IMG/VR virus record: IMGVR_UViG_3300015263_001049
Source of the DNA: an uncultured virus (IMG/VR IMGVR_UViG_3300015263_001049)
Lineage: Duplodnaviria; Heunggongvirae; Uroviricota; Caudoviricetes
DNA length: 64,000 nt
Strand: one strand, 5' to 3'
Numbering within the stretch: position 1 is the stretch's first letter; the number at the start of each line of letters is the position of its first letter. The notes beneath the pieces are model-generated. The model did no database searches, was not told the DNA's origin, and was given only the letters and a program-made list of their open reading frames with translations. Position numbers and translations under genes: made by a program. Positions 1-64,000 of the stretch are shown here, one piece after another.

Positions 1-21
1 CTCTCGCACCTTGAAGGTGGT

Positions 22-1686
22 CTACAGCTCAACCTTCTCGATCACGTCAACCCAGTGGTCTTTTGTCGACCCCTTCGTGAAAGCAGCCACAACGTCGAAG
101 ACGGCGTCGGAGAAGCCTCCCACGTTCAGGATTCGGCCGGTCTGGTCAGGGGCCTGCACGGTACCGTGCGGAGCCACGTCGATGCAGACGAGCCTGGCGT
201 TCGGGCAGCGGCGCTGAATCGTGATCCACTCGGCCATCATCGACGAGCCTCGGTGGTATGCGGAGCCGGCGATCTGTCCGTTGGACTCGTAGTCAGAAAC
301 GAACACAACGAGGTCCACGTCAGCCTTCTCCCTGTTGAGGACACGGAGGGGTTCGCTGCACTCGGTTGCCCCTCCGCCAAGGCGGGCGAGAGCGTTTGCG
401 TTCGTCATCACGCTGTCCCGAGGGTTGGGACGGAAGGTCGTGATCGCCTTCCCCTCGAACGGGATGACCCGTGCCGAGCGGTTTCTGCGAAGCATGGCCG
501 CCATCAGGAGACCGGCAACGTCGATGCAGCGGACCATGGTGGTGTGCTGCTCGATCTTACCAGTCTTGGCATTTCTCCGCTGACCCGTGATGTTGCTCTG
601 CATGGAGCCAGAGACGTCCGGGCAGAGAACGACGTTACCCTCGAAGGCCGGAACGTTGTCAACGGCGATTTCCAGGGCGTCTTGAAGCGCCTCGGCAATC
701 TCCGGAGGCGTCGGAGCCCTCTCGGTCGCCTGCTGGGTGTAGAGCCCGTAGGAACGGGTCTGACCTTCCACCGTAGCCTTGTAGGCCATGAGAAGCTGGT
801 ACGGGAACGCGGAAGCAGCCTTGATGAGCTTCTCGTCGCGGATCTTGTCCGCCACGAGCTTAACCATCGCCGGATCCGTGAAGACCCCGTGACGGGAGAA
901 CGTGTTGATGTTGCGGAACGTCTGACCCCAAGAGGCCCGACGAGCCACTTCCTTCCACCCTGCCTCATCGAGCGTGAGCCCGGTGAGCATCTCGAACGGA
1001 GCTGCCGGAAGATCCCCGGTCGGGTTCGTCTTGTACGCCTCGTAGGCCGCTACACGGGCGGGGAGAGCCGAAGCCGTGAGGAAGGACTCCTCTCCAAACT
1101 TCGCCGTTTCCTTCCCGATGAGCCACGCCTGGAGCGCCGAACGCTCCTTGGTCTTCGGGCGGACACGAGACATCTTGATGATGTCTCCGAAGCTCGGGTT
1201 GGACCCGAGCGACATGTTGAAGATGGTGTCATCCGTCCGCGAGTTGAACCACTCGCCGATGAGCCTCTTCATCGTGGCCGAGCTGGCGTTGTGACGTCCG
1301 AACGCCCCAGACCGGAGGATCTGAATGAAGTTCCGGAGCATCTTCCCGTTGTCGATGACCTTCGGGAACGCCTTACGGGCCGCGACGGCATCCACGGTCG
1401 TCAAGAAAACCGTGAGAGCTGCCGGCATGTCCTTCATCATGCCGCTTTTGCGAGCGTAGACGGCGACCTTCGCCACAAACTCCGGCTCGACTTCCTTCGC
1501 GAGCGCGAGAACCTGCTGGAGCTGGTCCTCTCCGCTCGTGTAGAACGTCTGGTTGAAGCAGCCGGTTACGGCGAGCTGAGCCAGAGCGGCCTTCGACGAG
1601 AGTTTGTATGCGTTCTGGCCGGAGAAGTTCTTCGCGTCGGCCGAGGGTACAGACGTACCCTTCTTCTGGAATGCGTTGCTTGCCAT
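22..1686 (-). CDS. rsr: Ro60/TROVE-domain RNA-binding protein with C-terminal vWA domain
   Basis: 554 aa; N-terminal 'LAQLAVTGCFNQTFY', 'AVYARKSGMMKDMPA' and 'FPYQLLMAY' are typical of TROVE; vWA MIDAS motif 'DVSGSM', plus 'GGGAT' and 'VFVSDYE'; RBS GGAGG upstream. Confidence 0.9.
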   Translation of the reverse strand: MASNAFQKKGTSVPSADAKNFSGQNAYKLSSKAALAQLAVTGCFNQTFYTSGEDQLQQVLALAKEVEPEFVAKVAVYARKSGMMKDMPAALTVFLTTVDAVAARKAFPKVIDNGKMLRNFIQILRSGAFGRHNASSATMKRLIGEWFNSRTDDTIFNMSLGSNPSFGDIIKMSRVRPKTKERSALQAWLIGKETAKFGEESFLTASALPARVAAYEAYKTNPTGDLPAAPFEMLTGLTLDEAGWKEVARRASWGQTFRNINTFSRHGVFTDPAMVKLVADKIRDEKLIKAASAFPYQLLMAYKATVEGQTRSYGLYTQQATERAPTPPEIAEALQDALEIAVDNVPAFEGNVVLCPDVSGSMQSNITGQRRNAKTGKIEQHTTMVRCIDVAGLLMAAMLRRNRSARVIPFEGKAITTFRPNPRDSVMTNANALARLGGGATECSEPLRVLNREKADVDLVVFVSDYESNGQIAGSAYHRGSSMMAEWITIQRRCPNARLVCIDVAPHGTVQAPDQTGRILNVGGFSDAVFDVVAAFTKGSTKDHWVDVIEKVEL

Positions 1687-1801
1687 GTCACCCTCCCATG
1701 TCCGCCGAAGCGGACCAAGTTATGCCCCGAAATGGGGCCAAATTGGGGTTGTGGCTTTTTCTACACCGGGAAGACGTGCTATGCACGCATTTTCTGACAG
1801 G

Positions 1802-2032
1802 TCATCGACGGATTGACCCAACGTTCGTGTTTTCAGGCAACTTCCCGTCGATGTCGAACAGCTCCTTGGTGACGGCGTTCTCCACAAGCCAGCCTTGGCT
1901 TGTGTGAACAGCGTTGTGTTGTTGGTTCGTTCCTCTTGTATGGGCATTCGCCCGATTTATGGCGTCGGCTCGCTTGAAGAAGAAGCGGACCGTCACTCCA
2001 CCTAGCTCGGTCCGGTTGAAGACGACGCTCAT
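1802..2032 (-). CDS. small hypothetical protein
   Basis: 77-codon ORF starting MSVVFNRTEL, immediately after the stop of 2034-2333. Confidence 0.5.
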   Translation of the reverse strand: MSVVFNRTELGGVTVRFFFKRADAINRANAHTRGTNQQHNAVHTSQGWLVENAVTKELFDIDGKLPENTNVGSIRR

Positions 2033-2033
2033 G

Positions 2034-2333
2034 TCAGTCCACCACCACGAAGCTCGGGCCTCGGTAGGTCGCCACGACCTGACCCGTCCGGTGGTCCCGC
2101 ACGGAGGCCGAGAAGACAACCGTAGTCCCAAGGTGGGCATTGCAACCCCCAACCTTGGTGGAGTTCTCGAAGTGCCGCACGTACGCGGCGAGATTCTCCT
2201 CCGTGGGCTTCCCGTAACCGGGAAGCTGACCCCGCGAGCGGGTACGCCACTCGGCGGGGGTGCAACGGTGAGTCCCGGAAGGGGACACAGCCACCATTTC
2301 AACGGTCACATTCACAACGCGGCTAGCTCCCAT
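2034..2333 (-). CDS. hypothetical protein (leaderless)
   Basis: ATG 6 nt after a CGTCTA box at 2340-2345(-). Confidence 0.6.
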   Translation of the reverse strand: MGASRVVNVTVEMVAVSPSGTHRCTPAEWRTRSRGQLPGYGKPTEENLAAYVRHFENSTKVGGCNAHLGTTVVFSASVRDHRTGQVVATYRGPSFVVVD

Positions 2334-2498
2334 GCTCCGTAGACGTACGAAGGTACGCCCTTTCCGAAAAAACGACACCCTCAAAGTTTTTTCAAAAACC
2401 AACGAGGCTCGATCGTCTACCGAGAGCCAACGCAAATTACCCTGGTTCCTGTCAGATTGAGGAACCTACCCACGTCTTGCGGTGTACTAGGAGAGACC

Positions 2499-3845
2499 AT
2501 GGCTAAGATCCCGCTCACGATCAAGGTGTCGTATCTTCCGTCCTGGGGCGCCTACGAAGGCATCCGGGAGCTGGTACAAAACGCCAAGGACGCCGAAGTG
2601 GAGCACTCGGCTCCGATGACGGTGGACTGGTACAACGACACCCTTCGTATCGAAAACGAGGGGACGACGCTGCCGACGAAGGCGCTCCTTCTGGGCCACA
2701 CGACGAAGCTCGGTAACTCCGAGTTGATCGGCAAGTTCGGTGAGGGCCTCAAGCTCGGCATCCTCGCACTCGTTCGCGCCGGCCACGACGTGAAGGTCCG
2801 CAACGGAGACGAAGTGTGGATCCCCTCGATTCAGCGCTCTGATGTGTTTGACGATGACGTGCTCGTCTTCGACATCACAGGTGGCCGTGAGGCCAAGAAC
2901 AGGGTCCGAGTCGAGATCGGCGGCGTCACCCGCGAGGCTTGGGAGAAGTTCAAGGAGGCGTTCCTCTTCCTCCGCCGTCCGAAGAAGAGCGAGCACATCG
3001 ACACCTACAACGGAACGTTGCTCCTCGGGGAGAAGTTCAAGGGCAAGGTCTTCGTGAAGGGGATCTTCGTCCAGACGGACCCCGATCTCAACTTCGGCTA
3101 CGACCTCACCCGTGACGTCGAGCTGGACCGCGACCGCAAGATGGTCGAGTCGTGGAACCTCCGGTACCACACACGTAACGTGTTCCTGGCTGCGATGAAC
3201 AAGCGAGAGGAGCTGTTCTCTCAGTTCGTCGACATGCTTGAGACGCCAACGACGGAGACCACGGACCTTGACCCGTCCTACTGCTCCATCTCAACGGAGA
3301 CAGCGGAGAAGGTGCTCGGGGCTTTCAAGGCCAAGCACGGCGTCGATGCCGTCCCGGTCGCTAACCTTGCGGAGAGCAAGGACATCGAACACCTCGGCAA
3401 GCGAGGCATCGTCGTCAGCAAGCCGCTCGGGGCGGTTCTCGCCAAGACCCTTGGCGACGCCTTCGCGGTCAAAGAAGGGCTCAAGAAGGAGACCCTCAAG
3501 ACGTACGGGTGGGGTGAGTTGACGACCCAAGAGCAGTCGGTCCTCTCCGGAGCCGTCGAGCTGGTCAACGAGGTCGAGCGTGTCGGCCTGGAGAACATCG
3601 ACATCGTGGACTTCCGCTCTGACAAGCTGGAAGGCCAGTACAAGGTCGAGGGGGACCGCATCCTCATCGCCAAGAAGCTCCTCGCGAGCGCCGACGACAC
3701 CCTCAAGGTGCTGATTCACGAGGTTGCCCACCGCCAGGGGGCGGACGGCGACAAGTCCCACGTTGCCCGTATCGAGGACATCTGGGCCGGGGTGGTCCGC
3801 AATCTGCGGGTCCACTTCAACAACCGCCTCAACCGAGTGAACTGA
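2499..3845 (+). CDS. GHKL (HATPase_c-like) ATPase with C-terminal HExxH zincin motif
   Basis: 'IRELVQNAKDA', 'IENEG', 'IGKFGEGLK' GHKL boxes; 'LIHEVAH' near the C-terminus; RBS AGGAG before ATG 2499. Confidence 0.75.
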   Translation: MAKIPLTIKVSYLPSWGAYEGIRELVQNAKDAEVEHSAPMTVDWYNDTLRIENEGTTLPTKALLLGHTTKLGNSELIGKFGEGLKLGILALVRAGHDVKVRNGDEVWIPSIQRSDVFDDDVLVFDITGGREAKNRVRVEIGGVTREAWEKFKEAFLFLRRPKKSEHIDTYNGTLLLGEKFKGKVFVKGIFVQTDPDLNFGYDLTRDVELDRDRKMVESWNLRYHTRNVFLAAMNKREELFSQFVDMLETPTTETTDLDPSYCSISTETAEKVLGAFKAKHGVDAVPVANLAESKDIEHLGKRGIVVSKPLGAVLAKTLGDAFAVKEGLKKETLKTYGWGELTTQEQSVLSGAVELVNEVERVGLENIDIVDFRSDKLEGQYKVEGDRILIAKKLLASADDTLKVLIHEVAHRQGADGDKSHVARIEDIWAGVVRNLRVHFNNRLNRVN

Positions 3846-3894
3846 AAAAACAGAGGGCGGTTGGAAATCAACCGCCCTCGATCGTCTAACAACC

Positions 3895-4215
3895 ATGAGC
3901 CGTTCACGTACCGTCACTACCGTCATCTACGTCGAGCGAGGCGAGGAAGAGATCGAGCTTTCCGTTGAAGGGCGGTTCTCTCCCGGCTCCCCCGGAAGGC
4001 TGTGGGGGCCTCCCGAGAAGTGTTACCCGGACGAGCCGGCTGAGGCCGAGGTGGAGCACGTCTTCCTCAACGGCCAGCCGTGGACTGGTGAGCTGACCAA
4101 GGCGGAGGAAGAGGCCGCCGTCGAAGCTCTCCTGGCTGCGGGTGGAGAGGACGACGACGGCCCCGACCCTGACGACTACTACGACTCTCGTTTCGACGAC
4201 AGAGAGGACTACTGA
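3895..4215 (+). CDS. acidic hypothetical protein
   Basis: ATG 6 nt after a CGTCTA box; 106 aa. Confidence 0.7.
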   Translation: MSRSRTVTTVIYVERGEEEIELSVEGRFSPGSPGRLWGPPEKCYPDEPAEAEVEHVFLNGQPWTGELTKAEEEAAVEALLAAGGEDDDGPDPDDYYDSRFDDREDY

Positions 4216-4217
4216 CC

Positions 4218-5690
4218 ATGAGTCACGATTGGTTCAAGACGGACAAGGGTGGCCTCGCGAAGCTCCTCGAAAAGAAGGGCAAAGCGTTCGCTGTCTTTGA
4301 ATTGATCCAAAACCCGTGGGACACGCGAGCGGCCACGGTCACCGTCACCATCGAACCCATCCCCAACCGCCCTCTCGTGCGACTCCGTGTCGAGGACGAC
4401 GATCCTGACGGCTTCAAAGACCTGAGCCACGCCTTTACCTTGTTCGCTGAGTCCGAGAAGAAGGGTGACCCGAGCAAACGGGGCCGCTTCAACCTGGGTG
4501 AAAAGCTCGTCCTGGCCTTGTGTGAAGAGGCCAGCATCGTCTCCACGAAGGGGTCCGTCACCTTCGATGCCGAGGGCCGTCACGAGTCCCGCAAGAAGCG
4601 AGACCGAGGCTCAGTCTTCGAGGGCGTCATGCGCATGACCCGAGAGGAGATGGCCGAGGTCGAGACCGCCGTTCAGAGGCTCATCCCGCCCGTTGGTTGC
4701 CATACCACGTTCAACGGGACACCCCTCGCCTACCGCGAGATCCTCCGGAAATTCGAGGCTACCCTCCCCACGGAGATCAGCGACGGCGAAGGGTACCTTC
4801 GCCGTACCCAACGGAAAGCGGAGGTGACCGTTCACGAGGTCAAGCCCGGCGAGACCGCCACGCTTTACGAGATGGGGATCCCCGTCGTCGAGCTGAGCGG
4901 GGGCGAGCCCTGGCACGTCAACGTGCATCAAAAAGTGCCCTTGACGGTCGAGCGGGACAACGTGACCCCGGCGTACCTCCAGACGATCCGCGTCCTCCTC
5001 GCGAACGAGATGAAGGAGAGCATCAAGAAAGAGCACGCCGATCAAGTCTGGCTCAACGCTGCTACCGAGGACGAGCGGATCGATTCCGAGGCGGTCAACA
5101 CGGTCTTGGATCACCGTTTCGGGAAGAGGCGGGCGATCTTCGACCCGACCGACCCCGAGGCGAACAAGCAACTCATGAACGAGGGCTTCACCATCATCGC
5201 CGGAGGCTCACTCTCGAAGGGCCAATGGGCGAACGTGAAGGCCACCAGTCTGGCCAAGCCCAGCGGCCACATCCGCCCAAGCGGCGTCCACTACAGCCCG
5301 GACGGTGACCCTGAGCGCCTCATCCCCGAAGACCAGTGGACGAACGGGATGCGAGTCATCGTCGAGATGTCCAAGGATCTGGCCGAAGTCCTCATCGGGA
5401 AGACCATTCACGTCAAGCTCGTGAACGAACCAATCGCTCTCCCGCACGCTGCCTGGTACGGTAACGGGACGCTGGCCTTCAACGTCGGCCGGCTCGGCAA
5501 GGCATGGTTCAACGAGAACCCCCCTGGACCGAAGCACTTGGAGTTGATTCTCCACGAGCTTGCGCATGATCGCGTGAAGGATCACCTTACGAAAGAGTTT
5601 GCCGATGAGGTCGGCCGGCTCGCCGTCAAGCTCCTCGGCAAGCTCCTCGTGGAGTCGAACTTCCTGAAGTACCACGGATACCAGCCATGA
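4218..5690 (+). CDS. GHKL ATPase-like protein with C-terminal HExxH motif
   Basis: 'FELIQNPWD', 'VEDDDPDG', 'RGRFNLGEK'; 'LILHELAH'. Confidence 0.7.
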   Translation: MSHDWFKTDKGGLAKLLEKKGKAFAVFELIQNPWDTRAATVTVTIEPIPNRPLVRLRVEDDDPDGFKDLSHAFTLFAESEKKGDPSKRGRFNLGEKLVLALCEEASIVSTKGSVTFDAEGRHESRKKRDRGSVFEGVMRMTREEMAEVETAVQRLIPPVGCHTTFNGTPLAYREILRKFEATLPTEISDGEGYLRRTQRKAEVTVHEVKPGETATLYEMGIPVVELSGGEPWHVNVHQKVPLTVERDNVTPAYLQTIRVLLANEMKESIKKEHADQVWLNAATEDERIDSEAVNTVLDHRFGKRRAIFDPTDPEANKQLMNEGFTIIAGGSLSKGQWANVKATSLAKPSGHIRPSGVHYSPDGDPERLIPEDQWTNGMRVIVEMSKDLAEVLIGKTIHVKLVNEPIALPHAAWYGNGTLAFNVGRLGKAWFNENPPGPKHLELILHELAHDRVKDHLTKEFADEVGRLAVKLLGKLLVESNFLKYHGYQP

Positions 5691-6829
5691 AGCCCAAAGT
5701 CCGGGACCTCAAGATCGGGCGTGATGCAGAGGGGAATACCACATTCTTCACGCCGGACAACGTGGACCCGATGGTCCTCTACAAGCTGGGAATGACACAG
5801 CTCACCCAGCAGAGGTTCGCCCATCTTGCCCCCGGAGCGTTCGGCTTCACGCCGAACATCGCAAGGAAAGAAGACATGATGCGGCTCGGGGAGGTCTTGT
5901 GGAAAGAGACCTACTCCCACGGGGATGACGACCGAGCCGCCAAGACGAGGTTCGACGAGTGGGCGTACCGCCAGCCTCCGGAGTTCCTCGACTTTTTCGA
6001 GAACCTTCAGAACAGCCTCGTCTGGTTCGCGGTAGCCCGGTGGTCAGACCAAGCCTTCCCCACGGTCACGATGGGTGAGAAGTTTTGCGCTGCCCTCATG
6101 GCAACGCAGATCCCGGAGGACATGCTCTCGGAGGTCGAGGCCCCATGGAAGGCGTTCGTCATCGAGGTTCCCGGACGGATGCTCTCGGTCTTTGACGGGG
6201 ACCTCATGCAGCGGACCCGCATCGTTCGCATCCTGGTCCAGAAGATCGATGACGCCCAAGGCGAAGACGAACCTTGGCGTTGGATCGCTTTCGGCGAGAA
6301 GGGTCAACACGTCTGGCGTAGCGCCAACGCCGACCAACTCCTCAAGCCCGTTCACTTCGACAAGAAGAAGCCGGACACCAAGTTCAACTACGAGATCGGG
6401 AACCGAGCCTTCGATGATGACGACCTCCACCGTGACGAACGGCTCTACATCCTGATCAGCCGGCTCGTCCTCAACGTCTGCCTCGCCGTGGCGGACCCTG
6501 ACCAAGTCAAGGAGGTCGGGTCCAGTCACAAGCGCCACAAGGCTGCCAAGCGGGAAGGCCGCCGCAGTCCGTTGGTGGAACAGCGAGTCTTCCAGGTCGG
6601 TCGCCCCATCAACCTAGACTGCCGGGACGCCATCCAAGAGTACGTGGAGGGAGAAAGGGCTGCCCGAGAGCTGAAAGTCCAGAGCCTCACCCGAGGCTAC
6701 TGGAGGCGTCAGCCTTACGGCCCGAAGCTGGCTCTCCGACGAAGGCAGTGGATCGAGCCCTACTGGCGAGGTCCAGAAGACGCCCCCATTCTTGTACGAC
6801 CACACACATTTTCTGACGATTCCGGTTGA
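5687..6829 (+). CDS. hypothetical protein, paralog of 7781-8941
   Basis: 380 aa; ATGA overlap with the upstream gene; C-terminal 'RGYWRRQPYGP..RRRQWIEPYWRG' motif. Confidence 0.75.
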   Translation: MKPKVRDLKIGRDAEGNTTFFTPDNVDPMVLYKLGMTQLTQQRFAHLAPGAFGFTPNIARKEDMMRLGEVLWKETYSHGDDDRAAKTRFDEWAYRQPPEFLDFFENLQNSLVWFAVARWSDQAFPTVTMGEKFCAALMATQIPEDMLSEVEAPWKAFVIEVPGRMLSVFDGDLMQRTRIVRILVQKIDDAQGEDEPWRWIAFGEKGQHVWRSANADQLLKPVHFDKKKPDTKFNYEIGNRAFDDDDLHRDERLYILISRLVLNVCLAVADPDQVKEVGSSHKRHKAAKREGRRSPLVEQRVFQVGRPINLDCRDAIQEYVEGERAARELKVQSLTRGYWRRQPYGPKLALRRRQWIEPYWRGPEDAPILVRPHTFSDDSG

Positions 6830-6858
6830 AACCGGAGCCAGTCGATCGTCTACAAGAC

Positions 6859-7149
6859 ATGAGCAAGCCCACCCCCTTCGGAGGCCCCAACGGTCACCCC
6901 AACTACTCGAAAAACTCCGAGAAGTGTGTGACCCACAAGTACGTCAAGGGTCAGGCCGTGGTCGTGGAGCCTTGCTGCTACTGCGGCAAGGGCATCTCGG
7001 GGACGCCGAAGTTCACGGTGTTCCTGACCTCGGACGCCGAGATCGTGGAGGCTGACGAGTCCCTCCCTGACTTCCTCGGGCATCACCCGGTCGGTTCGGA
7101 CTGCGCTCGGGTTCTCAAGAAGGCGGGCCTTCCCGTTTACGCGAAGTAG
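6859..7149 (+). CDS. small Cys-containing hypothetical protein
   Basis: leaderless ATG after CGTCTA; CxxC and PVGSDC. Confidence 0.65.
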   Translation: MSKPTPFGGPNGHPNYSKNSEKCVTHKYVKGQAVVVEPCCYCGKGISGTPKFTVFLTSDAEIVEADESLPDFLGHHPVGSDCARVLKKAGLPVYAK

Positions 7150-7158
7150 GAGTCTCAC

Positions 7159-7542
7159 ATGCACCCCTTCTCTGAAGTCGGAAAGCCCTGCCCTACCTGC
7201 AAGCGGGAGATCGTCAAGCACGACTTCCACGACATGGAGCCCTACACGGGATGCTCCGAGTTCTGCGCCCGAGCGACGGACAAAGAGATCGAAGGCTTCA
7301 AGGACGCCAAGCCCGGCGACTTCTGCGTCTTCCCCTGTGCCGAGTGCGGCGAGCCCATCGAAGGGGAGTGGGAGCCCAACGTTCGCCACGGGTGCCTCTG
7401 CTCCCAGTGCTACCCAAAGGTCCAGCTCCGGGAGCGTACCGAGCTTCTGAAGCAAGCACGGGAGATCATCAACGCCATCCCTGGCCCTCCAGCCGGCCCT
7501 CTCGCCGCCCTCGTGAAGAAGATCGACGAGGCCCTAGCGTGA
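7159..7542 (+). CDS. Cys-rich (multi-CxxC) putative zinc-binding protein
   Basis: four CxxC/CxxxC pairs; RBS AGGAG. Confidence 0.65.
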   Translation: MHPFSEVGKPCPTCKREIVKHDFHDMEPYTGCSEFCARATDKEIEGFKDAKPGDFCVFPCAECGEPIEGEWEPNVRHGCLCSQCYPKVQLRERTELLKQAREIINAIPGPPAGPLAALVKKIDEALA

Positions 7543-7784
7543 AGTACGTCCGGCCCCGCTGGGTCGAGGAAGGAATGACGGTCATCGTCCCGATGACCGG
7601 GGTTGAGGTTGACCCCTTCAAGGGCCTTCAAGCTACAGAGGCCGTCCAAACCCTCCTTGGGGTCAAGTGCTCCGTCACCATGGCGGCCGGCTACCACGCA
7701 AGGGTCGTCAACGAGAAGCACGGCATCAACCGCACATTCCACATCGACCAACTCCGGGTTCCGGAAGGAGACCCTCACGCATGA
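7539..7784 (+). CDS. small hypothetical protein
   Basis: GTGA and ATGA overlaps with both neighbours. Confidence 0.55.
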   Translation: MKYVRPRWVEEGMTVIVPMTGVEVDPFKGLQATEAVQTLLGVKCSVTMAAGYHARVVNEKHGINRTFHIDQLRVPEGDPHA

Positions 7785-8941
7785 TCGACCCCAAGGACGT
7801 TTTGGACAAAATCCGCGCAGAGGCCCGACCCCTCATGCGGATCCACACGGGGAAGGTCGAGGAGCTGCAAGAAGACAGCGGGGCTACAAGAGCTAACGAG
7901 TACGTCTCCGAGTGGCTGGAAGACCCGGAGAATGCAGCCGATGAGAACATCACCCCAGCGAACCTTGAAAGCCAGCTTGTCGAAGTCGGGGAGTGGGCTC
8001 ACGGCATAGGTTGGGCTCACACGGAGGACGACGCAGAAGCCTGGGAGCTTGAGCGTCGGGTCGTCTACGAACGAGCCGAGGCCGGGGACCGAAAGGCAGC
8101 CAAACTCCTCCCGCACCTCATGACCACGGACGGGTACAACGCCTTCGGATGGCACGGCAAGTGGTATCACTACGGGTGCCAATCGCTGGAAATCGAGGAG
8201 AAGTACGCGGCTTCGCTTTGCGCCACCAAGGTAGCTCCGACCGAGCTGGAGTACGTCAAACTCCCGTGGCCCTGCTTCGTGGTGAGGGTTCCCAAGTTTC
8301 TCCAGAACCTCAAGGTGAACGGGGAAGGGCTCCGGCTCGTGGTCATCAACCACTTCCGCTACTCCGGGGCCTCACGAGTCACAGGCAAACAGAACCTCGA
8401 AGGGGAGGTGGACGTAGAGAGGTTCAACCTCCACCTCGTCACGTCAAACAAGTACCGCATCCTTCCGGCAGGAAGCCTTGCTGACTGGCTTCAACCCAAC
8501 GTCGGCCATGGGTACGACGAATTTCGTCTAGTCGAGGTGACTCACTCGGAGGTTGACCGGCGCCAACTGGAGATGATCGGCCGTCTTGTTCTTGGGGCCA
8601 TCATCACGATGAACGATCCCAAGGCCCATCGCCGGCTGAGCCCGCTTCACCCAAAGGCCAAGCCTTCCCTTGGTAGTCCTCGGTACGGGACCTCCAACCA
8701 AGTCGTTCTCCACAAGATCGGCCGTCCGGTGAAGGTCGATGCCAGAGATACGGTGTCCGCCTACGCCTCGGGACAGAAAAGCAGGGTCACAAGCGTCCGA
8801 ACCCTGGTCGCCGGCCACTGGAAGAACCAACCTCACGGCCCGAGGAACGCCCTCCGGCGTTGGCAGCACATCGAATGCTACTGGCGTGGGGACGAAGAGG
8901 CGCCCCGTATCATCCGTCCCCATGTGCTGGACGGCACGTAG
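7781..8941 (+). CDS. hypothetical protein, paralog of 5687-6829
   Basis: RBS AGGAG; shares blocks 'EKYAASLCAT', 'PWPCFVVRVP' and 'AGHWKNQPHGP..RRWQHIECYWRG' with the paralog. Confidence 0.75.
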   Translation: MIDPKDVLDKIRAEARPLMRIHTGKVEELQEDSGATRANEYVSEWLEDPENAADENITPANLESQLVEVGEWAHGIGWAHTEDDAEAWELERRVVYERAEAGDRKAAKLLPHLMTTDGYNAFGWHGKWYHYGCQSLEIEEKYAASLCATKVAPTELEYVKLPWPCFVVRVPKFLQNLKVNGEGLRLVVINHFRYSGASRVTGKQNLEGEVDVERFNLHLVTSNKYRILPAGSLADWLQPNVGHGYDEFRLVEVTHSEVDRRQLEMIGRLVLGAIITMNDPKAHRRLSPLHPKAKPSLGSPRYGTSNQVVLHKIGRPVKVDARDTVSAYASGQKSRVTSVRTLVAGHWKNQPHGPRNALRRWQHIECYWRGDEEAPRIIRPHVLDGT

Positions 8942-9042
8942 AATCCGGTGTAGACCTATCATAACCAGCGCTTTGAGCCCTGGTTCTCGGGAAGTTTGAA
9001 CTTCCTGTTCTCATGCGCCCTTCGAGGCCCAAGGAGATACCC

Positions 9043-9393
9043 ATGCTGAGTACAGACGGACCGTGGGTCCAAGAGATGAAGTTCGCGTTGACGAAGGCGT
9101 CGATCGACACCTTACTCTTCACGAAACAGACGGCCCCTTACAGTGTGATGGCTCCGATCGCCGGCTACCACCACCGCGACCCGAAGTACCACGGGCAACT
9201 GGGTCGCCTCATGGATGAGGATCATAGCGTCGGAAAACCATTCCGTTCGGCGTTGATCATCAACAAGGACTTGGGCCGCCCTGGGGGTCAGTTCTACGAA
9301 AAGGCCCGCCAACTAGGGCACGTCATCCCCAACTCAGACGCGGGGGAGATCGCGTTTCATCAGGACCAACTCAAGAGGCTTGGGGTTCTGTAG
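9043..9393 (+). CDS. hypothetical protein, possible DNA-binding domain
   Basis: RBS AAGGAG; 'GKPFRSALIINKDLGRPGGQFY' motif. Confidence 0.6.
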   Translation: MLSTDGPWVQEMKFALTKASIDTLLFTKQTAPYSVMAPIAGYHHRDPKYHGQLGRLMDEDHSVGKPFRSALIINKDLGRPGGQFYEKARQLGHVIPNSDAGEIAFHQDQLKRLGVL

Positions 9394-9527
9394 ACAGGTC
9401 ACCGAAGCGGTGTAGAATACCTGTACGGACCACTCCGGGGGCTTGTCGGCCCTGACCTCTGAGCCATCCAACCGTGAAGACGGTCTAGCCGACAACTCCC
9501 GGAACCCTTTATGGTGTTTATGGTTGC

Positions 9528-10451
9528 ATGGTCGACCATGCTCCATTGGTTGGGGAGGCGGTGGGGGACGCTCTCGGTATGGCCTTCGAGACGAAGGCCG
9601 CCGATGATGAGGCGCTCGCTCAATGGGATGGGGAAACGTTCCTCGCGAGCGAGTACCACGGACTGCGTCCAGGCCAGTGGACCGACGACACGATGATGGC
9701 GAAGTTCATCGCCGAGTCGATCGTGTCGTGTGGAGGCTTCTTCCCCCGAGACCTCGCTGACCGTTACCGAAGATGGTACCGCAGTAGCGACCATCGAGGC
9801 ATGGGGAAGACCACACGGGCCGCCCTCACCAATCTCGACAACGACATCCCGTGGACCCACTCAGGGATCGTAGGCGCCGAGGGTAACGGGACAGCGATGC
9901 GTGCCGCCCCCATCGGCTTCTTCTACCACGAGGACATCATAACGGTTCGCGAGTTCGCCAAGATGGACGCTCGCATCACCCACGCCTCTTTGGAGGCGGA
10001 GCAAGGGTCCGTCGCGGTTGGAGTAGGTGTTGCCATGCTTACGGTCGGAGCCGACCTCAAGGCCATGGTCAACGGAGTCATCAATCACCTGGAGGACTCG
10101 GAAGTGAAGCGGGGGTTGGAGAAGGTAGCCTTCTACCAACGCCAGAACGACCTCCCACCGTCTGAAGCTCTACGGGTCATCGGAACGTCCGCTCGGGTCA
10201 CGGAGACGGTCCCGTCTGCGTTCGCTGCTCTAGCCTTGACCAAGGATTTTGTAGAGGCAATCCAAGTCGCTATCCGAGCTGGCGGGGACACGGACACGAC
10301 CGCTGCGATTACGGGAGCGCTTGCGGGGACCTACTACGGGTTCGACGCCATCCCTAAGAAGTGGCTGGGAATCGAGAGCTTCAACCATCTCCGTCGACTT
10401 GAGCGTTGCATCGCCAGGGGTCCTAGAAGCGACGCTCTCTGGATCCTCTAG
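9528..10451 (+). CDS. ADP-ribosylglycohydrolase (DraG/ARH family)
   Basis: 'GDALG', 'WTDDT', 'GNGTAMRAAP' and 'GGDTDT' motifs. Confidence 0.92.
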   Translation: MVDHAPLVGEAVGDALGMAFETKAADDEALAQWDGETFLASEYHGLRPGQWTDDTMMAKFIAESIVSCGGFFPRDLADRYRRWYRSSDHRGMGKTTRAALTNLDNDIPWTHSGIVGAEGNGTAMRAAPIGFFYHEDIITVREFAKMDARITHASLEAEQGSVAVGVGVAMLTVGADLKAMVNGVINHLEDSEVKRGLEKVAFYQRQNDLPPSEALRVIGTSARVTETVPSAFAALALTKDFVEAIQVAIRAGGDTDTTAAITGALAGTYYGFDAIPKKWLGIESFNHLRRLERCIARGPRSDALWIL

Positions 10452-10682
10452 GATGCGCTCAAACCTCGTTCGGGGTGGAACCGGAGGCGTTAGCGGATAG
10501 TACGTGTACCCGTAGCGAGGCCCGGACATCGGCTTCCTGATGAGAACATCGCTCCGAGCCAAGGCGGAGAGCTGCGAGGCTACGGATGCGGTCTTGGCCG
10601 TGAGAGCCTTGGCGATCTGAACGGCAGACCTCCCCGGATGTTGCTCAACGTAGCCTATGATCCGTTCCTTCAACGTAGGCAT
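10230..10682 (-). CDS. winged-HTH-like protein carrying an RTRFERI tag
   Basis: 'RIIGYVEQHPGRSAVQIAKAL...VASQLSALARSDVL'; the 3' part overlaps the ARH gene antisense, so the true end is uncertain. Confidence 0.55.
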   Translation of the reverse strand: MPTLKERIIGYVEQHPGRSAVQIAKALTAKTASVASQLSALARSDVLIRKPMSGPRYGYTYYPLTPPVPPRTRFERILEDPESVASRTPGDATLKSTEMVEALDSQPLLRDGVEPVVGPRKRSRNRSGRVRVPASSDSDLDCLYKILGQG

Positions 10683-10688
10683 GGTGAG

Positions 10689-10763
10689 TGGTCCTGACGG
10701 GACTCGAACCCGCAAACCTGTACGGATTTAGAATCCGCCGCTCGGCCATTGAGCTTCAGGACC
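10689..10763 (-). tRNA. tRNA with CUA anticodon (amber suppressor)
   Basis: GGTCCTG/CAGGACC acceptor, GCTC/GAGC D-stem, GCGGA-TTCTAAA-TCCGT anticodon arm, GCGGG-TTCGAGT-CCCGT T-arm; A73, no encoded CCA; A8 and an 8-nt variable region are slightly atypical. Confidence 0.85.
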
Positions 10764-10771
10764 GTGCGTAA

Positions 10772-10781
10772 GGTGTACACC
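10772..10781. promoter_or_regulatory. palindromic GGTGTACACC: probable bidirectional GGTGTA-class promoter for pyrC (+) and tRNA (-)
   Basis: GGTGTA reads on both strands; 9 nt to the pyrC ATG and 12 nt to the tRNA 5' end. Confidence 0.6.
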
Positions 10782-10786
10782 AAGGG

Positions 10787-11812
10787 ATGACAAGCCTTGA
10801 GATCCCTACGCCCGACGACCTTCATGTTCACCTTCGTCAAGACGGGATGCTCGGCCCGGCTGTTGACCACTCGGCCCTGCACTTCGGCCGCGTCCTCGTA
10901 ATGCCCAACCTCACACCACCCGTCAAGACGGGTGAGGAAGCCTTCAAGTACCGAGAGGACATCCTCGCTCTCCGACGTGAGCAAGGCTTCCCCAAGAGCT
11001 TCGAGCCGCTCATGACGATCAAGATCACGGGTGACACGACCCCGGAGATCGTTCGTGAGGCTCACGCTCGATGCGCCATCGCCGGGAAGCTCTACCCCGA
11101 GGGGGTCACGACCAACTCCGAGGACGGCGTTCGGGACCTGTTTGCACTCGCCCCAGTCTTCAAGGCCATGGAGGACGTTGGGATGGTCCTATCCCTCCAC
11201 GGTGAGACCCCAGGCGTCTTTTGCATGGACCGGGAGATCGCCTTCTTGAGCACGTTTGGGGCCATTGCGATGCAGTTTCCAAAGCTCCGCATCGTGTTGG
11301 AGCACATCACGACGCAGCAAGCGGTCAAGACCGTGAAGGGGCTTCCAAACAACGTCGCCGCCACCATCACGGTCCACCATCTCGTGCTCACGCTCGACGA
11401 CGTGGTAGGTGGAATGCTCAACCCTCACAATTTTTGCAAGCCTATCGCGAAGTCGCCCGACGACCGGGAAGTGCTCCGAGAGGCCGCCATCTCCGGAAAC
11501 CCCAAGTTCTTCCTCGGGACCGACTCGGCTCCTCACGTAAGAGCCAAGAAAGAATGCGCTTCCGGATGCGCTGGGGTCTACACGGCTCCGGTGGCGATGC
11601 CGATCCTCGCTCAAGTCTTCGAGGAAGAGAACGCCTTGGGAATGCTGGCTGACTTCACCTCGACTTTTGGCGCCAAGTTCTACAGATTGCCCACACCGCT
11701 CGGGAAGCTCCGACTTGAAAAAGGTGACCCATGGGTCATCCCGGACTGCTACGGGGACATCGTCCCCCTTTGGGCAGGTCGCGAAATCAACTGGCGAGCG
11801 GAGCGGTTGTAA
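10787..11812 (+). CDS. pyrC: dihydroorotase (homodimeric, E. coli type)
   Basis: 'DDLHVHLR', 'MPNL', 'KLYPEGVTTNS', 'LHGE', 'LEHITT', 'FLGTDSAPH'. Confidence 0.95.
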   Translation: MTSLEIPTPDDLHVHLRQDGMLGPAVDHSALHFGRVLVMPNLTPPVKTGEEAFKYREDILALRREQGFPKSFEPLMTIKITGDTTPEIVREAHARCAIAGKLYPEGVTTNSEDGVRDLFALAPVFKAMEDVGMVLSLHGETPGVFCMDREIAFLSTFGAIAMQFPKLRIVLEHITTQQAVKTVKGLPNNVAATITVHHLVLTLDDVVGGMLNPHNFCKPIAKSPDDREVLREAAISGNPKFFLGTDSAPHVRAKKECASGCAGVYTAPVAMPILAQVFEEENALGMLADFTSTFGAKFYRLPTPLGKLRLEKGDPWVIPDCYGDIVPLWAGREINWRAERL

Positions 11813-11845
11813 ACACGTTCCCCACAGCCTGTGGATAGAACGGGG

Positions 11846-11918
11846 CGCTCCCGGTGGGGCTCGAACCCACGACGACCAGATTTAGAATCCGGGCCTCTGC
11901 CAACTGAGGTACGGGAGC
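11846..11918 (-). tRNA. tRNA with CUA anticodon (amber suppressor)
   Basis: GCTCCCG/CGGGAGC acceptor, CCTC/GAGG D-stem, CCGGA-TTCTAAA-TCTGG anticodon arm, GTGGG-TTCGAGC-CCCAC T-arm; G73, no CCA. Confidence 0.9.
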
Positions 11919-11925
11919 TTGACGC

Positions 11926-12243
11926 TTAGGTTAGCGCCAAAGGAAGATTCTTACACAATCGTTTCGCCCCTGGTTCCAGGGCGAGGGCGGTTGTCTCATT
12001 GTCTCGGTCCGGTTCTTGGAATGCGGAAACGAGCAAGCCTTGATCCCCAGCCCGTTCAAGCAGGCGTAAAAGAGCCTCCTCGTTCGGAACCGTCAGGATC
12101 GCCAGGTGGTTCGATGTCTCGTACCAATGGCGGTCTACCTCGGGGTGCTGAGCCGAAAACTCCCGCAGGGCATGGGCCGCCTGGACGGCTTGCTGACCTG
12201 CGGGAAGATCCGACCTCACGACTAGGTAGAGCTTCGCAGCCAC
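11926..12243 (-). CDS. peptidyl-tRNA hydrolase PTH2-like protein
   Basis: 'KLYLVVRSDLPAGQQAVQAAHA' and 'FQEPDRDNETTALAL' match the PTH2 fold signature. Confidence 0.8.
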   Translation of the reverse strand: MAAKLYLVVRSDLPAGQQAVQAAHALREFSAQHPEVDRHWYETSNHLAILTVPNEEALLRLLERAGDQGLLVSAFQEPDRDNETTALALEPGAKRLCKNLPLALT

Positions 12244-12782
12244 GTGAAGCCCCACAGCTCCAAGTTCGCCGCAACTCGCTGGAGGAGCGAGGGACGCTGG
12301 CTTGGGGGCTTGGGGGGCTCCGGGGCCTTCTCTTCGACCACGGGAGGCTTGGGCGCCGGGGCGCCGTCCAGCCAGGCTCGGATGACGGCTTCGTTGTAGG
12401 TGGTCATCTGCTCGCTCGGGAGAACATCCGCGAGCCAACGGTGCAGCGTCTTGGCAGACACCACGTTCCAAGGGTGGACCTTGGCTTCGATGCTCTTGTA
12501 GGGACGGCCACGGAGAAGCCCCAGGAGGAGCAGCCAGACCCTCGTGACCGATCCAACGTTACGCTTCTCCCACCAGAGGGAATCCCTCTGAGGGCCTGTC
12601 TCGGGCCGTCTGAACGCCTTGGTGGCCCGTTTCCCGGTCACCTTGCGTCCATAGGCATCTCGCTGGGTCGGAGGGCACCCTTCCTTCCACTTGAGGGACT
12701 GGATCTCCTTGCGGAGCTTGGTGCCCTCTTCGGCCTTGTCCTTGATGAGCTGCTTGATCTGCTTCTTCGCGTTCTTGTCCAT
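12222..12782 (-). CDS. basic hypothetical protein upstream of PTH2
   Basis: RBS GGAG; 'LLLGLLRGRPYKSIE' motif; overlaps the PTH2 start. Confidence 0.7.
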   Translation of the reverse strand: MDKNAKKQIKQLIKDKAEEGTKLRKEIQSLKWKEGCPPTQRDAYGRKVTGKRATKAFRRPETGPQRDSLWWEKRNVGSVTRVWLLLLGLLRGRPYKSIEAKVHPWNVVSAKTLHRWLADVLPSEQMTTYNEAVIRAWLDGAPAPKPPVVEEKAPEPPKPPSQRPSLLQRVAANLELWGFTWLRSST

Positions 12783-12935
12783 GACTTCACTCCGTTTCTT
12801 CGTTCGGGGGTTACCGGGCACGAGGAAACGGAGCGGGCGGACCACGCGGGCCGTGCAGCTAGAAGAACGGGGGTTGTACCTACCAGTACCGGGACATCGA
12901 TCGGAGAGTAACCCCGGCCGGAGCCGGGGTCAACC

Positions 12936-13370
12936 TCACCGCGAGTTGGCGTCGTAGACCTCAGCGGTCTCGTAGCGGCACACGCCGGGACCGTCGTACA
13001 TCGGGCCGACAAGCCCGGTGAACTGGGGGGCGCCGACCAGCTCAGGACGGAGCCGTCCGTTGCTCTGCGTGCCCGTACGCTTGAAGCCAACGGCCGAGAG
13101 AGCGGCCACAAGCCCCGCTTCCGTCTTGAAGGTGGACCCTGCCAGGATCCCCTCCACGCCGACCACGCGGTACTCCCGGCTGTTTGGGAGGGAGGCGAGG
13201 ATCTGCCCGAGAAGCTCCTCTGCCTGACGGAGCTTCTTCTCGTTGGTGTCCGCCAACGACCTGTTACCCCCGTGAGCTTCGGTCCAAGCCGACACCGCGT
13301 TGGGGAGGTAGTCGACGGCGTCGAGTGCCGTCTTGATCCGTTCCACAACCGAACCGTTACGAACCGACAT
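12936..13370 (-). CDS. hypothetical protein
   Basis: RBS AAGGAG; 144 aa. Confidence 0.65.
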   Translation of the reverse strand: MSVRNGSVVERIKTALDAVDYLPNAVSAWTEAHGGNRSLADTNEKKLRQAEELLGQILASLPNSREYRVVGVEGILAGSTFKTEAGLVAALSAVGFKRTGTQSNGRLRPELVGAPQFTGLVGPMYDGPGVCRYETAEVYDANSR

Positions 13371-13382
13371 GATCAGCTCCTT

Positions 13383-13847
13383 TCAAGCCTGAAGCCAAAG
13401 CGGAAGCTCTTTGCCTTCCGCGAGATACTCTTCACGCATCTTGGCGAGCGCCGCCCGAGCTTCCCGGCGTTCCTCTTCCGCTCGGTCCTTTGCGAACTTG
13501 GCGAGGGCCGCGACATCCTCTTTGCTGTGCGGCTTGGCCGGGTCGTACTCACCGACGAAGAACCCCTGATCCCGTGCCGAGAAGCTGGGTTCGTCGTAGC
13601 TGGGCTTGCCCACGAGGTCGTAGCAAGCCGTGTGGTAGAGGCACGGGGGCTCCAGACCCTCACCCAGCTCGACCTCACGGCCAGAGCGGGTCTCCAGGCG
13701 ACCGTAGCCGTCGTAGGTCCCTCGCAGGGTCGAACCGTCCGGTTCGACGAGCACGGCCTCCGCAAGCCAGGCCGAAGCCGCACGGGTAGCGTTCGTCGCC
13801 CGAACCGAGTGCCCACACGCCTTGCAATCCCACGAGAAAAAACCCAT
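13383..13847 (-). CDS. hypothetical protein
   Basis: 'MGFFSWDCKACG..GTYDGYGR..DQGFF'; CGTCTA promoter upstream. Confidence 0.7.
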   Translation of the reverse strand: MGFFSWDCKACGHSVRATNATRAASAWLAEAVLVEPDGSTLRGTYDGYGRLETRSGREVELGEGLEPPCLYHTACYDLVGKPSYDEPSFSARDQGFFVGEYDPAKPHSKEDVAALAKFAKDRAEEERREARAALAKMREEYLAEGKELPLWLQA

Positions 13848-13912
13848 GACCCTTCACTCTCCCTTCGCTCTGTAGACGTTTGAGGCTCGCTAGATTCAAC
13901 CAAAATCGGGAA

Positions 13913-14122
13913 TCAGCGACCCCGGAAGTGCTCCCGGATGCCCGCCTGGATGGTGCGCACGGTTACCGCGTTCCAGCGGTACGACTTGGCGTCCAACACG
14001 AGGTTGGAGAGGGCCTCGTCCTCCGTGGACCCTGCGAGGGTGCCGAGGAAGTTCTCCACGGCGATCTTGCGAACCCCCTCGCCAACGGCCAACTCACGGA
14101 TGCGGTCAAACGTCAAAGACAT
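13913..14122 (-). CDS. small hypothetical protein
   Basis: RBS GAGGAGG and CGTCTA promoter. Confidence 0.65.
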   Translation of the reverse strand: MSLTFDRIRELAVGEGVRKIAVENFLGTLAGSTEDEALSNLVLDAKSYRWNAVTVRTIQAGIREHFRGR

Positions 14123-14179
14123 CGCCGTGCCTCCTCGCCTGGTAGACGTCGGAGGGGCCTGGGTTTGGACGTAAATCGA

Positions 14180-14674
14180 CTAGACTTTCGCTTTTCGGAT
14201 CATACCAGAGCGCCGCATCTGAGCGAGCGAGACCGCACTGTAGACCCACCCGATGACTCGACCGGGATCGTAGGGGCGTAGGATGATCTTGTATACCTTG
14301 CGGTCTTTGCGAGCCTCGACGACGTGGATGAGGTCGATGTGGGTTGTCAGGATGATCCCCATCAAAAAGGACGACTTTTCACTGGCTTTACGGATGATCT
14401 CCAAACCCGTACCGTCCGTGAGATGGTAGTCGGAGACAATTACGTCGAAGATGGGATCTCTCCAAAAGACCCTCATAGCCTGCGAAACCGTACTGGCGCA
14501 CACAACGTCAACGTGTGGAGAGAGCACAGGAACGAGGGATGGGTTTTCAACCCCGTCCTCCACGAGCAAGACTCTCCCACGTACTTTTCGGTTGGTCTCG
14601 TTTGAGACGTTGGCTATCGGCGACACCTTGATCCTAAATCTAGGTCCAAATTCAAATAGGTTCAACTTTATCAA
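14180..14674 (-). CDS. receiver (REC) domain protein
   Basis: 'VLLVED', 'FDVIVSDYHLTDGTGL', 'IILT'; start codon uncertain. Confidence 0.7.
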   Translation of the reverse strand: MIKLNLFEFGPRFRIKVSPIANVSNETNRKVRGRVLLVEDGVENPSLVPVLSPHVDVVCASTVSQAMRVFWRDPIFDVIVSDYHLTDGTGLEIIRKASEKSSFLMGIILTTHIDLIHVVEARKDRKVYKIILRPYDPGRVIGWVYSAVSLAQMRRSGMIRKAKV

Positions 14675-14953
14675 GAGGTTCCAAACCCTTGATAAAGTGA
14701 GACGTTACAGATGACAGCGCTCGCCGAGCTAGTCTTTAGCGGCGTCTGGGGATGCCATCGGGGGAATCGGAGGCATTGGCCCCTCCGTCACCGGGGGCCG
14801 GGTCAGGGACCAGATGATTCCCCCCAAGCACACGGCAAAGAGCACTGCGCCGAAGACCTTGATGATGGTACCGGGTGTCTTTGTCATACAGGAGCCAGTT
14901 CATAAGGATCCCATTGACGTACCGCCAGGTTCTTTTTTTGCCGCAGCTAGGCC

Positions 14954-15817
14954 GTGGACACCCTTGTCGTTCGAGTCGCCAATCGGCACCTCATCAGACT
15001 CGCCGTACAACAAGCGTGGTCGAAGGTACGTGTTGCGTCGGTCCCCGACCTGACCCCAGAGGTCGTTGTAGCGTTCGTGGAGCCATTCTACCTTCACTAC
15101 ACGAAGGTAGCTGGGTTCGGGGACATCGCTCGCAAAGTCGCGAAGCTCCTCGACCTCTTTCGGAAGGCTCCTCGACTATGGGACGCGTTCAAGGGAGCGT
15201 TAGACCTCCCCGCCGACTTTGACTCCTTGGGGGTGCTCGAAAAGGGTAAGGCTCTAGCGGCCAAGCTGAAAGAGTGGGCAGCTTCCGGGTGGAATGCCCT
15301 GAAGGACGTCTTCCACAAGATCCACGAGGCGTTCCCGATCTCGATGTTCTTCGTCCCGAAGCACAAGATGCCAGGGTTGACGGACCTGATGGAAAGGCTC
15401 GTGACCAAGGTGCCCTGGCTCGCCAAGGCTATCGCCGCAGCAGGTAGAGGCATCGGACACGTGGACACTTGGATCAACAAGAACCTCCCGACCTTCAAGC
15501 GGCCCGTCCTTGCGGCAGTCTTCGCGTGGGTCTGGTTCAACGTTGCCGAGCTGACGTGGGACCTCCCCTTTCTGGTTCGGGGCTTCACCGGGCTCTTGTC
15601 GCTCGGGGAGCTGTTCGCATCCCTCCCTGAGTCCGGGATCGGATTCATCGCAGCGGCCTTCGGGCTCGGGTTCCAAGCCCTCCCGGTAACGCTCGTAGCT
15701 CGTATCGTTTGGCTCGTCGCCAACCACTACCTTGAGTGGGTACCAGGGAAGGGTCTGAAGGTCCGTTGGGACCGGCTCGGCGTCAAAGACGAGCGGACCG
15801 AGATCGTCCCGGTGTGA
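14954..15817 (+). CDS. putative membrane protein with N-terminal RVANRHL tag
   Basis: 287 aa with a hydrophobic C-terminal half. Confidence 0.7.
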   Translation: MDTLVVRVANRHLIRLAVQQAWSKVRVASVPDLTPEVVVAFVEPFYLHYTKVAGFGDIARKVAKLLDLFRKAPRLWDAFKGALDLPADFDSLGVLEKGKALAAKLKEWAASGWNALKDVFHKIHEAFPISMFFVPKHKMPGLTDLMERLVTKVPWLAKAIAAAGRGIGHVDTWINKNLPTFKRPVLAAVFAWVWFNVAELTWDLPFLVRGFTGLLSLGELFASLPESGIGFIAAAFGLGFQALPVTLVARIVWLVANHYLEWVPGKGLKVRWDRLGVKDERTEIVPV

Positions 15818-15826
15818 TCAACTTGG

Positions 15827-16333
15827 ATGCCGATCACGTATCTCCGGGGTGACGCCACGGTCCCTCAAGCCAAAGGGACCAAGCTCATCGTCCACGTGTG
15901 CAACACCCTCGGCGGTTGGGGTGCAGGCTTCGTGGTCGCGATCTCCAAGCGCTGGAGCGAGCCAGAGGCGATGTACCGCCAGTGGTACAGGCAGCGAGAT
16001 CCTATCAACAACACGGAGCCTGGAGCGATCGTCATGACCTCGGGTCGGTTCCAGCTCGGGGAAACCCAGCTCGTGATGGTCCAGTCGGGACTAGCTGTCG
16101 TGAACATGATCGCTCAGGAAGGCATGCGAACCGGGAGCAAAGGCCCTCCTATCCGCTACGAAGCCCTCCGTACGACCCTTGGGCACATCAACGGGTACGC
16201 CGATTCCTTCAAGGCTTCCGTGCATATGCCTCGGATCGGATGCGGGTTGGCGGGCGGGAAGTGGTCGGAGGTCGAACCCCTCATCCAAGACACACTCGCT
16301 GAGAGAGACGTGTACGTGTACGATTTCGGCTGA
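15827..16333 (+). CDS. macrodomain protein (Poa1p/DarG-like ADP-ribose hydrolase)
   Basis: 'GDAT', 'HVCNTLGGWGAGF', 'MPRIGCGLAGGKW'. Confidence 0.9.
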   Translation: MPITYLRGDATVPQAKGTKLIVHVCNTLGGWGAGFVVAISKRWSEPEAMYRQWYRQRDPINNTEPGAIVMTSGRFQLGETQLVMVQSGLAVVNMIAQEGMRTGSKGPPIRYEALRTTLGHINGYADSFKASVHMPRIGCGLAGGKWSEVEPLIQDTLAERDVYVYDFG

Positions 16334-16362
16334 AATTGGAGGCCGTCAATCGTCTACGTAGC

Positions 16363-16695
16363 ATGAGTTACGATTGGCGTGCTGAGGAGAAGGCGAGACT
16401 CCAAAAGAGCCTCAAGGATGACACCTACCTCATGAACGGGGTCCTCTGTTGGACTTCGTGCCGGAGCCAGGAAGACCGGCCGGTTCCGATGCACGTCTTC
16501 AAGGACGCTGGCGTCGAGCCCCCTCCCGGCCAGAAAGCCGCCTGCGAGGCCCATACGAGCGCATCCATCGCTGCCTACCGCAAGGCCATGGAGAACTACG
16601 TGCCGAGCGACGAGGAGATGTTCGAGATGCGGGCCGCCTTCGGCCCCGGCACCACGGTCGTCAACGTCATCACGGGGAAGGAGACCAAGCTGTGA
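16363..16695 (+). CDS. hypothetical protein (leaderless)
   Basis: ATG 6 nt after CGTCTA; C-terminal 'EMRAAFGPGTTVVNVITG'. Confidence 0.7.
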   Translation: MSYDWRAEEKARLQKSLKDDTYLMNGVLCWTSCRSQEDRPVPMHVFKDAGVEPPPGQKAACEAHTSASIAAYRKAMENYVPSDEEMFEMRAAFGPGTTVVNVITGKETKL

Positions 16696-16762
16696 AGCCG
16701 CCCGTCGTTCACCAGAACACTCTGCCGTCGCAGGTCGATTGCAAGTGCTGCAAGGAGCCGTC

Positions 16763-17092
16763 ATGAAGAACCAAGCCATCAAGCCCGAGGGTCTCAGCCC
16801 GGACGGCGAGCGAGCTTTCGAGATCATCGTCAATCACCTCAAGAGCCACGGCTCGGAGGTGAAGGGGGAGCTTCAAGCCTTCTGGAACCCGAAGGACTAC
16901 GATGGGGAGTACGGGCGGGACTCTCTGCTCATCATCATGTACGATGGGCTCAACGACATCGGGAAGTTCTTTTCGTTGGATCAGGACTACCCGAAGTACA
17001 AGAACCAGGACCCAATGCGTGAGGCGTTGGAGGCAGCCGGGTTCTACGCCGACGAGTGTACCGGCTACTACGCCGCCGTCTACAAGAGGTGA
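16763..17092 (+). CDS. hypothetical protein
   Basis: RBS AAGGAG. Confidence 0.6.
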   Translation: MKNQAIKPEGLSPDGERAFEIIVNHLKSHGSEVKGELQAFWNPKDYDGEYGRDSLLIIMYDGLNDIGKFFSLDQDYPKYKNQDPMREALEAAGFYADECTGYYAAVYKR

Positions 17093-17473
17093 CCTATGGA
17101 CCCAAACGCAAACTGGCAAGAACAGCAGCGCATCCAAGCTCGCGGAGCCAAGACCCCAGCAGATAGGGAGCGGCTCCGCGAGCTGAGGTCCGCTCTCAAC
17201 GAGTGGCTCCGCAACGGAGGGTTCCCGCCTCGTGGTGTAACCCGCTAGTGTGAGCCGCATAGAAGCCCCCTGGACCGAGGACCAAGTCCTCTCCCTCAAC
17301 GGCTTCCAGAAGAGCCCTCGGTACCATCCGTTCACGGGCGAACGGGACAAGAAGGGTCGGGAGACCATCCTCATCGCAACCACAAAGGGTTGGGTTGAGC
17401 ACTTGGGGGGTCCGGTTGTTCAGACATGGGCTCACGCCTTCATGGCGGACGGGTCGTGGAAAAGCTCCCAGCG

Positions 17474-17956
17474 GTGAGACCTCCCGACCGTGAGCGCTGG
17501 AAGATCGTCAGCATTACGGGTCACCGGGACCTGAGCCCCAAAGACCTACGGTTGGTTCAACGAGGGCTCCAAGCCCTCGTCAACAACAAGACGATCGACG
17601 CCATCTACTTCGGTGGTGCCAAAGGAACGGACACGGAGGCTCTCAAGGCGGCCGTGGGGTTTCGGACCGGGACGCGACCTCACCTCGTGGTCGTGGTCCC
17701 GGACACCGTAGACGCCCAACCTTGGGGCACGCGTGAGTGGACCCGCAAAGCCGACGAGGTCATCGAGCTTCGGAACCCCATCACCCAGGACGACAAGTTC
17801 AAGAGCTACCGCCTCCGCAACCAGTACCTCGTAGACATCTGCACCTTCTTGGTCGCCTTCTGGAACGGCGACTACAAGAGCGGGACCGGGCAAGCTGTAC
17901 GGATGGCGGAGAAGGATGGGCTCTTCGTCTACAAGTTCCCCGTGACAGGGCGGTGA
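17474..17956 (+). CDS. SLOG-superfamily (DprA/YspA-like) nucleotide-binding protein
   Basis: 'SITGHR', 'GGAKGTD', 'RNQYLVD', 'AFWNG..SGT'. Confidence 0.75.
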   Translation: MRPPDRERWKIVSITGHRDLSPKDLRLVQRGLQALVNNKTIDAIYFGGAKGTDTEALKAAVGFRTGTRPHLVVVVPDTVDAQPWGTREWTRKADEVIELRNPITQDDKFKSYRLRNQYLVDICTFLVAFWNGDYKSGTGQAVRMAEKDGLFVYKFPVTGR

Positions 17957-17987
17957 TGCTCTGATCTTGCTATAGCGAAGGCGAGTT

Positions 17988-18281
17988 ATGCCCAACTACG
18001 ATCGTCGCGCCACCGTAGATGACACCTTCACCAAGTGGTACGAGAGTCTTTCATCCCCGGCCATCCAAAGGCTGCGAGCCATGGATGACGCGTTCGTCGG
18101 AACGCCAAACTACATGGGCATCGTTTACTTCTGGAACATCGAGTACAAGTTCTCTCTTCGAGACGCCCCGCCAAGCAAGCGAATCGAAGTCCACAACGCC
18201 TTCCTGAAGGCGGGTCTGGACGTTTCCGGCGTTAGTTCAAAACACGCAGCAATCTTGAGGAAGTTCGGGCTTGGCTTCTAA
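17988..18281 (+). CDS. hypothetical protein with N-terminal YDRR tag
   Basis: begins MPNYDRRA. Confidence 0.65.
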   Translation: MPNYDRRATVDDTFTKWYESLSSPAIQRLRAMDDAFVGTPNYMGIVYFWNIEYKFSLRDAPPSKRIEVHNAFLKAGLDVSGVSSKHAAILRKFGLGF

Positions 18282-19024
18282 ACCTCGACCGTCTTCTTCT
18301 GGTCGAAGTCCGGGTTCGGTTCCCGAGGTAGCCTACTCCGTACGTAGCCGAACGGGTTGCAGACCACGCGGGTCTTCCCGACCACGTAGTCGAAGCTCGA
18401 ATGCGTGTGGCCGTGAATCCAGAGCTTCGCCTCACCGTGCTCTACGATGTCCCCGACGTTGTGGACGAAGTAGTGGTTGAGCGGGGAGGTAGCCCATTGA
18501 GGCGCGATGCTATTCACGTGCGGGACGAAGTGGGTCACCACCACGTCGCCCGGTTGAATCGTGTCGCGTAGCCACTTGGCCGACGCCTTCGCCTTGTCGT
18601 GAAGCCAGGTTTGCGTCCCCTCGATGTATGCGAAGTCCCCCATGTCCCGGTCCTCCTTGAGAGGGATCGGGTGTTCGTACCAAAGGGTGCAGCCGATGAA
18701 ACGCTGCCCTTGGATTGTGGTCGTCCCCAGTTCCAAGAAGTGAACGTTGGGGCAGTCCCGCTGGACTTGCCGAACTTCCTCCAAGGCTTCACCCAACGAC
18801 CCACCGTACAGCTCGTGATTACCCAAAGTGTAGACGACAGGACGAGGAGCTACGGCCTTCGCGAGCCGTTGAATCGAACGGTGGAGCGTAGGGCAGCTTG
18901 AGATGTCCCCGGCCAAAACGAGCACGTCAAAGTCCCCACGGGTGGACTTCCGGGTCATCACGCCCCCGGAATCCATGTGAAACTCGAAATGGAGATCGGA
19001 GAGTACGCGCAGACGTAGCGTCAT
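18278..19024 (-). CDS. calcineurin-like metallophosphoesterase
   Basis: 'SDLH', 'LAGDI', 'GNHE', 'VVTH', 'HGHTH', 'NPFGY'. Confidence 0.92.
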   Translation of the reverse strand: MTLRLRVLSDLHFEFHMDSGGVMTRKSTRGDFDVLVLAGDISSCPTLHRSIQRLAKAVAPRPVVYTLGNHELYGGSLGEALEEVRQVQRDCPNVHFLELGTTTIQGQRFIGCTLWYEHPIPLKEDRDMGDFAYIEGTQTWLHDKAKASAKWLRDTIQPGDVVVTHFVPHVNSIAPQWATSPLNHYFVHNVGDIVEHGEAKLWIHGHTHSSFDYVVGKTRVVCNPFGYVRSRLPREPNPDFDQKKTVEV

Positions 19025-19348
19025 TTGGACCGTCGAACCATCTCCTCCCAGATCGCTCTGTCAAGAACGAACAGGGAATTGGCGTGAGCGTACGCCAAGA
19101 ACGCCTCCGGGTATCTTAGCACCTCACGCTGAAATTCCCGCAGTTTGTCTAGCTTTTCCTCGTCTGTAGCACCAGGCTTCGAGGTGACGGTCTCCATCCA
19201 AAGGTGCTTCACATCTGTCTTGGAGAGGACTTGGATGGATCTCTTGCGAGCCTCTTTCATCTGCGAGGCGATAAAACCACGCAGTGACGTCAACTCCTTC
19301 ATCGTGAGATGCGAGAAGTCCGGGACGGGGACGGGCGTAGAGAGATGC

Positions 19349-19789
19349 TCAGCGGACACGAGTTCCACCAACACCGGAAGGGTGCATGGTGGTCGCCGCC
19401 CATGGGTTTTGACGGCGGGCGCGAGCGTAGGTCGAGCCGGTGAACGTGCTGCTCGTCGTGGTCGCTGTTGACTGCGGGTAGTAGTGCGTCACGTAGACGA
19501 CCTGGACGAAGGGTACCGGCTGCGGAGGCGGTTGGTGCTTGACCTGGAGCTTCTCCACGTCGTCCTTGAGGGTGGCCGCGATCTTGAACTTCGCCGTCTT
19601 CACGGGGTCGTTCCCCGTTCGATCCGGGTGATACTCGAAAGCCAGTCGCTTGAACCCAGCTTTCACCTTGTCCTTGAGGACTGTGAGAAGCCGTTGAGCT
19701 TCGGCCAAGGTTGGGGCTCGTTGGATCGCCTGGAAGTCCGCCTGCGTAACCCCCATCTCACGGAGGACTTGCTGAATCTCGGGGTTCAC
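19349..19789 (-). CDS. J-domain (DnaJ-like) protein
   Basis: 'KAGFKRLAFEYHPDR' containing HPD. Confidence 0.75.
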   Translation of the reverse strand: MNPEIQQVLREMGVTQADFQAIQRAPTLAEAQRLLTVLKDKVKAGFKRLAFEYHPDRTGNDPVKTAKFKIAATLKDDVEKLQVKHQPPPQPVPFVQVVYVTHYYPQSTATTTSSTFTGSTYARARRQNPWAATTMHPSGVGGTRVR

Positions 19790-20147
19790 TTGGGGTCACC
19801 GCCCTTTGAATGGCATCCAGAAGTTCATCGGCTTGGAAAGGCTTGTGGAGAAACCTGATCCCTGCCGCAGCTATTTCGTCGCGGAGACTTCGAGGCCCTC
19901 CTCCAGAGCAAATGATAAAGCGATCACCCAGAGCCGGTTGATGCTCCGTGACCCAACGGAAGAGATCGAGCCCCGTCGCAAGATCCATGACCAGGTCGGA
20001 CACGATGAAGTCCACGCGGGTTGTCTCCAACACCGCCTTCGCTGGCTCGACACCTGAAGCCGTGAGAACCTTATGACTTCTACGGAGGGTGCGCTCCATG
20101 ATCCTGAGATTCAGAGGTTCGTCATCCACGACCAGAACGACTGCCAT
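19758..20147 (-). CDS. single-domain response regulator (CheY-like)
   Basis: 'VLVVDDE', 'IVSDLVM', 'CSG', 'LHKPF'. Confidence 0.88.
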   Translation of the reverse strand: MAVVLVVDDEPLNLRIMERTLRRSHKVLTASGVEPAKAVLETTRVDFIVSDLVMDLATGLDLFRWVTEHQPALGDRFIICSGGGPRSLRDEIAAAGIRFLHKPFQADELLDAIQRAVTPSEPRDSASPP

Positions 20148-20194
20148 GCGATCAGTACACCTCCGGTTACCCTTCTATGGTGTAGTACCTGAGC

Positions 20195-20446
20195 ATGGGG
20201 CCGAACCGTACGGACATCGAGGTCTTCTCCTCGGTCAAGACACGCACGGACGCGCCCAAAATCATGGAGAGGTTGGCATACTTCACCGATCGCATCCAGA
20301 GCAAAGGCCGAGAGATCGACCGACTCCGGACCCAGGTTGGGAAGACCGACCCCGTGACCCTCGCCAGTGAGGCCAGTCGCGTAAGTGAGGAAATCTCGCG
20401 ACTAGAGGCCGAGCGGGAAGCATTCATCGACAGCGTTCTAGCCTGA
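20195..20446 (+). CDS. small coiled-coil hypothetical protein
   Basis: ATG 10 nt after a GGTGTA box. Confidence 0.55.
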   Translation: MGPNRTDIEVFSSVKTRTDAPKIMERLAYFTDRIQSKGREIDRLRTQVGKTDPVTLASEASRVSEEISRLEAEREAFIDSVLA

Positions 20447-20512
20447 AACCCCACGTACCCAAAAGGGAACACGCCGTTTCTATGCGTGTTTTTTGCCATT
20501 TGTAAGGAAAGC

Positions 20513-20812
20513 ATGAGCAACGAAGACCAGACCCTCAACTGCCGCGACTGCAAGCTCCCGTTCGTCTTCACGGCGGGAGAGCAGAAATTCTTTGCAGAGC
20601 GTCAGTTTACGCCTCCGACTCGATGCAAGAGCTGCCGTCAGATCCGAAAGCAGAACAAGGACGCCGAGGCTCAAGGTGGTACCTTCAACCCGTCTGGGGG
20701 CTTCTCCACGGGGCACTTCCAGCACGTCGGAGCACAAGCCGGTGGGAGCGGGGGTCGCCGTGGGGGAGGCGGCGGACGCAGGCGCCGTGATGACCAAGGC
20801 TACGAGGAGTAG
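20513..20812 (+). CDS. zinc-ribbon (zf-trcl-like) protein with Gly/Arg-rich tail
   Basis: 'DQTLNCRDCKLPFVFTAGEQKFFAERQFTPPTRCKSCR'. Confidence 0.8.
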   Translation: MSNEDQTLNCRDCKLPFVFTAGEQKFFAERQFTPPTRCKSCRQIRKQNKDAEAQGGTFNPSGGFSTGHFQHVGAQAGGSGGRRGGGGGRRRRDDQGYEE

Positions 20813-20821
20813 AGTAGCCTC

Positions 20822-21178
20822 ATGGCTACCAGGAAGAAGGTCGACCTCAGTGAAGGCACCCTCACGATTGTCTTCGAGGGGCTCAAGACGGTCCCCAGCG
20901 GCCCCTACAAGGGGGAGAAGACCATCGGCTCGATGAAGGTCTACGTTGGCGAGGAGCAGGTGGGGCTCCTCCAACGGTTCAAGGTGGAGGCGTTTGCCAA
21001 CGAACCTCTACCTCGCCTGGAGTTTGACTTCGGCGAGCACGAACCAGGCAAGCTCCGTAGCGTCTACGAGAAGACCCTCACCCGCATCCGGGAGTTCTTT
21101 CCGTGGGCGAGGTACGTGAGCCCGGTGGGGTCCAGTCCGAAAGAAGAGCTACCTACCCCGTTGGAACAGCCGAAGTAG
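20822..21178 (+). CDS. hypothetical protein
   Basis: 118 aa, in frame with the preceding TAG. Confidence 0.6.
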   Translation: MATRKKVDLSEGTLTIVFEGLKTVPSGPYKGEKTIGSMKVYVGEEQVGLLQRFKVEAFANEPLPRLEFDFGEHEPGKLRSVYEKTLTRIREFFPWARYVSPVGSSPKEELPTPLEQPK

Positions 21179-21562
21179 ACCCTCTTTCCCAACCTCCTCG
21201 AACAGCTCCGCGATGGTTTCCGTGCGGCCGGAGTCAACGGTGAGAGTTGGGGCTTGCATGCTCAACGTGTCCCCTGCCATCAACGTGGCGGTATGGGACG
21301 GAGTCATCGCGAACAGAGGAGGGGAGCCGGTCTCGGTCTCAAACCAAGCGAGACTGGTAACCGTGAACATCCCTTCGGTGAAGGTAGGAAAGGTGAAGTC
21401 CAACGTGTCCGGGGTAAACCTCACCCGCTGGTAACCTCGACTCGTGGGCTCTTGACCTTCGGCGTTGAGAAGCCCTACCCAAAGCGTCGGAACCGGAGGC
21501 GGCTCGTACTTGGGGCGGCCCGCTCGGATGTCCGCCCAGCAGTCTTCAAGATCCTCATCCAC
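21149..21562 (-). CDS. hypothetical protein
   Basis: GGTGTA box upstream; 'EPTSRGYQRV..FTFPT' weakly resembles phage tail-associated domains. Confidence 0.5.
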   Translation of the reverse strand: MDEDLEDCWADIRAGRPKYEPPPVPTLWVGLLNAEGQEPTSRGYQRVRFTPDTLDFTFPTFTEGMFTVTSLAWFETETGSPPLFAMTPSHTATLMAGDTLSMQAPTLTVDSGRTETIAELFEEVGKEGLLRLFQRGR

Positions 21563-21597
21563 CGCAGAAACTCTACACCATCGGTGTACCTTGAGCT

Positions 21598-21993
21598 ATG
21601 ACCCCGCTCTTCTCCGTCGTGGCTCTCATGCGCCGTGGAACGGACATCCTCGCGGTCTCCCGGAAGGACAACCACGAAGACCTCGGGCTCCCTGGAGGCA
21701 AGATCGACGAAGGGGAAACCCCTGAGCAGGCTCTCGCTCGGGAGATGGCCGAGGAGATCGGCTGCCGCCCTCTCGTGATGCTGCCTGCGTTCGAGCACCT
21801 GGACCGGGTCGAGGGCGACCAGCGCCGCCCCTGCCGCTGCTACCTCGTTCCGGAATGGGAGGGGGAGCCCGTCGCCAAGGAACGAGCACGAGTCGCGTGG
21901 GTGCCTCCGCAGAGGCTTCTGGAGCCTTCTTGCTCGTTCCACGAGTACAACCGGAGGTTGTTTGCCGCCGTCATGCCGATGGTGAAGTTCTGA
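21598..21993 (+). CDS. Nudix hydrolase
   Basis: Nudix box 'PGGKIDEGETPEQALAREMAEEIG'. Confidence 0.92.
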   Translation: MTPLFSVVALMRRGTDILAVSRKDNHEDLGLPGGKIDEGETPEQALAREMAEEIGCRPLVMLPAFEHLDRVEGDQRRPCRCYLVPEWEGEPVAKERARVAWVPPQRLLEPSCSFHEYNRRLFAAVMPMVKF

Positions 21994-22008
21994 TAGCTCC
22001 ACGAGGGT

Positions 22009-23106
22009 ATGGACACCCGAGTCATCGCCAGAGTCGTCAATCGCTTCCTGTTGAAGCAGGCTGGCCCTCTTAGGGACGTGTCGAAGCTCCGCTTTCAGGC
22101 AGTCTTCATGATGGGAGCCGGGGGTTCTGGCAAAGGCTTCGTCGGTGAACGCTGGATGAAGTACATGCCCGGTGGTGGCTCCGGGGGCGCATCTTCCAAG
22201 CAATTCAAGGAATTGAGCAAGCGACATCTCGATGAGGCGGAACGAGGGCTGTCCAACCTCAACTTCGAGAAGGCCGTGGAAACGCTGGCTCAGCGTGGCT
22301 TCAAGATCGAGCTTCAGGACCCCAGCCACGCGAAGATCCCGTTCCAGCTTTTCTACTACGACGAGAAGCAGAACGAACGTGAGATACTGCCGAGTGAATG
22401 GGCGGAGAAGCTACCGCCGCAGGTCTACAATCAGGTGAAGGGCTTGGAACAGGTCGTCTTTACGACGCCTGTTCACGAGCTACCGTCGTATTGGCGACAG
22501 GTGAACCCGGACATCTACAAGGAAGAGTTGGCCGGCTACGTGAAAGAGATGCCGGGGTACGTTCACGAGATGTCCTCGGGCATGAGCAAGTCGTACTTCC
22601 AGGCCATCCTCGAAACAGGAGACCCCCTGTTCGTTGACGGTACGGGCAGTAACCCTCAGAAGATGAGCCAGCAGATGGAGGCGGCGAGGAAGAGTGGTTA
22701 CCACTTGTCGCTCGTCTATGTTCTAGTCCCTCTGACGGTCAACTTGATCCGCAACGCCACGAGGGCTCGCAACGTCGATGCGATGGAGATCGTGAGCCAG
22801 TGGCAGAAGATCCAAGGGAGCTTCCACGAGATCCGGGGTATTGCCGACAAGGTGCATGTCGTTCTGAACCGCAACGACAAGGTGGACGTTGCCACGTACC
22901 GCGCTCAGAAAGAGCGTATCGACATGCAGATCCGCAAGTCGACCAACGGACGCTACGACGGCCTCTTCGATATCGTGAAGCACGAGGCCCCGAAGGAGTT
23001 GGCTGAGTGGGGCGCTCTCTTGAAGCCCGAAGCTGAGGCTGATTCAAAGCGTGTGTCTCCGATGCCCCCAGAGCAGGGCAAGATGCCAGATTGGTTCTCC
23101 TCCTGA
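22009..23106 (+). CDS. P-loop kinase (zeta-toxin/AAA_33-like) with N-terminal RVVNRFL tag
   Basis: 'FMMGAGGSGKG', 'VNPD', 'LFVDGTG', 'RNATRAR'. Confidence 0.75.
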   Translation: MDTRVIARVVNRFLLKQAGPLRDVSKLRFQAVFMMGAGGSGKGFVGERWMKYMPGGGSGGASSKQFKELSKRHLDEAERGLSNLNFEKAVETLAQRGFKIELQDPSHAKIPFQLFYYDEKQNEREILPSEWAEKLPPQVYNQVKGLEQVVFTTPVHELPSYWRQVNPDIYKEELAGYVKEMPGYVHEMSSGMSKSYFQAILETGDPLFVDGTGSNPQKMSQQMEAARKSGYHLSLVYVLVPLTVNLIRNATRARNVDAMEIVSQWQKIQGSFHEIRGIADKVHVVLNRNDKVDVATYRAQKERIDMQIRKSTNGRYDGLFDIVKHEAPKELAEWGALLKPEAEADSKRVSPMPPEQGKMPDWFSS

Positions 23107-23199
23107 AATGTCCGACAAAACGGTGGTTTTTTGATTGAAAGACCACCGTAACCCAGTGATTCCGCCTGTAGATGGGTTACACTACAAGGGTGGAAAGGG

Positions 23200-23553
23200 T
23201 TGGCCATGAAACGGAAGAAGAAACCCGTCAGTTATCGGGAACATCTGAACGAGAAAGGGGCTTGGTACCTGTTCGGGTACCTGAGCGACCGGGTGTTCCC
23301 AGCACCCTCCGACAGTGTGTGCGAGAAGCTGAAAGAGTGTGTTGAGCTGTTCCTGAATACCCAACCGGGAGCATTCGACAACGCATACGAGGCGGAGACG
23401 GAGGCGGCGGAGAAGAGCGGAAGGGACTTCGACCTCGAATGTGCCCTGAAACCCCTGGAAGAAAAGCTCCTCACTTACGCGAGGGACAACGGCTACGGAC
23501 ACTTCAACAAGAACGAACGGCCGATGTACGCGTCTTCGCAGTACGTGGGCTAG
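23200..23553 (+). CDS. hypothetical protein
   Basis: 117 aa ORF. Confidence 0.55.
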   Translation: MAMKRKKKPVSYREHLNEKGAWYLFGYLSDRVFPAPSDSVCEKLKECVELFLNTQPGAFDNAYEAETEAAEKSGRDFDLECALKPLEEKLLTYARDNGYGHFNKNERPMYASSQYVG

Positions 23554-23562
23554 AATAGCGGC

Positions 23563-23883
23563 ATGAAGACGCTTCGAGACCTCGTCACCACCCAAGCCAA
23601 GACCGATACGGACCTCAAGGGTGCTGCCCGAGGTGATGGGCCGTTGGCCAACCCCAACGTTCACCCTATCGAAGCTCAGATGACCGCGAGGATGCCCGGA
23701 GACCTCGTCGCAACGCACCCGCTGCACTCCGAGAACCCCTTTCCGGTCAACAACCCCCAGGCCGTCCTGAGAGCCCTCCGTTCAGGGAACCTGTCCCCGG
23801 AGCAAGAGCGACAAGCTAGGTCCGCTCTCGATGCGTACGGCAAGCTCTCCGGCGATCCGGTCGGCGGCCCCAGGAAGCCCTAG
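23563..23883 (+). CDS. hypothetical protein
   Basis: 106 aa ORF. Confidence 0.55.
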   Translation: MKTLRDLVTTQAKTDTDLKGAARGDGPLANPNVHPIEAQMTARMPGDLVATHPLHSENPFPVNNPQAVLRALRSGNLSPEQERQARSALDAYGKLSGDPVGGPRKP

Positions 23884-24275
23884 AGAAGCGGTTTGACCTT
23901 CTCCGCCCATTCTTTGGGTGTGATCTTCTTCGCCCAGTAGAGTTTGTACGCTTCGGAAACCCCTTCGGGCAACTTGCTGAGGAAGGCAGTGAGGGCTCTC
24001 TTCAGTTCAGGCAAGGACTCAAATTCCTTGTCCTCGAAGGCATCCGCACCGGCTGCATCTCCAATCGGGCCTTGCAGCGAGGGGACGTAAGCCCTCGTTG
24101 TATACTTCTTTTGCATCACCCCGACCGACTCTTGTTCGACCTCGCGGGTGATCTCACCGACTAGGACCCCATCAAGTAGGATGTCCGCAGGCTTCCCCCC
24201 GTCTCCGTCAATGCGACCGAAAGGCTTGAAGGTCACACGGCCGGCAGTAATTGTGCGACGGTCGTAGTCATACAT
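23880..24275 (-). CDS. hypothetical protein with N-terminal YDYDRR tag
   Basis: begins MYDYDRRT. Confidence 0.65.
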   Translation of the reverse strand: MYDYDRRTITAGRVTFKPFGRIDGDGGKPADILLDGVLVGEITREVEQESVGVMQKKYTTRAYVPSLQGPIGDAAGADAFEDKEFESLPELKRALTAFLSKLPEGVSEAYKLYWAKKITPKEWAEKVKPLL

Positions 24276-24282
24276 ACCAACC

Positions 24283-24516
24283 TCAGTCAATAAAACCCTT
24301 CACGATCCGCAGAATCTCCCGCGAGGTGACCAGCCGGCACTTGGCTTGGATCTCGACGATGCGCCGCTTCGGGATGTCGTAGTGAGGGAACCGGCTCCTC
24401 CGGTGGAACCAGCAAGGGTGGAGGCCCAAGTCCTGGGCCATCTTGTGGAGGTTCTCGATGCTGAAAGGTACGCAGACGAGGTGCCTGGCGTTGTCGCAGT
24501 AGTACGTGAGGGTCAC
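24283..24516 (-). CDS. DUF4031-like small protein
   Basis: 'HLVC...LHKMAQDLGL..CWFH...PHYDI'; GTGA overlap. Confidence 0.7.
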   Translation of the reverse strand: MTLTYYCDNARHLVCVPFSIENLHKMAQDLGLHPCWFHRRSRFPHYDIPKRRIVEIQAKCRLVTSREILRIVKGFID

Positions 24517-24770
24517 AAGCCCTGTTGCTTCACGTAGACGTAGCCCTTGTCCGTGAGAGTCACGAGGAAGCTCCGCTCCCCTTCGTCGATCGTCACGAGC
24601 TTCTTCTTCTCCAAGAGCTTGCACCCGTGAAGGTGTTTGCTGCTCGGCCGTAGCTCCAAGGGTTCCCCCTTCGCGTCAGCCTTGAGGATGAATCGGAGAG
24701 CCTCCAGTTCAGGCGGAGAAGCCTCCGCCGCAAAGCGGGCTGCAACACGGAGGGCGATTGGGTCCATCAC
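24513..24770 (-). CDS. small winged-helix-like protein with N-terminal RVAARF tag
   Basis: begins MDPIALRVAARFAA; ends 'LEKKKLV...VTLTDKG'. Confidence 0.6.
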   Translation of the reverse strand: MMDPIALRVAARFAAEASPPELEALRFILKADAKGEPLELRPSSKHLHGCKLLEKKKLVTIDEGERSFLVTLTDKGYVYVKQQGL

Positions 24771-24799
24771 AAGGCTCGGGAGATTGAAGGATTAAATCA

Positions 24800-25302
24800 C
24801 GAAACCCCGCAAGCCTTTCGGCCAACGGGGTCCGCTACCACCTTCAACAGCCTTTCTAGGGCATGTCCTCGCCCGGTTGCCCGGAGATGGTCGAGGCTCG
24901 CTTCCAGTTTCCCAAAAACGAGGTGACGACGCCTCGGATACCGCTGCCTGCAAGTTTGACCCTGCCGCTTAGCCTACCCGCTCGACACAGGAACTACCCC
25001 GCATCGAAGACACCCGACGAATCTCTCGACCCGCCGACCTCCCCGGTGTTTCACCCTTTCGAGTGTTTGCCGGAGCCGTAGTAACCAGGCCCATCGCTGG
25101 GTTCCAATCACCACTCGGGATTTCTTTCGTCCTCCCGCAGATTCCGAACGGCCTTTCAACCGCTCAGAGGGAGCCGGACTTCTTGCGTCCTCCGACTCTT
25201 CTCCCAGACTTCTTTCGTCCTCTGAGAGCCTTGCTCTGCCTAGCTCGCGCTAGCGTCGCCGACCTTTCAACGTTCAGGAGTTGCCCCCTGTCGTTCAAGG
25301 CG
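24800..25302 (-). ncRNA. large structured non-coding RNA (~500 nt; ROOL/GOLLD-like class possible)
   Basis: No credible ORF; sigma70-like promoter; at least six GNRA-capped hairpins; three 16-nt internal repeats; 3' GC hairpin followed by TTT. Confidence 0.7.
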
Positions 25303-25308
25303 GGGCGG

Positions 25309-25337
25309 ACAATACAGGTGGACCCTCGACATGGCAA
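25309..25337 (-). promoter_or_regulatory. sigma70-like promoter TTGCCA-N17-TATTGT for the ncRNA
   Basis: -35 at 25337-25332, -10 at 25314-25309, A-tract upstream. Confidence 0.6.
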
Positions 25338-25493
25338 ACACTTTTTTCGCCTGTCATGTCGATTTCTTACAGCCTTGTCAAACCAGGGAACTTTGCGTCA
25401 CCACCTTCGCGAAACTACGGTGTAGTAGAAGAAAGCGACCGAGCCCTCGTGATTCCGGTTGAAACCAGGGCGGTTCGATCGTCTACGAATACG

Positions 25494-25727
25494 ATGACGA
25501 CCTACGACGAACTAGCCGTGGAGATCCTTCTTGGCCCTGGCTCGAAGAAAGTCAGGGATGCGAAGCTCTCGAAACTCGCCAAAGAGGCGAGGAGCAAGCT
25601 CGAAGGCCGAGTCTCCTGTCCCGAGTGTGGGGACGAAGGCCCTCACGATGACAACGGGGCCACGGGCGTCCACAAGAGCTACCTCTGCTCCGGTTGCGGG
25701 TGCTGCTTCGATGAGGTGCCGGCGTGA
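25494..25727 (+). CDS. small zinc-ribbon protein
   Basis: CPECG...CSGCG; follows a CGTCTA promoter. Confidence 0.6.
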   Translation: MTTYDELAVEILLGPGSKKVRDAKLSKLAKEARSKLEGRVSCPECGDEGPHDDNGATGVHKSYLCSGCGCCFDEVPA

Positions 25728-25980
25728 CCTCTCTCCGCCGCACCAAGGAAGCCCTCGCCGTCTACGACGCAGACAACCCACGTCGTGACGCCCTCTGGGA
25801 CGCCGTTCAGACCGAGGAAGACGTCTACGCCGCAGAGGCCGAGGACAAGGCCGCTGCCGACAAGGTCCGCGAGGCTTTCGCCTTGGACACTCAACACGTC
25901 AACAGCCGGGACCGAGCCTTCTTGGTCGGCCCGAACGACCCCTGGCTTCGGGGCATGGTTGCTAAGTACGGAGACGCCTC

Positions 25981-26502
25981 ATGACCCTGATTCACTTCCA
26001 AGACCACCGGGACAACCGCTACCACCAACTTCCCGAGGACACCCCGGTCCGCACCGAGGACGGCACCCTCTGTCTTCTCAAAGACGCCCGAACGACCACG
26101 GAGGTCGAGGTCTTCATGGACGGCGTCTGGGTCAAGGGGTGGCTCCCCGGAGAGCCCACGATCTACATGTTTCAGGTCGAGTGCGTTTCGTACGAGGACG
26201 AGAAGGGTGTTGCCGCCGTCCTCCACGACTCGCTGATCAAGCACCACGGGGCTAGGGAGAGCAAGCTCCCGTGGCACAAGATCATCCCTCCGACCAAGCA
26301 GGTGCGGGACCTCGGACCCGAGGCGTACGTCGTCATCGCTCGTGAGGACCGCCAACCGGACGGCTCACAGGGTCGCTACACGCTCTGCACCCGTCAAATC
26401 TTCGCTACGGAACAGCAGGCCAAGGACTACGCCGATGGGGTCAGCCCGTCGCGAGAGGCCATCGTTGTCCCCGGTCGCTTCAACGAGCTGAGGAAGCCAT
26501 GA
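25981..26502 (+). CDS. hypothetical protein
   Basis: ATGA overlap within an operon. Confidence 0.6.
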   Translation: MTLIHFQDHRDNRYHQLPEDTPVRTEDGTLCLLKDARTTTEVEVFMDGVWVKGWLPGEPTIYMFQVECVSYEDEKGVAAVLHDSLIKHHGARESKLPWHKIIPPTKQVRDLGPEAYVVIAREDRQPDGSQGRYTLCTRQIFATEQQAKDYADGVSPSREAIVVPGRFNELRKP

Positions 26503-26674
26503 GCCGCACGGAAGCCTACCGCAAGGACCGCAAAGGCGACTTCTACGTGGACGACGACGAGAAGTCCGGGAGCTGGGGAGTCTTCGGCTCGGAGACAGGT
26601 TTCTGCTACGGGACCTTCGCCGACACGGCCGACGCATACCGCTACTGCAACGACCTCACGGACGGCAAAGAAGC

Positions 26675-27013
26675 ATGAGCTGGCCTGCCCCTGGCAGCCT
26701 GAATCGTGAGCCTCAAGAGGGGGATGTCTACGAGTTCGTTCACAACTCGCAGTCCATCGTCGGCTACTCGTTCCCCCAAGGCTCGAAGCTCACGCTCGTC
26801 AAGTGGACCGAGGAGGCTCCCTACCGCCACGAACCCACGGGAATCCCCTTCAAAGACCCAGCCGGCAACTGGCTCGTGGACGGACCCAACGGGCGAACCG
26901 TCTGGTCATCGATCCGGCAAATGCTCGCCATCGGCCAGATCAAGCTCGTCATGCAGCTCAAGACCCTCAGCAACGACCGGCGCAGCCGGTTCAATCGGAA
27001 CGATGTTATATGA
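26675..27013 (+). CDS. hypothetical protein with C-terminal RSRFNRNDVI tag
   Basis: operon member; terminal tag. Confidence 0.65.
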   Translation: MSWPAPGSLNREPQEGDVYEFVHNSQSIVGYSFPQGSKLTLVKWTEEAPYRHEPTGIPFKDPAGNWLVDGPNGRTVWSSIRQMLAIGQIKLVMQLKTLSNDRRSRFNRNDVI

Positions 27014-27926
27014 AGCACGGGGAAGTCTGTCACCACGGGTTGAAAGAGGAGCCTGACGGGTACGCTGAAACCAAGTCGGAGACGTGGTGCGAGCACTGCG
27101 AGCGCTGGATTCCCACCGATGGTGTCATAGGTCCGCTCACCTTCATGGCGAAGCATCGGGACGGGGACTGCCAGAAATCCTGAAAATCACGCCGGGTCGA
27201 TCGTCTACCAAGCCATGAACAGCGACCTCATCTTCGCCCTCGCCATTGCCTTCACCAAGGGCGTGGTGTTGTCCGCCAACGACGTCACGGCCGGGAACGG
27301 CAAGGTGATTGATTGGCGCACCGTGAAGTGCGGCGATACCGTCATCGAGGCGGCTGACGCCTACGATGTGGCCGTGTGCTTCGTAAGCCTCGCCGGCCAC
27401 GGGGCGGCGGGGTACGCCCTCGACGCCAAGGATGCCGCGTAATGGGCCTCCGGAGGCGTCGTTCGGAGCCCAAGCCGGCTCCCATCCCTCCCTCACTGGC
27501 GGCCCTTCTAGGCCGCCAGGAGGCGCTCCAAGACGAGCTGGACGAAGCCGGGGAGTTCATCGGTGACGAGGTGCTGCGGCTCGTCAGCGAGAATCGAAGC
27601 AAAATCAATGAGTATTCGTTGAGTCATCGTCCGGCTGAGCCGTTCGAGGAGGATGAGTTGAAGCTCGGCCCTCACGAATGCTCAGGTCCCCTTGGGTTGT
27701 GTGTGTACGACGACACACACGACCCTCGCCACGATACCTGCTTGTTTTGCAGCCAGCCGAGGGAAAGGAAGTAGCTGTATGATGTGGTTCACCCAGCCGA
27801 CAATTCGCCAAATGTTGTGGGTACTTTGGGGTGATTTCAAGAGGAGGGTTTCGCCACGATGCTCGCATTGTGGCAAGAAAATCGTCTAAAGGGTGGAAAC
27901 CCTCAGACCTCAATCGTCTACCCAAC

Positions 27927-28310
27927 ATGAGCCAGAACACAGAAACGGTTGCAGTTGGTACGGGCGCTACGTTCACGGTCTGGACGGACGCCTACGCTTG
28001 TACGGTGGTTGAGGTTCGCCGGAACGGCCGGGAGGTGGTGCTTCGCCGCGATAAGGCGACCCTCCTCAACGGTTTCAACTCGGGCGAGGCGGATGCCCTG
28101 GAGTTCACGCCCGGTGGCTTCTGCGGTCACGTAGAGGGTTGCCAGCGGTACGCCTACGAGCCGAACCCCGAGGGGGAGTTGTTCGTGGTCACCCGCCGAA
28201 CGAAGAAGAACAAGTCGGTCGTGTGGAAGCAGAAAGGGCTCCCCACCAAGCAGCCGGGCGGTTACGCCAGCTTCGGGCGTCGCTCGGAGCACTACGACTA
28301 CAACTTCTGA
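27927..28310 (+). CDS. hypothetical protein (leaderless)
   Basis: ATG 6 nt after CGTCTA; 'VGTGAT..WTDAYACTV'. Confidence 0.7.
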   Translation: MSQNTETVAVGTGATFTVWTDAYACTVVEVRRNGREVVLRRDKATLLNGFNSGEADALEFTPGGFCGHVEGCQRYAYEPNPEGELFVVTRRTKKNKSVVWKQKGLPTKQPGGYASFGRRSEHYDYNF

Positions 28311-28375
28311 CAGCGGAATCGTCAGATAAACGAGGGGGAGGTTCAAAAAACCTCCCCCTCGATCGTCTACCAGAC

Positions 28376-28687
28376 ATGACGAACCTCGACCTCGCCAACA
28401 TCATCATCCAGCAGATCGGCCGTTCCACGCGGAACCTTTCGATGGCGATCGGCGCCCACACCTTCACGGCCGGTGAGCAAAGCCTCACCTTCAAGTTCAA
28501 GGCTCGGGCCAAGAACGGCGCCAACTGCGCCCGGATTACGCTCCTCCCAAGCGACACCTACAAGGTGGAGCTGCTCTCCCTCCGGGGCGCCAGCATCAAG
28601 ACGAAGTACGAGTTTGAGGGGGCCTACGCCGAAGACCTCAAGCCGATCTTCGAGCGTGAAACCGGCCTCTATCTCTCCCTTTTCTGA
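28376..28687 (+). CDS. hypothetical phage protein (leaderless)
   Basis: ATG 6 nt after CGTCTA; 'ANIIIQQIG...FERETGLYLSL'. Confidence 0.7.
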   Translation: MTNLDLANIIIQQIGRSTRNLSMAIGAHTFTAGEQSLTFKFKARAKNGANCARITLLPSDTYKVELLSLRGASIKTKYEFEGAYAEDLKPIFERETGLYLSLF

Positions 28688-28718
28688 AAAACCGCCAACC
28701 CTCGATCGTCTACAAGCC

Positions 28719-29078
28719 ATGAAAGCCATCGTCTGCAAAGTGGGCTCGACCCCGGAAGTGGTCGAACTGTCGGAGAACGGCGAGACCGCCTTTGAGCAGG
28801 TCCGCCAGCATGTCGGCGGGTACGTCGAGCGTGTTCGGCTCGGCAAGTTCGACGTGTACGTTGACGAGGACGGGCTCCCGAAGGGTCTTCCTCACAACCG
28901 GACGGTCGCCGGTCAGCCGATCGTCGGGACCTTCGTGGTCCTCGGTGCGAGCCCGATGTGGCTCGTCGGCCTGACGGACAACGAAGCCAAGTGGCTCGTC
29001 ACCGACCTCACCGCTGGAGGTTGCCTCACCCAACCCGTGAAGAAGCCCGGCCTTCGCAAGTGCCGCCCGCTGGATTGA
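28719..29078 (+). CDS. DUF3846-like protein
   Basis: 'VGGYVERV..VYVDEDGLPKGLPHNR..IVGTFVV'. Confidence 0.7.
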   Translation: MKAIVCKVGSTPEVVELSENGETAFEQVRQHVGGYVERVRLGKFDVYVDEDGLPKGLPHNRTVAGQPIVGTFVVLGASPMWLVGLTDNEAKWLVTDLTAGGCLTQPVKKPGLRKCRPLD

Positions 29079-29813
29079 AGGAGGACACCATGGCCAGAAC
29101 CGTTACGACAGGCGAGGTCAAGAGAGCCCGCCACACGATGAACAGCCACGACCAGGTGCATTGTGCGGCCTGCGGCGAGATCGTCAGCGGGCCGCACCAA
29201 GCCACGGCCCAACCCAAGGGCCGGGGTATGTGGGCTCGCGAGTGCTCCGCCTGCGGAGTCATCACGTGGTACGACGTCGACAACGACGGCGTCCCCTACG
29301 GATCCTACGGGAAGGACCGATGAACCTCCACGAACGCATCGCCGAAGCTCTGAACTGGACCCTCAAGGACGTTCAGAGCTTCTCCCTCCCCTCGCTCCTC
29401 CCCCTCGTCCGCCCCGTAGATGCGAAGCTCGCTCACGAGATTTCATCCTCCATCGAGACGGCGGCTCACTGGACGGTGCCCGTCCAACCCCGCCGAAGGC
29501 GGTGGTGATTCCGGTTGAATCTTTACTCCGTCGATCGTCTACAGAGCATGAGCGTCCCTACTTCGATCCGCTGGGCCAACCTTGCTCTCACTCAAGCCAA
29601 GAAGCGCGTGGGTACGGCTGGTTGGACGATCCTCAGCCAAGACCTTCGGCACGCTCTCGTGTGCTACGAGCTGGTCGGTATCCTCGCCAGCCAAGAGCAC
29701 GCAAACGGCGAGAACATGCGGGACGCCTGCGATGCTGTCATCCAGATGTCCGAAAGGGAGTGCCCCTAAAGGGCTTATAGCTCATCTAGGGCAACCACCA
29801 CCAGGCGGGTAAA

Positions 29814-30068
29814 ATGTATTCCTACGATAGACGAGCCGCCGCGTTCCAAGTGAAAAAACTAGACCCGGAGACGGTCCTCGAAGCCGTCGAGTTGGAAGGG
29901 GGTCGCACGGTCGGCTTCAAGAGCCCCAAGTCCATCACCTACGCCGTAGTGGACAGTTCCGGACGTGTTGTGAAAACCAAAGGTGCCCTCGGCAAAGATC
30001 AATTCGAGATTTACCCAAAAAAGAGCGTCGCCGAACAGGTCGCTAAGTACCTCACCGAGAAGCGGTGA
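29814..30068 (+). CDS. hypothetical protein with N-terminal YSYDRR tag
   Basis: begins MYSYDRRAAA. Confidence 0.65.
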   Translation: MYSYDRRAAAFQVKKLDPETVLEAVELEGGRTVGFKSPKSITYAVVDSSGRVVKTKGALGKDQFEIYPKKSVAEQVAKYLTEKR

Positions 30069-30110
30069 CCGGCTGGATGATGGGTTTATGGCTTCCAACC
30101 GTTGGAAGCC

Positions 30111-30878
30111 ATGAGCAACAGCGACCCGCCCGCGTCCGACCCGCCGCCGTCCTCGGAGAAGCCTCAGATCGAAGTCGTCGTCAAGACGCCCGAAGTACGT
30201 CGACCACGGCGACTCAAGGAGCTTTTCAAGTGGGTCGTCGACCACACGCAGAAGTCCGGCGCCGTCCTGGCCATCATCGCCATCGGCGCCGTCGCCACCT
30301 GGGCCTTCAAAGCCCGAGCCCTCGTTCGGGAATGGGCTCACGAGGTTGTTCAAGCGGAGGTGGTCAACAGCCAGGACTTCCACACGAGGGAGGCCGAGGC
30401 GTTGGTCAAGAACGCTGCCTTCGTAGACAAGGTCGACGAGCGGGCGAAGACGAAAGTGGACATCACCCTCTCCAACAAGGAATTTTGGGACCGCGTAGAA
30501 GCCGCCGCCAAAGAGCAGGCGGGAGAGGCAGCTCGGGACGAGGTCAACAACTCGGATGCCGACCGGATCGCCAAGCTCGCGGACAAGATGCTCGGGAACG
30601 ATGCCTTCCGAACCATCGTGATCGCCAAGCTCACGACCGATCCCAAACTACAGCGGGAACTTGTGATCTCGCTATCCCGAGATCCCGTCGCCATGGAGCG
30701 CTTCCGAGGCCCAGAGGGAAAGCTCGGGCCTCAAGGCCCGCAAGGACCCCAAGGCATCCAAGGGGTCCAAGGCGTGCCCGGAGGCGAAGGGAAGCAAGGT
30801 CCGAAAGGTGAGCCGGGCATCTGCCCTTGCCCCCCTCCGATCCTCACGCCCCCGCCCCCGGCGAACACGGGAGGCTAG
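30111..30878 (+). CDS. membrane-anchored protein with collagen-like (Gly-X-Y) repeat
   Basis: TM segment 'AVLAIIAIGAVATWAF'; about 13 GXY triplets near the C-terminus. Confidence 0.75.
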   Translation: MSNSDPPASDPPPSSEKPQIEVVVKTPEVRRPRRLKELFKWVVDHTQKSGAVLAIIAIGAVATWAFKARALVREWAHEVVQAEVVNSQDFHTREAEALVKNAAFVDKVDERAKTKVDITLSNKEFWDRVEAAAKEQAGEAARDEVNNSDADRIAKLADKMLGNDAFRTIVIAKLTTDPKLQRELVISLSRDPVAMERFRGPEGKLGPQGPQGPQGIQGVQGVPGGEGKQGPKGEPGICPCPPPILTPPPPANTGG

Positions 30879-31369
30879 TTGGCCGCGTAGACGTGGTGAA
30901 CGCCGTTCGTCTTACCGTTCATGAAGGTCTGAACTGAGGTCCAGACCGACTGGCCCTTCTTGCCCTTTCGGCACTTCACGAGGCCAGCACTCAGCATGCT
31001 CGTTAGGAGCGGGGACAGCCCTTGAGCCCCCTTAAGCCCGAGGACTTTGGCGATCTCCACCGCTCGGAGCCCATCCTTGTTGCCGTTCAACGCATCGAGG
31101 ATGCGTGCCCTTCGGTCTTCTGGTCGTAGGCTTGACAGCTTCACCTTCCGCCCGGTCTTACCCGCCACGGACGGTTCTTCAGGGGCCTTCTCGATGAGGC
31201 TCGGCTTGTTGAAGACACCCGAGGCTGCCGTCGCCATGAGCCGGGACATCCGCAGGATGTCCGTTTCGCTCATGCTCGGGTGTTGCGCTCGGAGTTGGAA
31301 CAACAGCCTCCCGAGCTGGAGGAACTGGTTGACCGCATCCTTGTCTTCTTGCATCTGATTCGTGTTCAT
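30875..31369 (-). CDS. winged-HTH DNA-binding protein
   Basis: 'RILDALN..DGLRAVEIAKVLG..LSPLLTSMLSAGLV'. Confidence 0.6.
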   Translation of the reverse strand: MNTNQMQEDKDAVNQFLQLGRLLFQLRAQHPSMSETDILRMSRLMATAASGVFNKPSLIEKAPEEPSVAGKTGRKVKLSSLRPEDRRARILDALNGNKDGLRAVEIAKVLGLKGAQGLSPLLTSMLSAGLVKCRKGKKGQSVWTSVQTFMNGKTNGVHHVYAAN

Positions 31370-31884
31370 TCGATGTACCCCATCTTCTCCAGAGTAGCCT
31401 CTAGCTTCTCGACCCGTTTCTTGAGCTTGGCGTTCTCTTTCCTCAGCTTCTCAACTTGAGGTGAGACCCTCGGGGCTACGGGAAGCCCCAGCTCCGTCTT
31501 CCGCTGCCGGACATATTCAGCGACGAGCTGGTAGGTCGGCGGGACCTTGTGCGTCTGGATCCACTCCAGAGTCCGCTTGGTCACGCCGGGTCGGTGCTCC
31601 TTCGGGAGTCGAGCCAGAGCTGCGCTCGCGTAAACTCCGAACTTCCGCACGTCGAGGAACTTCGCACCAGACTTGAAGGCTCGGTAGAGCGCCGGGGTGC
31701 AAAGACGCTCCTCACGAAGCAAGACATCCCAGCGCCTAGTCTTGTGCGGGTTATCGTGCCAGATGACCGTCTTCGGCTCCGTCTCGATGAGCAACGTCAT
31801 CAGAGAGAGTCGGTGCTCCTCGCCGGAATTAGCGTACTTTCGGGCGGTTCTGACGAACGTGTCGTAGTTCACCGCGAGGTGCAT
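31366..31884 (-). CDS. hypothetical protein with C-terminal coiled coil
   Basis: ATGA overlap with the next gene. Confidence 0.6.
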   Translation of the reverse strand: MHLAVNYDTFVRTARKYANSGEEHRLSLMTLLIETEPKTVIWHDNPHKTRRWDVLLREERLCTPALYRAFKSGAKFLDVRKFGVYASAALARLPKEHRPGVTKRTLEWIQTHKVPPTYQLVAEYVRQRKTELGLPVAPRVSPQVEKLRKENAKLKKRVEKLEATLEKMGYIE

Positions 31885-32171
31885 AGCACCGAGGCTGCCG
31901 TCGCACCAACCAAAACGACGCAGAAGATATGAGGTTCCGAGAACAGGTCACAAAAGGCCGGCGATCTTGAGGGCCTGCTTCACCAAAGCCACCTCTTGTT
32001 TGGCGCTCGTTTCGACGTACACGCACCAGCGGGTCAGATCGTACTGGCTGGTCAACGCCTTCCCTGGAAGCCCCTTGGACATGAGGAAGACGGCTACTCG
32101 GTCCCGCGCAACTTCGGCTTCTTGTCTTGTCTCGTAGACCCGAACCATAAGCCCCGGAAACCAGCGCCCGC

Positions 32172-32351
32172 TCATATCCGGTCGAACCGCGTTCTACGGA
32201 CCTCGGGAGCTTTTCGGAGAATCTCGACGAGCCCTTCGGCCCATTCGTAGTGCTCACGACACATGGGTAGCGGCACCCCCTTCCCCGTGGGGTCCTCGAA
32301 AGAACAGTTGGGGTCAGCGGGCTTCCCGCATTCGTGACAGGGTTTGGTCAT
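32172..32351 (-). CDS. small zinc-finger protein with C-terminal RTRFDRI tag
   Basis: CHECG..CREH; ends RRTRFDRI. Confidence 0.6.
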   Translation of the reverse strand: MTKPCHECGKPADPNCSFEDPTGKGVPLPMCREHYEWAEGLVEILRKAPEVRRTRFDRI

Positions 32352-32875
32352 GCGCTCTTCTTGATTCGGAGGTACGCGTCGATGCCTTGCTTGAGGTGGT
32401 GAACATCTCCCCACTCGATCCCGAACGACTCCTCAAACACGGCGTCAGCGTACTCCAACCGAACGCGATCCTTCAAAGGGTTGAGCCACCCGCCCTTGTA
32501 AAACCGGCCTTGGCCGACAATGCACCAAGCGATCGTCTTCCCACTTGTTGGGTGACCATCCGAAATCGGATGGCACGTGAATGTGGTAGCCATACCAAGG
32601 GGGTACACCGGGGTAGATCACCGGGATGAAGGTGACCCTCCAAGTCCAAGAGACCCGCAAGCCCTACAACTGGGTCAACGTCTTCTCAGCCCGTTTGGTA
32701 TTCGCGAATCGCGAACTGATCGTCGTGAAGGGGTGTGGTTCGTACTCGTTTTACCTGAGCAACGGGGAGATGGAGCTGGCGAGCTTCCTGAAGACCCACC
32801 CTCACGCCAAGATGGTTCCCGAACGACGAGGCCGGTGGCGCATTCACCCCGACTCGCTGAAACGAGTGAAGGCTC

Positions 32876-33439
32876 TCAGCACTCGACCAGCATCCCGTCG
32901 CGAAGCCACCCATGAAACCCCTTTGGGCCGGGGAACAGGATCGAAGGGTTTGCCGTCACGTTCGGCGGAGTCCCCGTCCTCGTCCAAGCGGACCTCCCAG
33001 AAGAGGGCGGCCGGTCAACGATCCACTCGCCAGCGGGCGTCTTGACCACGAGGCAACGACCGTCTGGCCCCTTCCACGGGTACCAGTCGGCGTAGTACAT
33101 CGCTCCCGGTGGAGCCCCATCCAACGTATAGCAGATGGGGGAAACGTCCGTGTGGAACAGCCTGTTGATGTTGTTCTGCCAACGGTCATCGGGCTTGAAG
33201 ATGTACCCGCATTTGGAACACGTCTTCGGCCAACGGGGGTCGTCGTGCGGGAAGTCATCTCCCCCAGAACCGTTGAGATCGTTCAGTGGAAACGCAATCG
33301 TTCCGATTGCAGCGGTAGCGTCATGCCCCCATGTGTCCTTAGCAGGGCACATCTCAGAGCTTCCAAAGGTGAACCTCCGGAGGCTTTGAGTAGCCTCCGC
33401 GAGCGGCGTAAGGAAGAAACACCGGATGGTGGTCCCCAT
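32876..33439 (-). CDS. DUF6527-like domain protein
   Basis: C-terminal 'WTRTGTPPNVTANPSIL...FHGWLRDG'. Confidence 0.6.
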   Translation of the reverse strand: MGTTIRCFFLTPLAEATQSLRRFTFGSSEMCPAKDTWGHDATAAIGTIAFPLNDLNGSGGDDFPHDDPRWPKTCSKCGYIFKPDDRWQNNINRLFHTDVSPICYTLDGAPPGAMYYADWYPWKGPDGRCLVVKTPAGEWIVDRPPSSGRSAWTRTGTPPNVTANPSILFPGPKGFHGWLRDGMLVEC

Positions 33440-33469
33440 ACCCCAGCGGAGGTATCAAGGGAATTTCAA

Positions 33470-33892
33470 CTAGAGGGGGTCATCCCGATTAAACCTGTTT
33501 CGCGTGTGCTCTAGGCACTTGGCTTCGTACTTCGTCTTGGTTTTCAGACCGTCAGAGATCACCCTTATCGAGCGCACCTGAACCTTGCTGCCTCCGTAGA
33601 GCCTCTTGTCGCACACGATGCACTTTCGGTCTTCTTGGAGGGTCTCTTCTACCCAACCCTCCACCTTGACCTCAACAGGCCCAGCGTGGATGCCAAACCC
33701 CGCGTATGCCCGAGCTTGCTCCTCCGAAGAGAAGGCGGTCACGAGAGCCCAAGGTTCGGTGGTCGTCTCGTAGACGTGCCATCGCCCGTTTTTCTCAACG
33801 ACTGTTAGCGCCACACGAGGCTCCCGGAAGAGGTAGGGCATCTCGTCCACGATGAACGAGTCGACCTGTCGACCTCGAATCCGACCGGGCAT
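33470..33892 (-). CDS. hypothetical protein with C-terminal RNRFNRDDPL tag
   Basis: 140 aa. Confidence 0.6.
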   Translation of the reverse strand: MPGRIRGRQVDSFIVDEMPYLFREPRVALTVVEKNGRWHVYETTTEPWALVTAFSSEEQARAYAGFGIHAGPVEVKVEGWVEETLQEDRKCIVCDKRLYGGSKVQVRSIRVISDGLKTKTKYEAKCLEHTRNRFNRDDPL

Positions 33893-34057
33893 CGGTGTAC
33901 TATGACACCAAGACCCCGCAAATGGCGACGATCCACATCCTTCGGCACGGGCTACCTCTCTGCCGCTTCTCCCTGGAGGTCCCGAGAGACTGGCCGCAAG
34001 GCCACCAGTGGGTCAGTGAAGAGGACTCCAACGACGCTACGTGCAAGAGCTGCGTAG

Positions 34058-34483
34058 CTAGATCCTCTCGAACCGCGTCCGAGGCGTCCTCAGAATGACG
34101 TCGATCGCCTTGTTGACGTCGCCATCGAACACGTCGCCGTGGAGCACTCGAATGAAGCGGTTCGACTTACGCTCCGTTGGAGCGTATCGCCCCATCGCCT
34201 GAAAGTCCATTAGATTATGAGCCCTTCGGCAAGCGGTCTCCGAGGCGTATGCACCTCCGATTCGCCGACTGTCCTTGTCCACGAGCATGAACAAGTCCCC
34301 GCCTTGGACGACACGGACCTCGACCATCCCGAAGTCACGAAGTAGTGCTCGACGACGCCGGAGAGCTTGTCGCTTCGTCAAGGCCGAAGACCCGATGAAC
34401 CACCCGTTGGTGTTCTCCTCGACCACGAACCACAGGCCCGTCGCGGCTTCTCGGAGAATCTCGAATCGGTCTGGGTCACGCAA
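34058..34483 (-). CDS. hypothetical protein with C-terminal RTRFERI tag
   Basis: GGTGTA box upstream. Confidence 0.6.
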   Translation of the reverse strand: MRDPDRFEILREAATGLWFVVEENTNGWFIGSSALTKRQALRRRRALLRDFGMVEVRVVQGGDLFMLVDKDSRRIGGAYASETACRRAHNLMDFQAMGRYAPTERKSNRFIRVLHGDVFDGDVNKAIDVILRTPRTRFERI

Positions 34484-34556
34484 GCGGCGGCCTTGGTTCT
34501 AACTAATACACCATCGAAGACGATTTCTGAGAAAACCCCATCTCTCGATCGTCTAC

Positions 34557-34850
34557 AGGGCAGAGGCAAGACGGAGAATCCTTCCGGCGCCGATGGGGAC
34601 CAACTTTGGTCGCGGTAGGACCCCAGGGCTCATGCAAAAGAAACGACCTAGCCTGCTCCCCCACCCCGAACGATTCCGTCCAGAACCCCTGCTAGCGGGG
34701 TTGGCTGACCGTCTCGGGGAGGGTGGGGGACCGGGTGACTTCGCTCCGACCCACCGTGTCTGCCCCTCAGTAGTTCCCTTCGTCGGAGAGGTGCCGTACC
34801 CGGTGACCCACCGGGGCAACGAAGGCCAGGGTAACCTGGCCTTTCGCCTT
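34557..34850 (+). ncRNA. structured RNA or 5' leader with attenuator-like end
   Basis: Follows the CGTCTA promoter at 34550; 5'/3' closing stem, 10-bp inner stem, terminal hairpin followed by T-rich tract. Confidence 0.5.
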
Positions 34851-34862
34851 TAAGTGAGAGCC

Positions 34863-35249
34863 ATGAACGACAACAACATCGACGAAAACAAGCTGGCGGG
34901 GGCAATCGAGACTGCCTTCGCTTCTCTGAAGACGGTTGGTTCGATGGACGCCAACAAGCTGATCGACGCCATCGAGATCGAGGGTTACAGCGCCCGCAGC
35001 TACAGCGGCCGTGGAATGTACGGCAAGCGCTGCGTCGGGGTCGTGACCAAGAACGCCTTTCAGCTCGGTACCAAGATCGCCGCTGCCCTCCTCGCCGACG
35101 AGGAAGACGGCTCGGATCTCGTGGGTCAGCTCGCGAGGCTCCAGGTCTGCGAGGACTCGATGGGCCTCGACACCATCGTCTACTTCCCGAAGGTCGAATG
35201 GCCTGCGGGAAGGGCTGAAACGGATGAGGACGAGGAGGACGAAGGATGA
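34863..35249 (+). CDS. hypothetical protein
   Basis: 'RSYSGRGMYGKRCVGV...DSMGLDTIVYFP'. Confidence 0.7.
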   Translation: MNDNNIDENKLAGAIETAFASLKTVGSMDANKLIDAIEIEGYSARSYSGRGMYGKRCVGVVTKNAFQLGTKIAAALLADEEDGSDLVGQLARLQVCEDSMGLDTIVYFPKVEWPAGRAETDEDEEDEG

Positions 35250-35915
35250 ACCGCCTGTCACGTGAGAGTCTTGGGGAGCGTCTCTGCCAGTGGCACTCGT
35301 CGATGGCCGATCCGATCTACGCGGTCGGCTCGTTCTACGTCAGCGGCCACGCGTACCCCGAAGAGATCATCGTAGGGGACTGCCTCGAAAACCTCCGCCG
35401 CGACATCGACGAGCGGGAGCGGATGCTCCGGGGTGAGCCGGTCATCGTCGAACGCCAGGGGAGCAAGGTCGATCTCAAGACCTTCGCCGGCTACAAGGAC
35501 GAGGAGCTTCGCAAGGATTTGCAAGACCTCCGAGAGATCGTCCAGAACGTCGAAGCGTTCGCCAAGGAGGACTACCATGGCGGCGAATGAGAAAAGCCCT
35601 CTCGCTCACCTTCTCAAAAAAGGTGGGGACTTGGATCACTTCGATCCCGACGAAGCCCTCGATGTGCTTCGAGACTTCTGGGAGCGCGAGGGTGACGCAA
35701 CAACAGAAGACCTTCTTAGGGTCACGGACCTCATGTCGGACTTGGATGAGTGGTTGTCTGCGGGGGGCGCTCTTCCGGCCGCTTGGGACTGGAAGCGTTG
35801 ATCGGCGGGTCGGTTGTACCTGACGACCGCCCTTGGCGGCTCCTATGTGGAGACACCGGCAAAATCACGCACGCCCCCTGTCGATTTACGAATTAGGTCG
35901 GAGAGCCCCCTACAC

Positions 35916-36032
35916 TCAGTGGAGCACCATCATCACGCACCCGGCGAGTAGACCCGCTGCGAGCGACACAATGATGGCAAACATCCAAGGGAGTGTCGGA
36001 TGTGACTTGAGATACCGGAGGGTGTCAGTCAT
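35916..36032 (-). CDS. 38-aa membrane peptide
   Basis: MTDTLRYLKSHPTLPWMFAIIVSLAAGLLAGCVMMVLH; ATGA overlap; below the ORF-track length cutoff. Confidence 0.5.
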   Translation of the reverse strand: MTDTLRYLKSHPTLPWMFAIIVSLAAGLLAGCVMMVLH

Positions 36033-36292
36033 CCCACCGAAGGATCGGGAATCAAAGGATCCTCCCCATCCAAGATCCGCTCGAAGCGGATCCGCCCACC
36101 ACCGGGAGGCATGGGCCGAGGCGCCTTCAGGAAGTCCCGGAGCCCTTGAACCACTTCCTTGTCGTTCTCCACGAGCTTGCCGCGAACGTAGATGTCCCCG
36201 TTGGGTGTGAAGCGAAGATACTCGACGTTGTCTTGACCGTAGAAGATCAGCTCTCCCGGCCCCAAGGCGTCGAGAACCAAGCCCCCACTCAA
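36029..36292 (-). CDS. small hypothetical protein with RIRFERIL tag
   Basis: TTGA overlap with ung. Confidence 0.55.
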   Translation of the reverse strand: MSGGLVLDALGPGELIFYGQDNVEYLRFTPNGDIYVRGKLVENDKEVVQGLRDFLKAPRPMPPGGGRIRFERILDGEDPLIPDPSVG

Positions 36293-37056
36293 CTGAAGTC
36301 CAGGTTCTTCAGGAGGTCATCGATCTCCCCGCCCACGGGCGGGGCTTGATCCGTCATCTGTTTGACGGGCTCGGCCATCGGGACCTCCGTGCTCGGGTCT
36401 TCGGGGAGAGACCAGTCAACGGGAGGGATCCAGACCTTCGACAAGGCAAGGTTGGCCTGAGAGAAGGGCTTGGACCCAAGAAAGCCGGTGCCCCCGCGAG
36501 GGCTTGGGTGGGCCGCTGGGAGGACCACGTGCTTTGCCGTGTTGACCATGGCCGCCTTCTCCTGAGCGTGCTTACCCCAAAGCATGAAGACCATCGGCAA
36601 CTCCCGCTCGTTGAGAACTTGAATCACCCGATCGGTGAAGACCTCCCAGCCGCACCCCTTGTGGCTGTTGGCGGACTTGGCTCGGACCGTCAGGACCGTG
36701 TTGAGCAAGAGCACCCCGCGTCGAGCCCACGCCATGAGGTAGCCGTGCTTGACGGGCTGGACCCCGAGGTCGCTCTCCAGTTCCTTGTAGACGTTCACGA
36801 GGCTCGGGGGGACCGTCACCCCCGGCAGCACCGAGAAGCTCAACCCGTGAGCCTGTCCAGCCCCGTGGTAAGGGTCTTGGCCGAGGATGACAACCTTCAC
36901 CCGGTCGAGCGGGGTTTCCTCGAATGCCGCGAACACTTGCCCCGATGGCGGATAGACCGCACCATCGGCTCGTTCGCTCTTGATGTACTCCACGAGATTC
37001 GTGAAGTAGTCCTTCGTGAATTCGCCCTTTAGGGCCGCCTTCCAGGTGACGTCCAT
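36289..37056 (-). CDS. ung: uracil-DNA glycosylase, family 1
   Basis: 'VILGQDPYH', 'AHGLSFS', 'PPSL', 'GVLLLN', 'AHPSP'. Confidence 0.96.
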   Translation of the reverse strand: MDVTWKAALKGEFTKDYFTNLVEYIKSERADGAVYPPSGQVFAAFEETPLDRVKVVILGQDPYHGAGQAHGLSFSVLPGVTVPPSLVNVYKELESDLGVQPVKHGYLMAWARRGVLLLNTVLTVRAKSANSHKGCGWEVFTDRVIQVLNERELPMVFMLWGKHAQEKAAMVNTAKHVVLPAAHPSPRGGTGFLGSKPFSQANLALSKVWIPPVDWSLPEDPSTEVPMAEPVKQMTDQAPPVGGEIDDLLKNLDFS

Positions 37057-37335
37057 CGCGTGAGGTAATACACCGTTAGTCCATGCCTCTTCTTACCCCG
37101 CAGCGTCTAGCCGACGAGTTTGCCAAGCATGAGACCAAAGGCTTGATGGTGGCAGAGGTCCGTTTGCGTTCGCTACCTCGTGGGTTCACGAGCATGGTGA
37201 GCTACAAGGCTGGCGTCTTCACCCTCTGGGGAGCCCGCGTCGTCCTCGACAAGAAGCTCAAGGCCGACCAGTTGAAGCTCAAGGTGGAAGAGCACTTGGA
37301 GCCAGTCACCCCGAAGAGGGTCCGCACCGTCAAGG

Positions 37336-37803
37336 TCACCCTTTGAAGGCCGCTTGGACCTCTCGGGCCTCAACCTCCCAAGGGCACGTCCAGTAGTCGG
37401 TCGTCGCGTAGGGGAAGAAGACAGCCGGTCCGGGACCGGGACGCCAAAACCGCCCACGCTCCCCACCAAGGGTGCCGTGACGCAGGGCGCCGGTTGCGTA
37501 CTGCCGGACATGACACATCTCGTGAGCGAGAATGCCCCGCAGTTGAGCCGAGGGCAGCTCACGATCGACAACGACCTCGTAGTGCTTGCTCCGGGCGCTC
37601 TCAACCTTCCGCCAATGCGCCTCAGCCGAGGTGTTCTTATCGAGGGCTGTTGATCGCATCTTCACGGTGATGCGGAGGGTGTTCGCCATCCGTGTCGAGA
37701 AGAGCGCCTTGGCCAACTCGCGAACCGTACGTTCCACGAGGGCGTCGCGATCCTCACCTCCGCGACGGAGGACTCGAACCTTCAGTTCTCGACGGGTTGC
37801 CAT
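37336..37803 (-). CDS. HExxH zinc metalloprotease-like protein
   Basis: 'LAHEMCHVRQY...PWEVEA'; leaderless after CGTCTA. Confidence 0.75.
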   Translation of the reverse strand: MATRRELKVRVLRRGGEDRDALVERTVRELAKALFSTRMANTLRITVKMRSTALDKNTSAEAHWRKVESARSKHYEVVVDRELPSAQLRGILAHEMCHVRQYATGALRHGTLGGERGRFWRPGPGPAVFFPYATTDYWTCPWEVEAREVQAAFKG

Positions 37804-38554
37804 GTAGGGTAGACGATCGAACAGCCGTCATTTCCGCTGTTTCGCACTCGCCACATCGAGCTTTTTCAGCCGGTACCGACATCCCCCGGTACTCTTTCGT
37901 GTGCCCGCATTCGAGGGTCACGGTTGTCGATTCGGTCACCCACCACGTAAATCCACGGCTCTTTCCGATGTGTTCTTCGGTAGTACGAACACGACCCGTG
38001 ATTTTTCGCCAAGGCTTCATAGGGTTCTGTTACACCGAATCCCTGTCGATTTCGCAGAAAACGGAGCCCGTCGTTCGTCTACCAAGCGAGGAGAGGTGAC
38101 CGAGATGAGCGAGCTTCAAGCCTACTACGATGAGTTTCGACGCGGCCTCTGGGCGACCTCGGATCCCGAGGAGTGCCGTTGCTACGGTCGTGGTTGGGCT
38201 CTTTCGGAGGTGGACACGTGGCATCGGTGCCCGGTCCACTTTGAGGGTCAGCTTCACCCGGAAGAGTCGGACGGCTTCGAGGACGAGGACGAGTTTCTCG
38301 CCGCTGAGGAGGCTTCCAAGGCTCGTTTCGTCGAGTATCAGGCCGCTCGTAAGGCCGGTACCTACACTGGGGGCTTCGACACGTTCCGCACGGCTGGGGA
38401 GCTTGCCCGAGCGGCGGCTGAGCGTGAGGCCGAGCGGGTTGCCTACGAGGCGACGGTCGGCGACGACGAAATTCCGTTTTGAGGAAATCGGTCCGTTTCG
38501 CGTCGATTTGCGCTGAAACACCGGGGGCTAGATCGTCTACAGGGTGAAGGAGAG

Positions 38555-39094
38555 ATGAAGATGAACACCGCTGCTACCAAGTCCGTTTCGTCCCTTGAGT
38601 CGCTTTGCCACGTGGTTGAGACCAAGGGGGAGTGGTCGCTGGTTCACGCGGCCCCCGCGAGCCTTGCCGAGATCGTCGCCCTCGGCTTCTCAATCCACCC
38701 GAGCAAGAAGGGCGGCAACTACTACGCCGTCAAGTCGGCGACCCCGGCCCCTTCGGGCACCAAGCTCTCGGTTGCGCCCCCGGCTGCCAAGCCGGCCCCC
38801 AAGGCGAAGCCGGCTCCCGCCGCCCAGTCGGCTCTCCCCAGCCGGGTCGAGATCAAGGGCACGGACTACGCCCTCGCGGAGACCGCCACGAAGCGCAAGA
38901 TGGACTGCCGCCGCTTCGAGGTCCGCAAGCTGGGTGACGAGCTTGCCAAGCCGTACGTCGTGAGCTTCCAGAGCCACGACGGCCACACGGCTCAGTGCTC
39001 GTGCCCGGACTGGATCTACCGCCGCCGCCAGTGCAAGCACATCACGGCGGTCCAGGCGGTTGCGGTCAAGGCGCCCGTCGCTGACGTGGCGTGA
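38555..39094 (+). CDS. SWIM zinc-finger protein
   Basis: 'CSCPDWIYRRRQCKH'; RBS AAGGAG. Confidence 0.8.
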   Translation: MKMNTAATKSVSSLESLCHVVETKGEWSLVHAAPASLAEIVALGFSIHPSKKGGNYYAVKSATPAPSGTKLSVAPPAAKPAPKAKPAPAAQSALPSRVEIKGTDYALAETATKRKMDCRRFEVRKLGDELAKPYVVSFQSHDGHTAQCSCPDWIYRRRQCKHITAVQAVAVKAPVADVA

Positions 39095-39785
39095 GTCTCC
39101 GAGGGGTGGGGTGATGTTTCGTCCCCCCACCCCTCGTTTCCATTGAAATTCAACCCTCTCGATCGTCTACAAGCCATGACCACCCGTTTCGACATCATCA
39201 ACGCGAACCTCCCCTCCGACCTCCGCACGAAGGCGGGTCGTAAGGCCGCCGCCTTGGCCTCGATCGCTCTCCTGACGGACGACGAGTGCTGCGCCCGTCA
39301 TACGGCGATGCGTACCATCGCCGAAATCGCTGCTTGCACCCTCCGTGACGGCTACCGGCCGACCCTTCTCACACGGCCGTCCAGCTCGAAGGTGCCCGAC
39401 CTCCGTAGGGCCTTCCTCGCTGAGCGTGTGGCCGACGCCTACGACGCACACATGAAGAGCCTCGGCCGCCCTGAAAGGGCGTGGCGCGGTTCCCGCTGAA
39501 ATCCAACCTCCTCGATCGTCTACCCAACATGAGCCAGAACCACGAAACCCCGCAGCGATCAGTCCTCCACCTTACCAAGACCGAGGCCGATCACCTCCTC
39601 CGGCGTCTCGCCGGCTCAAGCTACCTCATCGCCAGAGGGGTCGAGGTCTACGCGGTCCCCGATGAGGACTTCGTGTTGTCCGATGGATCCCGTCACCCCG
39701 GCGTGACCATCATGGTCCGAGCCGAGACCGACGTACAGGTGGGCATGGGTCACGGCTTCGTGACCGCGATCAGTGAGGGTTTGGA

Positions 39786-40037
39786 GTGATTACGGACGAC
39801 ACTCGGCGCATGTTCCTCATGCTGTCCGTCCTCGCCACGGCGAAAGGACCCCTCACGGTCCGGGACATCCTCGCCAAGCTCCCCAAGAAGTTCCGCACCC
39901 ACGTTCGTTCGGTCCAACGAGACCTCAAGCACTTGGCCAAGTGGGCGCCCCTTTCGGTTGATCAGAGCGAAAAACCATACCGCTGGGGCATCACGGAGAA
40001 GTCCTCGTGCCCTTGCTGTCAGCGAAAGTTCAAGTAA
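39786..40037 (+). CDS. small HTH protein
   Basis: 'LTVRDIL....RSVQRDLKHL'. Confidence 0.6.
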   Translation: MITDDTRRMFLMLSVLATAKGPLTVRDILAKLPKKFRTHVRSVQRDLKHLAKWAPLSVDQSEKPYRWGITEKSSCPCCQRKFK

Positions 40038-41566
40038 AAACCATGCGAGCCGGATTCAAAAGCCCGAAGTACGGTCATCTCGGTGTCTACTTCCTCTCGA
40101 CAGGGCCGGACCCGTCCGGCCCCCGCCCCGGCCCCCGCGTTCAAGCGGTCATCTACGACGACCAGGACCGCGTTGTACGCCGTTTCGAGCAGGTCGAGGG
40201 CACCTGCCTGGACGAAGGGTACACGGACTTCTGGGGGTCGCCCAAGTGCCGCCCCGCCCGCTTCACCCTTCCCCTCGTCGACATCGCCCCTGACGGCACG
40301 CAGACGGTCCTCGTCCCCGACTTCCAGCCGGGTAGCTCCCGAGCTGTCCTCTCCGGGGCCTTCCAAGCGTGGGTTGAAAAACACGCCACTTTGAGCTGAA
40401 ACGAGGTCCGCTCGATCGTCTACAAGACATGGAAACGAAGAATTGGGACAACGAGAATTTCATGGGTGTGGAGACCGCACAGGCGATCGGTGACCGACGT
40501 TACCGCTACACCCCCTTTCATCGGCTGTCCGCTGCCGACCAGTCCCGAGCCCGGAACCGCTACCCCTACAAGAGCGAGGGGCATTGGGGTGGGTTCCTCG
40601 ACGAGCACTACTACTACCCGGTGAACCGCAAGGGCGAGCTTGGAAACGCCCGGCGAGTCTTGGCGATCCCCCACGCGATGCTGGTGGACTCCTACATGGG
40701 GACGCTTGGCTACAAGCGCACTTCTTGAAAAATTCAAACCCCTCAATCGTCTACTCACCATGAAGATCACCGTCCAAGCCAACATCGAGATCCCCACCAG
40801 CCGCCGTAGTTGGGAGCTGTACGACATGCCCGGAGCCGGCACGGCCGCTCGGGAGCTGACCTCGGCGCTCCGTAAAGCCATCAAAGAGGTCTCCAAGGGA
40901 GCCACGGCGGACAAGGCGCTTTACGATGTCTGGTACCCCGTGGCCCGCAAGAACGCGAGGTTCGGGGCCACGGACTCCGAGCCCCGCTGGCATGCGGAGG
41001 AAGTTCTCCAGAAGGCTCAGGCGCTCGTACAGGGGCGGTCATGAAGCGAGCATCCTACCGGGAAGGCGTCGCTTGGATCGCTGAGAACGACGAGCCTGCT
41101 GAAAGCGACCCGGAGACCATCGGGTCTCTCGTTTCGGTCCTGCTCCTCGCCGACCTCTTCGCCGTCGAACCTGAGCGGGTTGTCGCCGACATCATCAAGT
41201 TCCGAAAGAAGGCTGAGCTATGAGCAAAACCAAGACGATGAAAGAGGTCGTGGCATTCGCCACGAAGGAGTTGAAGGCGGCCAACGTCCGCAACTCCGTG
41301 GTGGAGACCAGCTCCATCGGAGGGTCGGTCTACATGAACGTCCGAAGGGCGTTCTCGATCGAAGGGTCGATCGAAGTCTCGTTCAAGTTTGGCCCCAAGA
41401 AGAACGGCGGTCTCACCTTCAAGCCCGAGGTCAGCACCAACTTCCCGGCTTGCAACAAGGACGTGGTCCGAGCCGCCGCGTTCATGGGGATCGTCAACGA
41501 GCTGGTCCCCCTGGCGGCGTCCCTTCAGGTCCAGCTAGACGAGTTCGAGATCGTGGAGGATGCGTC

Positions 41567-41944
41567 TTGAACCGTTTTGAGCGCATCCTGGGTGCTCCCA
41601 AGAACACGAAGGTCGTCAAGAACCGGAAGGTCCGAATCGACAAGCCGGTCCCCGTCGAGCCCAAGAAGCCTTTCGAGGACAAGCTCCGGGACAACGACTA
41701 CGACAGCAAGCTCCCGTGGCCCGAGGCCAAAGACCCGGACAGGCAGGCCAAGCGTGAGGCGTACAACGCCGACGAAGCCCGCCTCCTCCGCGAGTTCAAG
41801 GCCGACATGTTCGAGGACTGCGGCGTCACTGGCCACCCCAAGGCCGACAAGGCGTTCGACATCGCTTGGAGCCACGGCCACGCCAGCGGGCTCTACGACG
41901 TGTACTGCTACTTCTCCGAGCTGGCGGAGCTGCTCCGGCCGTGA
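41567..41944 (+). CDS. hypothetical protein beginning NRFERIL
   Basis: TTG start, RBS GGAGG, TTGA overlap. Confidence 0.6.
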   Translation: MNRFERILGAPKNTKVVKNRKVRIDKPVPVEPKKPFEDKLRDNDYDSKLPWPEAKDPDRQAKREAYNADEARLLREFKADMFEDCGVTGHPKADKAFDIAWSHGHASGLYDVYCYFSELAELLRP

Positions 41945-42833
41945 GCCTCAAGCAAGACGCTCTGGCTGCCCTCAGCGAGCTTCCCAGCGTCCGCCAGACC
42001 ATCGGGAAGCTCGGGCCTCAACTCCGGCGCTGCAAGCCCGGCTCGAAGCGTCACCAGGAAATCTGGAACACCCTCACCCGTCTGGAGAACCAGGCGTGTG
42101 AGCTGTCCTCCACCATCCGCCTCGCTCTCAACGAAATCCCATGAATCCCGAACCCTTCTACTGCTTCTACGAGTGTTGCAAGTGCAAGACGAAGCACAAG
42201 GGTAACGAGCACACCCCGCCAACCGTGGCGATGGTGCCCGGCGACCGCCCCAACGAGTGGGTGTTCGTCTGCGTGCCGGAATGCAAGAAGCCATGAAAAC
42301 CCCCAAGGTCATCGTTCACCGTACGGAACGTCGTCGCACGGACGGCACGACCGTCGATTCCCCCTGCCACTGCTTCGGCAACCCCAGGCGGACTCACTCG
42401 GTCGTTGAATGCCCGTGGGTCAAGCTCCGCACCGAGTTTCCCGAGGGGCGCCGCATCCAGCTTCACCCCGGAACCGACCAGTGGATGATGGGCGACCGCT
42501 TCGGCGAGGTCCGCAAGGTCGATGCAGAAGGCCGCGTCCACGTGAAGATGGATAGGTCGGGCAAGACCCTCAAGTGCCAGCCGGATCACATCCTGAAACG
42601 CGACCCCAAGACGGATCACAGGCTGGAGCCATGAAGTACGAGTACAAGACCACGAGCGGTGAGATCCAGTGGAGCCCTCAAGCCCTCCACGTCGAGAGCG
42701 TCCCGGACCCCGAGCCTCCGGGCGAGGACCGAGGGCTCCCGTACCGCCCGGCTTGGGAGATGGTCGGCTCCGTGGTCACAGAGGTCCGTAGCTCCGTGTC
42801 CACGGTCCTCTGGTTCTGGCGCCGCGAAGTCCC

Positions 42834-43373
42834 CTAGTCACACTCACCGGGGCGGGCCTTGGGGTCTTGATCCCCGACCCAATATGCGGTGATTACGGTG
42901 ATTTCGTTTGCCCCTGAGCGGGTGAAGACGATGGTGAGGTTCAACTTCGGGTCAGTCCAGACAACCTTCCCGGAACGAAGGTCCCGATCCATCGCTTGAA
43001 ACGCCGGCCCTTTCTGGGACTTGAGTTGAAAGTAGAGCTTCGAGTAGCTCGCTAGCGCCGCACGGATGGCGGGGACCGGAATGCCTCGCAGGTCCATGCG
43101 GTACTGAGCGTGAGGGGAGATCGAGAGGTGCTTGGAAAGCCCAACCCCTTTCTCTTGCTCCGTGCGGTAGACCTTCGCCGCATCGGGGTTTGAAAGGGGT
43201 TCGTTGTGCTCGACCTCTTCTACGAGCTGGTCCCGAAGACGAGGGTTTCGGATGTCGTGTTCGATGCGGTCTACGACCTGACACGGTCCGCCAGGGTAGC
43301 CCAGCGGAGGAGATAGGTCCCCACGCCGAAGGAACCGAGCCACAACGCGACGAACTAAGGCTAGGTTGCCCAC
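42834..43373 (-). CDS. DUF4258/RelE-like fold protein with N-terminal RVVARFL tag
   Basis: 'ISPHAQYRMDLRGI...ITVITAYW'. Confidence 0.55.
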   Translation of the reverse strand: MGNLALVRRVVARFLRRGDLSPPLGYPGGPCQVVDRIEHDIRNPRLRDQLVEEVEHNEPLSNPDAAKVYRTEQEKGVGLSKHLSISPHAQYRMDLRGIPVPAIRAALASYSKLYFQLKSQKGPAFQAMDRDLRSGKVVWTDPKLNLTIVFTRSGANEITVITAYWVGDQDPKARPGECD

Positions 43374-43433
43374 GCTAACGGCGACGTATCAAAGTTTCAG
43401 TAGAAAATACCAACCCTCAATCGTCTACCTCCC

Positions 43434-43703
43434 ATGAGCACCGCCAAGTTTGCTACCGGCCAAGTCGTCTCCACCCCCGGCGCCCAAGAGACCTTCGGCG
43501 TCCCCTTCCTCGCCCGCTGCCTGGAGCGTCACGTGAACGGCGACTGGGGAGACCTCGACCGCCACGACATCGCCGAGAATGAGCGAGCCCTCAAGGACGG
43601 CTCCCGACTCATGAGCGTCTACACGCACGAGGGTAACAAGCTCTACGTCATCACGGAGTCGGATCGGTCCGTCACCACGTTCCTCTTGCCCGAGGAATAC
43701 TGA
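43434..43703 (+). CDS. conserved small phage/plasmid hypothetical protein
   Basis: 'GQVVSTPGA..RHVNGDWGD..RLMSVY..YVITESDRSVTTFLLPEEY'. Confidence 0.75.
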   Translation: MSTAKFATGQVVSTPGAQETFGVPFLARCLERHVNGDWGDLDRHDIAENERALKDGSRLMSVYTHEGNKLYVITESDRSVTTFLLPEEY

Positions 43704-45846
43704 TGGAAAAGGGTCAAATCAACACGCGCTACCTCGTTCGCCACGTCAACTACTTCCGTGGGCATGAAGGTCACTTCTTTGCCCTCGTTTTCACGGGGGA
43801 AGTGGTTGATGTGACCGGCCGGGAGCCCAAGTGGTACGAGCTGATCGACCGCCCGGACTTCCTCGGGCTCGTCTCGAAGGCCCCGAAAACGGGCTGGGGT
43901 GGCATGGTTCCACTCCCTGCGAATCTCGATGGCGTCCGGTACGTCGCTGCCTCGGACGAGAAGGCCGTCGCTGCCGAGGCTCTCCGGGCCGCCGCTGCCG
44001 AGGTGAAGGGTGAGGCTGACCGTGAGGCGTCCGACCCCGCCTACGCCTTGGAGAAGGCTCTCAAGAGCCATGATTGGTTCGCGCACTACTCCGACGACAA
44101 CGGGGTCTTCTTCGCCTCCGAGCGCCATTGGGACAAGATCAAGGCTCTCATGGCGAAGGTCCCGCCCGCCGTCGCGGAAGCTCTCCTCGACCAGTACAAG
44201 CCCAAGGTCTGAAAACCAAACCCTTCGATCGTCTACAAGCCATGACCAACCAAGCACACACCCGCCGTGACTTCTGCGCCAAGACCTTCCGCCTGTCGGC
44301 CGCTCGCGAGATCCAGTGGTTCGACACCACGGGGCTCGTCCAGCTTCCCAAGCGGCGAGTCGCCAAGCTCGAAGTCTCGGAGAGCGGCCACCACGACCAC
44401 TACGACACGTTGGTCGTCACGATCACGAGCAAGGACTCCGGCGTCATCGACCGCAAGTCGTTCAAGTTCAACGACTACCTCAAGAGCCGCTCGGACACTC
44501 GCAACGACGTAGAGACCAACTTCTACGTGTGGGCCGGTGGCCACGGTGGCGGGAAGTTTGAGTGGTACATCGCAACACCAAAGATCATGGAGGAGCTGAT
44601 GCTCCACGTCGAAGCCTATCTCAAGGCATGGGAGTGAACGTCATGACCGAACGTAAGTACAACCTCACCCTCACCGAGCAACAAGCCGGGATCCTATGTG
44701 ACGCCCTCGACCTCTACGCGAGGATCGGCATCGGTCAGTTCGAGGAGATCCTCCACATCTTCAACTTCACCAAGGTCGCCCCGGAGCACCGGGACACGGT
44801 GGAGATCCTACTCCTGTCAGCCAAAGAGGAGATCGGCCTTCCGAAGAACGGGAGCCATGGCATCCATCACCCGGAAGTCAACGACAAGTTCCGGGCCGCA
44901 TTCGACCTCAAGCAAGTCGTCCGCAACAAGGTCGCGTGGGACCGCAACCCGGCTGGCGGGATCCAAGTCCAGTTCGACACCCCGAACCAAACGAGTGAGG
45001 AGACCCCCCTCGCGACCATCACGTCGGAGCCTTCAAAATGAAGGCTGTCGCCCACCAACGGGTCGCCGTCACGGCACTTCCCTCCGATGAACCAGGGAAG
45101 ACCTTGATGGTGACCTGTTGCCTCAACCCCGACCAGGGCTACGCCTCCAAGAATCTGGAGCACGCCGGCTTCGTTCACCACGACCAGTTCGTCCCTGACG
45201 AGAAGGGGCCGAAGCTCTCCGACGCCGAGATCGCCAAGGTGCTTCGAGCCTACGGAGCCCTTCGCGTCTGCCTCAACACAATCGATCCCCCATGACCCCC
45301 TGCGTTTGCCACCCAGAAGCCAACGACGTCGGGATGGGTGAGACTTGCCTCAACTGCAAGCTCTACCCCGGTGAACACGAGCCTCCCGGCTACTGCCGCA
45401 ACTCAACCCGCCAGTGGGACTGGTACACGCACCGCAAGGAACGTGAGCTATCCCTCACCACGATCCAAACTTGGATCGAAAACCAGCCGGCACTTAACGC
45501 AACCGCCTTCACGGTCGAAGCCCAAACCTTCACGGGGGATTCCTTCGAGGACCCCGCTGCTCCCGACGAGATCCAAGGCTTCGTCATCAACGGCAAGGTA
45601 GCCATCGCTCAGAACAACTGGGGCCGCAAGGCCGGGCAAGTGGCCTTCGGGATCTTCGAGCCGGAAGGCAGCACTTGGACCTTCGCGGGCAAACACGACG
45701 TGGAGTGGCGAGGCCCCAAGAGGCAAGCCAAATCCGCCGACGAGCTGGGCAAGGCTTGGGCTCAGGCGTTCCACAAGGCCATGGTCGATGTGGTTTCACT
45801 CCTGTTTGAGCCCTAGACTTCTTGTAAAACGCAACAAGTATCCCTG

Positions 45847-46500
45847 GTGATCACTTTAGCCATCGCCGATGACCACCCACTCGTAAGGGTCGCTCTCAAG
45901 AACGTCATCCAAGGCGAGCCGGACATCCACGTAATCGGAGAGGCGTCTTCGTTTGAGGAAGCTCGGTCGCTCATCAACAGCCAGAAGCCCTCCGTCACCC
46001 TCCTCGACCTCCGGCTCGGCAATCGGTTTACCTTCGAGTTGATCGAGGTCTTCGCAACCGAGACCAACATCCTCGTGATCACCATGCACGAGGAGCTTGT
46101 CTACGCCATCACGGCCCTCAAGCGAGGCGCCAAGGGCTTCATCCACAAGACCGAGCCCCCCGAGGCCGTTCTCAAGGCCATCCGTAAGGTCGCCAAGGCG
46201 GAGAGCTACCTCTCCGAAGCCCTCCGCGATCAGGTCATCCAGATCCACTTCAAGTCCGACTCCAAGAAGGTCGGCGTAGACGCCCTCTCTTACCGGGAGT
46301 TGGAGGTGTTCTACATGCTGGGGGATGGTCTTACAACGAAGGAAATCAGCGAGAAGATGAGGATTTCCCCCAAAACAACCGAGACGCACCGGCAGAGGAT
46401 CAAGGAGAAGCTGGGCTGCGACTCCGGTAACGCCTTGATCGCAATGGCGTCCAAGTGGTTGGCTACCGGAACCTTCGGAGAACCAGACAAATCTGGTTGA
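45847..46500 (+). CDS. NarL/FixJ-family response regulator (REC + LuxR HTH)
   Basis: 'IADDHPLVR', 'LLDLRL', 'ITMH', 'LSYRELEV...GLTTKEISEKMRISPKTTETHR'. Confidence 0.92.
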   Translation: MITLAIADDHPLVRVALKNVIQGEPDIHVIGEASSFEEARSLINSQKPSVTLLDLRLGNRFTFELIEVFATETNILVITMHEELVYAITALKRGAKGFIHKTEPPEAVLKAIRKVAKAESYLSEALRDQVIQIHFKSDSKKVGVDALSYRELEVFYMLGDGLTTKEISEKMRISPKTTETHRQRIKEKLGCDSGNALIAMASKWLATGTFGEPDKSG

Positions 46501-48448
46501 AAACGAAAGGCCGTCGATCGTCTACTCGGTATGAGTGAATACCGGACTCTTCGACGCGGCAAGGACACGGACCTTGCCTTCATGTTGACCCACACGGTCC
46601 TCGTGAGCCGCCAGGGGCGCAAGCTCCCCTGCTCGGTCGAGGCCGCCAAGGAGACCTTCACCGCCAACCCTCGGATCAAGATGATCCAGTCCACGGTTGG
46701 CCACGGCGTCTGCTACCAGTTCGCAGCGCCGGCTCCCCGCAAGGGCGACCACGAGGACATCTACGAGATGTACTCCCAGCGGAGCTGACCCATGAAGCGC
46801 CCTACCCACAACGCAGAGGCCCACGGGCTCACCGTCACGACCCCCCGAGCTGCCATGATGATGCAGCTCCTCAGCTCCGGCATCGTCCAAGGAGGCGTTG
46901 CCCTCTCCCGAGACGAGTACGCCGCCGTCAACAAGCTCTACGGCTTCACCAAGGAGAAGCCCAACCAGAAACCTCCGCCCCCAGAGGCCCCGCTCCGGGA
47001 GAAGTTCAAGACCTCGTGGGACTTCGAGGCCGCCCTCAAGAAGTACGAGGCCGCCCTCCGAGCCTGGCAGAACTGGCAAGACCCACGAGCCCTCATGCAA
47101 GCCGGGTCTGACCGTAACGCGATGCGTCATGCCGAAGCCGATGGGCTCCGGCTCCTCGCCTGGCTGGCCAAGTTCGTACCGGCCGGGGAGGACCCCCTCA
47201 AGCACCTGATCCAAGCCGCCTCCGATGCCGGCTGGGACGTGGACCCCTCCGACCTCGAATGGGCAGAATCGGAGCAGGAAACCGACGATCCCGGTTGAAA
47301 CCCTGCCTCCTCGATCGTCTACTCACCGGAGGATGGGGAAGATGTGGCGAGCAATTTCGATCACGGCCGTAGAGGCTGGCGCGAAGACCCTTGCGAAGAA
47401 ACTGGAAAAGATGGGCCTCAAGGTCCAGGTCCACGTCTTCAAGACTGGGCCTGGTGGGACGGCATACTTCGGGGCTTCAAACGTCGAGGTTGTCGTTCAT
47501 GGACCCACGGACGAGTATGCGTCGGTAACGTTTCTTGCGGGCGGATACGGTGGTCTTGGGGAACGCGAGATCGGCGGGGGTCAGGGGTGGCGCCCGATGG
47601 CCGCCGAAGGCTTGCGGCGCATTATGACCGATCTCAAGTCTCAAGGGTGGACCCCGGCAGGCTGAAAAACGCAACTCCGGTTGAAACTCGAAACTCTCAA
47701 ACGTCTACCTACCATGAAAACTGTCACCTTCCCCAAGTCAAACTGGTCCGGCGAGTCCGTGGACGTTGTCGTCCACGAGGACGGCAGCTTCGAGCTGTAC
47801 GACTACACGTTCAGGCTGGTCCCGAAGACCGGCCCGGACTTCGAGGACGCCGACTTCGTTCGCCTCTGCGGTCGGGGCTTCGATGTCGTGAGCCCGAGCT
47901 GGCAGCGCCCCCTCGCAACCGTCTGGGTCAAGGACGGCGAAGCGGAAGCGACCAGCGGAGACCTCAGCCGGGACGCAAAGTCGCCCGTCGAGGCGGCCGT
48001 CCAAGTCCTCTGCAACATCATCTGAAGGCCAAGACATGAACACCCCGACCGTCACCCTCACGAGCTACAACATGGGCAGCGAGACAACGGAGGACGACTT
48101 CGACGCTTGGGTCGGCTTCGTTGCCGACCGCATCGACGCTGCTACGGGCTTCACCGTGGACGTGGAGAGCTTCCGCTTCGGCGAGAGCCAGTTCGAGGAT
48201 GCCGTCAGTCACGCGACGGACGAGCAAACGGAGAACATCCGCGAGGCCCTCCGTTCGATTTGGGACGCTTGGTGCTCAGGTAGTGCGTCGTGAACTGCAC
48301 CTACTGCACCGACGACGCCAAGGGCTACGACGAGGACAACGAGCCCACCTGCGGCTTCGCCGAGACCTGCACCGAAGTCGTGAAGCCCCTCGGCCCCGTC
48401 ATCGAGGTCTCCGATGACGATTCTTCCGATGAGGACGAGTAGGGTGAC

Positions 48449-49144
48449 ATGCCGTACGACTACGACCGCCGATCCGCTGCTCGTAAGCGCAAGGCCCCCA
48501 CGCCCGCCCCGGTCCAAAGGGTGAAGGTCGTCGCCGACTACATCGACGACGCCTTTGGGGAGACCTTGAAGGTCGACGCGGAGGGTGAGATCCAAAAACA
48601 CCTGACGCTCAAGCCGGGGAACCGTGAAAACTCCTACGAAGACGGTACCCTCAGCCGTGGTCGCGACCTGGGTTACAGCTTCGCCCAACGCTACCCTTCC
48701 TATGCCTTGGTCACCTCGTTCTTCGATGTAGACCTCCACAACCTCCCAAAAAACCTCGCCAAAGTGCTTGAATGGGAGGAGGTCACAGCCACCCAGGAGG
48801 ACATCGACAAGGCCATCAAAGACTTCGACTTCGAGAGGCCGCTCAAAGAGATGGCCATCGCCGCCTTCCCCGATAGTTACATGGGCGTCAACGATTGGGA
48901 CGAGAAGGTCGAACCCATCGACCAGAAGTCATACACTTCGTCGATCTCCGCCTACTCCGAAGAGGAAGGTGAGGTCGAGCTGCCCGAGTACCCCAACATC
49001 TACTTCCAATGGGGTGGTCACCAGGCGAAGGCCCCGACCGTGTCCATCAAGCAACTCGTATTGAAATTCCGAGTCACCGTCAGTGCCGTGTGGTCGATCG
49101 ATGTGCGCCGCTGGGACTTCGAGGAAGACGCTCGCAGGTGGTAA
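48449..49144 (+). CDS. hypothetical protein with N-terminal YDYDRR tag
   Basis: begins MPYDYDRRSAA. Confidence 0.65.
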   Translation: MPYDYDRRSAARKRKAPTPAPVQRVKVVADYIDDAFGETLKVDAEGEIQKHLTLKPGNRENSYEDGTLSRGRDLGYSFAQRYPSYALVTSFFDVDLHNLPKNLAKVLEWEEVTATQEDIDKAIKDFDFERPLKEMAIAAFPDSYMGVNDWDEKVEPIDQKSYTSSISAYSEEEGEVELPEYPNIYFQWGGHQAKAPTVSIKQLVLKFRVTVSAVWSIDVRRWDFEEDARRW

Positions 49145-49384
49145 CCGCAGGTTGGGGCGATCGGGCCTCTCTTTTACGGTCGATTTGGTCGTAGGTGAGG
49201 ACGAGGGCGTGTTCAACCGTAAGCTAACCTGTAACGTCAACGGGGAAGGCGTCGAGTTTACGGTTGAACGATTCGAGGATCTGAAGCACGTGCCTGTAGG
49301 AGCGGCCTACTTCCCGTTGAGTGCCACTCCGGATATGGCCGCCCGAGTGATCGACAGCACCGTGGGCTCCAAAGCCATTCGCTA

Positions 49385-49711
49385 CTAGATCACGTCGTCT
49401 CGCTCGAACCTCGTCGGAGGACCCTTCCACAAGGGGATGCTAGAGAACGACTCCGCCAGCCTCCGCCTCCCCGCCGCTGACGCAAAGGCGTTCGTCAGGA
49501 TGTTTTGCTGCCTCACGTCAGGGATCTTGGCGATGAGCCCTCGCAACCGCCCCTCCGAGACCCGCCAGTGGTAGGTCCCTTCCGAAAACCCGAAGTGCCG
49601 GGTCGTGATCGAGTCCGCTGAGAAGATCCTAGCCCCCGTCAGCGACACGTGCTCCGCCATGTCTTGAAACATGGCGAGAAGATCGTCCCATTCGTCCTTT
49701 ACGACGGGCAT
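49385..49711 (-). CDS. hypothetical protein with C-terminal PTRFERDDVI tag
   Basis: ends in TAG TAG. Confidence 0.65.
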   Translation of the reverse strand: MPVVKDEWDDLLAMFQDMAEHVSLTGARIFSADSITTRHFGFSEGTYHWRVSEGRLRGLIAKIPDVRQQNILTNAFASAAGRRRLAESFSSIPLWKGPPTRFERDDVI

Positions 49712-49712
49712 C

Positions 49713-50693
49713 TCAAATCACGTCGTCCCGCTCGAACCGCGTACGAGGGGTCTCTTCCAGCTTCTCCTGGGTCCTGACGTGGACATCCACGTCGATCGGG
49801 ACCTGAGTGGCCGGCGTGACCTGGACCGCCGCTACGTCACCGGGGTCAAGACCCATGAGCCTCAAGACGTGGTCGACAGGGAATCCTGCAACCGTCCCCG
49901 GCATCGCTCGAACCTCCTCGGGGGTCAAGCTCTCCGCCATCGCTCGAAGCTCCAGCTCCGACCACGTGGGCGCCTGAACCTGATTCTGGACCCGTGGCAT
50001 CTCGTGGTTCCCAAGAGGAATGCTCCGAGCTGGGTTCTCCGACGAGATCGGTTGAAACGTCACCACCCCCGAGTCCTGCCCGTTTTGGTACGTGTGCTGG
50101 ACCGAAGTGATGAGCCCAACCACGGGGCCGTCCGGCCCGTTGACGCGGATCTGGTCCCCTACCCGAAGAGCCCCCGGAGACCCAACGAGAGCCCGCTCTC
50201 CCGTTACTCCCAGAGCAGCCACAAGCGGGTTGACCTGCCCAGAGAACAAGGGCCTAGCCTGAAACTCCACCTGCTCTTCGACGATGACCTCGTTCCAACG
50301 GGCCGAAGCTGACTCGTGCATCCCCGCATGACCCGTAGGTCGGACGCACTCGTGGTCCCCCACGGCCGTTCGGTCAGGACATCGAGGCACCCTCGGAGGC
50401 CAACTGTTGCACTCGTCACATGAGGTCGCACCAGGGACTTCCCGCCTGAAAACCCGCCCGCAACCCACACATCGAGGCCCGTCCACGTGACGCCTCACCG
50501 GCTCGTCAAACGAGTCCGTCACGAAATGCCTCGTGCAAAGACCCTGCGTCACCGCACTCTCAAGACACCCAGGGCGACCACATCGAGGCTGATCACCCGG
50601 AGCATAGCGATGCCCTGACGCTTCGTGCTCCGGGCACATGTGCCCCTCGAAGGGTGCCTCCCCAGGACAGCCGATGACGTAGCAATCCGCCAT
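49713..50693 (-). CDS. multi-zinc-finger protein with C-terminal RTRFERDDVI tag
   Basis: repeated C-x4-C...C-x2-H modules at the N-terminus. Confidence 0.65.
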   Translation of the reverse strand: MADCYVIGCPGEAPFEGHMCPEHEASGHRYAPGDQPRCGRPGCLESAVTQGLCTRHFVTDSFDEPVRRHVDGPRCVGCGRVFRREVPGATSCDECNSWPPRVPRCPDRTAVGDHECVRPTGHAGMHESASARWNEVIVEEQVEFQARPLFSGQVNPLVAALGVTGERALVGSPGALRVGDQIRVNGPDGPVVGLITSVQHTYQNGQDSGVVTFQPISSENPARSIPLGNHEMPRVQNQVQAPTWSELELRAMAESLTPEEVRAMPGTVAGFPVDHVLRLMGLDPGDVAAVQVTPATQVPIDVDVHVRTQEKLEETPRTRFERDDVI

Positions 50694-50883
50694 CTCGCTA
50701 CCGCTGCCAGACCTTCATCGCTTCGTCCCGCTGAGCAGCTTCGCAAACGGGTTGTACTTCAACGTCGGCTTCGCCTCCGCCAAGTTCCGCTGATCCTCTT
50801 GATGACTCCTCTGCGCCAAGCAAAGGTCACAAGGCTTCATGTTCTCACGGCACTTGTCCGAGCAATAGTGCTCAGGCTTCATT

Positions 50884-51540
50884 TCACCACTCGCTTGTGT
50901 AAATAGGCCCATTCGCGTTGTCACGCAACGTCACCTGGAGCCCGTCAGGCTTCTTCTCCGTGATGAGTCGGAGCAGCTCGTCGGCGTCAAACTCCACGAA
51001 GGGGAGAAGACCCGCATCGAGCTGGAACACGAGAAGCGAACCCTCACGATCTGAAGGCTCCATCGCCTCGTAAGGGTCTACGCAGGTACCTTGAAAGAAC
51101 GTCGAGAGCCACCGACGACCCTCGCAGTAGTTCTCAAACCGCAGCGTCGTCGACAGAGCGTTGAGGGTCACAATCCCGTTCGTGCAAAACTTGTCGTCCG
51201 CGTACTCTTCGAGGTCCCGACACGCATAGAGCGTCGTCAAGATGACCTCGGGCTTCCGTACCTCCCGCTTCGCTCGCTCCGAGAGCTGAGGGTACACGTC
51301 GTTCGGCCACGGAATGTCCGACTCAATCGAAGCCCGGCCGCCCGCAAACAGGTCGATCACCAAGCTCCGGGACAACCCTCGACAACCCCCACGGAAGGCT
51401 AGACACAAACCCTCCAACAAGAGACGGTTCGGTGCTCCTCGGTCGAGCCCGACGTACATCTGAGGTCGCTTGCGGATCGCTTCCAAGTCAGCAAGAGGCT
51501 GAATATCAGTACAAACGAGAGGGGTGTAGCCCGCACTCAT
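50884..51540 (-). CDS. degenerate GyrB/ParE N-terminal (GHKL) domain protein
   Basis: 'IQPLADLEAIRKRPQMYVG', 'PEVILTTLYA' and 'GIVTLNALS' align with the GyrB N-terminus; lacks the E-x-x-x-N and G-rich boxes; about 218 aa. Confidence 0.7.
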   Translation of the reverse strand: MSAGYTPLVCTDIQPLADLEAIRKRPQMYVGLDRGAPNRLLLEGLCLAFRGGCRGLSRSLVIDLFAGGRASIESDIPWPNDVYPQLSERAKREVRKPEVILTTLYACRDLEEYADDKFCTNGIVTLNALSTTLRFENYCEGRRWLSTFFQGTCVDPYEAMEPSDREGSLLVFQLDAGLLPFVEFDADELLRLITEKKPDGLQVTLRDNANGPIYTSEW

Positions 51541-51911
51541 GCGTTGCCCGTGTGCTGTACCGCGAAGTACATCCCATCCTTCAAATAGACAGTCTCTCCC
51601 GGCGCCAAACACCCGTCAGGCTTCGGCAAGAAGCCCCGGTGGTACGTCACAGAAGGGTTCCCCGTCTTCCCAGCCATCACCACCACGTCTTCGTAGGACG
51701 CAAGAAGTGAGTGAACCTTCTTCTCCACTCCGTTGATGGTGACCTCGACGCTAAGCTCCCCCGCGATGACCGCCCCAGGGTGGTACTCCACCACGTCGAT
51801 GTCCTCCGGAGCCCTCCGATGTTCCTTCATCGCGTCTTCCTGAGAGTCGTGAGCCTCCCGAGTCCCGTACCTCCGGTCGTGCGTCACGTACAAAACCCCG
51901 TGCTGAGCCAT
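51537..51911 (-). CDS. ubiquitin-like (multi-ubiquitin-type beta-grasp) domain protein
   Basis: 'VEVTINGVEK...ASYEDVVVMA...SVTYHRG...DGCLAPGETVYLKDGMYFAV..TGNA'. Confidence 0.65.
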   Translation of the reverse strand: MAQHGVLYVTHDRRYGTREAHDSQEDAMKEHRRAPEDIDVVEYHPGAVIAGELSVEVTINGVEKKVHSLLASYEDVVVMAGKTGNPSVTYHRGFLPKPDGCLAPGETVYLKDGMYFAVQHTGNA

Positions 51912-52153
51912 CAGATCACGTCCTCTCGATCAAACCGCGTCGGTACCTGAAAGACACCGGGGATCGGCTCACGGTCCTCATGTATTTCCGTGATGCGAAC
52001 CCGCTCGATCCCCTCGTACCCCTCGATGTCCCTCGCATTCCACTGGGCCGAAGCAAGAGCGTCGTACTCGCTGTTGTACGTCTGCCCTTGGAACACCCAA
52101 GAAACCCGGAACACCACCTTGGGTCGCCTCGGAAACTTCTCCGTGAGGCCCAT
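51911..52153 (-). CDS. small protein with C-terminal PTRFDREDVI tag
   Basis: RBS GGAGG. Confidence 0.65.
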   Translation of the reverse strand: MGLTEKFPRRPKVVFRVSWVFQGQTYNSEYDALASAQWNARDIEGYEGIERVRITEIHEDREPIPGVFQVPTRFDREDVI

Positions 52154-54569
52154 GTGCTGCCTCCCTCTGTTCTTCTGGACCCTAGAGCATGGACTTAAAT
52201 TGGGGTGGAGCCACTTTCAAGCCCTTGGTGTAGGACAAAGTGTTCCCATCACACCAAACCCTTGGTCTTCGCCATGGACAGCATCTCTTTGACGACCTCC
52301 GGGTTGTCGTGAAACGTCCACTGGGCTCGAACCACCGTGTAGCTCGGCGTCCCGTCCCCCTGAACCAAGAGCGCCATGTGGACGTGAGCGTCCCCCGCAA
52401 GCTCCACGAGCGAGATACCTTGCTCCTCGCAGACTCGCTTCACTTCTGCACCGTACAGCTCCAGAGCCTTCGCAGCGGCAGCGTTCTTCACCGCCTTGAG
52501 AGCCGCCTCTTGTTCGGGTGTCATGCCTTCGCCTGCCTCTCATACGGCTTCGCACCAGGGAGCGAACAACCACGCTCCCTCGCATCCTCGATGGACGTCG
52601 CTACCATCGGTACCCACTTCCGACCCCAAGGGTCTCGCTCCCAATCAAACCCACCCTGCGACCTGAAAAACTCCAGGTCTTTGACGAAGACAGCACCCGA
52701 TGCCTCCGCTACAAGGACCATGTAGACATCGCGTTTCATCGCGTACACCTGTTGAAATGGTACGTCTCGCAGCGACGGCACCAAGGAGCTGGGGGTCCGT
52801 CACCGCCTCTCCCATAGTCGGGTACCTCCGGTCCGTTGTCTTGAATCGGGTAGCGGTCGTCCCCCCTTATCGGGAACGAGTGAGGAACCGGCTTCGCCGA
52901 GAACCCCATCTCCACCTGAGAGGACTCGGGCTCTGGCCGTGACGACCCTGCTCGCAAACCCTCCACCGTCACGACACCACCGGCTCGCTTCGTCACCCGT
53001 GTCCCAGCCTTGATGTCGAGCACCGTGATCTCCAAACCGGGGAAGTGCTCCTCCGCCCACGCGAGACCATAGCCCTTCCGGGCTTCTACCTTCGCCTGCG
53101 GCGGATACCCCATCTCCGGAAAGGGTGACTTGGCGTCGAGCTGGAGACACACTTGGTCCGGCCCCGTCAGGTTCGTCAGGATCTCGATGCTCTTGATCTT
53201 CACGTCCAACGATCCTCGTTGTAGAAGTCCTCTGCGTTCGCCTCGAAACGGTCCGAGCCCGTGGACTCTTCGGTCACCCGGACGTCCACGTCGAGAGACT
53301 GACCGTTCTTCGTCGTAAACGGCCACGTCAGCCGCCCCACGTCAAACGTCTGGGCGTCCTTGCTCACGATGACGTGAACCGATGCCCTCCCGTTCCCGTG
53401 CGAGTTGTCCCCCCAGTAGCGACGGAGCCGGACGTACGGAGCATACCCCTCGGCCTCGTACTTCTTGCAAGAGCGAGCCACCTCCGCTGCGTCGTCCAGC
53501 ATGAAGTCGTGAACCTGCCCCGTTCGGGCCGTCACCACCACGTGCTGACCCATCCCTCGGACCACCACCACGTTGGGAGAGCTTTGGAAGTACGCCTCGA
53601 AATTCGGATCTTTCATCTTCATCTTGTCACCATCCTGCAACGCCAACCTTCTTGTTGGAACCTGTCCTTGTAGGAGTTGCCGTCCACGTCGAGAAGCACC
53701 GTCCCATCGGCTCCGCGATAGACATGGACCTCGGCAAAAACCCCCTCCCATGTCCCAACGACAGGACTCTCGGGAGGGTGCTTCTGCAACTCCGCTATCA
53801 GCTCGGCCACCGTCATAGCGGCTTCTCCAACCGCCAGATGCTCATCGAGCTGAGGTCCGTGTTCTCCAACGTCCCCTCCTCCGTCTCCACCTGATACGTC
53901 ACCCCATGCGGACCTAGAGCCGCTGTCCGTATCACCCCTCGCTTCTTCCCGTCCTTCCGGACGACCGGACGCCCCAGCAAACCCGTCTCCAGCTTCGTGT
54001 CGCTCATCCCTTCCTCCCGCTCTTGCCAGGGGCCTTCTGCGAACCCCTCCTAAGCCTCCACGCAGCCCGGTGCCTCCGAATCTCCCGCACCATGGCAAGG
54101 ACTAGCCTCGGGTTGATAGGAAGCCCCTCCTTCGACTCCCGCAGCTTCGACACCTCGACCTGCTCGACGAGGGCAAGGTCGTACTCCGTCAGGTCCCTAC
54201 GGTGAGCATCCGAAGGTCCGGTGAGGTACAGCTCCCCTTTCTCCTCGATGAGCGAAGAACCAGGCTCCCTCACGTTCAGTCTCCGGGCTTCCTCCCGAAG
54301 TCCGCGCAAGAGCTGGGCAGGGTCCTTCCCCTCTCGGAGCACTAGGAGCCCGCCCGAAGGGCTCAAGAGGGTCGCTCGATAGTCCTCACACCCATACAGC
54401 CGCGTCACCTCGATGACCCGGCCGTACGGGTCTCGCCATTCCTTGCGATCCACCCAGCCTAGCTCCGGCGCAGGCTTCCCTCGCCAGGTTTGCTTCCATC
54501 GGTGAGGGTTCTCAAAGCTCGGCATCCCTGTCTCTACACCAGACGGGTGGGGTCGGCCGCTCCAAAAGA

Positions 54570-54887
54570 CCAGATTCTAAAGGGAGCCAAGCCATTTTCG
54601 ACCCCCGGACCCCAAAATTTTCCCGGACCAAAATTTTGACCCCCACTTGACCCGAACCCCTTTCCAATTTGGCCTTTCTGAGTACCCCCCCACCCCAAGA
54701 ATCGGTGCCGTCTCTGCTAGGTGACACGACACCTGGCCTTTCCAGGGCTTTTTTGACTCCGGGCTCCAAAAATTGACCGGGGCAAAATTCACGAAACCCC
54801 AGATTCTAAAGGGAATGGCACCAAAACCTGCCCCGTGTCATGCTGGAGAGACGTGCCGGTGCTCCGAAAGGCCAGATTTTGAAGGAA
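54570..54887 (+). repeat. direct repeats CCAGATTCTAAAGGGA (54570-54585, 54799-54814; variant 54872-54887) in an A/T-tract-rich non-coding DNA stretch
   Basis: Two perfect 16-bp copies and one degenerate copy upstream of the recombinase. Confidence 0.7.
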
Positions 54888-55137
54888 AAGACGACGGCGA
54901 TGTCCGGGGCGAAGCCCCTGGACCGTGCGGCGGTACGTGGATCGTGCGTTAACTGGATACGCCCCTCCGACAAATTTTCCGGGTGTCAAGGAAATAATCG
55001 AGCGGTTCGGCGATCGAGTTGTGTCAAGCAGATTTTTCCGAGGAAATATTTGGACCACCCTCCGGAGAGCCCCCGGATGACAGGGTGTGGGAGAAATGGT
55101 GCCCGTGAAACCAGGGCACCTCGATCGTCTAGGAGTC

Positions 55138-55974
55138 ATGGCTACCTCTGACCTCTCAGGAGTGTGCGACGACCTCTCACTCGTGAGCCAGTGGCTCCGA
55201 GGGAGGCCCGACTCCACCAAGCGGGCGTACGAGCCCGTGGCCCTCGCCTTCGTCAAGGCATGCGGGCCACTCAAGGAGGCCACCGTCGAGCGAGTCACCG
55301 CCTACGTGGAGGGGCTCCAGGGGGAGCCAGCGACCAGGGCTCGGCTGGTATCCACCATCAAAAGTCTTCTCTCGTGGGGGTGGCGTACAGGGTACCTGGC
55401 TGCAAACGTGGGGCGTAGTATCAGGTGCGTGAAGGTACCCTCAAAACTTCATGGCAAACTTCTTTCCGAGGACGAGGTTCTTTCTCTCGTGCGTGCGGCC
55501 CCCCAGGGGGGCCGTGACCACGCCCTCTTGGTCCTCCTGTACGTGAGCGGCCTGCGTATCAGTGAGGCCATGAGCCTCAACTGGGGCGACCTCCGGGGCA
55601 ACCACGTCAGCGTCACAGGCAAAGGTACCAAGAGCAGGACCGTTCTCATCCCTGCGTCTGCGGCCGACCTCCTCCGGAGTCTTCAGGAAGGTGTCCAGCA
55701 ACCCCGCCAGAAGCCGATCTTCGTCTCCGCCACGACCGGGGACCGGCTGGGCGTCCGGGCTGCCAGGGAGGCTGTCTACAAGGCCGCCCTTCGGGTGGGC
55801 GACCGGCTGCCTCCCCACTGGCTCCGCCACGCTCATGCTTCGCACGCCCTGGACAACGGGTGCCCGATCCACATCGTCCAGCAAGGGCTGGGTCACGCGA
55901 GCGTCAGCACGACGTCGAAGTACCTCCACGTGAAGCCGGGCGTTGGGCCTAGCCAGTGGCTCCGTCCGGTGTAG
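55138..55974 (+). CDS. tyrosine recombinase (XerC/D-like)
   Basis: catalytic R (SGLRISE), K (GKG), HxxR (HWLRH), H (LGH), Y (TSKY); leaderless after CGTCTA. Confidence 0.93.
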   Translation: MATSDLSGVCDDLSLVSQWLRGRPDSTKRAYEPVALAFVKACGPLKEATVERVTAYVEGLQGEPATRARLVSTIKSLLSWGWRTGYLAANVGRSIRCVKVPSKLHGKLLSEDEVLSLVRAAPQGGRDHALLVLLYVSGLRISEAMSLNWGDLRGNHVSVTGKGTKSRTVLIPASAADLLRSLQEGVQQPRQKPIFVSATTGDRLGVRAAREAVYKAALRVGDRLPPHWLRHAHASHALDNGCPIHIVQQGLGHASVSTTSKYLHVKPGVGPSQWLRPV

Positions 55975-56361
55975 TATCTGGAGACGCCTCGATCGGGCTC
56001 GTGGTCAACCCCCCCTGACCCCCCGATCGAGGCGTTGTTTTTTCCGGAAGACCGGGCGTCTCGATCGTCTACCCATTGGACGGAGGAAGGCTCCACGGGG
56101 GAGCTTAGCCGGACGGAGTAGGGACGCTTCGGGGAGGTGTACCCAAAATCCGGGCGTCCCCCGGACGGATCTCCCCGAGGCATGCCCCGGCGCCGGGTCA
56201 AGCTCGTCGGTCGAGCCTTCCTCCCGGCACCTAGTAGACGATCGACCTCGGCCCGTTTTCGAGAAAAGTTCGCACCTACATCCGGGCGTCTGAGCCCGTC
56301 CCCACTGGGGGGTCTGAGAACGCCCCCTTGACGCATCGCAGCTAGAAATGCAGGGCGACCG

Positions 56362-56387
56362 GACCGGGGCTCTTCGGCCCCGGTTTT
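56362..56387 (+). terminator. GC hairpin GACCGGGGC-TCTTCG-GCCCCGGTT followed by T-tract
   Basis: inverted repeat at the convergence with the HNH gene. Confidence 0.6.
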
Positions 56388-56390
56388 GTC

Positions 56391-56948
56391 CTACACGGAC
56401 TTGAGCTTCCGCCTGTATCGGGAGTCCGACCGACTCTCGTACGCCTCCAGGGCGGCTCGCAGACCGTCCAGGTTGCCCGTGGTGAGGGCGATACGGGCCG
56501 CTCGGGCGAACCCTTCCGCCAGCTCCTTGTTGGCCTTCCCAGGGTGCTTGTGACCGAGCGTCCTGTAGCGGTGTAGGTGCTGCTCGGAATGCGTCGCCAG
56601 CTCCAGGTTGTCGAGCCGGTTGTTGGCGGGGTCTCCGTCCTTGTGGTTCACGGTCATACGCTCGGGGATGTCCCCATGGGCCATCTGCCACACGAAGCGG
56701 GCGACCGAGACGGTCCAGTAGTGACCCTGAGCCCGGATCTTGAAGCACCGATGTCCGCCCTTGGGGCCGTTGTCGATGCGGCTCGGGGGTCGGAGGATAG
56801 ACCGAAGCGCATCCATCCTCCGAAGGCGGTACACGGAGCCGTCCGGGTCGAGGCGTAGGTAGCCCTCACGGGCGAGCCGTGCCGCTTCACGCTCCGGGAA
56901 GTTCCTCGAATACGGCCCGCCCTTCCACTGCCCCGGTAGGTGCTCCAT
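56391..56948 (-). CDS. HNH endonuclease (HNH_3-type)
   Basis: 'VARFVWQMAHGDIP..MTVNHKDGDPANNRLDNLELATHSEQHLH'. Confidence 0.85.
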   Translation of the reverse strand: MEHLPGQWKGGPYSRNFPEREAARLAREGYLRLDPDGSVYRLRRMDALRSILRPPSRIDNGPKGGHRCFKIRAQGHYWTVSVARFVWQMAHGDIPERMTVNHKDGDPANNRLDNLELATHSEQHLHRYRTLGHKHPGKANKELAEGFARAARIALTTGNLDGLRAALEAYESRSDSRYRRKLKSV

Positions 56949-57202
56949 GACCCCATTGTGAGGGGCGTATGCCGGACAGTCAAGCTCCGGCCTATGGACC
57001 TCAAAACGAGACTTCTCGGATCTACCCCCCGTTTCATCGGGGAAACAGGGGCGTCCCGAGAGCCGAGCGACTGGCCGCTTCGCGGCCGGCGCAGGGCTGT
57101 CGCTCGATTCCCCCTCGCCCGTCAGGGTTCGAGGCAGCTCCCCCACGAGCACGGGTCGGGGCCGTGCGTCATTTTCATGCCCGTTTCATCGGGCACGCCG
57201 GG

Positions 57203-57234
57203 AAAATACCATGCCCGAAGAGGCATGGTATTTT
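57203..57234. repeat. perfect 13-bp inverted repeat AAAATACCATGCC-N6-GGCATGGTATTTT
   Basis: seen directly, in non-coding DNA. Confidence 0.8.
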
Positions 57235-57368
57235 GGAGGCCGGCTCGTCAAGCGGCGTACCAATTACCGCCTGTCGTTTGCCGCCGAATGTGTCCGTGAA
57301 CGCGTTTGGTTTTCGGGGCTCCCTCACCTACCGGACCTACATAGGCGCCTTCGGCGCTCTTGTCTGTC

Positions 57369-57404
57369 GAGTACGTGAACGAGTACGTGAACGAGTACGT
57401 GAAC
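57369..57404 (+). repeat. tandem repeat (GAGTACGTGAAC)x3
   Basis: three perfect 12-bp copies; iteron-like. Confidence 0.85.
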
Positions 57405-58119
57405 CGAGAAGGGGGTCCGGGGGGAGGGAGCGTCTGGAGAGGGGGAGGTCGATTCCGATCAGAATGGGCGACCTGTTGGCGTCCTCTCAGGCATGTCTAG
57501 GAAGCTGTCTCGAAAGCGGGTCGAGACTCTGTACCCTTGTGAGCGTTGCGGGGTGTGTGAGCCTTCTGGGAGGCTTGGGCGAGTCCGCCTTGACGGTGTC
57601 GTTCGGACGGTCTGTCAGGTGTGTCGGGAGACGATTCGTCGGTTGGACCGTGGGCCTTCTCTGGAGGGTGTGGCTCTCGACTCTCTCGACTCTTCGCCTG
57701 TGGGACCGTCTGGTTCCGCCTATCCACTGACGGGGGTTGGGCGGCTCGTTGGGGCGGACGTTTTCATGCGTCTTCGGTGTCCACGTCTTCGGGGCGACTG
57801 AGGGGGTCGGGTCCGCCTGGGAGAAGCCTACCTCATGACACGTTGGGTCGTCCTTTGGGTCTTCAAGTAGTCGTCATAAAAGAGGAAACCTGACGAGTGA
57901 GGGATAGGCTGGATCATGGGGCACGGAGGCGGGTTTGGGCTTTGGCTCGGGCGCCCCCTTCGGTGGTTTCGGTGCCCCACCAACCGTCACGGTCGATGTC
58001 CAGGTGGGAGGGGCCGAAGAGGACTTCCCAGCGCCAGCAGTCGGGGGCGACTTGGGTGACGGTCGCCAAGTGGTCTTCGTAACGGGCGAAGCTGTATCCT
58101 GGCTCGGGTGTGGTCCAGT

Positions 58120-58905
58120 TCATGTGTCTACGGGGTTGAGGGCGGCCATGGTTTGTTGCCAAGCACGGAGGCAGTTTGGGATGAGGCGTTCGACTTCGGC
58201 TCTTGCGGCATTGAGGTCCCTTGGGTTCCGACCTGCGCCTGTACGTCCTGGGTGGAGGGTGTCCCAGAGGGAGGCTCTCTCGTTTCCGTTCCTTCGGTTG
58301 TCGAGGTTGTGGTGACGGGAGCCGAAGCCGAAGTGACCTACGTTCCAGAGGGGGTTGAAGAGGTCGTGGAGAGCCCTCTCGATGTCGAGGAGCGTGTGTG
58401 GGAGGATGAGGAATCTGGCGGTGAAGTTCTCTGGGCCTAAGCCAGTTTGGGTGAGGGATCTTCCGCCGTGTTGGTAGTAGATTCTGTCGTGGAGGGCGTC
58501 GGCTCGACCATCGGCTTTACCGATGTAGATGGGGCAAGTGGACCCTGGTGAGCGGAGGGGCTGATAGAGGTCGAAGTCGCCGTGGTAGAAGAGGGCGTAG
58601 ACGCCGATTCCTTGGAAGGGGCGTACGGGTGGTTCGTGGAGTGGGAAGGGTCCGACGTTGAGGAGCCTTCGGGCGTGAGCGAGGATGAGCTTCGTACGGA
58701 CGACGTCGCCCATGGGGTCGTAGGGGGTAAGGTCGCTCTCTTGGAAGGCCCTTGTTGGGGCTGGGCATTCGAGCTTTTCGACGACGACCGGGGCGGGTGG
58801 GAGGCAATCGAGGGGTGAGTCGTCGCCTTCGGGGGTGATGGGCTTTGGCTTCGGTTTGGGGAGGAAGTCGAGGGGGTCGTCGTCACCCTCCGGTGGTCTG
58901 AGCAT
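58120..58905 (-). CDS. Eco29kI-family GIY-YIG endonuclease
   Basis: 'GVYALFYHGDF..Y', 'PIYIGKA', 'E..L...NPLWN..GFG..H', 'SLWDTLHPGR'. Confidence 0.85.
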   Translation of the reverse strand: MLRPPEGDDDPLDFLPKPKPKPITPEGDDSPLDCLPPAPVVVEKLECPAPTRAFQESDLTPYDPMGDVVRTKLILAHARRLLNVGPFPLHEPPVRPFQGIGVYALFYHGDFDLYQPLRSPGSTCPIYIGKADGRADALHDRIYYQHGGRSLTQTGLGPENFTARFLILPHTLLDIERALHDLFNPLWNVGHFGFGSRHHNLDNRRNGNERASLWDTLHPGRTGAGRNPRDLNAARAEVERLIPNCLRAWQQTMAALNPVDT

Positions 58906-59641
58906 CCGTGTGGGTACACCGTCATGGGATTCGGGCGTTACGGAGGGTCAGCTCGTGTTCGGCCATGGTTCTCTCTTCGGGTGTGAGGGGGCCGTTTGGT
59001 CCGTCGAAGGTTCCGTTGAGGAGGCCGCGAAGGTATTCGGTGGAGCACTCGTCGGGGGCGAAGACGAAGCGGATGGGGACGGCGAGGACGCCATGGGGCG
59101 GGACGTCTTCGTCTTGGGAGGCGTTGGTGAACGGCTTTTTCTTCATCGACGGCGTTGAGCTTTGCGGGCCTTCCGAGCGGCCTTGGCCTTGGAGCGATCG
59201 ACGGGCTTACGGGGCTTCCCGTGGGCCTCTTGGTTGGGGAGCTTGGAGAGGCCGTCGAGGATGATTCGGTCTTCGTTTTCCATGTACTCTTGGTAGAAGC
59301 GGGCGCCTGTTGGGTAGGTGACGGGTTGGATTCTCACGGGATCCACTTGAGGGTAACGTAGGCCGTCGCTTGAGCGAGCGAAGGGAAGGTCCCTTGTGGG
59401 GCGCATTCACCGGAGACTTTGAAGCCTTCGGGGGTCAGCTCGATGAGGAAGCTCCCGTGGACGATGTTGACGAGGGGTTGGACCTCTCGGTGTGTTCCGC
59501 CACGGATCAGGTGGGGGTTTTGGCCTCGTGAGCGGGAGTTTTCCCAATCGAGAGGATGGGAGGCTTTGGCGTAGAGTCCTGCGTGTGTCAGCTCGTCTAC
59601 GGATTCTTGGACATGTGCGAAGAGAAGAACGTCGTCGGGGG

Positions 59642-59908
59642 TCATACTTTGCGGGCACGTGGGCCGTACTTCAGAACGGTGAGGGGGTCGAGGAGCGGGG
59701 AGCGGTACTTTTGCTCGGAGGGCCGTGACATCTTGTAGATTCGCGGCTTGTTCCAGTTGGGGCTATGGCATTTGGGGCATTTGCCTGGCTCGGGCCACGG
59801 GTCTTCGGGCTTTTTGCCATCGGGCTCGCGTTCGATGCCTTGGGGTTCCCATTCCCAGCCGCAGCGGATGCAGCGGTAGCCCCACATGGCGATGAGGGTC
59901 AGGGGCAT
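59642..59908 (-). CDS. small zinc-ribbon protein
   Basis: 'CIRCGWEW...PGKCPKCHSPNWNKPR'. Confidence 0.65.
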   Translation of the reverse strand: MPLTLIAMWGYRCIRCGWEWEPQGIEREPDGKKPEDPWPEPGKCPKCHSPNWNKPRIYKMSRPSEQKYRSPLLDPLTVLKYGPRARKV

Positions 59909-60285
59909 ACGTCCTCACGCTCGAAACGGGTGGGTGCAATCCGGAGTGTCGCTCTTTGGGGGCATGGGATCCACGTCATCCACAAGGAGTTACGCCTTGA
60001 GATCCACCAATGGCTGTGGACCTTCTTGCGGAGGTACTCGGGGGCGTTAGGGTCGTCGGACTCGATGCTCACGCGGTGGCAGTCCGGGTCTGGGCTCCAC
60101 TCGGTCTTGACGACACGAGCGGGGTAGACCCCGTGCATATCTGCGACCTTGAGCCAATCACCGGGGCTCACGTCGAGGGGGCAATCCCAATCCGTTGTGC
60201 ATTTAGGGCAACGGCACAAGTGGAAGATGCGGCACGTCCCACCGTTCGGTGGTGTGTCCCATTCGCCTGGGAAGGTGCAGCTCAT
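59899..60285 (-). CDS. hypothetical protein with C-terminal PTRFEREDV tag
   Basis: RBS GAGGAG; ATGA overlap. Confidence 0.6.
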   Translation of the reverse strand: MSCTFPGEWDTPPNGGTCRIFHLCRCPKCTTDWDCPLDVSPGDWLKVADMHGVYPARVVKTEWSPDPDCHRVSIESDDPNAPEYLRKKVHSHWWISRRNSLWMTWIPCPQRATLRIAPTRFEREDVCP

Positions 60286-61393
60286 GGGCTCCTCACCGCG
60301 TGGCACTCGGAGGGCGTGTGCAAGGCTTCCTCCTGGGAGAGCCAGAAAGTCCCGCAATCGGAGCAAACGTAGCCTTGGTCGTGACGAGGGAGGATCGGTC
60401 CCCGATGGGCGTCGCATACCCTCCCTGGCAGCTCCATCAGTTCGGTCTTCAAGTGCCCCGTGTGGTAGATGGTTTCGCCGTTGGGGCCGACGAACGAGCG
60501 ATCGTAGGCTCTGACGGTCTCGCGTTCTTGAAACGTGAGCAAGCTCGGAGCTTGATGCTGAGCGTTGGGGGCGTTGCAGATGATGCAGTTCACGGCTCTT
60601 CTTCCCGTTCCCGCTCTTGCTTCTCGCGGATCTCGGAGACCGCACGGAGGCCAGCGGCGAAGGCGTTGGCTCCATCGGCGAACTCTTTGGCCTTCTTGGG
60701 GTCCTTGAGAAGCTCACGGAGGGCGGGCGTGATGACGAGGGTGCGGGGCTTGAGGTTCATTCGGTGGGGTACTTGAGGAAGTCTGGGACCGTGAGGGAGA
60801 TCAGCGGGCCAGTTCCCGGCCACTCCACTTCATGGCAGAGAAACAAGTTGCCCTTCCGGCGATAGAAGCACAGCACGTACTCGGGCTCACTTTTCCTTGC
60901 GGGCGGGTGGTCCCACACGGACAGGTGAAACCAACGGCTTTCGACGAAGCCGTCCTTCGTGTTCAGAGGGATGCTCCAACCGCCGCCTTTGATGTTCTCC
61001 TTGATGAGCTTGTCTTTGCTCTCGTCGTTGCTGCCGACCATGCCTCCTTGAAACAAGTGGGCGTAGTAGTCGGGTGGCGACGTGGTGACACGCAGAACAC
61101 CGGGGCACTCGTTCGGCTCGATGTGGATGGAGTGCTCGTCATCAAGGGCGGACGCTATGGAGAGGAGCATGGTTCTTCCTTGGTTAGTTGCCTTCTTACG
61201 CTCGCGATGACCTTCTCGAACTTCCGCCCGTGCTCGGGGCACACGTCCGGGGTGTACCAGTCGATGAAGTCACGGGTGCGGGCTTCGGCGTAGCCGGTGA
61301 CGAATCCAACGATGAGGATGTCGTCCTTTCCCGAGTGCTTGCAGGGGCCGGCGATGAGGCGGCAGATGTAGCAATCGGGGGCGAGTACGGTCG

Positions 61394-62278
61394 TCATGGG
61401 CTCTCCAACAGGGCACCGTTCTCGGGGAGGATGAGCGTCACGAGGTAGTCTTTCAGCTCGGAGTCGTCCCGGAATTGCTTGTAGAAACGTGAAGCTCCCC
61501 CGGCGTCCCCAAAGCGATGACCCGTGCGGGCGCCTGTATGGAAGCTCCAATTTTTGCGACCCTCCGTGGTTTGAACGTCTTGCCTCGGCCCGCCAGCCGA
61601 GTGCATCCCGCCACCCAAGCTCTGCCTATCCAGCGCAGCGACCGGGCAGCCTGGGATACAGATCCAGTTGGGGACGGTTTCGGTTCCGTCTTCCCCGACG
61701 TGAATCGTAGCGACCTTGCTCTGTCTGGCACCATAAACGCCCGTTGTGATCGTACCCTCTCGACCTCTACCTACTGCACTAGACCTGTTGGCGCCTTGGA
61801 CCGTTTTGGTTCCTTCTTGACGGCAACCTTCCCCGTGGACGAAGACGAGGTTGGAGGGCCATCGTCCGGTTGAATGGGCGTAGGAGCCGGCTCGCTCTGC
61901 ATTCGCGAACGACTTACCCTCGAATCCGCCATGGGCGTTCTTTGTTCCTCGGGCGTTCGCTGCGCTTCGGCCGTAGTCGTCCTCCGATGCCATACCGATA
62001 CGGCAGGCGTCGATGTTGATCGCCCCCGTTCCGGTCTTCAACAGTTGATCGGCCACCGTACCTTCGAGGGGCTTACGTAGGAGCACGGCGAAGCTGAGCC
62101 CCTTCGGGCTAGCGATGGCGATCGTGTCCCGGACTTCCATCCCAGCACGACGGGCGTTGACGGAAGAGAGCCAAGGGGATTCCCCAATGAGGATCACGTG
62201 AGCCCCTGGAAGGAGGCTCTCCGAAACCTCGGGCCACATGAGGGCGTCCGAGGCTTTCAGGAAGGCTCCGTGGTTCAT
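61394..62278 (-). CDS. degenerate N6/N4 DNA-methyltransferase-like protein
   Basis: 'GMEVRDTI', 'RKPLEGTVA...GTGAINIDACRI', 'GRWPSNL' and 'GGASRFY' are typical of phage beta-class MTases; no DPPY or FxGxG motif. Confidence 0.65.
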   Translation of the reverse strand: MNHGAFLKASDALMWPEVSESLLPGAHVILIGESPWLSSVNARRAGMEVRDTIAIASPKGLSFAVLLRKPLEGTVADQLLKTGTGAINIDACRIGMASEDDYGRSAANARGTKNAHGGFEGKSFANAERAGSYAHSTGRWPSNLVFVHGEGCRQEGTKTVQGANRSSAVGRGREGTITTGVYGARQSKVATIHVGEDGTETVPNWICIPGCPVAALDRQSLGGGMHSAGGPRQDVQTTEGRKNWSFHTGARTGHRFGDAGGASRFYKQFRDDSELKDYLVTLILPENGALLESP

Positions 62279-62814
62279 GGGAAGGCTTGACCTACCATCA
62301 CGGGAAAGCGCTTCCTAAACTCTTGGAGAAGCTCGTTTTTGACCGGCTCAGCCAGGTGCGTGTGCTCTTGGTCCGTTCCTGGGTGCTTGATGCCCGTGGT
62401 CTTGGGCCACGGCTTGCCCGTCAACATGACACTGAGGCTGGGCGTACCGAGGGGCTTCACGTAGTGCCAGCCGTGGGGGTGGTTCATTTCGTAGCGTGAG
62501 CCGGCCGTGAGGATGAGCGTAGCGACCTCGGCTTCACCGTTTTGGCCGAACCTTCCGACGCCCATCATGTACTGTCCGGACAAGACTCGGATGGCGCTGG
62601 GCCACGGGTGCGGGTGCTTGAGCGGGCGGTCGCACGGGTGAATCCGGTGGAGCATGAGCCTGTACTCGCCAAGCTGGATCCAGACCCTTTCCACGTGGGG
62701 GTCTTCGTAGGTGACGTTGAGGCTCTTCCATGGGGTCGCGGGGTCAGCGAGGAGGCCGGGCAGCTCACGATGGCAGATGCCGTCGAGCGTTTCGATGAGG
62801 GAGCCGGGTTTCAC
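62275..62814 (-). CDS. cupin-like protein
   Basis: 'LHRIHPC...HPHPWPSAIRVLSGQY...HGWHYV'. Confidence 0.6.
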   Translation of the reverse strand: MKPGSLIETLDGICHRELPGLLADPATPWKSLNVTYEDPHVERVWIQLGEYRLMLHRIHPCDRPLKHPHPWPSAIRVLSGQYMMGVGRFGQNGEAEVATLILTAGSRYEMNHPHGWHYVKPLGTPSLSVMLTGKPWPKTTGIKHPGTDQEHTHLAEPVKNELLQEFRKRFPVMVGQAFP

Positions 62815-63502
62815 GTGAGATTCGGGGCGATGTGGGTAACGAGCGTAGCCGGGTTGATCTCCGCCTTGAACGTGGCGCCTTCGGGGGTCTTGAGCGTCAA
62901 GAACGCCTTGTGCGTCCCTTCGACGGGCTTGATCTCGGTAATCTTGTCGTTCACGGGGTCACGCACTTGCTCGATTTGGCGGGACTCTTCAATCAGCATT
63001 TTTGTGGAGCTTCCAAACGATGTAACCGGAACCAAGGGCGATGGTAGCCCCGAATACGACAGCGGCGATGGTGAGGCCGGTCATCACGACAGGGAGCCTC
63101 GCTTGGGCGTCCTATCGGAGCCTTCGGAGAAGGGTGTTCGGTAGAACCTCGCCAGCTCGGAGTCATCGGGCCGAACTCCGCTTTGGTACAGGGGTTCTAG
63201 GCCGAGGAAGTTGCGGAGTGCGTCCGCGAAGATGGAGAGCTTGAGGTTCTCTTCACGACGGGCGTTCATACCCTGGTACCTCAAACGTCATGGCCTTGAT
63301 GCTCTCCACGGCCTCGGGGAAAGCTCTTTGGGCGAGGACCCACCGGGCTTCTTCCAGGTTGTGAAGGAGCCAGTGGAGGCGTGTCGTCGCCAGAGCCCGT
63401 TTGTCCGGGGGTAGCGACGAGCACACTTGAATTTGGCTCATCGTGAAGTCGATCTCTTCGTCGATCTTCACGATGCGATCGATAGGCTCATCGGGCATGA
63501 GG

Positions 63503-63934
63503 TCAGCTCGACTTCGGGAGGTACCTTGTCTGGGCTCGTTCGCCGGTCTTCTCGATGAGCCCTTGCTCCAGGGCGGCCTTGATCAGCTCGGAGAGCTTGG
63601 GGCCGGTCGAGGTTCCGAGAGCCTTGGCGACGTCGGAGGCGGCCATGGGCGTCGTGACAGCGGCCACGAGCTTGTCCAGCTCCTCCTTGGACGGTCCCGC
63701 CTTGGCGGGGGTACCATCGGCGTTCGTCTTGACCGGGAGGAAGTAGAACGTGTCCCCCTTAGAGACGATGTTGCAGACCTTCCCGCCGATGTCATGCGGA
63801 CCCTTGCCGTGGGCGTCGCAGATTTGCTTCACAAGGGCGGCCCGACGCCCCTTGACGACTTCCAGGGCTTTCTCGACCTTCTCTTGGGTCGCCGTTTGCT
63901 CCAGGTAGTTGTTGATCAGAGTCGACTTTTCCAC
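63503..63934 (-). CDS. hypothetical protein with C-terminal winged-HTH
   Basis: RBS GAGG; 'PMAASDVAKALG...ALEQGLIEKTGERAQTRY'. Confidence 0.6.
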   Translation of the reverse strand: MEKSTLINNYLEQTATQEKVEKALEVVKGRRAALVKQICDAHGKGPHDIGGKVCNIVSKGDTFYFLPVKTNADGTPAKAGPSKEELDKLVAAVTTPMAASDVAKALGTSTGPKLSELIKAALEQGLIEKTGERAQTRYLPKSS

Positions 63935-64000
63935 AAGTAGCCTCGTTTCCGTTGGGTAGGGGTTGTTCTACACCACCGGGCAATACCCCGCTCGCAGATC

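Follow-up and report, generated by a model that had tools for sequence, protein, structure and literature searches.

The question raised by this locus is what a phage genome that is otherwise densely filled with genes keeps in a long intergenic gap. The window, by which we mean the whole 64,000-nt stretch of DNA that was analysed, has a GC content of 60%, and its small phage-type genes are tightly packed around the locus. The gap is approximately 720 nt long. At one end a small winged-helix-like gene starts on the minus strand (24770), and at the other lies the ATG of a divergent zinc-ribbon gene on the plus strand (25494). An earlier note on this DNA had proposed that the gap encodes a large, ornate, GNRA-rich phage non-coding RNA (ncRNA), and four lines of evidence speak for this proposal: fold energy, strand asymmetry, covariation, and occurrence in RNA libraries. 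The sequence is conserved with compensatory changes, its fold is specific to one strand, it contains no conserved open reading frame (ORF), and it is present in metatranscriptome assemblies. The features that delimit the putative transcription unit are the following:

25309..25364, minus strand: conserved upstream block with a promoter-like site (-35 TTGCCA at 25337-25332, -10 TATTGT at 25314-25309)
24800..25301, minus strand: ncRNA of about 500 nt, indicated by fold energy, covariation, and RNA-library contigs
24797..24831, minus strand: terminal GC-rich hairpin capped by a GAAA loop, with a U-rich tail behind it; this terminator-like 3' end is seen in the minimum-free-energy (MFE) fold, included in the curated structure as helix 19, and conserved in the viral homologue L121

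Two homologues of the RNA were identified. L121 is a single copy on a 286-kb IMG/VR viral contig (G001) and is about 70% identical to the window, and L097 spans 640 nt of a 69-kb metagenome contig and lacks the 3' end of the RNA. That the RNA is encoded by phages is evident from the viral contig carrying L121 and from the PHROG-type phage genes of the window. The L121 contig was estimated by CheckV to be 60% complete and gave 41 tRNA matches over the cut-off. Because of its length at this completeness and the number of its tRNA matches, we assign the RNA to a huge-phage lineage. The window and the L121 contig share the zinc-ribbon, 86-aa, and 173-aa genes beyond the promoter, as well as the DUF4031 gene and a 106-aa gene downstream, and the genes that come right after the RNA differ.

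L097 came from a two-copy motif scan of metagenome contigs, which gave at least 119 loci; among the matches listed, only L097 is genuine, and the others were rejected as coding repeats spaced in multiples of three or as long open frames. The two-copy motif scan of viral contigs had 0 matches. Four further pattern scans of viral contigs returned the L121 contig three times, together with L120 and L124, which were rejected as chance matches, and two pattern scans of genome contigs returned 0 matches. No match to the RNA was obtained by blastn among 50,697 phage records. Protein-anchored searches with the winged-helix or kinase-like neighbours found nothing, and the alignment search with the 173-aa neighbour found the L121 contig only. 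The RNA family may be larger than the three divergent members.

Traces of the locus are more widespread in environmental sequencing runs. According to a k-mer index, part of the locus is present in 20 runs from 15 studies (eight RNA libraries), and the whole locus in one run, which is probably the source sample. The contigs of four runs, labelled as sediment, soil, and mine drainage, were examined:

24833-25199: X5, sediment metatranscriptome, 380-nt contig with a depth of 19.9, 18 differences from the window
24838-25076: X12, soil metatranscriptome, 239-nt contig, 7 differences
24841-25067: X2, mine-drainage run of the index kind 'DNA?', 7 differences
24792-24920 joined to 24510-24430: X3, soil run of the index kind 'DNA?', 3 differences in the RNA piece

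The contigs X5 and X12 from RNA libraries lie on the ncRNA alone, and its flanks are not covered. This fits a stable transcript, short of proof: the contigs carry no strand, end, or level information, DNA carry-over into RNA libraries is possible, and the X2 DNA contig stops about where the RNA contigs stop, so that the apparent ends are possibly assembly breaks. Neither uncovered parts of the locus nor the stops of contigs were therefore taken to mark transcript ends. The X3 contig joins position 24792 to 24510 with 11 other letters, thereby skipping the winged-helix-like gene and placing the 3' end of the RNA next to the DUF4031 gene.

The TTGCCA-17-TATTGT promoter-like sequence that the earlier note had pointed out, at 25337-25309 on the minus strand, is the sole sigma-70-type match between positions 24400 and 25800, where 0.1 would be expected. 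The upstream block of approximately 60 nt that contains it can be aligned in L097 and L121, and since it is kept even with the different upstream gene of L097, we argue that it is a promoter dedicated to the ncRNA. In the homologues, the -10 element is kept as TAnTGT and the -35 element is weaker; the sigma-70 scan did not call the aligned site in L121 and L097. The upstream block occurs once in the window and was therefore rejected as a general promoter motif of the phage. An inverted repeat around the -35 element was placed outside the RNA fold, because the homologues do not conserve it. We infer that the 5' end of the ncRNA is the G at 25301, 8 nt past the -10 element, and that the 3' end lies after the terminal hairpin. 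The U tail of this hairpin (24831-24804) is interrupted, and a simple terminator scan made no call there.

Could the gap nevertheless encode a protein? The short ORFs within it have 53-61 aa on the minus strand, and 72 and 120 aa on the plus strand. The claim of the earlier note that the locus has no credible ORF holds, in that positions 25301-24800 of the minus strand are without a conserved ORF, as judged from the one ORF compared: for the ORF at 24863-25081 on the plus strand, the one inside the RNA among the crude gene calls, tblastn found nothing in L121 and L097. The window contains two tRNA genes with CUA anticodons (amber suppressors), at 10688-10763 and 11844-11918 on the minus strand, with Rfam tRNA scores of 59.1 and 57.6 bits. 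An amidohydrolase gene on the opposite strand sits between them, and the G001 contig has tRNA matches at the place syntenic with the tRNAs of the window. These tRNAs, encoded 13 kb from the ncRNA, could in principle read through TAG and turn the locus into a protein gene under an altered code. Reading TAG as sense opens a single frame in the ncRNA, of 157 aa at 24797-25270; however, this frame is Arg-rich and junk-like in composition. The substitutions between the homologues are compensatory in stems, the indels are not multiples of three, and the sole ORF compared is the one without tblastn matches. Furthermore, TAG terminates 35 of the 128 crude gene calls in the window, where its reading as sense merely fuses adjacent ORFs, and no sign of TAG recoding was found inside the window. 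A recoded protein is thus hardly credible.

The evidence for a structured RNA starts with its predicted folding. The 516-nt RNA of the minus strand, counted from the promoter, has an MFE of -237 kcal/mol, as against -204 +/- 6.6 kcal/mol for dinucleotide shuffles (z -4.97), and 0 of 100 shuffles were as good. For the complementary strand, folding has no advantage over shuffles (z +0.52). The fold of the L121 RNA has a z of -7.6. The MFE fold of the window RNA contains approximately 15 hairpins, and 12 of the 15 loops belong to the GNRA family (GCAA, GCGA, GAAA, GAGA). All six GNRA hairpins named by the earlier note are present in this fold, each where it had been placed. The loops of L121 are GNRA in 12 of 15 cases as well, and the loops swap among GNRA members between the sequences.

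The secondary structure is kept through compensatory changes. A consensus calculated by RNAalifold from the window and L121 has 146 predicted pairs, of which 26 have changes on both sides and 0 are broken. A curated structure of 122 pairs in 19 helices was built on a MAFFT alignment of three sequences (window, L121, and L097). Six helices were omitted from it (outer P2, R3, outer P5, P6, P9a, and the MFE closing helix P1), either because they were misaligned by MAFFT, P6 among these, or because the helix failed in the homologues. The P1 helix holds in five of seven pairs in L121, and local folding recovers the omitted hairpins P2, R3, P5, P6, and P9 in each of the three sequences. The observed share of paired cells in the curated structure is 99.1%, compared to 31-54% when it is slid by 1-3 columns and 93.0% in shuffles, and both-side changes were found in 29 of the 122 pairs, compared to 2-6 in slid and 12.0 +/- 2.6 in shuffled controls (0 of 500 shuffles reach 29); since the helices were picked with the sequences in view, both kinds of control flatter the structure, and with as few as three sequences they are indicative rather than a formal test. 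The covariation is based on the three divergent sequences and the four near-identical environmental fragments, and the pairs changed on both sides include the long-range helix LR1 and the pseudoknot-like helix A. The elements of the RNA outside the repeats, with helix numbers of the curated structure, are:

25228..25301, minus strand: helix A (helix 1), formed by 25301-25296 with 25233-25228; encloses P2 and P3a and is pseudoknotted with LR1
25269..25295, minus strand: P2 hairpin capped by GCAA, found in each of the three sequences with a differing stem sequence
24925..25260, minus strand: long-range helix LR1 (helix 3), formed by 25260-25252 with 24933-24925; closes the central multi-helix domain
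25240..25253, minus strand: P3a hairpin with a GCGA loop (helix 4), one both-side change
25143..25168, minus strand: P4b hairpin with a GAAA loop (helix 10), two both-side and six one-side changes, all paired
25078..25114, minus strand: two-part P5 hairpin with a GCGA loop, the inner stem of which covaries (helix 11)
25041..25075, minus strand: P6 hairpin with a GAAA loop, GNRA-capped in all three sequences
25014..25037, minus strand: P7 hairpin with a GAGA loop (helix 12)
24981..25008, minus strand: P8 hairpin with a variable loop (helix 13), four both-side changes
24935..24980, minus strand: P9 arm (helix 14), in which the AA bulge and the GUCAAA loop are invariant
24850..24921, minus strand: 3' domain composed of P10 (GAAA loop; helix 15), P11 (GCAA loop), and P12

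Three of the six pairs of helix A are changed on both sides, and 100% of its lettered cells are paired; one L121 cell is a gap. Both-side changes were found in four of the seven counted pairs of LR1, in which 0 are broken. The stem of P9 beneath the invariant loop has three both-side changes. The P10 stem has four, in addition to a double change of 24905/24914 that occurs in all four environmental runs. P11 and P12 do not differ between the window and L121, and the 3' domain as a whole (P10-P12) is almost invariant. The elements that are invariant in both sequence and structure are the entire R2 hairpin described below (32 nt), the AA bulge of P9, and its GUCAAA loop. We take the AA-bulge helix of P9 to resemble a tetraloop receptor.

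The environmental contigs agree with this structure. Thirteen of the 16 listed differences of X5 are located in helices, as four double and five single changes, all of which keep the pairs. They include four substitutions in P4b with all pairing kept and three pairs of P5 altered on both sides, all kept. X12, X2, and X3 have one double and one single change each, which are likewise kept. The P7 loop is changed from GAGA to GUGA in X5 and X12 and is still a GNRA loop. In the four runs, 0 scored pairs are broken; one X2 change in LR1 is unscored, as its partner base lies beyond the contig.

The three internal repeats pointed out by the earlier note are real and about 15-22 nt long. Their 11-nt core, GGACGNRAGAA, occurs four times in the 64-kb window, where 0.68 occurrences would be expected, and three of them are inside the ncRNA. 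Each repeat forms the top of a hairpin, the stem of which leads to a 3x3 internal loop of purines, with GGA facing AAG; above it, one C-G pair closes the GNRA loop:

25201..25228, minus strand: R1 with a GAAA loop (helix 6), three of six pairs with both-side changes
25171..25198, minus strand: R2 with a GCAA loop, the most conserved element of the ncRNA, within a 32-nt block identical in the window, L121, and L097
25116..25137, minus strand: R3, a repeat module confined to the window lineage

The earlier note had suggested that the repeats could serve in protein binding or oligomerisation; only R1 and R2 of the three are conserved in the homologues. The stem of R1 is kept in L121 by covariation, and its purine internal loop is partly Watson-Crick paired there. 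The X5 RNA contig spans R2 and has no listed difference in it. The position of R3 is occupied in L121 and L097 by a plain hairpin of 7-8 bp. The stem CUCAGAGG/CCUCUGAG, which had been suggested to enclose the second repeat, is present in the sequence but competes with the R1 stem and P4b, which hold the covariation, and did not stand. The motif GUUGAA(A)GG does recur as had been noted, but the homologues conserve it only as the loop of P4b.

The repeats raise the possibility of a decoy or sponge, in which the R hairpins would titrate an RNA-binding protein of the host or phage, such as a defence nuclease or a translation or RNA-repair factor, and the rest of the RNA would present the hairpins. 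One hairpin module in two to three copies is what such an RNA would contain, and the invariance of both stem and loop of R2 points to sequence-specific recognition beyond mere pairing. RNA-related products of the window include Ro60, a Nudix hydrolase, a kinase-like P-loop protein, and two suppressor tRNAs, and the design of the R hairpin bears a possible resemblance to the sarcin-ricin loop. However, known sponges have many copies, and here no more than two are conserved; the internal loop of R1 is also altered in L121. The bulk of the conserved structure is located outside the repeats, and no candidate partner is linked to the RNA in all contexts. We therefore regard a sponge as distinctly improbable.

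Several other regions of the window deserve description in their own right. A Ro60/TROVE protein with a vWA domain is encoded at 22-1686 on the minus strand. The 770 nt upstream of it (1687-2456, minus strand) fold with a z of -5.76 relative to 20 shuffles, have no Rfam match, and contain a possible ORF of 133 aa; this stretch could be a Y-RNA-like partner of Ro60. Genes of nucleotide and RNA metabolism encode an ADP-ribosylglycohydrolase (9528-10451) and a metallophosphoesterase (18278-19024), and the same accessory cluster contains a Nudix hydrolase (21598-21993) and a zeta-toxin/AAA_33 kinase-like protein (22009-23106). The gene at 45847-46500 on the plus strand encodes a response regulator, the output domain of which is an HTH of the LuxR/GerE type. 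A second gap, of about 675 nt at 57153-57827, contains a threefold direct 12-mer repeat and folds into strong hairpins, with z about -3 for either strand, and the GC skew changes sign there. Genes for a tyrosine integrase (55087-55974), an HNH endonuclease (56391-57152), and an Eco29kI-like endonuclease (58120-58905) are located nearby. This gap may be an inserted island or attachment region.

Whether the ncRNA acts on its own or as part of an mRNA depends on its relationship to the genes downstream:

24513..24770, minus strand: small winged-helix-like gene, labelled from a reading of its sequence, with no family match
24283..24516, minus strand: DUF4031 gene (Pfam E 1.7e-8), overlapping the previous stop codon (GTGA)

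The main rival to a self-standing RNA is a cis-acting leader of the mRNA for these two genes, which would control their expression through the terminal hairpin, as in a riboswitch-like element or processive antitermination, or serve as a 5' stabiliser. The RNA is oriented in the same direction as the genes, and the next start codon comes only about 30 nt after the terminal hairpin. The DUF4031 gene is located downstream of the RNA in three of three visible cases (window, L121, and X3), and in X3, where the 3' end of the RNA lies almost directly on it, there is little room for a separate promoter. On the other hand, the intervening genes differ in every case. The winged-helix-like gene of the window behaves as an indel: it is missing from the soil relative X3, which has none between the RNA and DUF4031, and has no relative in L121, where two unrelated genes of 205 and 145 aa take its place. 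DUF4031 is common in jumbo and huge phages without the RNA: it was found in 14 phage records, it lies in a tight operon in Flavobacterium phage MaF61, and phages of 460-640 kb, including three of 630-640 kb, contain no match to the RNA. An RNA of 500 nt with approximately 15 hairpins is far bigger than known leaders, and no alternative antiterminator pairing was identified. The contigs from RNA libraries stop short of the downstream genes, although this is weak evidence. We consider a cis-acting leader unlikely.

The DUF4031 protein itself is small and highly conserved, with 584 cluster representatives at E <= 0.001, and its invariant residues include Cys, His, Asp, and Trp as well as a HYDIPK motif. 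Its predicted model is confident (pLDDT 93.3). A similarity to SRP19 suggested by weak phmmer matches (E 0.07 and 0.47) was rejected, as a profile of 34 sequences gave 0 PDB matches. Foldseek returned nothing at E <= 0.001, and VIA-align found no clear fold match, with a best Z of 4.5 and SRP19 absent from its list. These results gave no clue to the function of DUF4031, and the idea that it is a partner of the RNA was rejected.

The locus was compared with Rfam 15, which contains 4,227 models. At the gathering score, the cmscan search of the whole window reported only two tRNAs. At E <= 10, nothing was found on L121 and L097, and the matches at the window locus, to Yfr1 and a human lncRNA fragment, were rejected as junk. 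ARAGORN found tRNAs only and no tmRNA in the window. The RNA has no Rfam match to ROOL, GOLLD, RNase P, tmRNA, SRP RNA, group I/II introns, Y RNA, or HEARO. The earlier note had offered either a member of the ROOL/GOLLD class or a new RNA; with no credible Rfam 15 match in the three sequences, the membership is not supported, and the new RNA is the supported alternative. No published description of the ncRNA was found in the literature at the level of abstracts. By Rfam 15 and the literature, the RNA is a new family, unrelated to those described, within the known kind of large ornate phage ncRNAs.

A further rival is a very divergent form of a known RNA (RNase P, group I/II intron, tmRNA, SRP RNA, Y RNA, or HEARO/omega RNA), and the size of the ncRNA and its style of GNRA loops plus receptor are like those of group I introns and RNase P. 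Short stretches of R2 and P9 may resemble conserved RNase P regions, a likeness that no Rfam model supports. Also in favour, Ro60 is encoded within the same window; however, the Ro60 gene is 23 kb off. The flanks of the RNA hold no split host gene, which an intron would require, and there is no IscB, TnpB, or reverse transcriptase nearby. Given also that neither the window, L121, nor L097 has a credible match in Rfam 15 (E <= 10), and that ARAGORN calls no tmRNA, a divergent known RNA is very improbable. The sponge, the divergent ribozyme, and the recoded protein are all less likely than the leader.

Taken together, we favour, with a little better than even confidence, the reading that the locus is a self-standing structured ncRNA gene of about 500 nt from a huge-phage lineage, which founds a new family and acts in trans as a scaffold or within a ribonucleoprotein (RNP). 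Based on the sequences and predicted structures, a mechanism can be proposed. The RNA would be transcribed from its own conserved upstream block, starting near 25301, and end at the conserved terminal hairpin or shortly ahead of it. Helix A and LR1 would build a pseudoknotted frame with about 12 GNRA-capped hairpins projecting from it. The dozen GNRA loops and the AA-bulge helix lead us to infer a dense A-minor packing of tetraloops against helices, which could take place within one molecule or between copies. The GNRA loops would dock into the minor grooves of helices and into the AA-bulge arm of P9, and this docking would yield a compact particle, monomeric or homo-oligomeric. The invariant R2 hairpin and the P9 loop may be surfaces for the binding of a partner, which could be a protein or a second copy of the RNA. 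The RNA would probably act in trans during infection, in the role of structural scaffold or RNP that ROOL and GOLLD are suspected to have, and not as an antisense or coding RNA. We speculate, more tentatively, that it represents a third independent class of ornate phage RNA, from huge phages of sediment and soil, which through its dozen GNRA loops and its AA-bulge arm would assemble into either a higher-order RNA-only particle or the core of a phage RNP that infection requires, with R2 as the contact to other subunits or to a partner. With its 500 nt and many GNRA loops, the RNA is a compact and tractable target for cryo-EM and for learning the function of such RNAs.

The many GNRA tetraloops, the AA-bulge helix, the long-range helices, and the pseudoknot give the ncRNA what we take to be a likeness to group I introns and RNase P; it differs from them in having no Rfam match, no flanking exons, and no recognized catalytic-core motifs. 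OLE RNA is co-transcribed with small partner-protein genes. As summarized in the literature, it is also a large ornate RNA and works as an RNP, but it is bacterial, membrane-associated, and partnered by OapA, OapB, and OapC, whereas the ncRNA described here has no match to its model and no such proteins.

The closest comparison is with the phage-borne RNAs ROOL and GOLLD. Large ornate RNAs without an assigned function are rare. These two, which are encoded by phages, were recently shown to form RNA-only cages held together by kissing loops and A-minor contacts, as summarized in bioRxiv 10.1101/2024.12.08.627333. RNAs of this kind are often found next to tRNA islands; the ncRNA described here is not, the distance to the nearest tRNAs being 13 kb in the window and 11 kb or more in G001. 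No conserved palindromic kissing loop was seen by eye in the three-sequence alignment and local folds. According to the same summary (bioRxiv 10.1101/2024.12.08.627333), GOLLD shares with the ncRNA a large, ornate, multi-hairpin architecture, phage or prophage encoding, and a covarying structure; it is longer than 800 nt, as opposed to about 500 nt here, and assembles into a 14-mer cage. The ncRNA further departs from GOLLD in the absence of a model match, of adjacency to a tRNA island, and of palindromic kissing loops. ROOL (Rumen-Originating, Ornate, Large) is of a similar size class, encoded by phages or prophages, rich in hairpins, and built on tertiary and quaternary A-minor contacts (bioRxiv 10.1101/2024.12.08.627333), to which the GNRA loops of the ncRNA would provide a link. 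The two differ in that ROOL is described as an octameric cage with another secondary structure and a model that does not match, and in that the ncRNA belongs to huge phages of sediment and soil with 60% GC. If the ncRNA is indeed an unrelated family of huge phages, RNAs such as ROOL and GOLLD would be a recurrent invention of phages.
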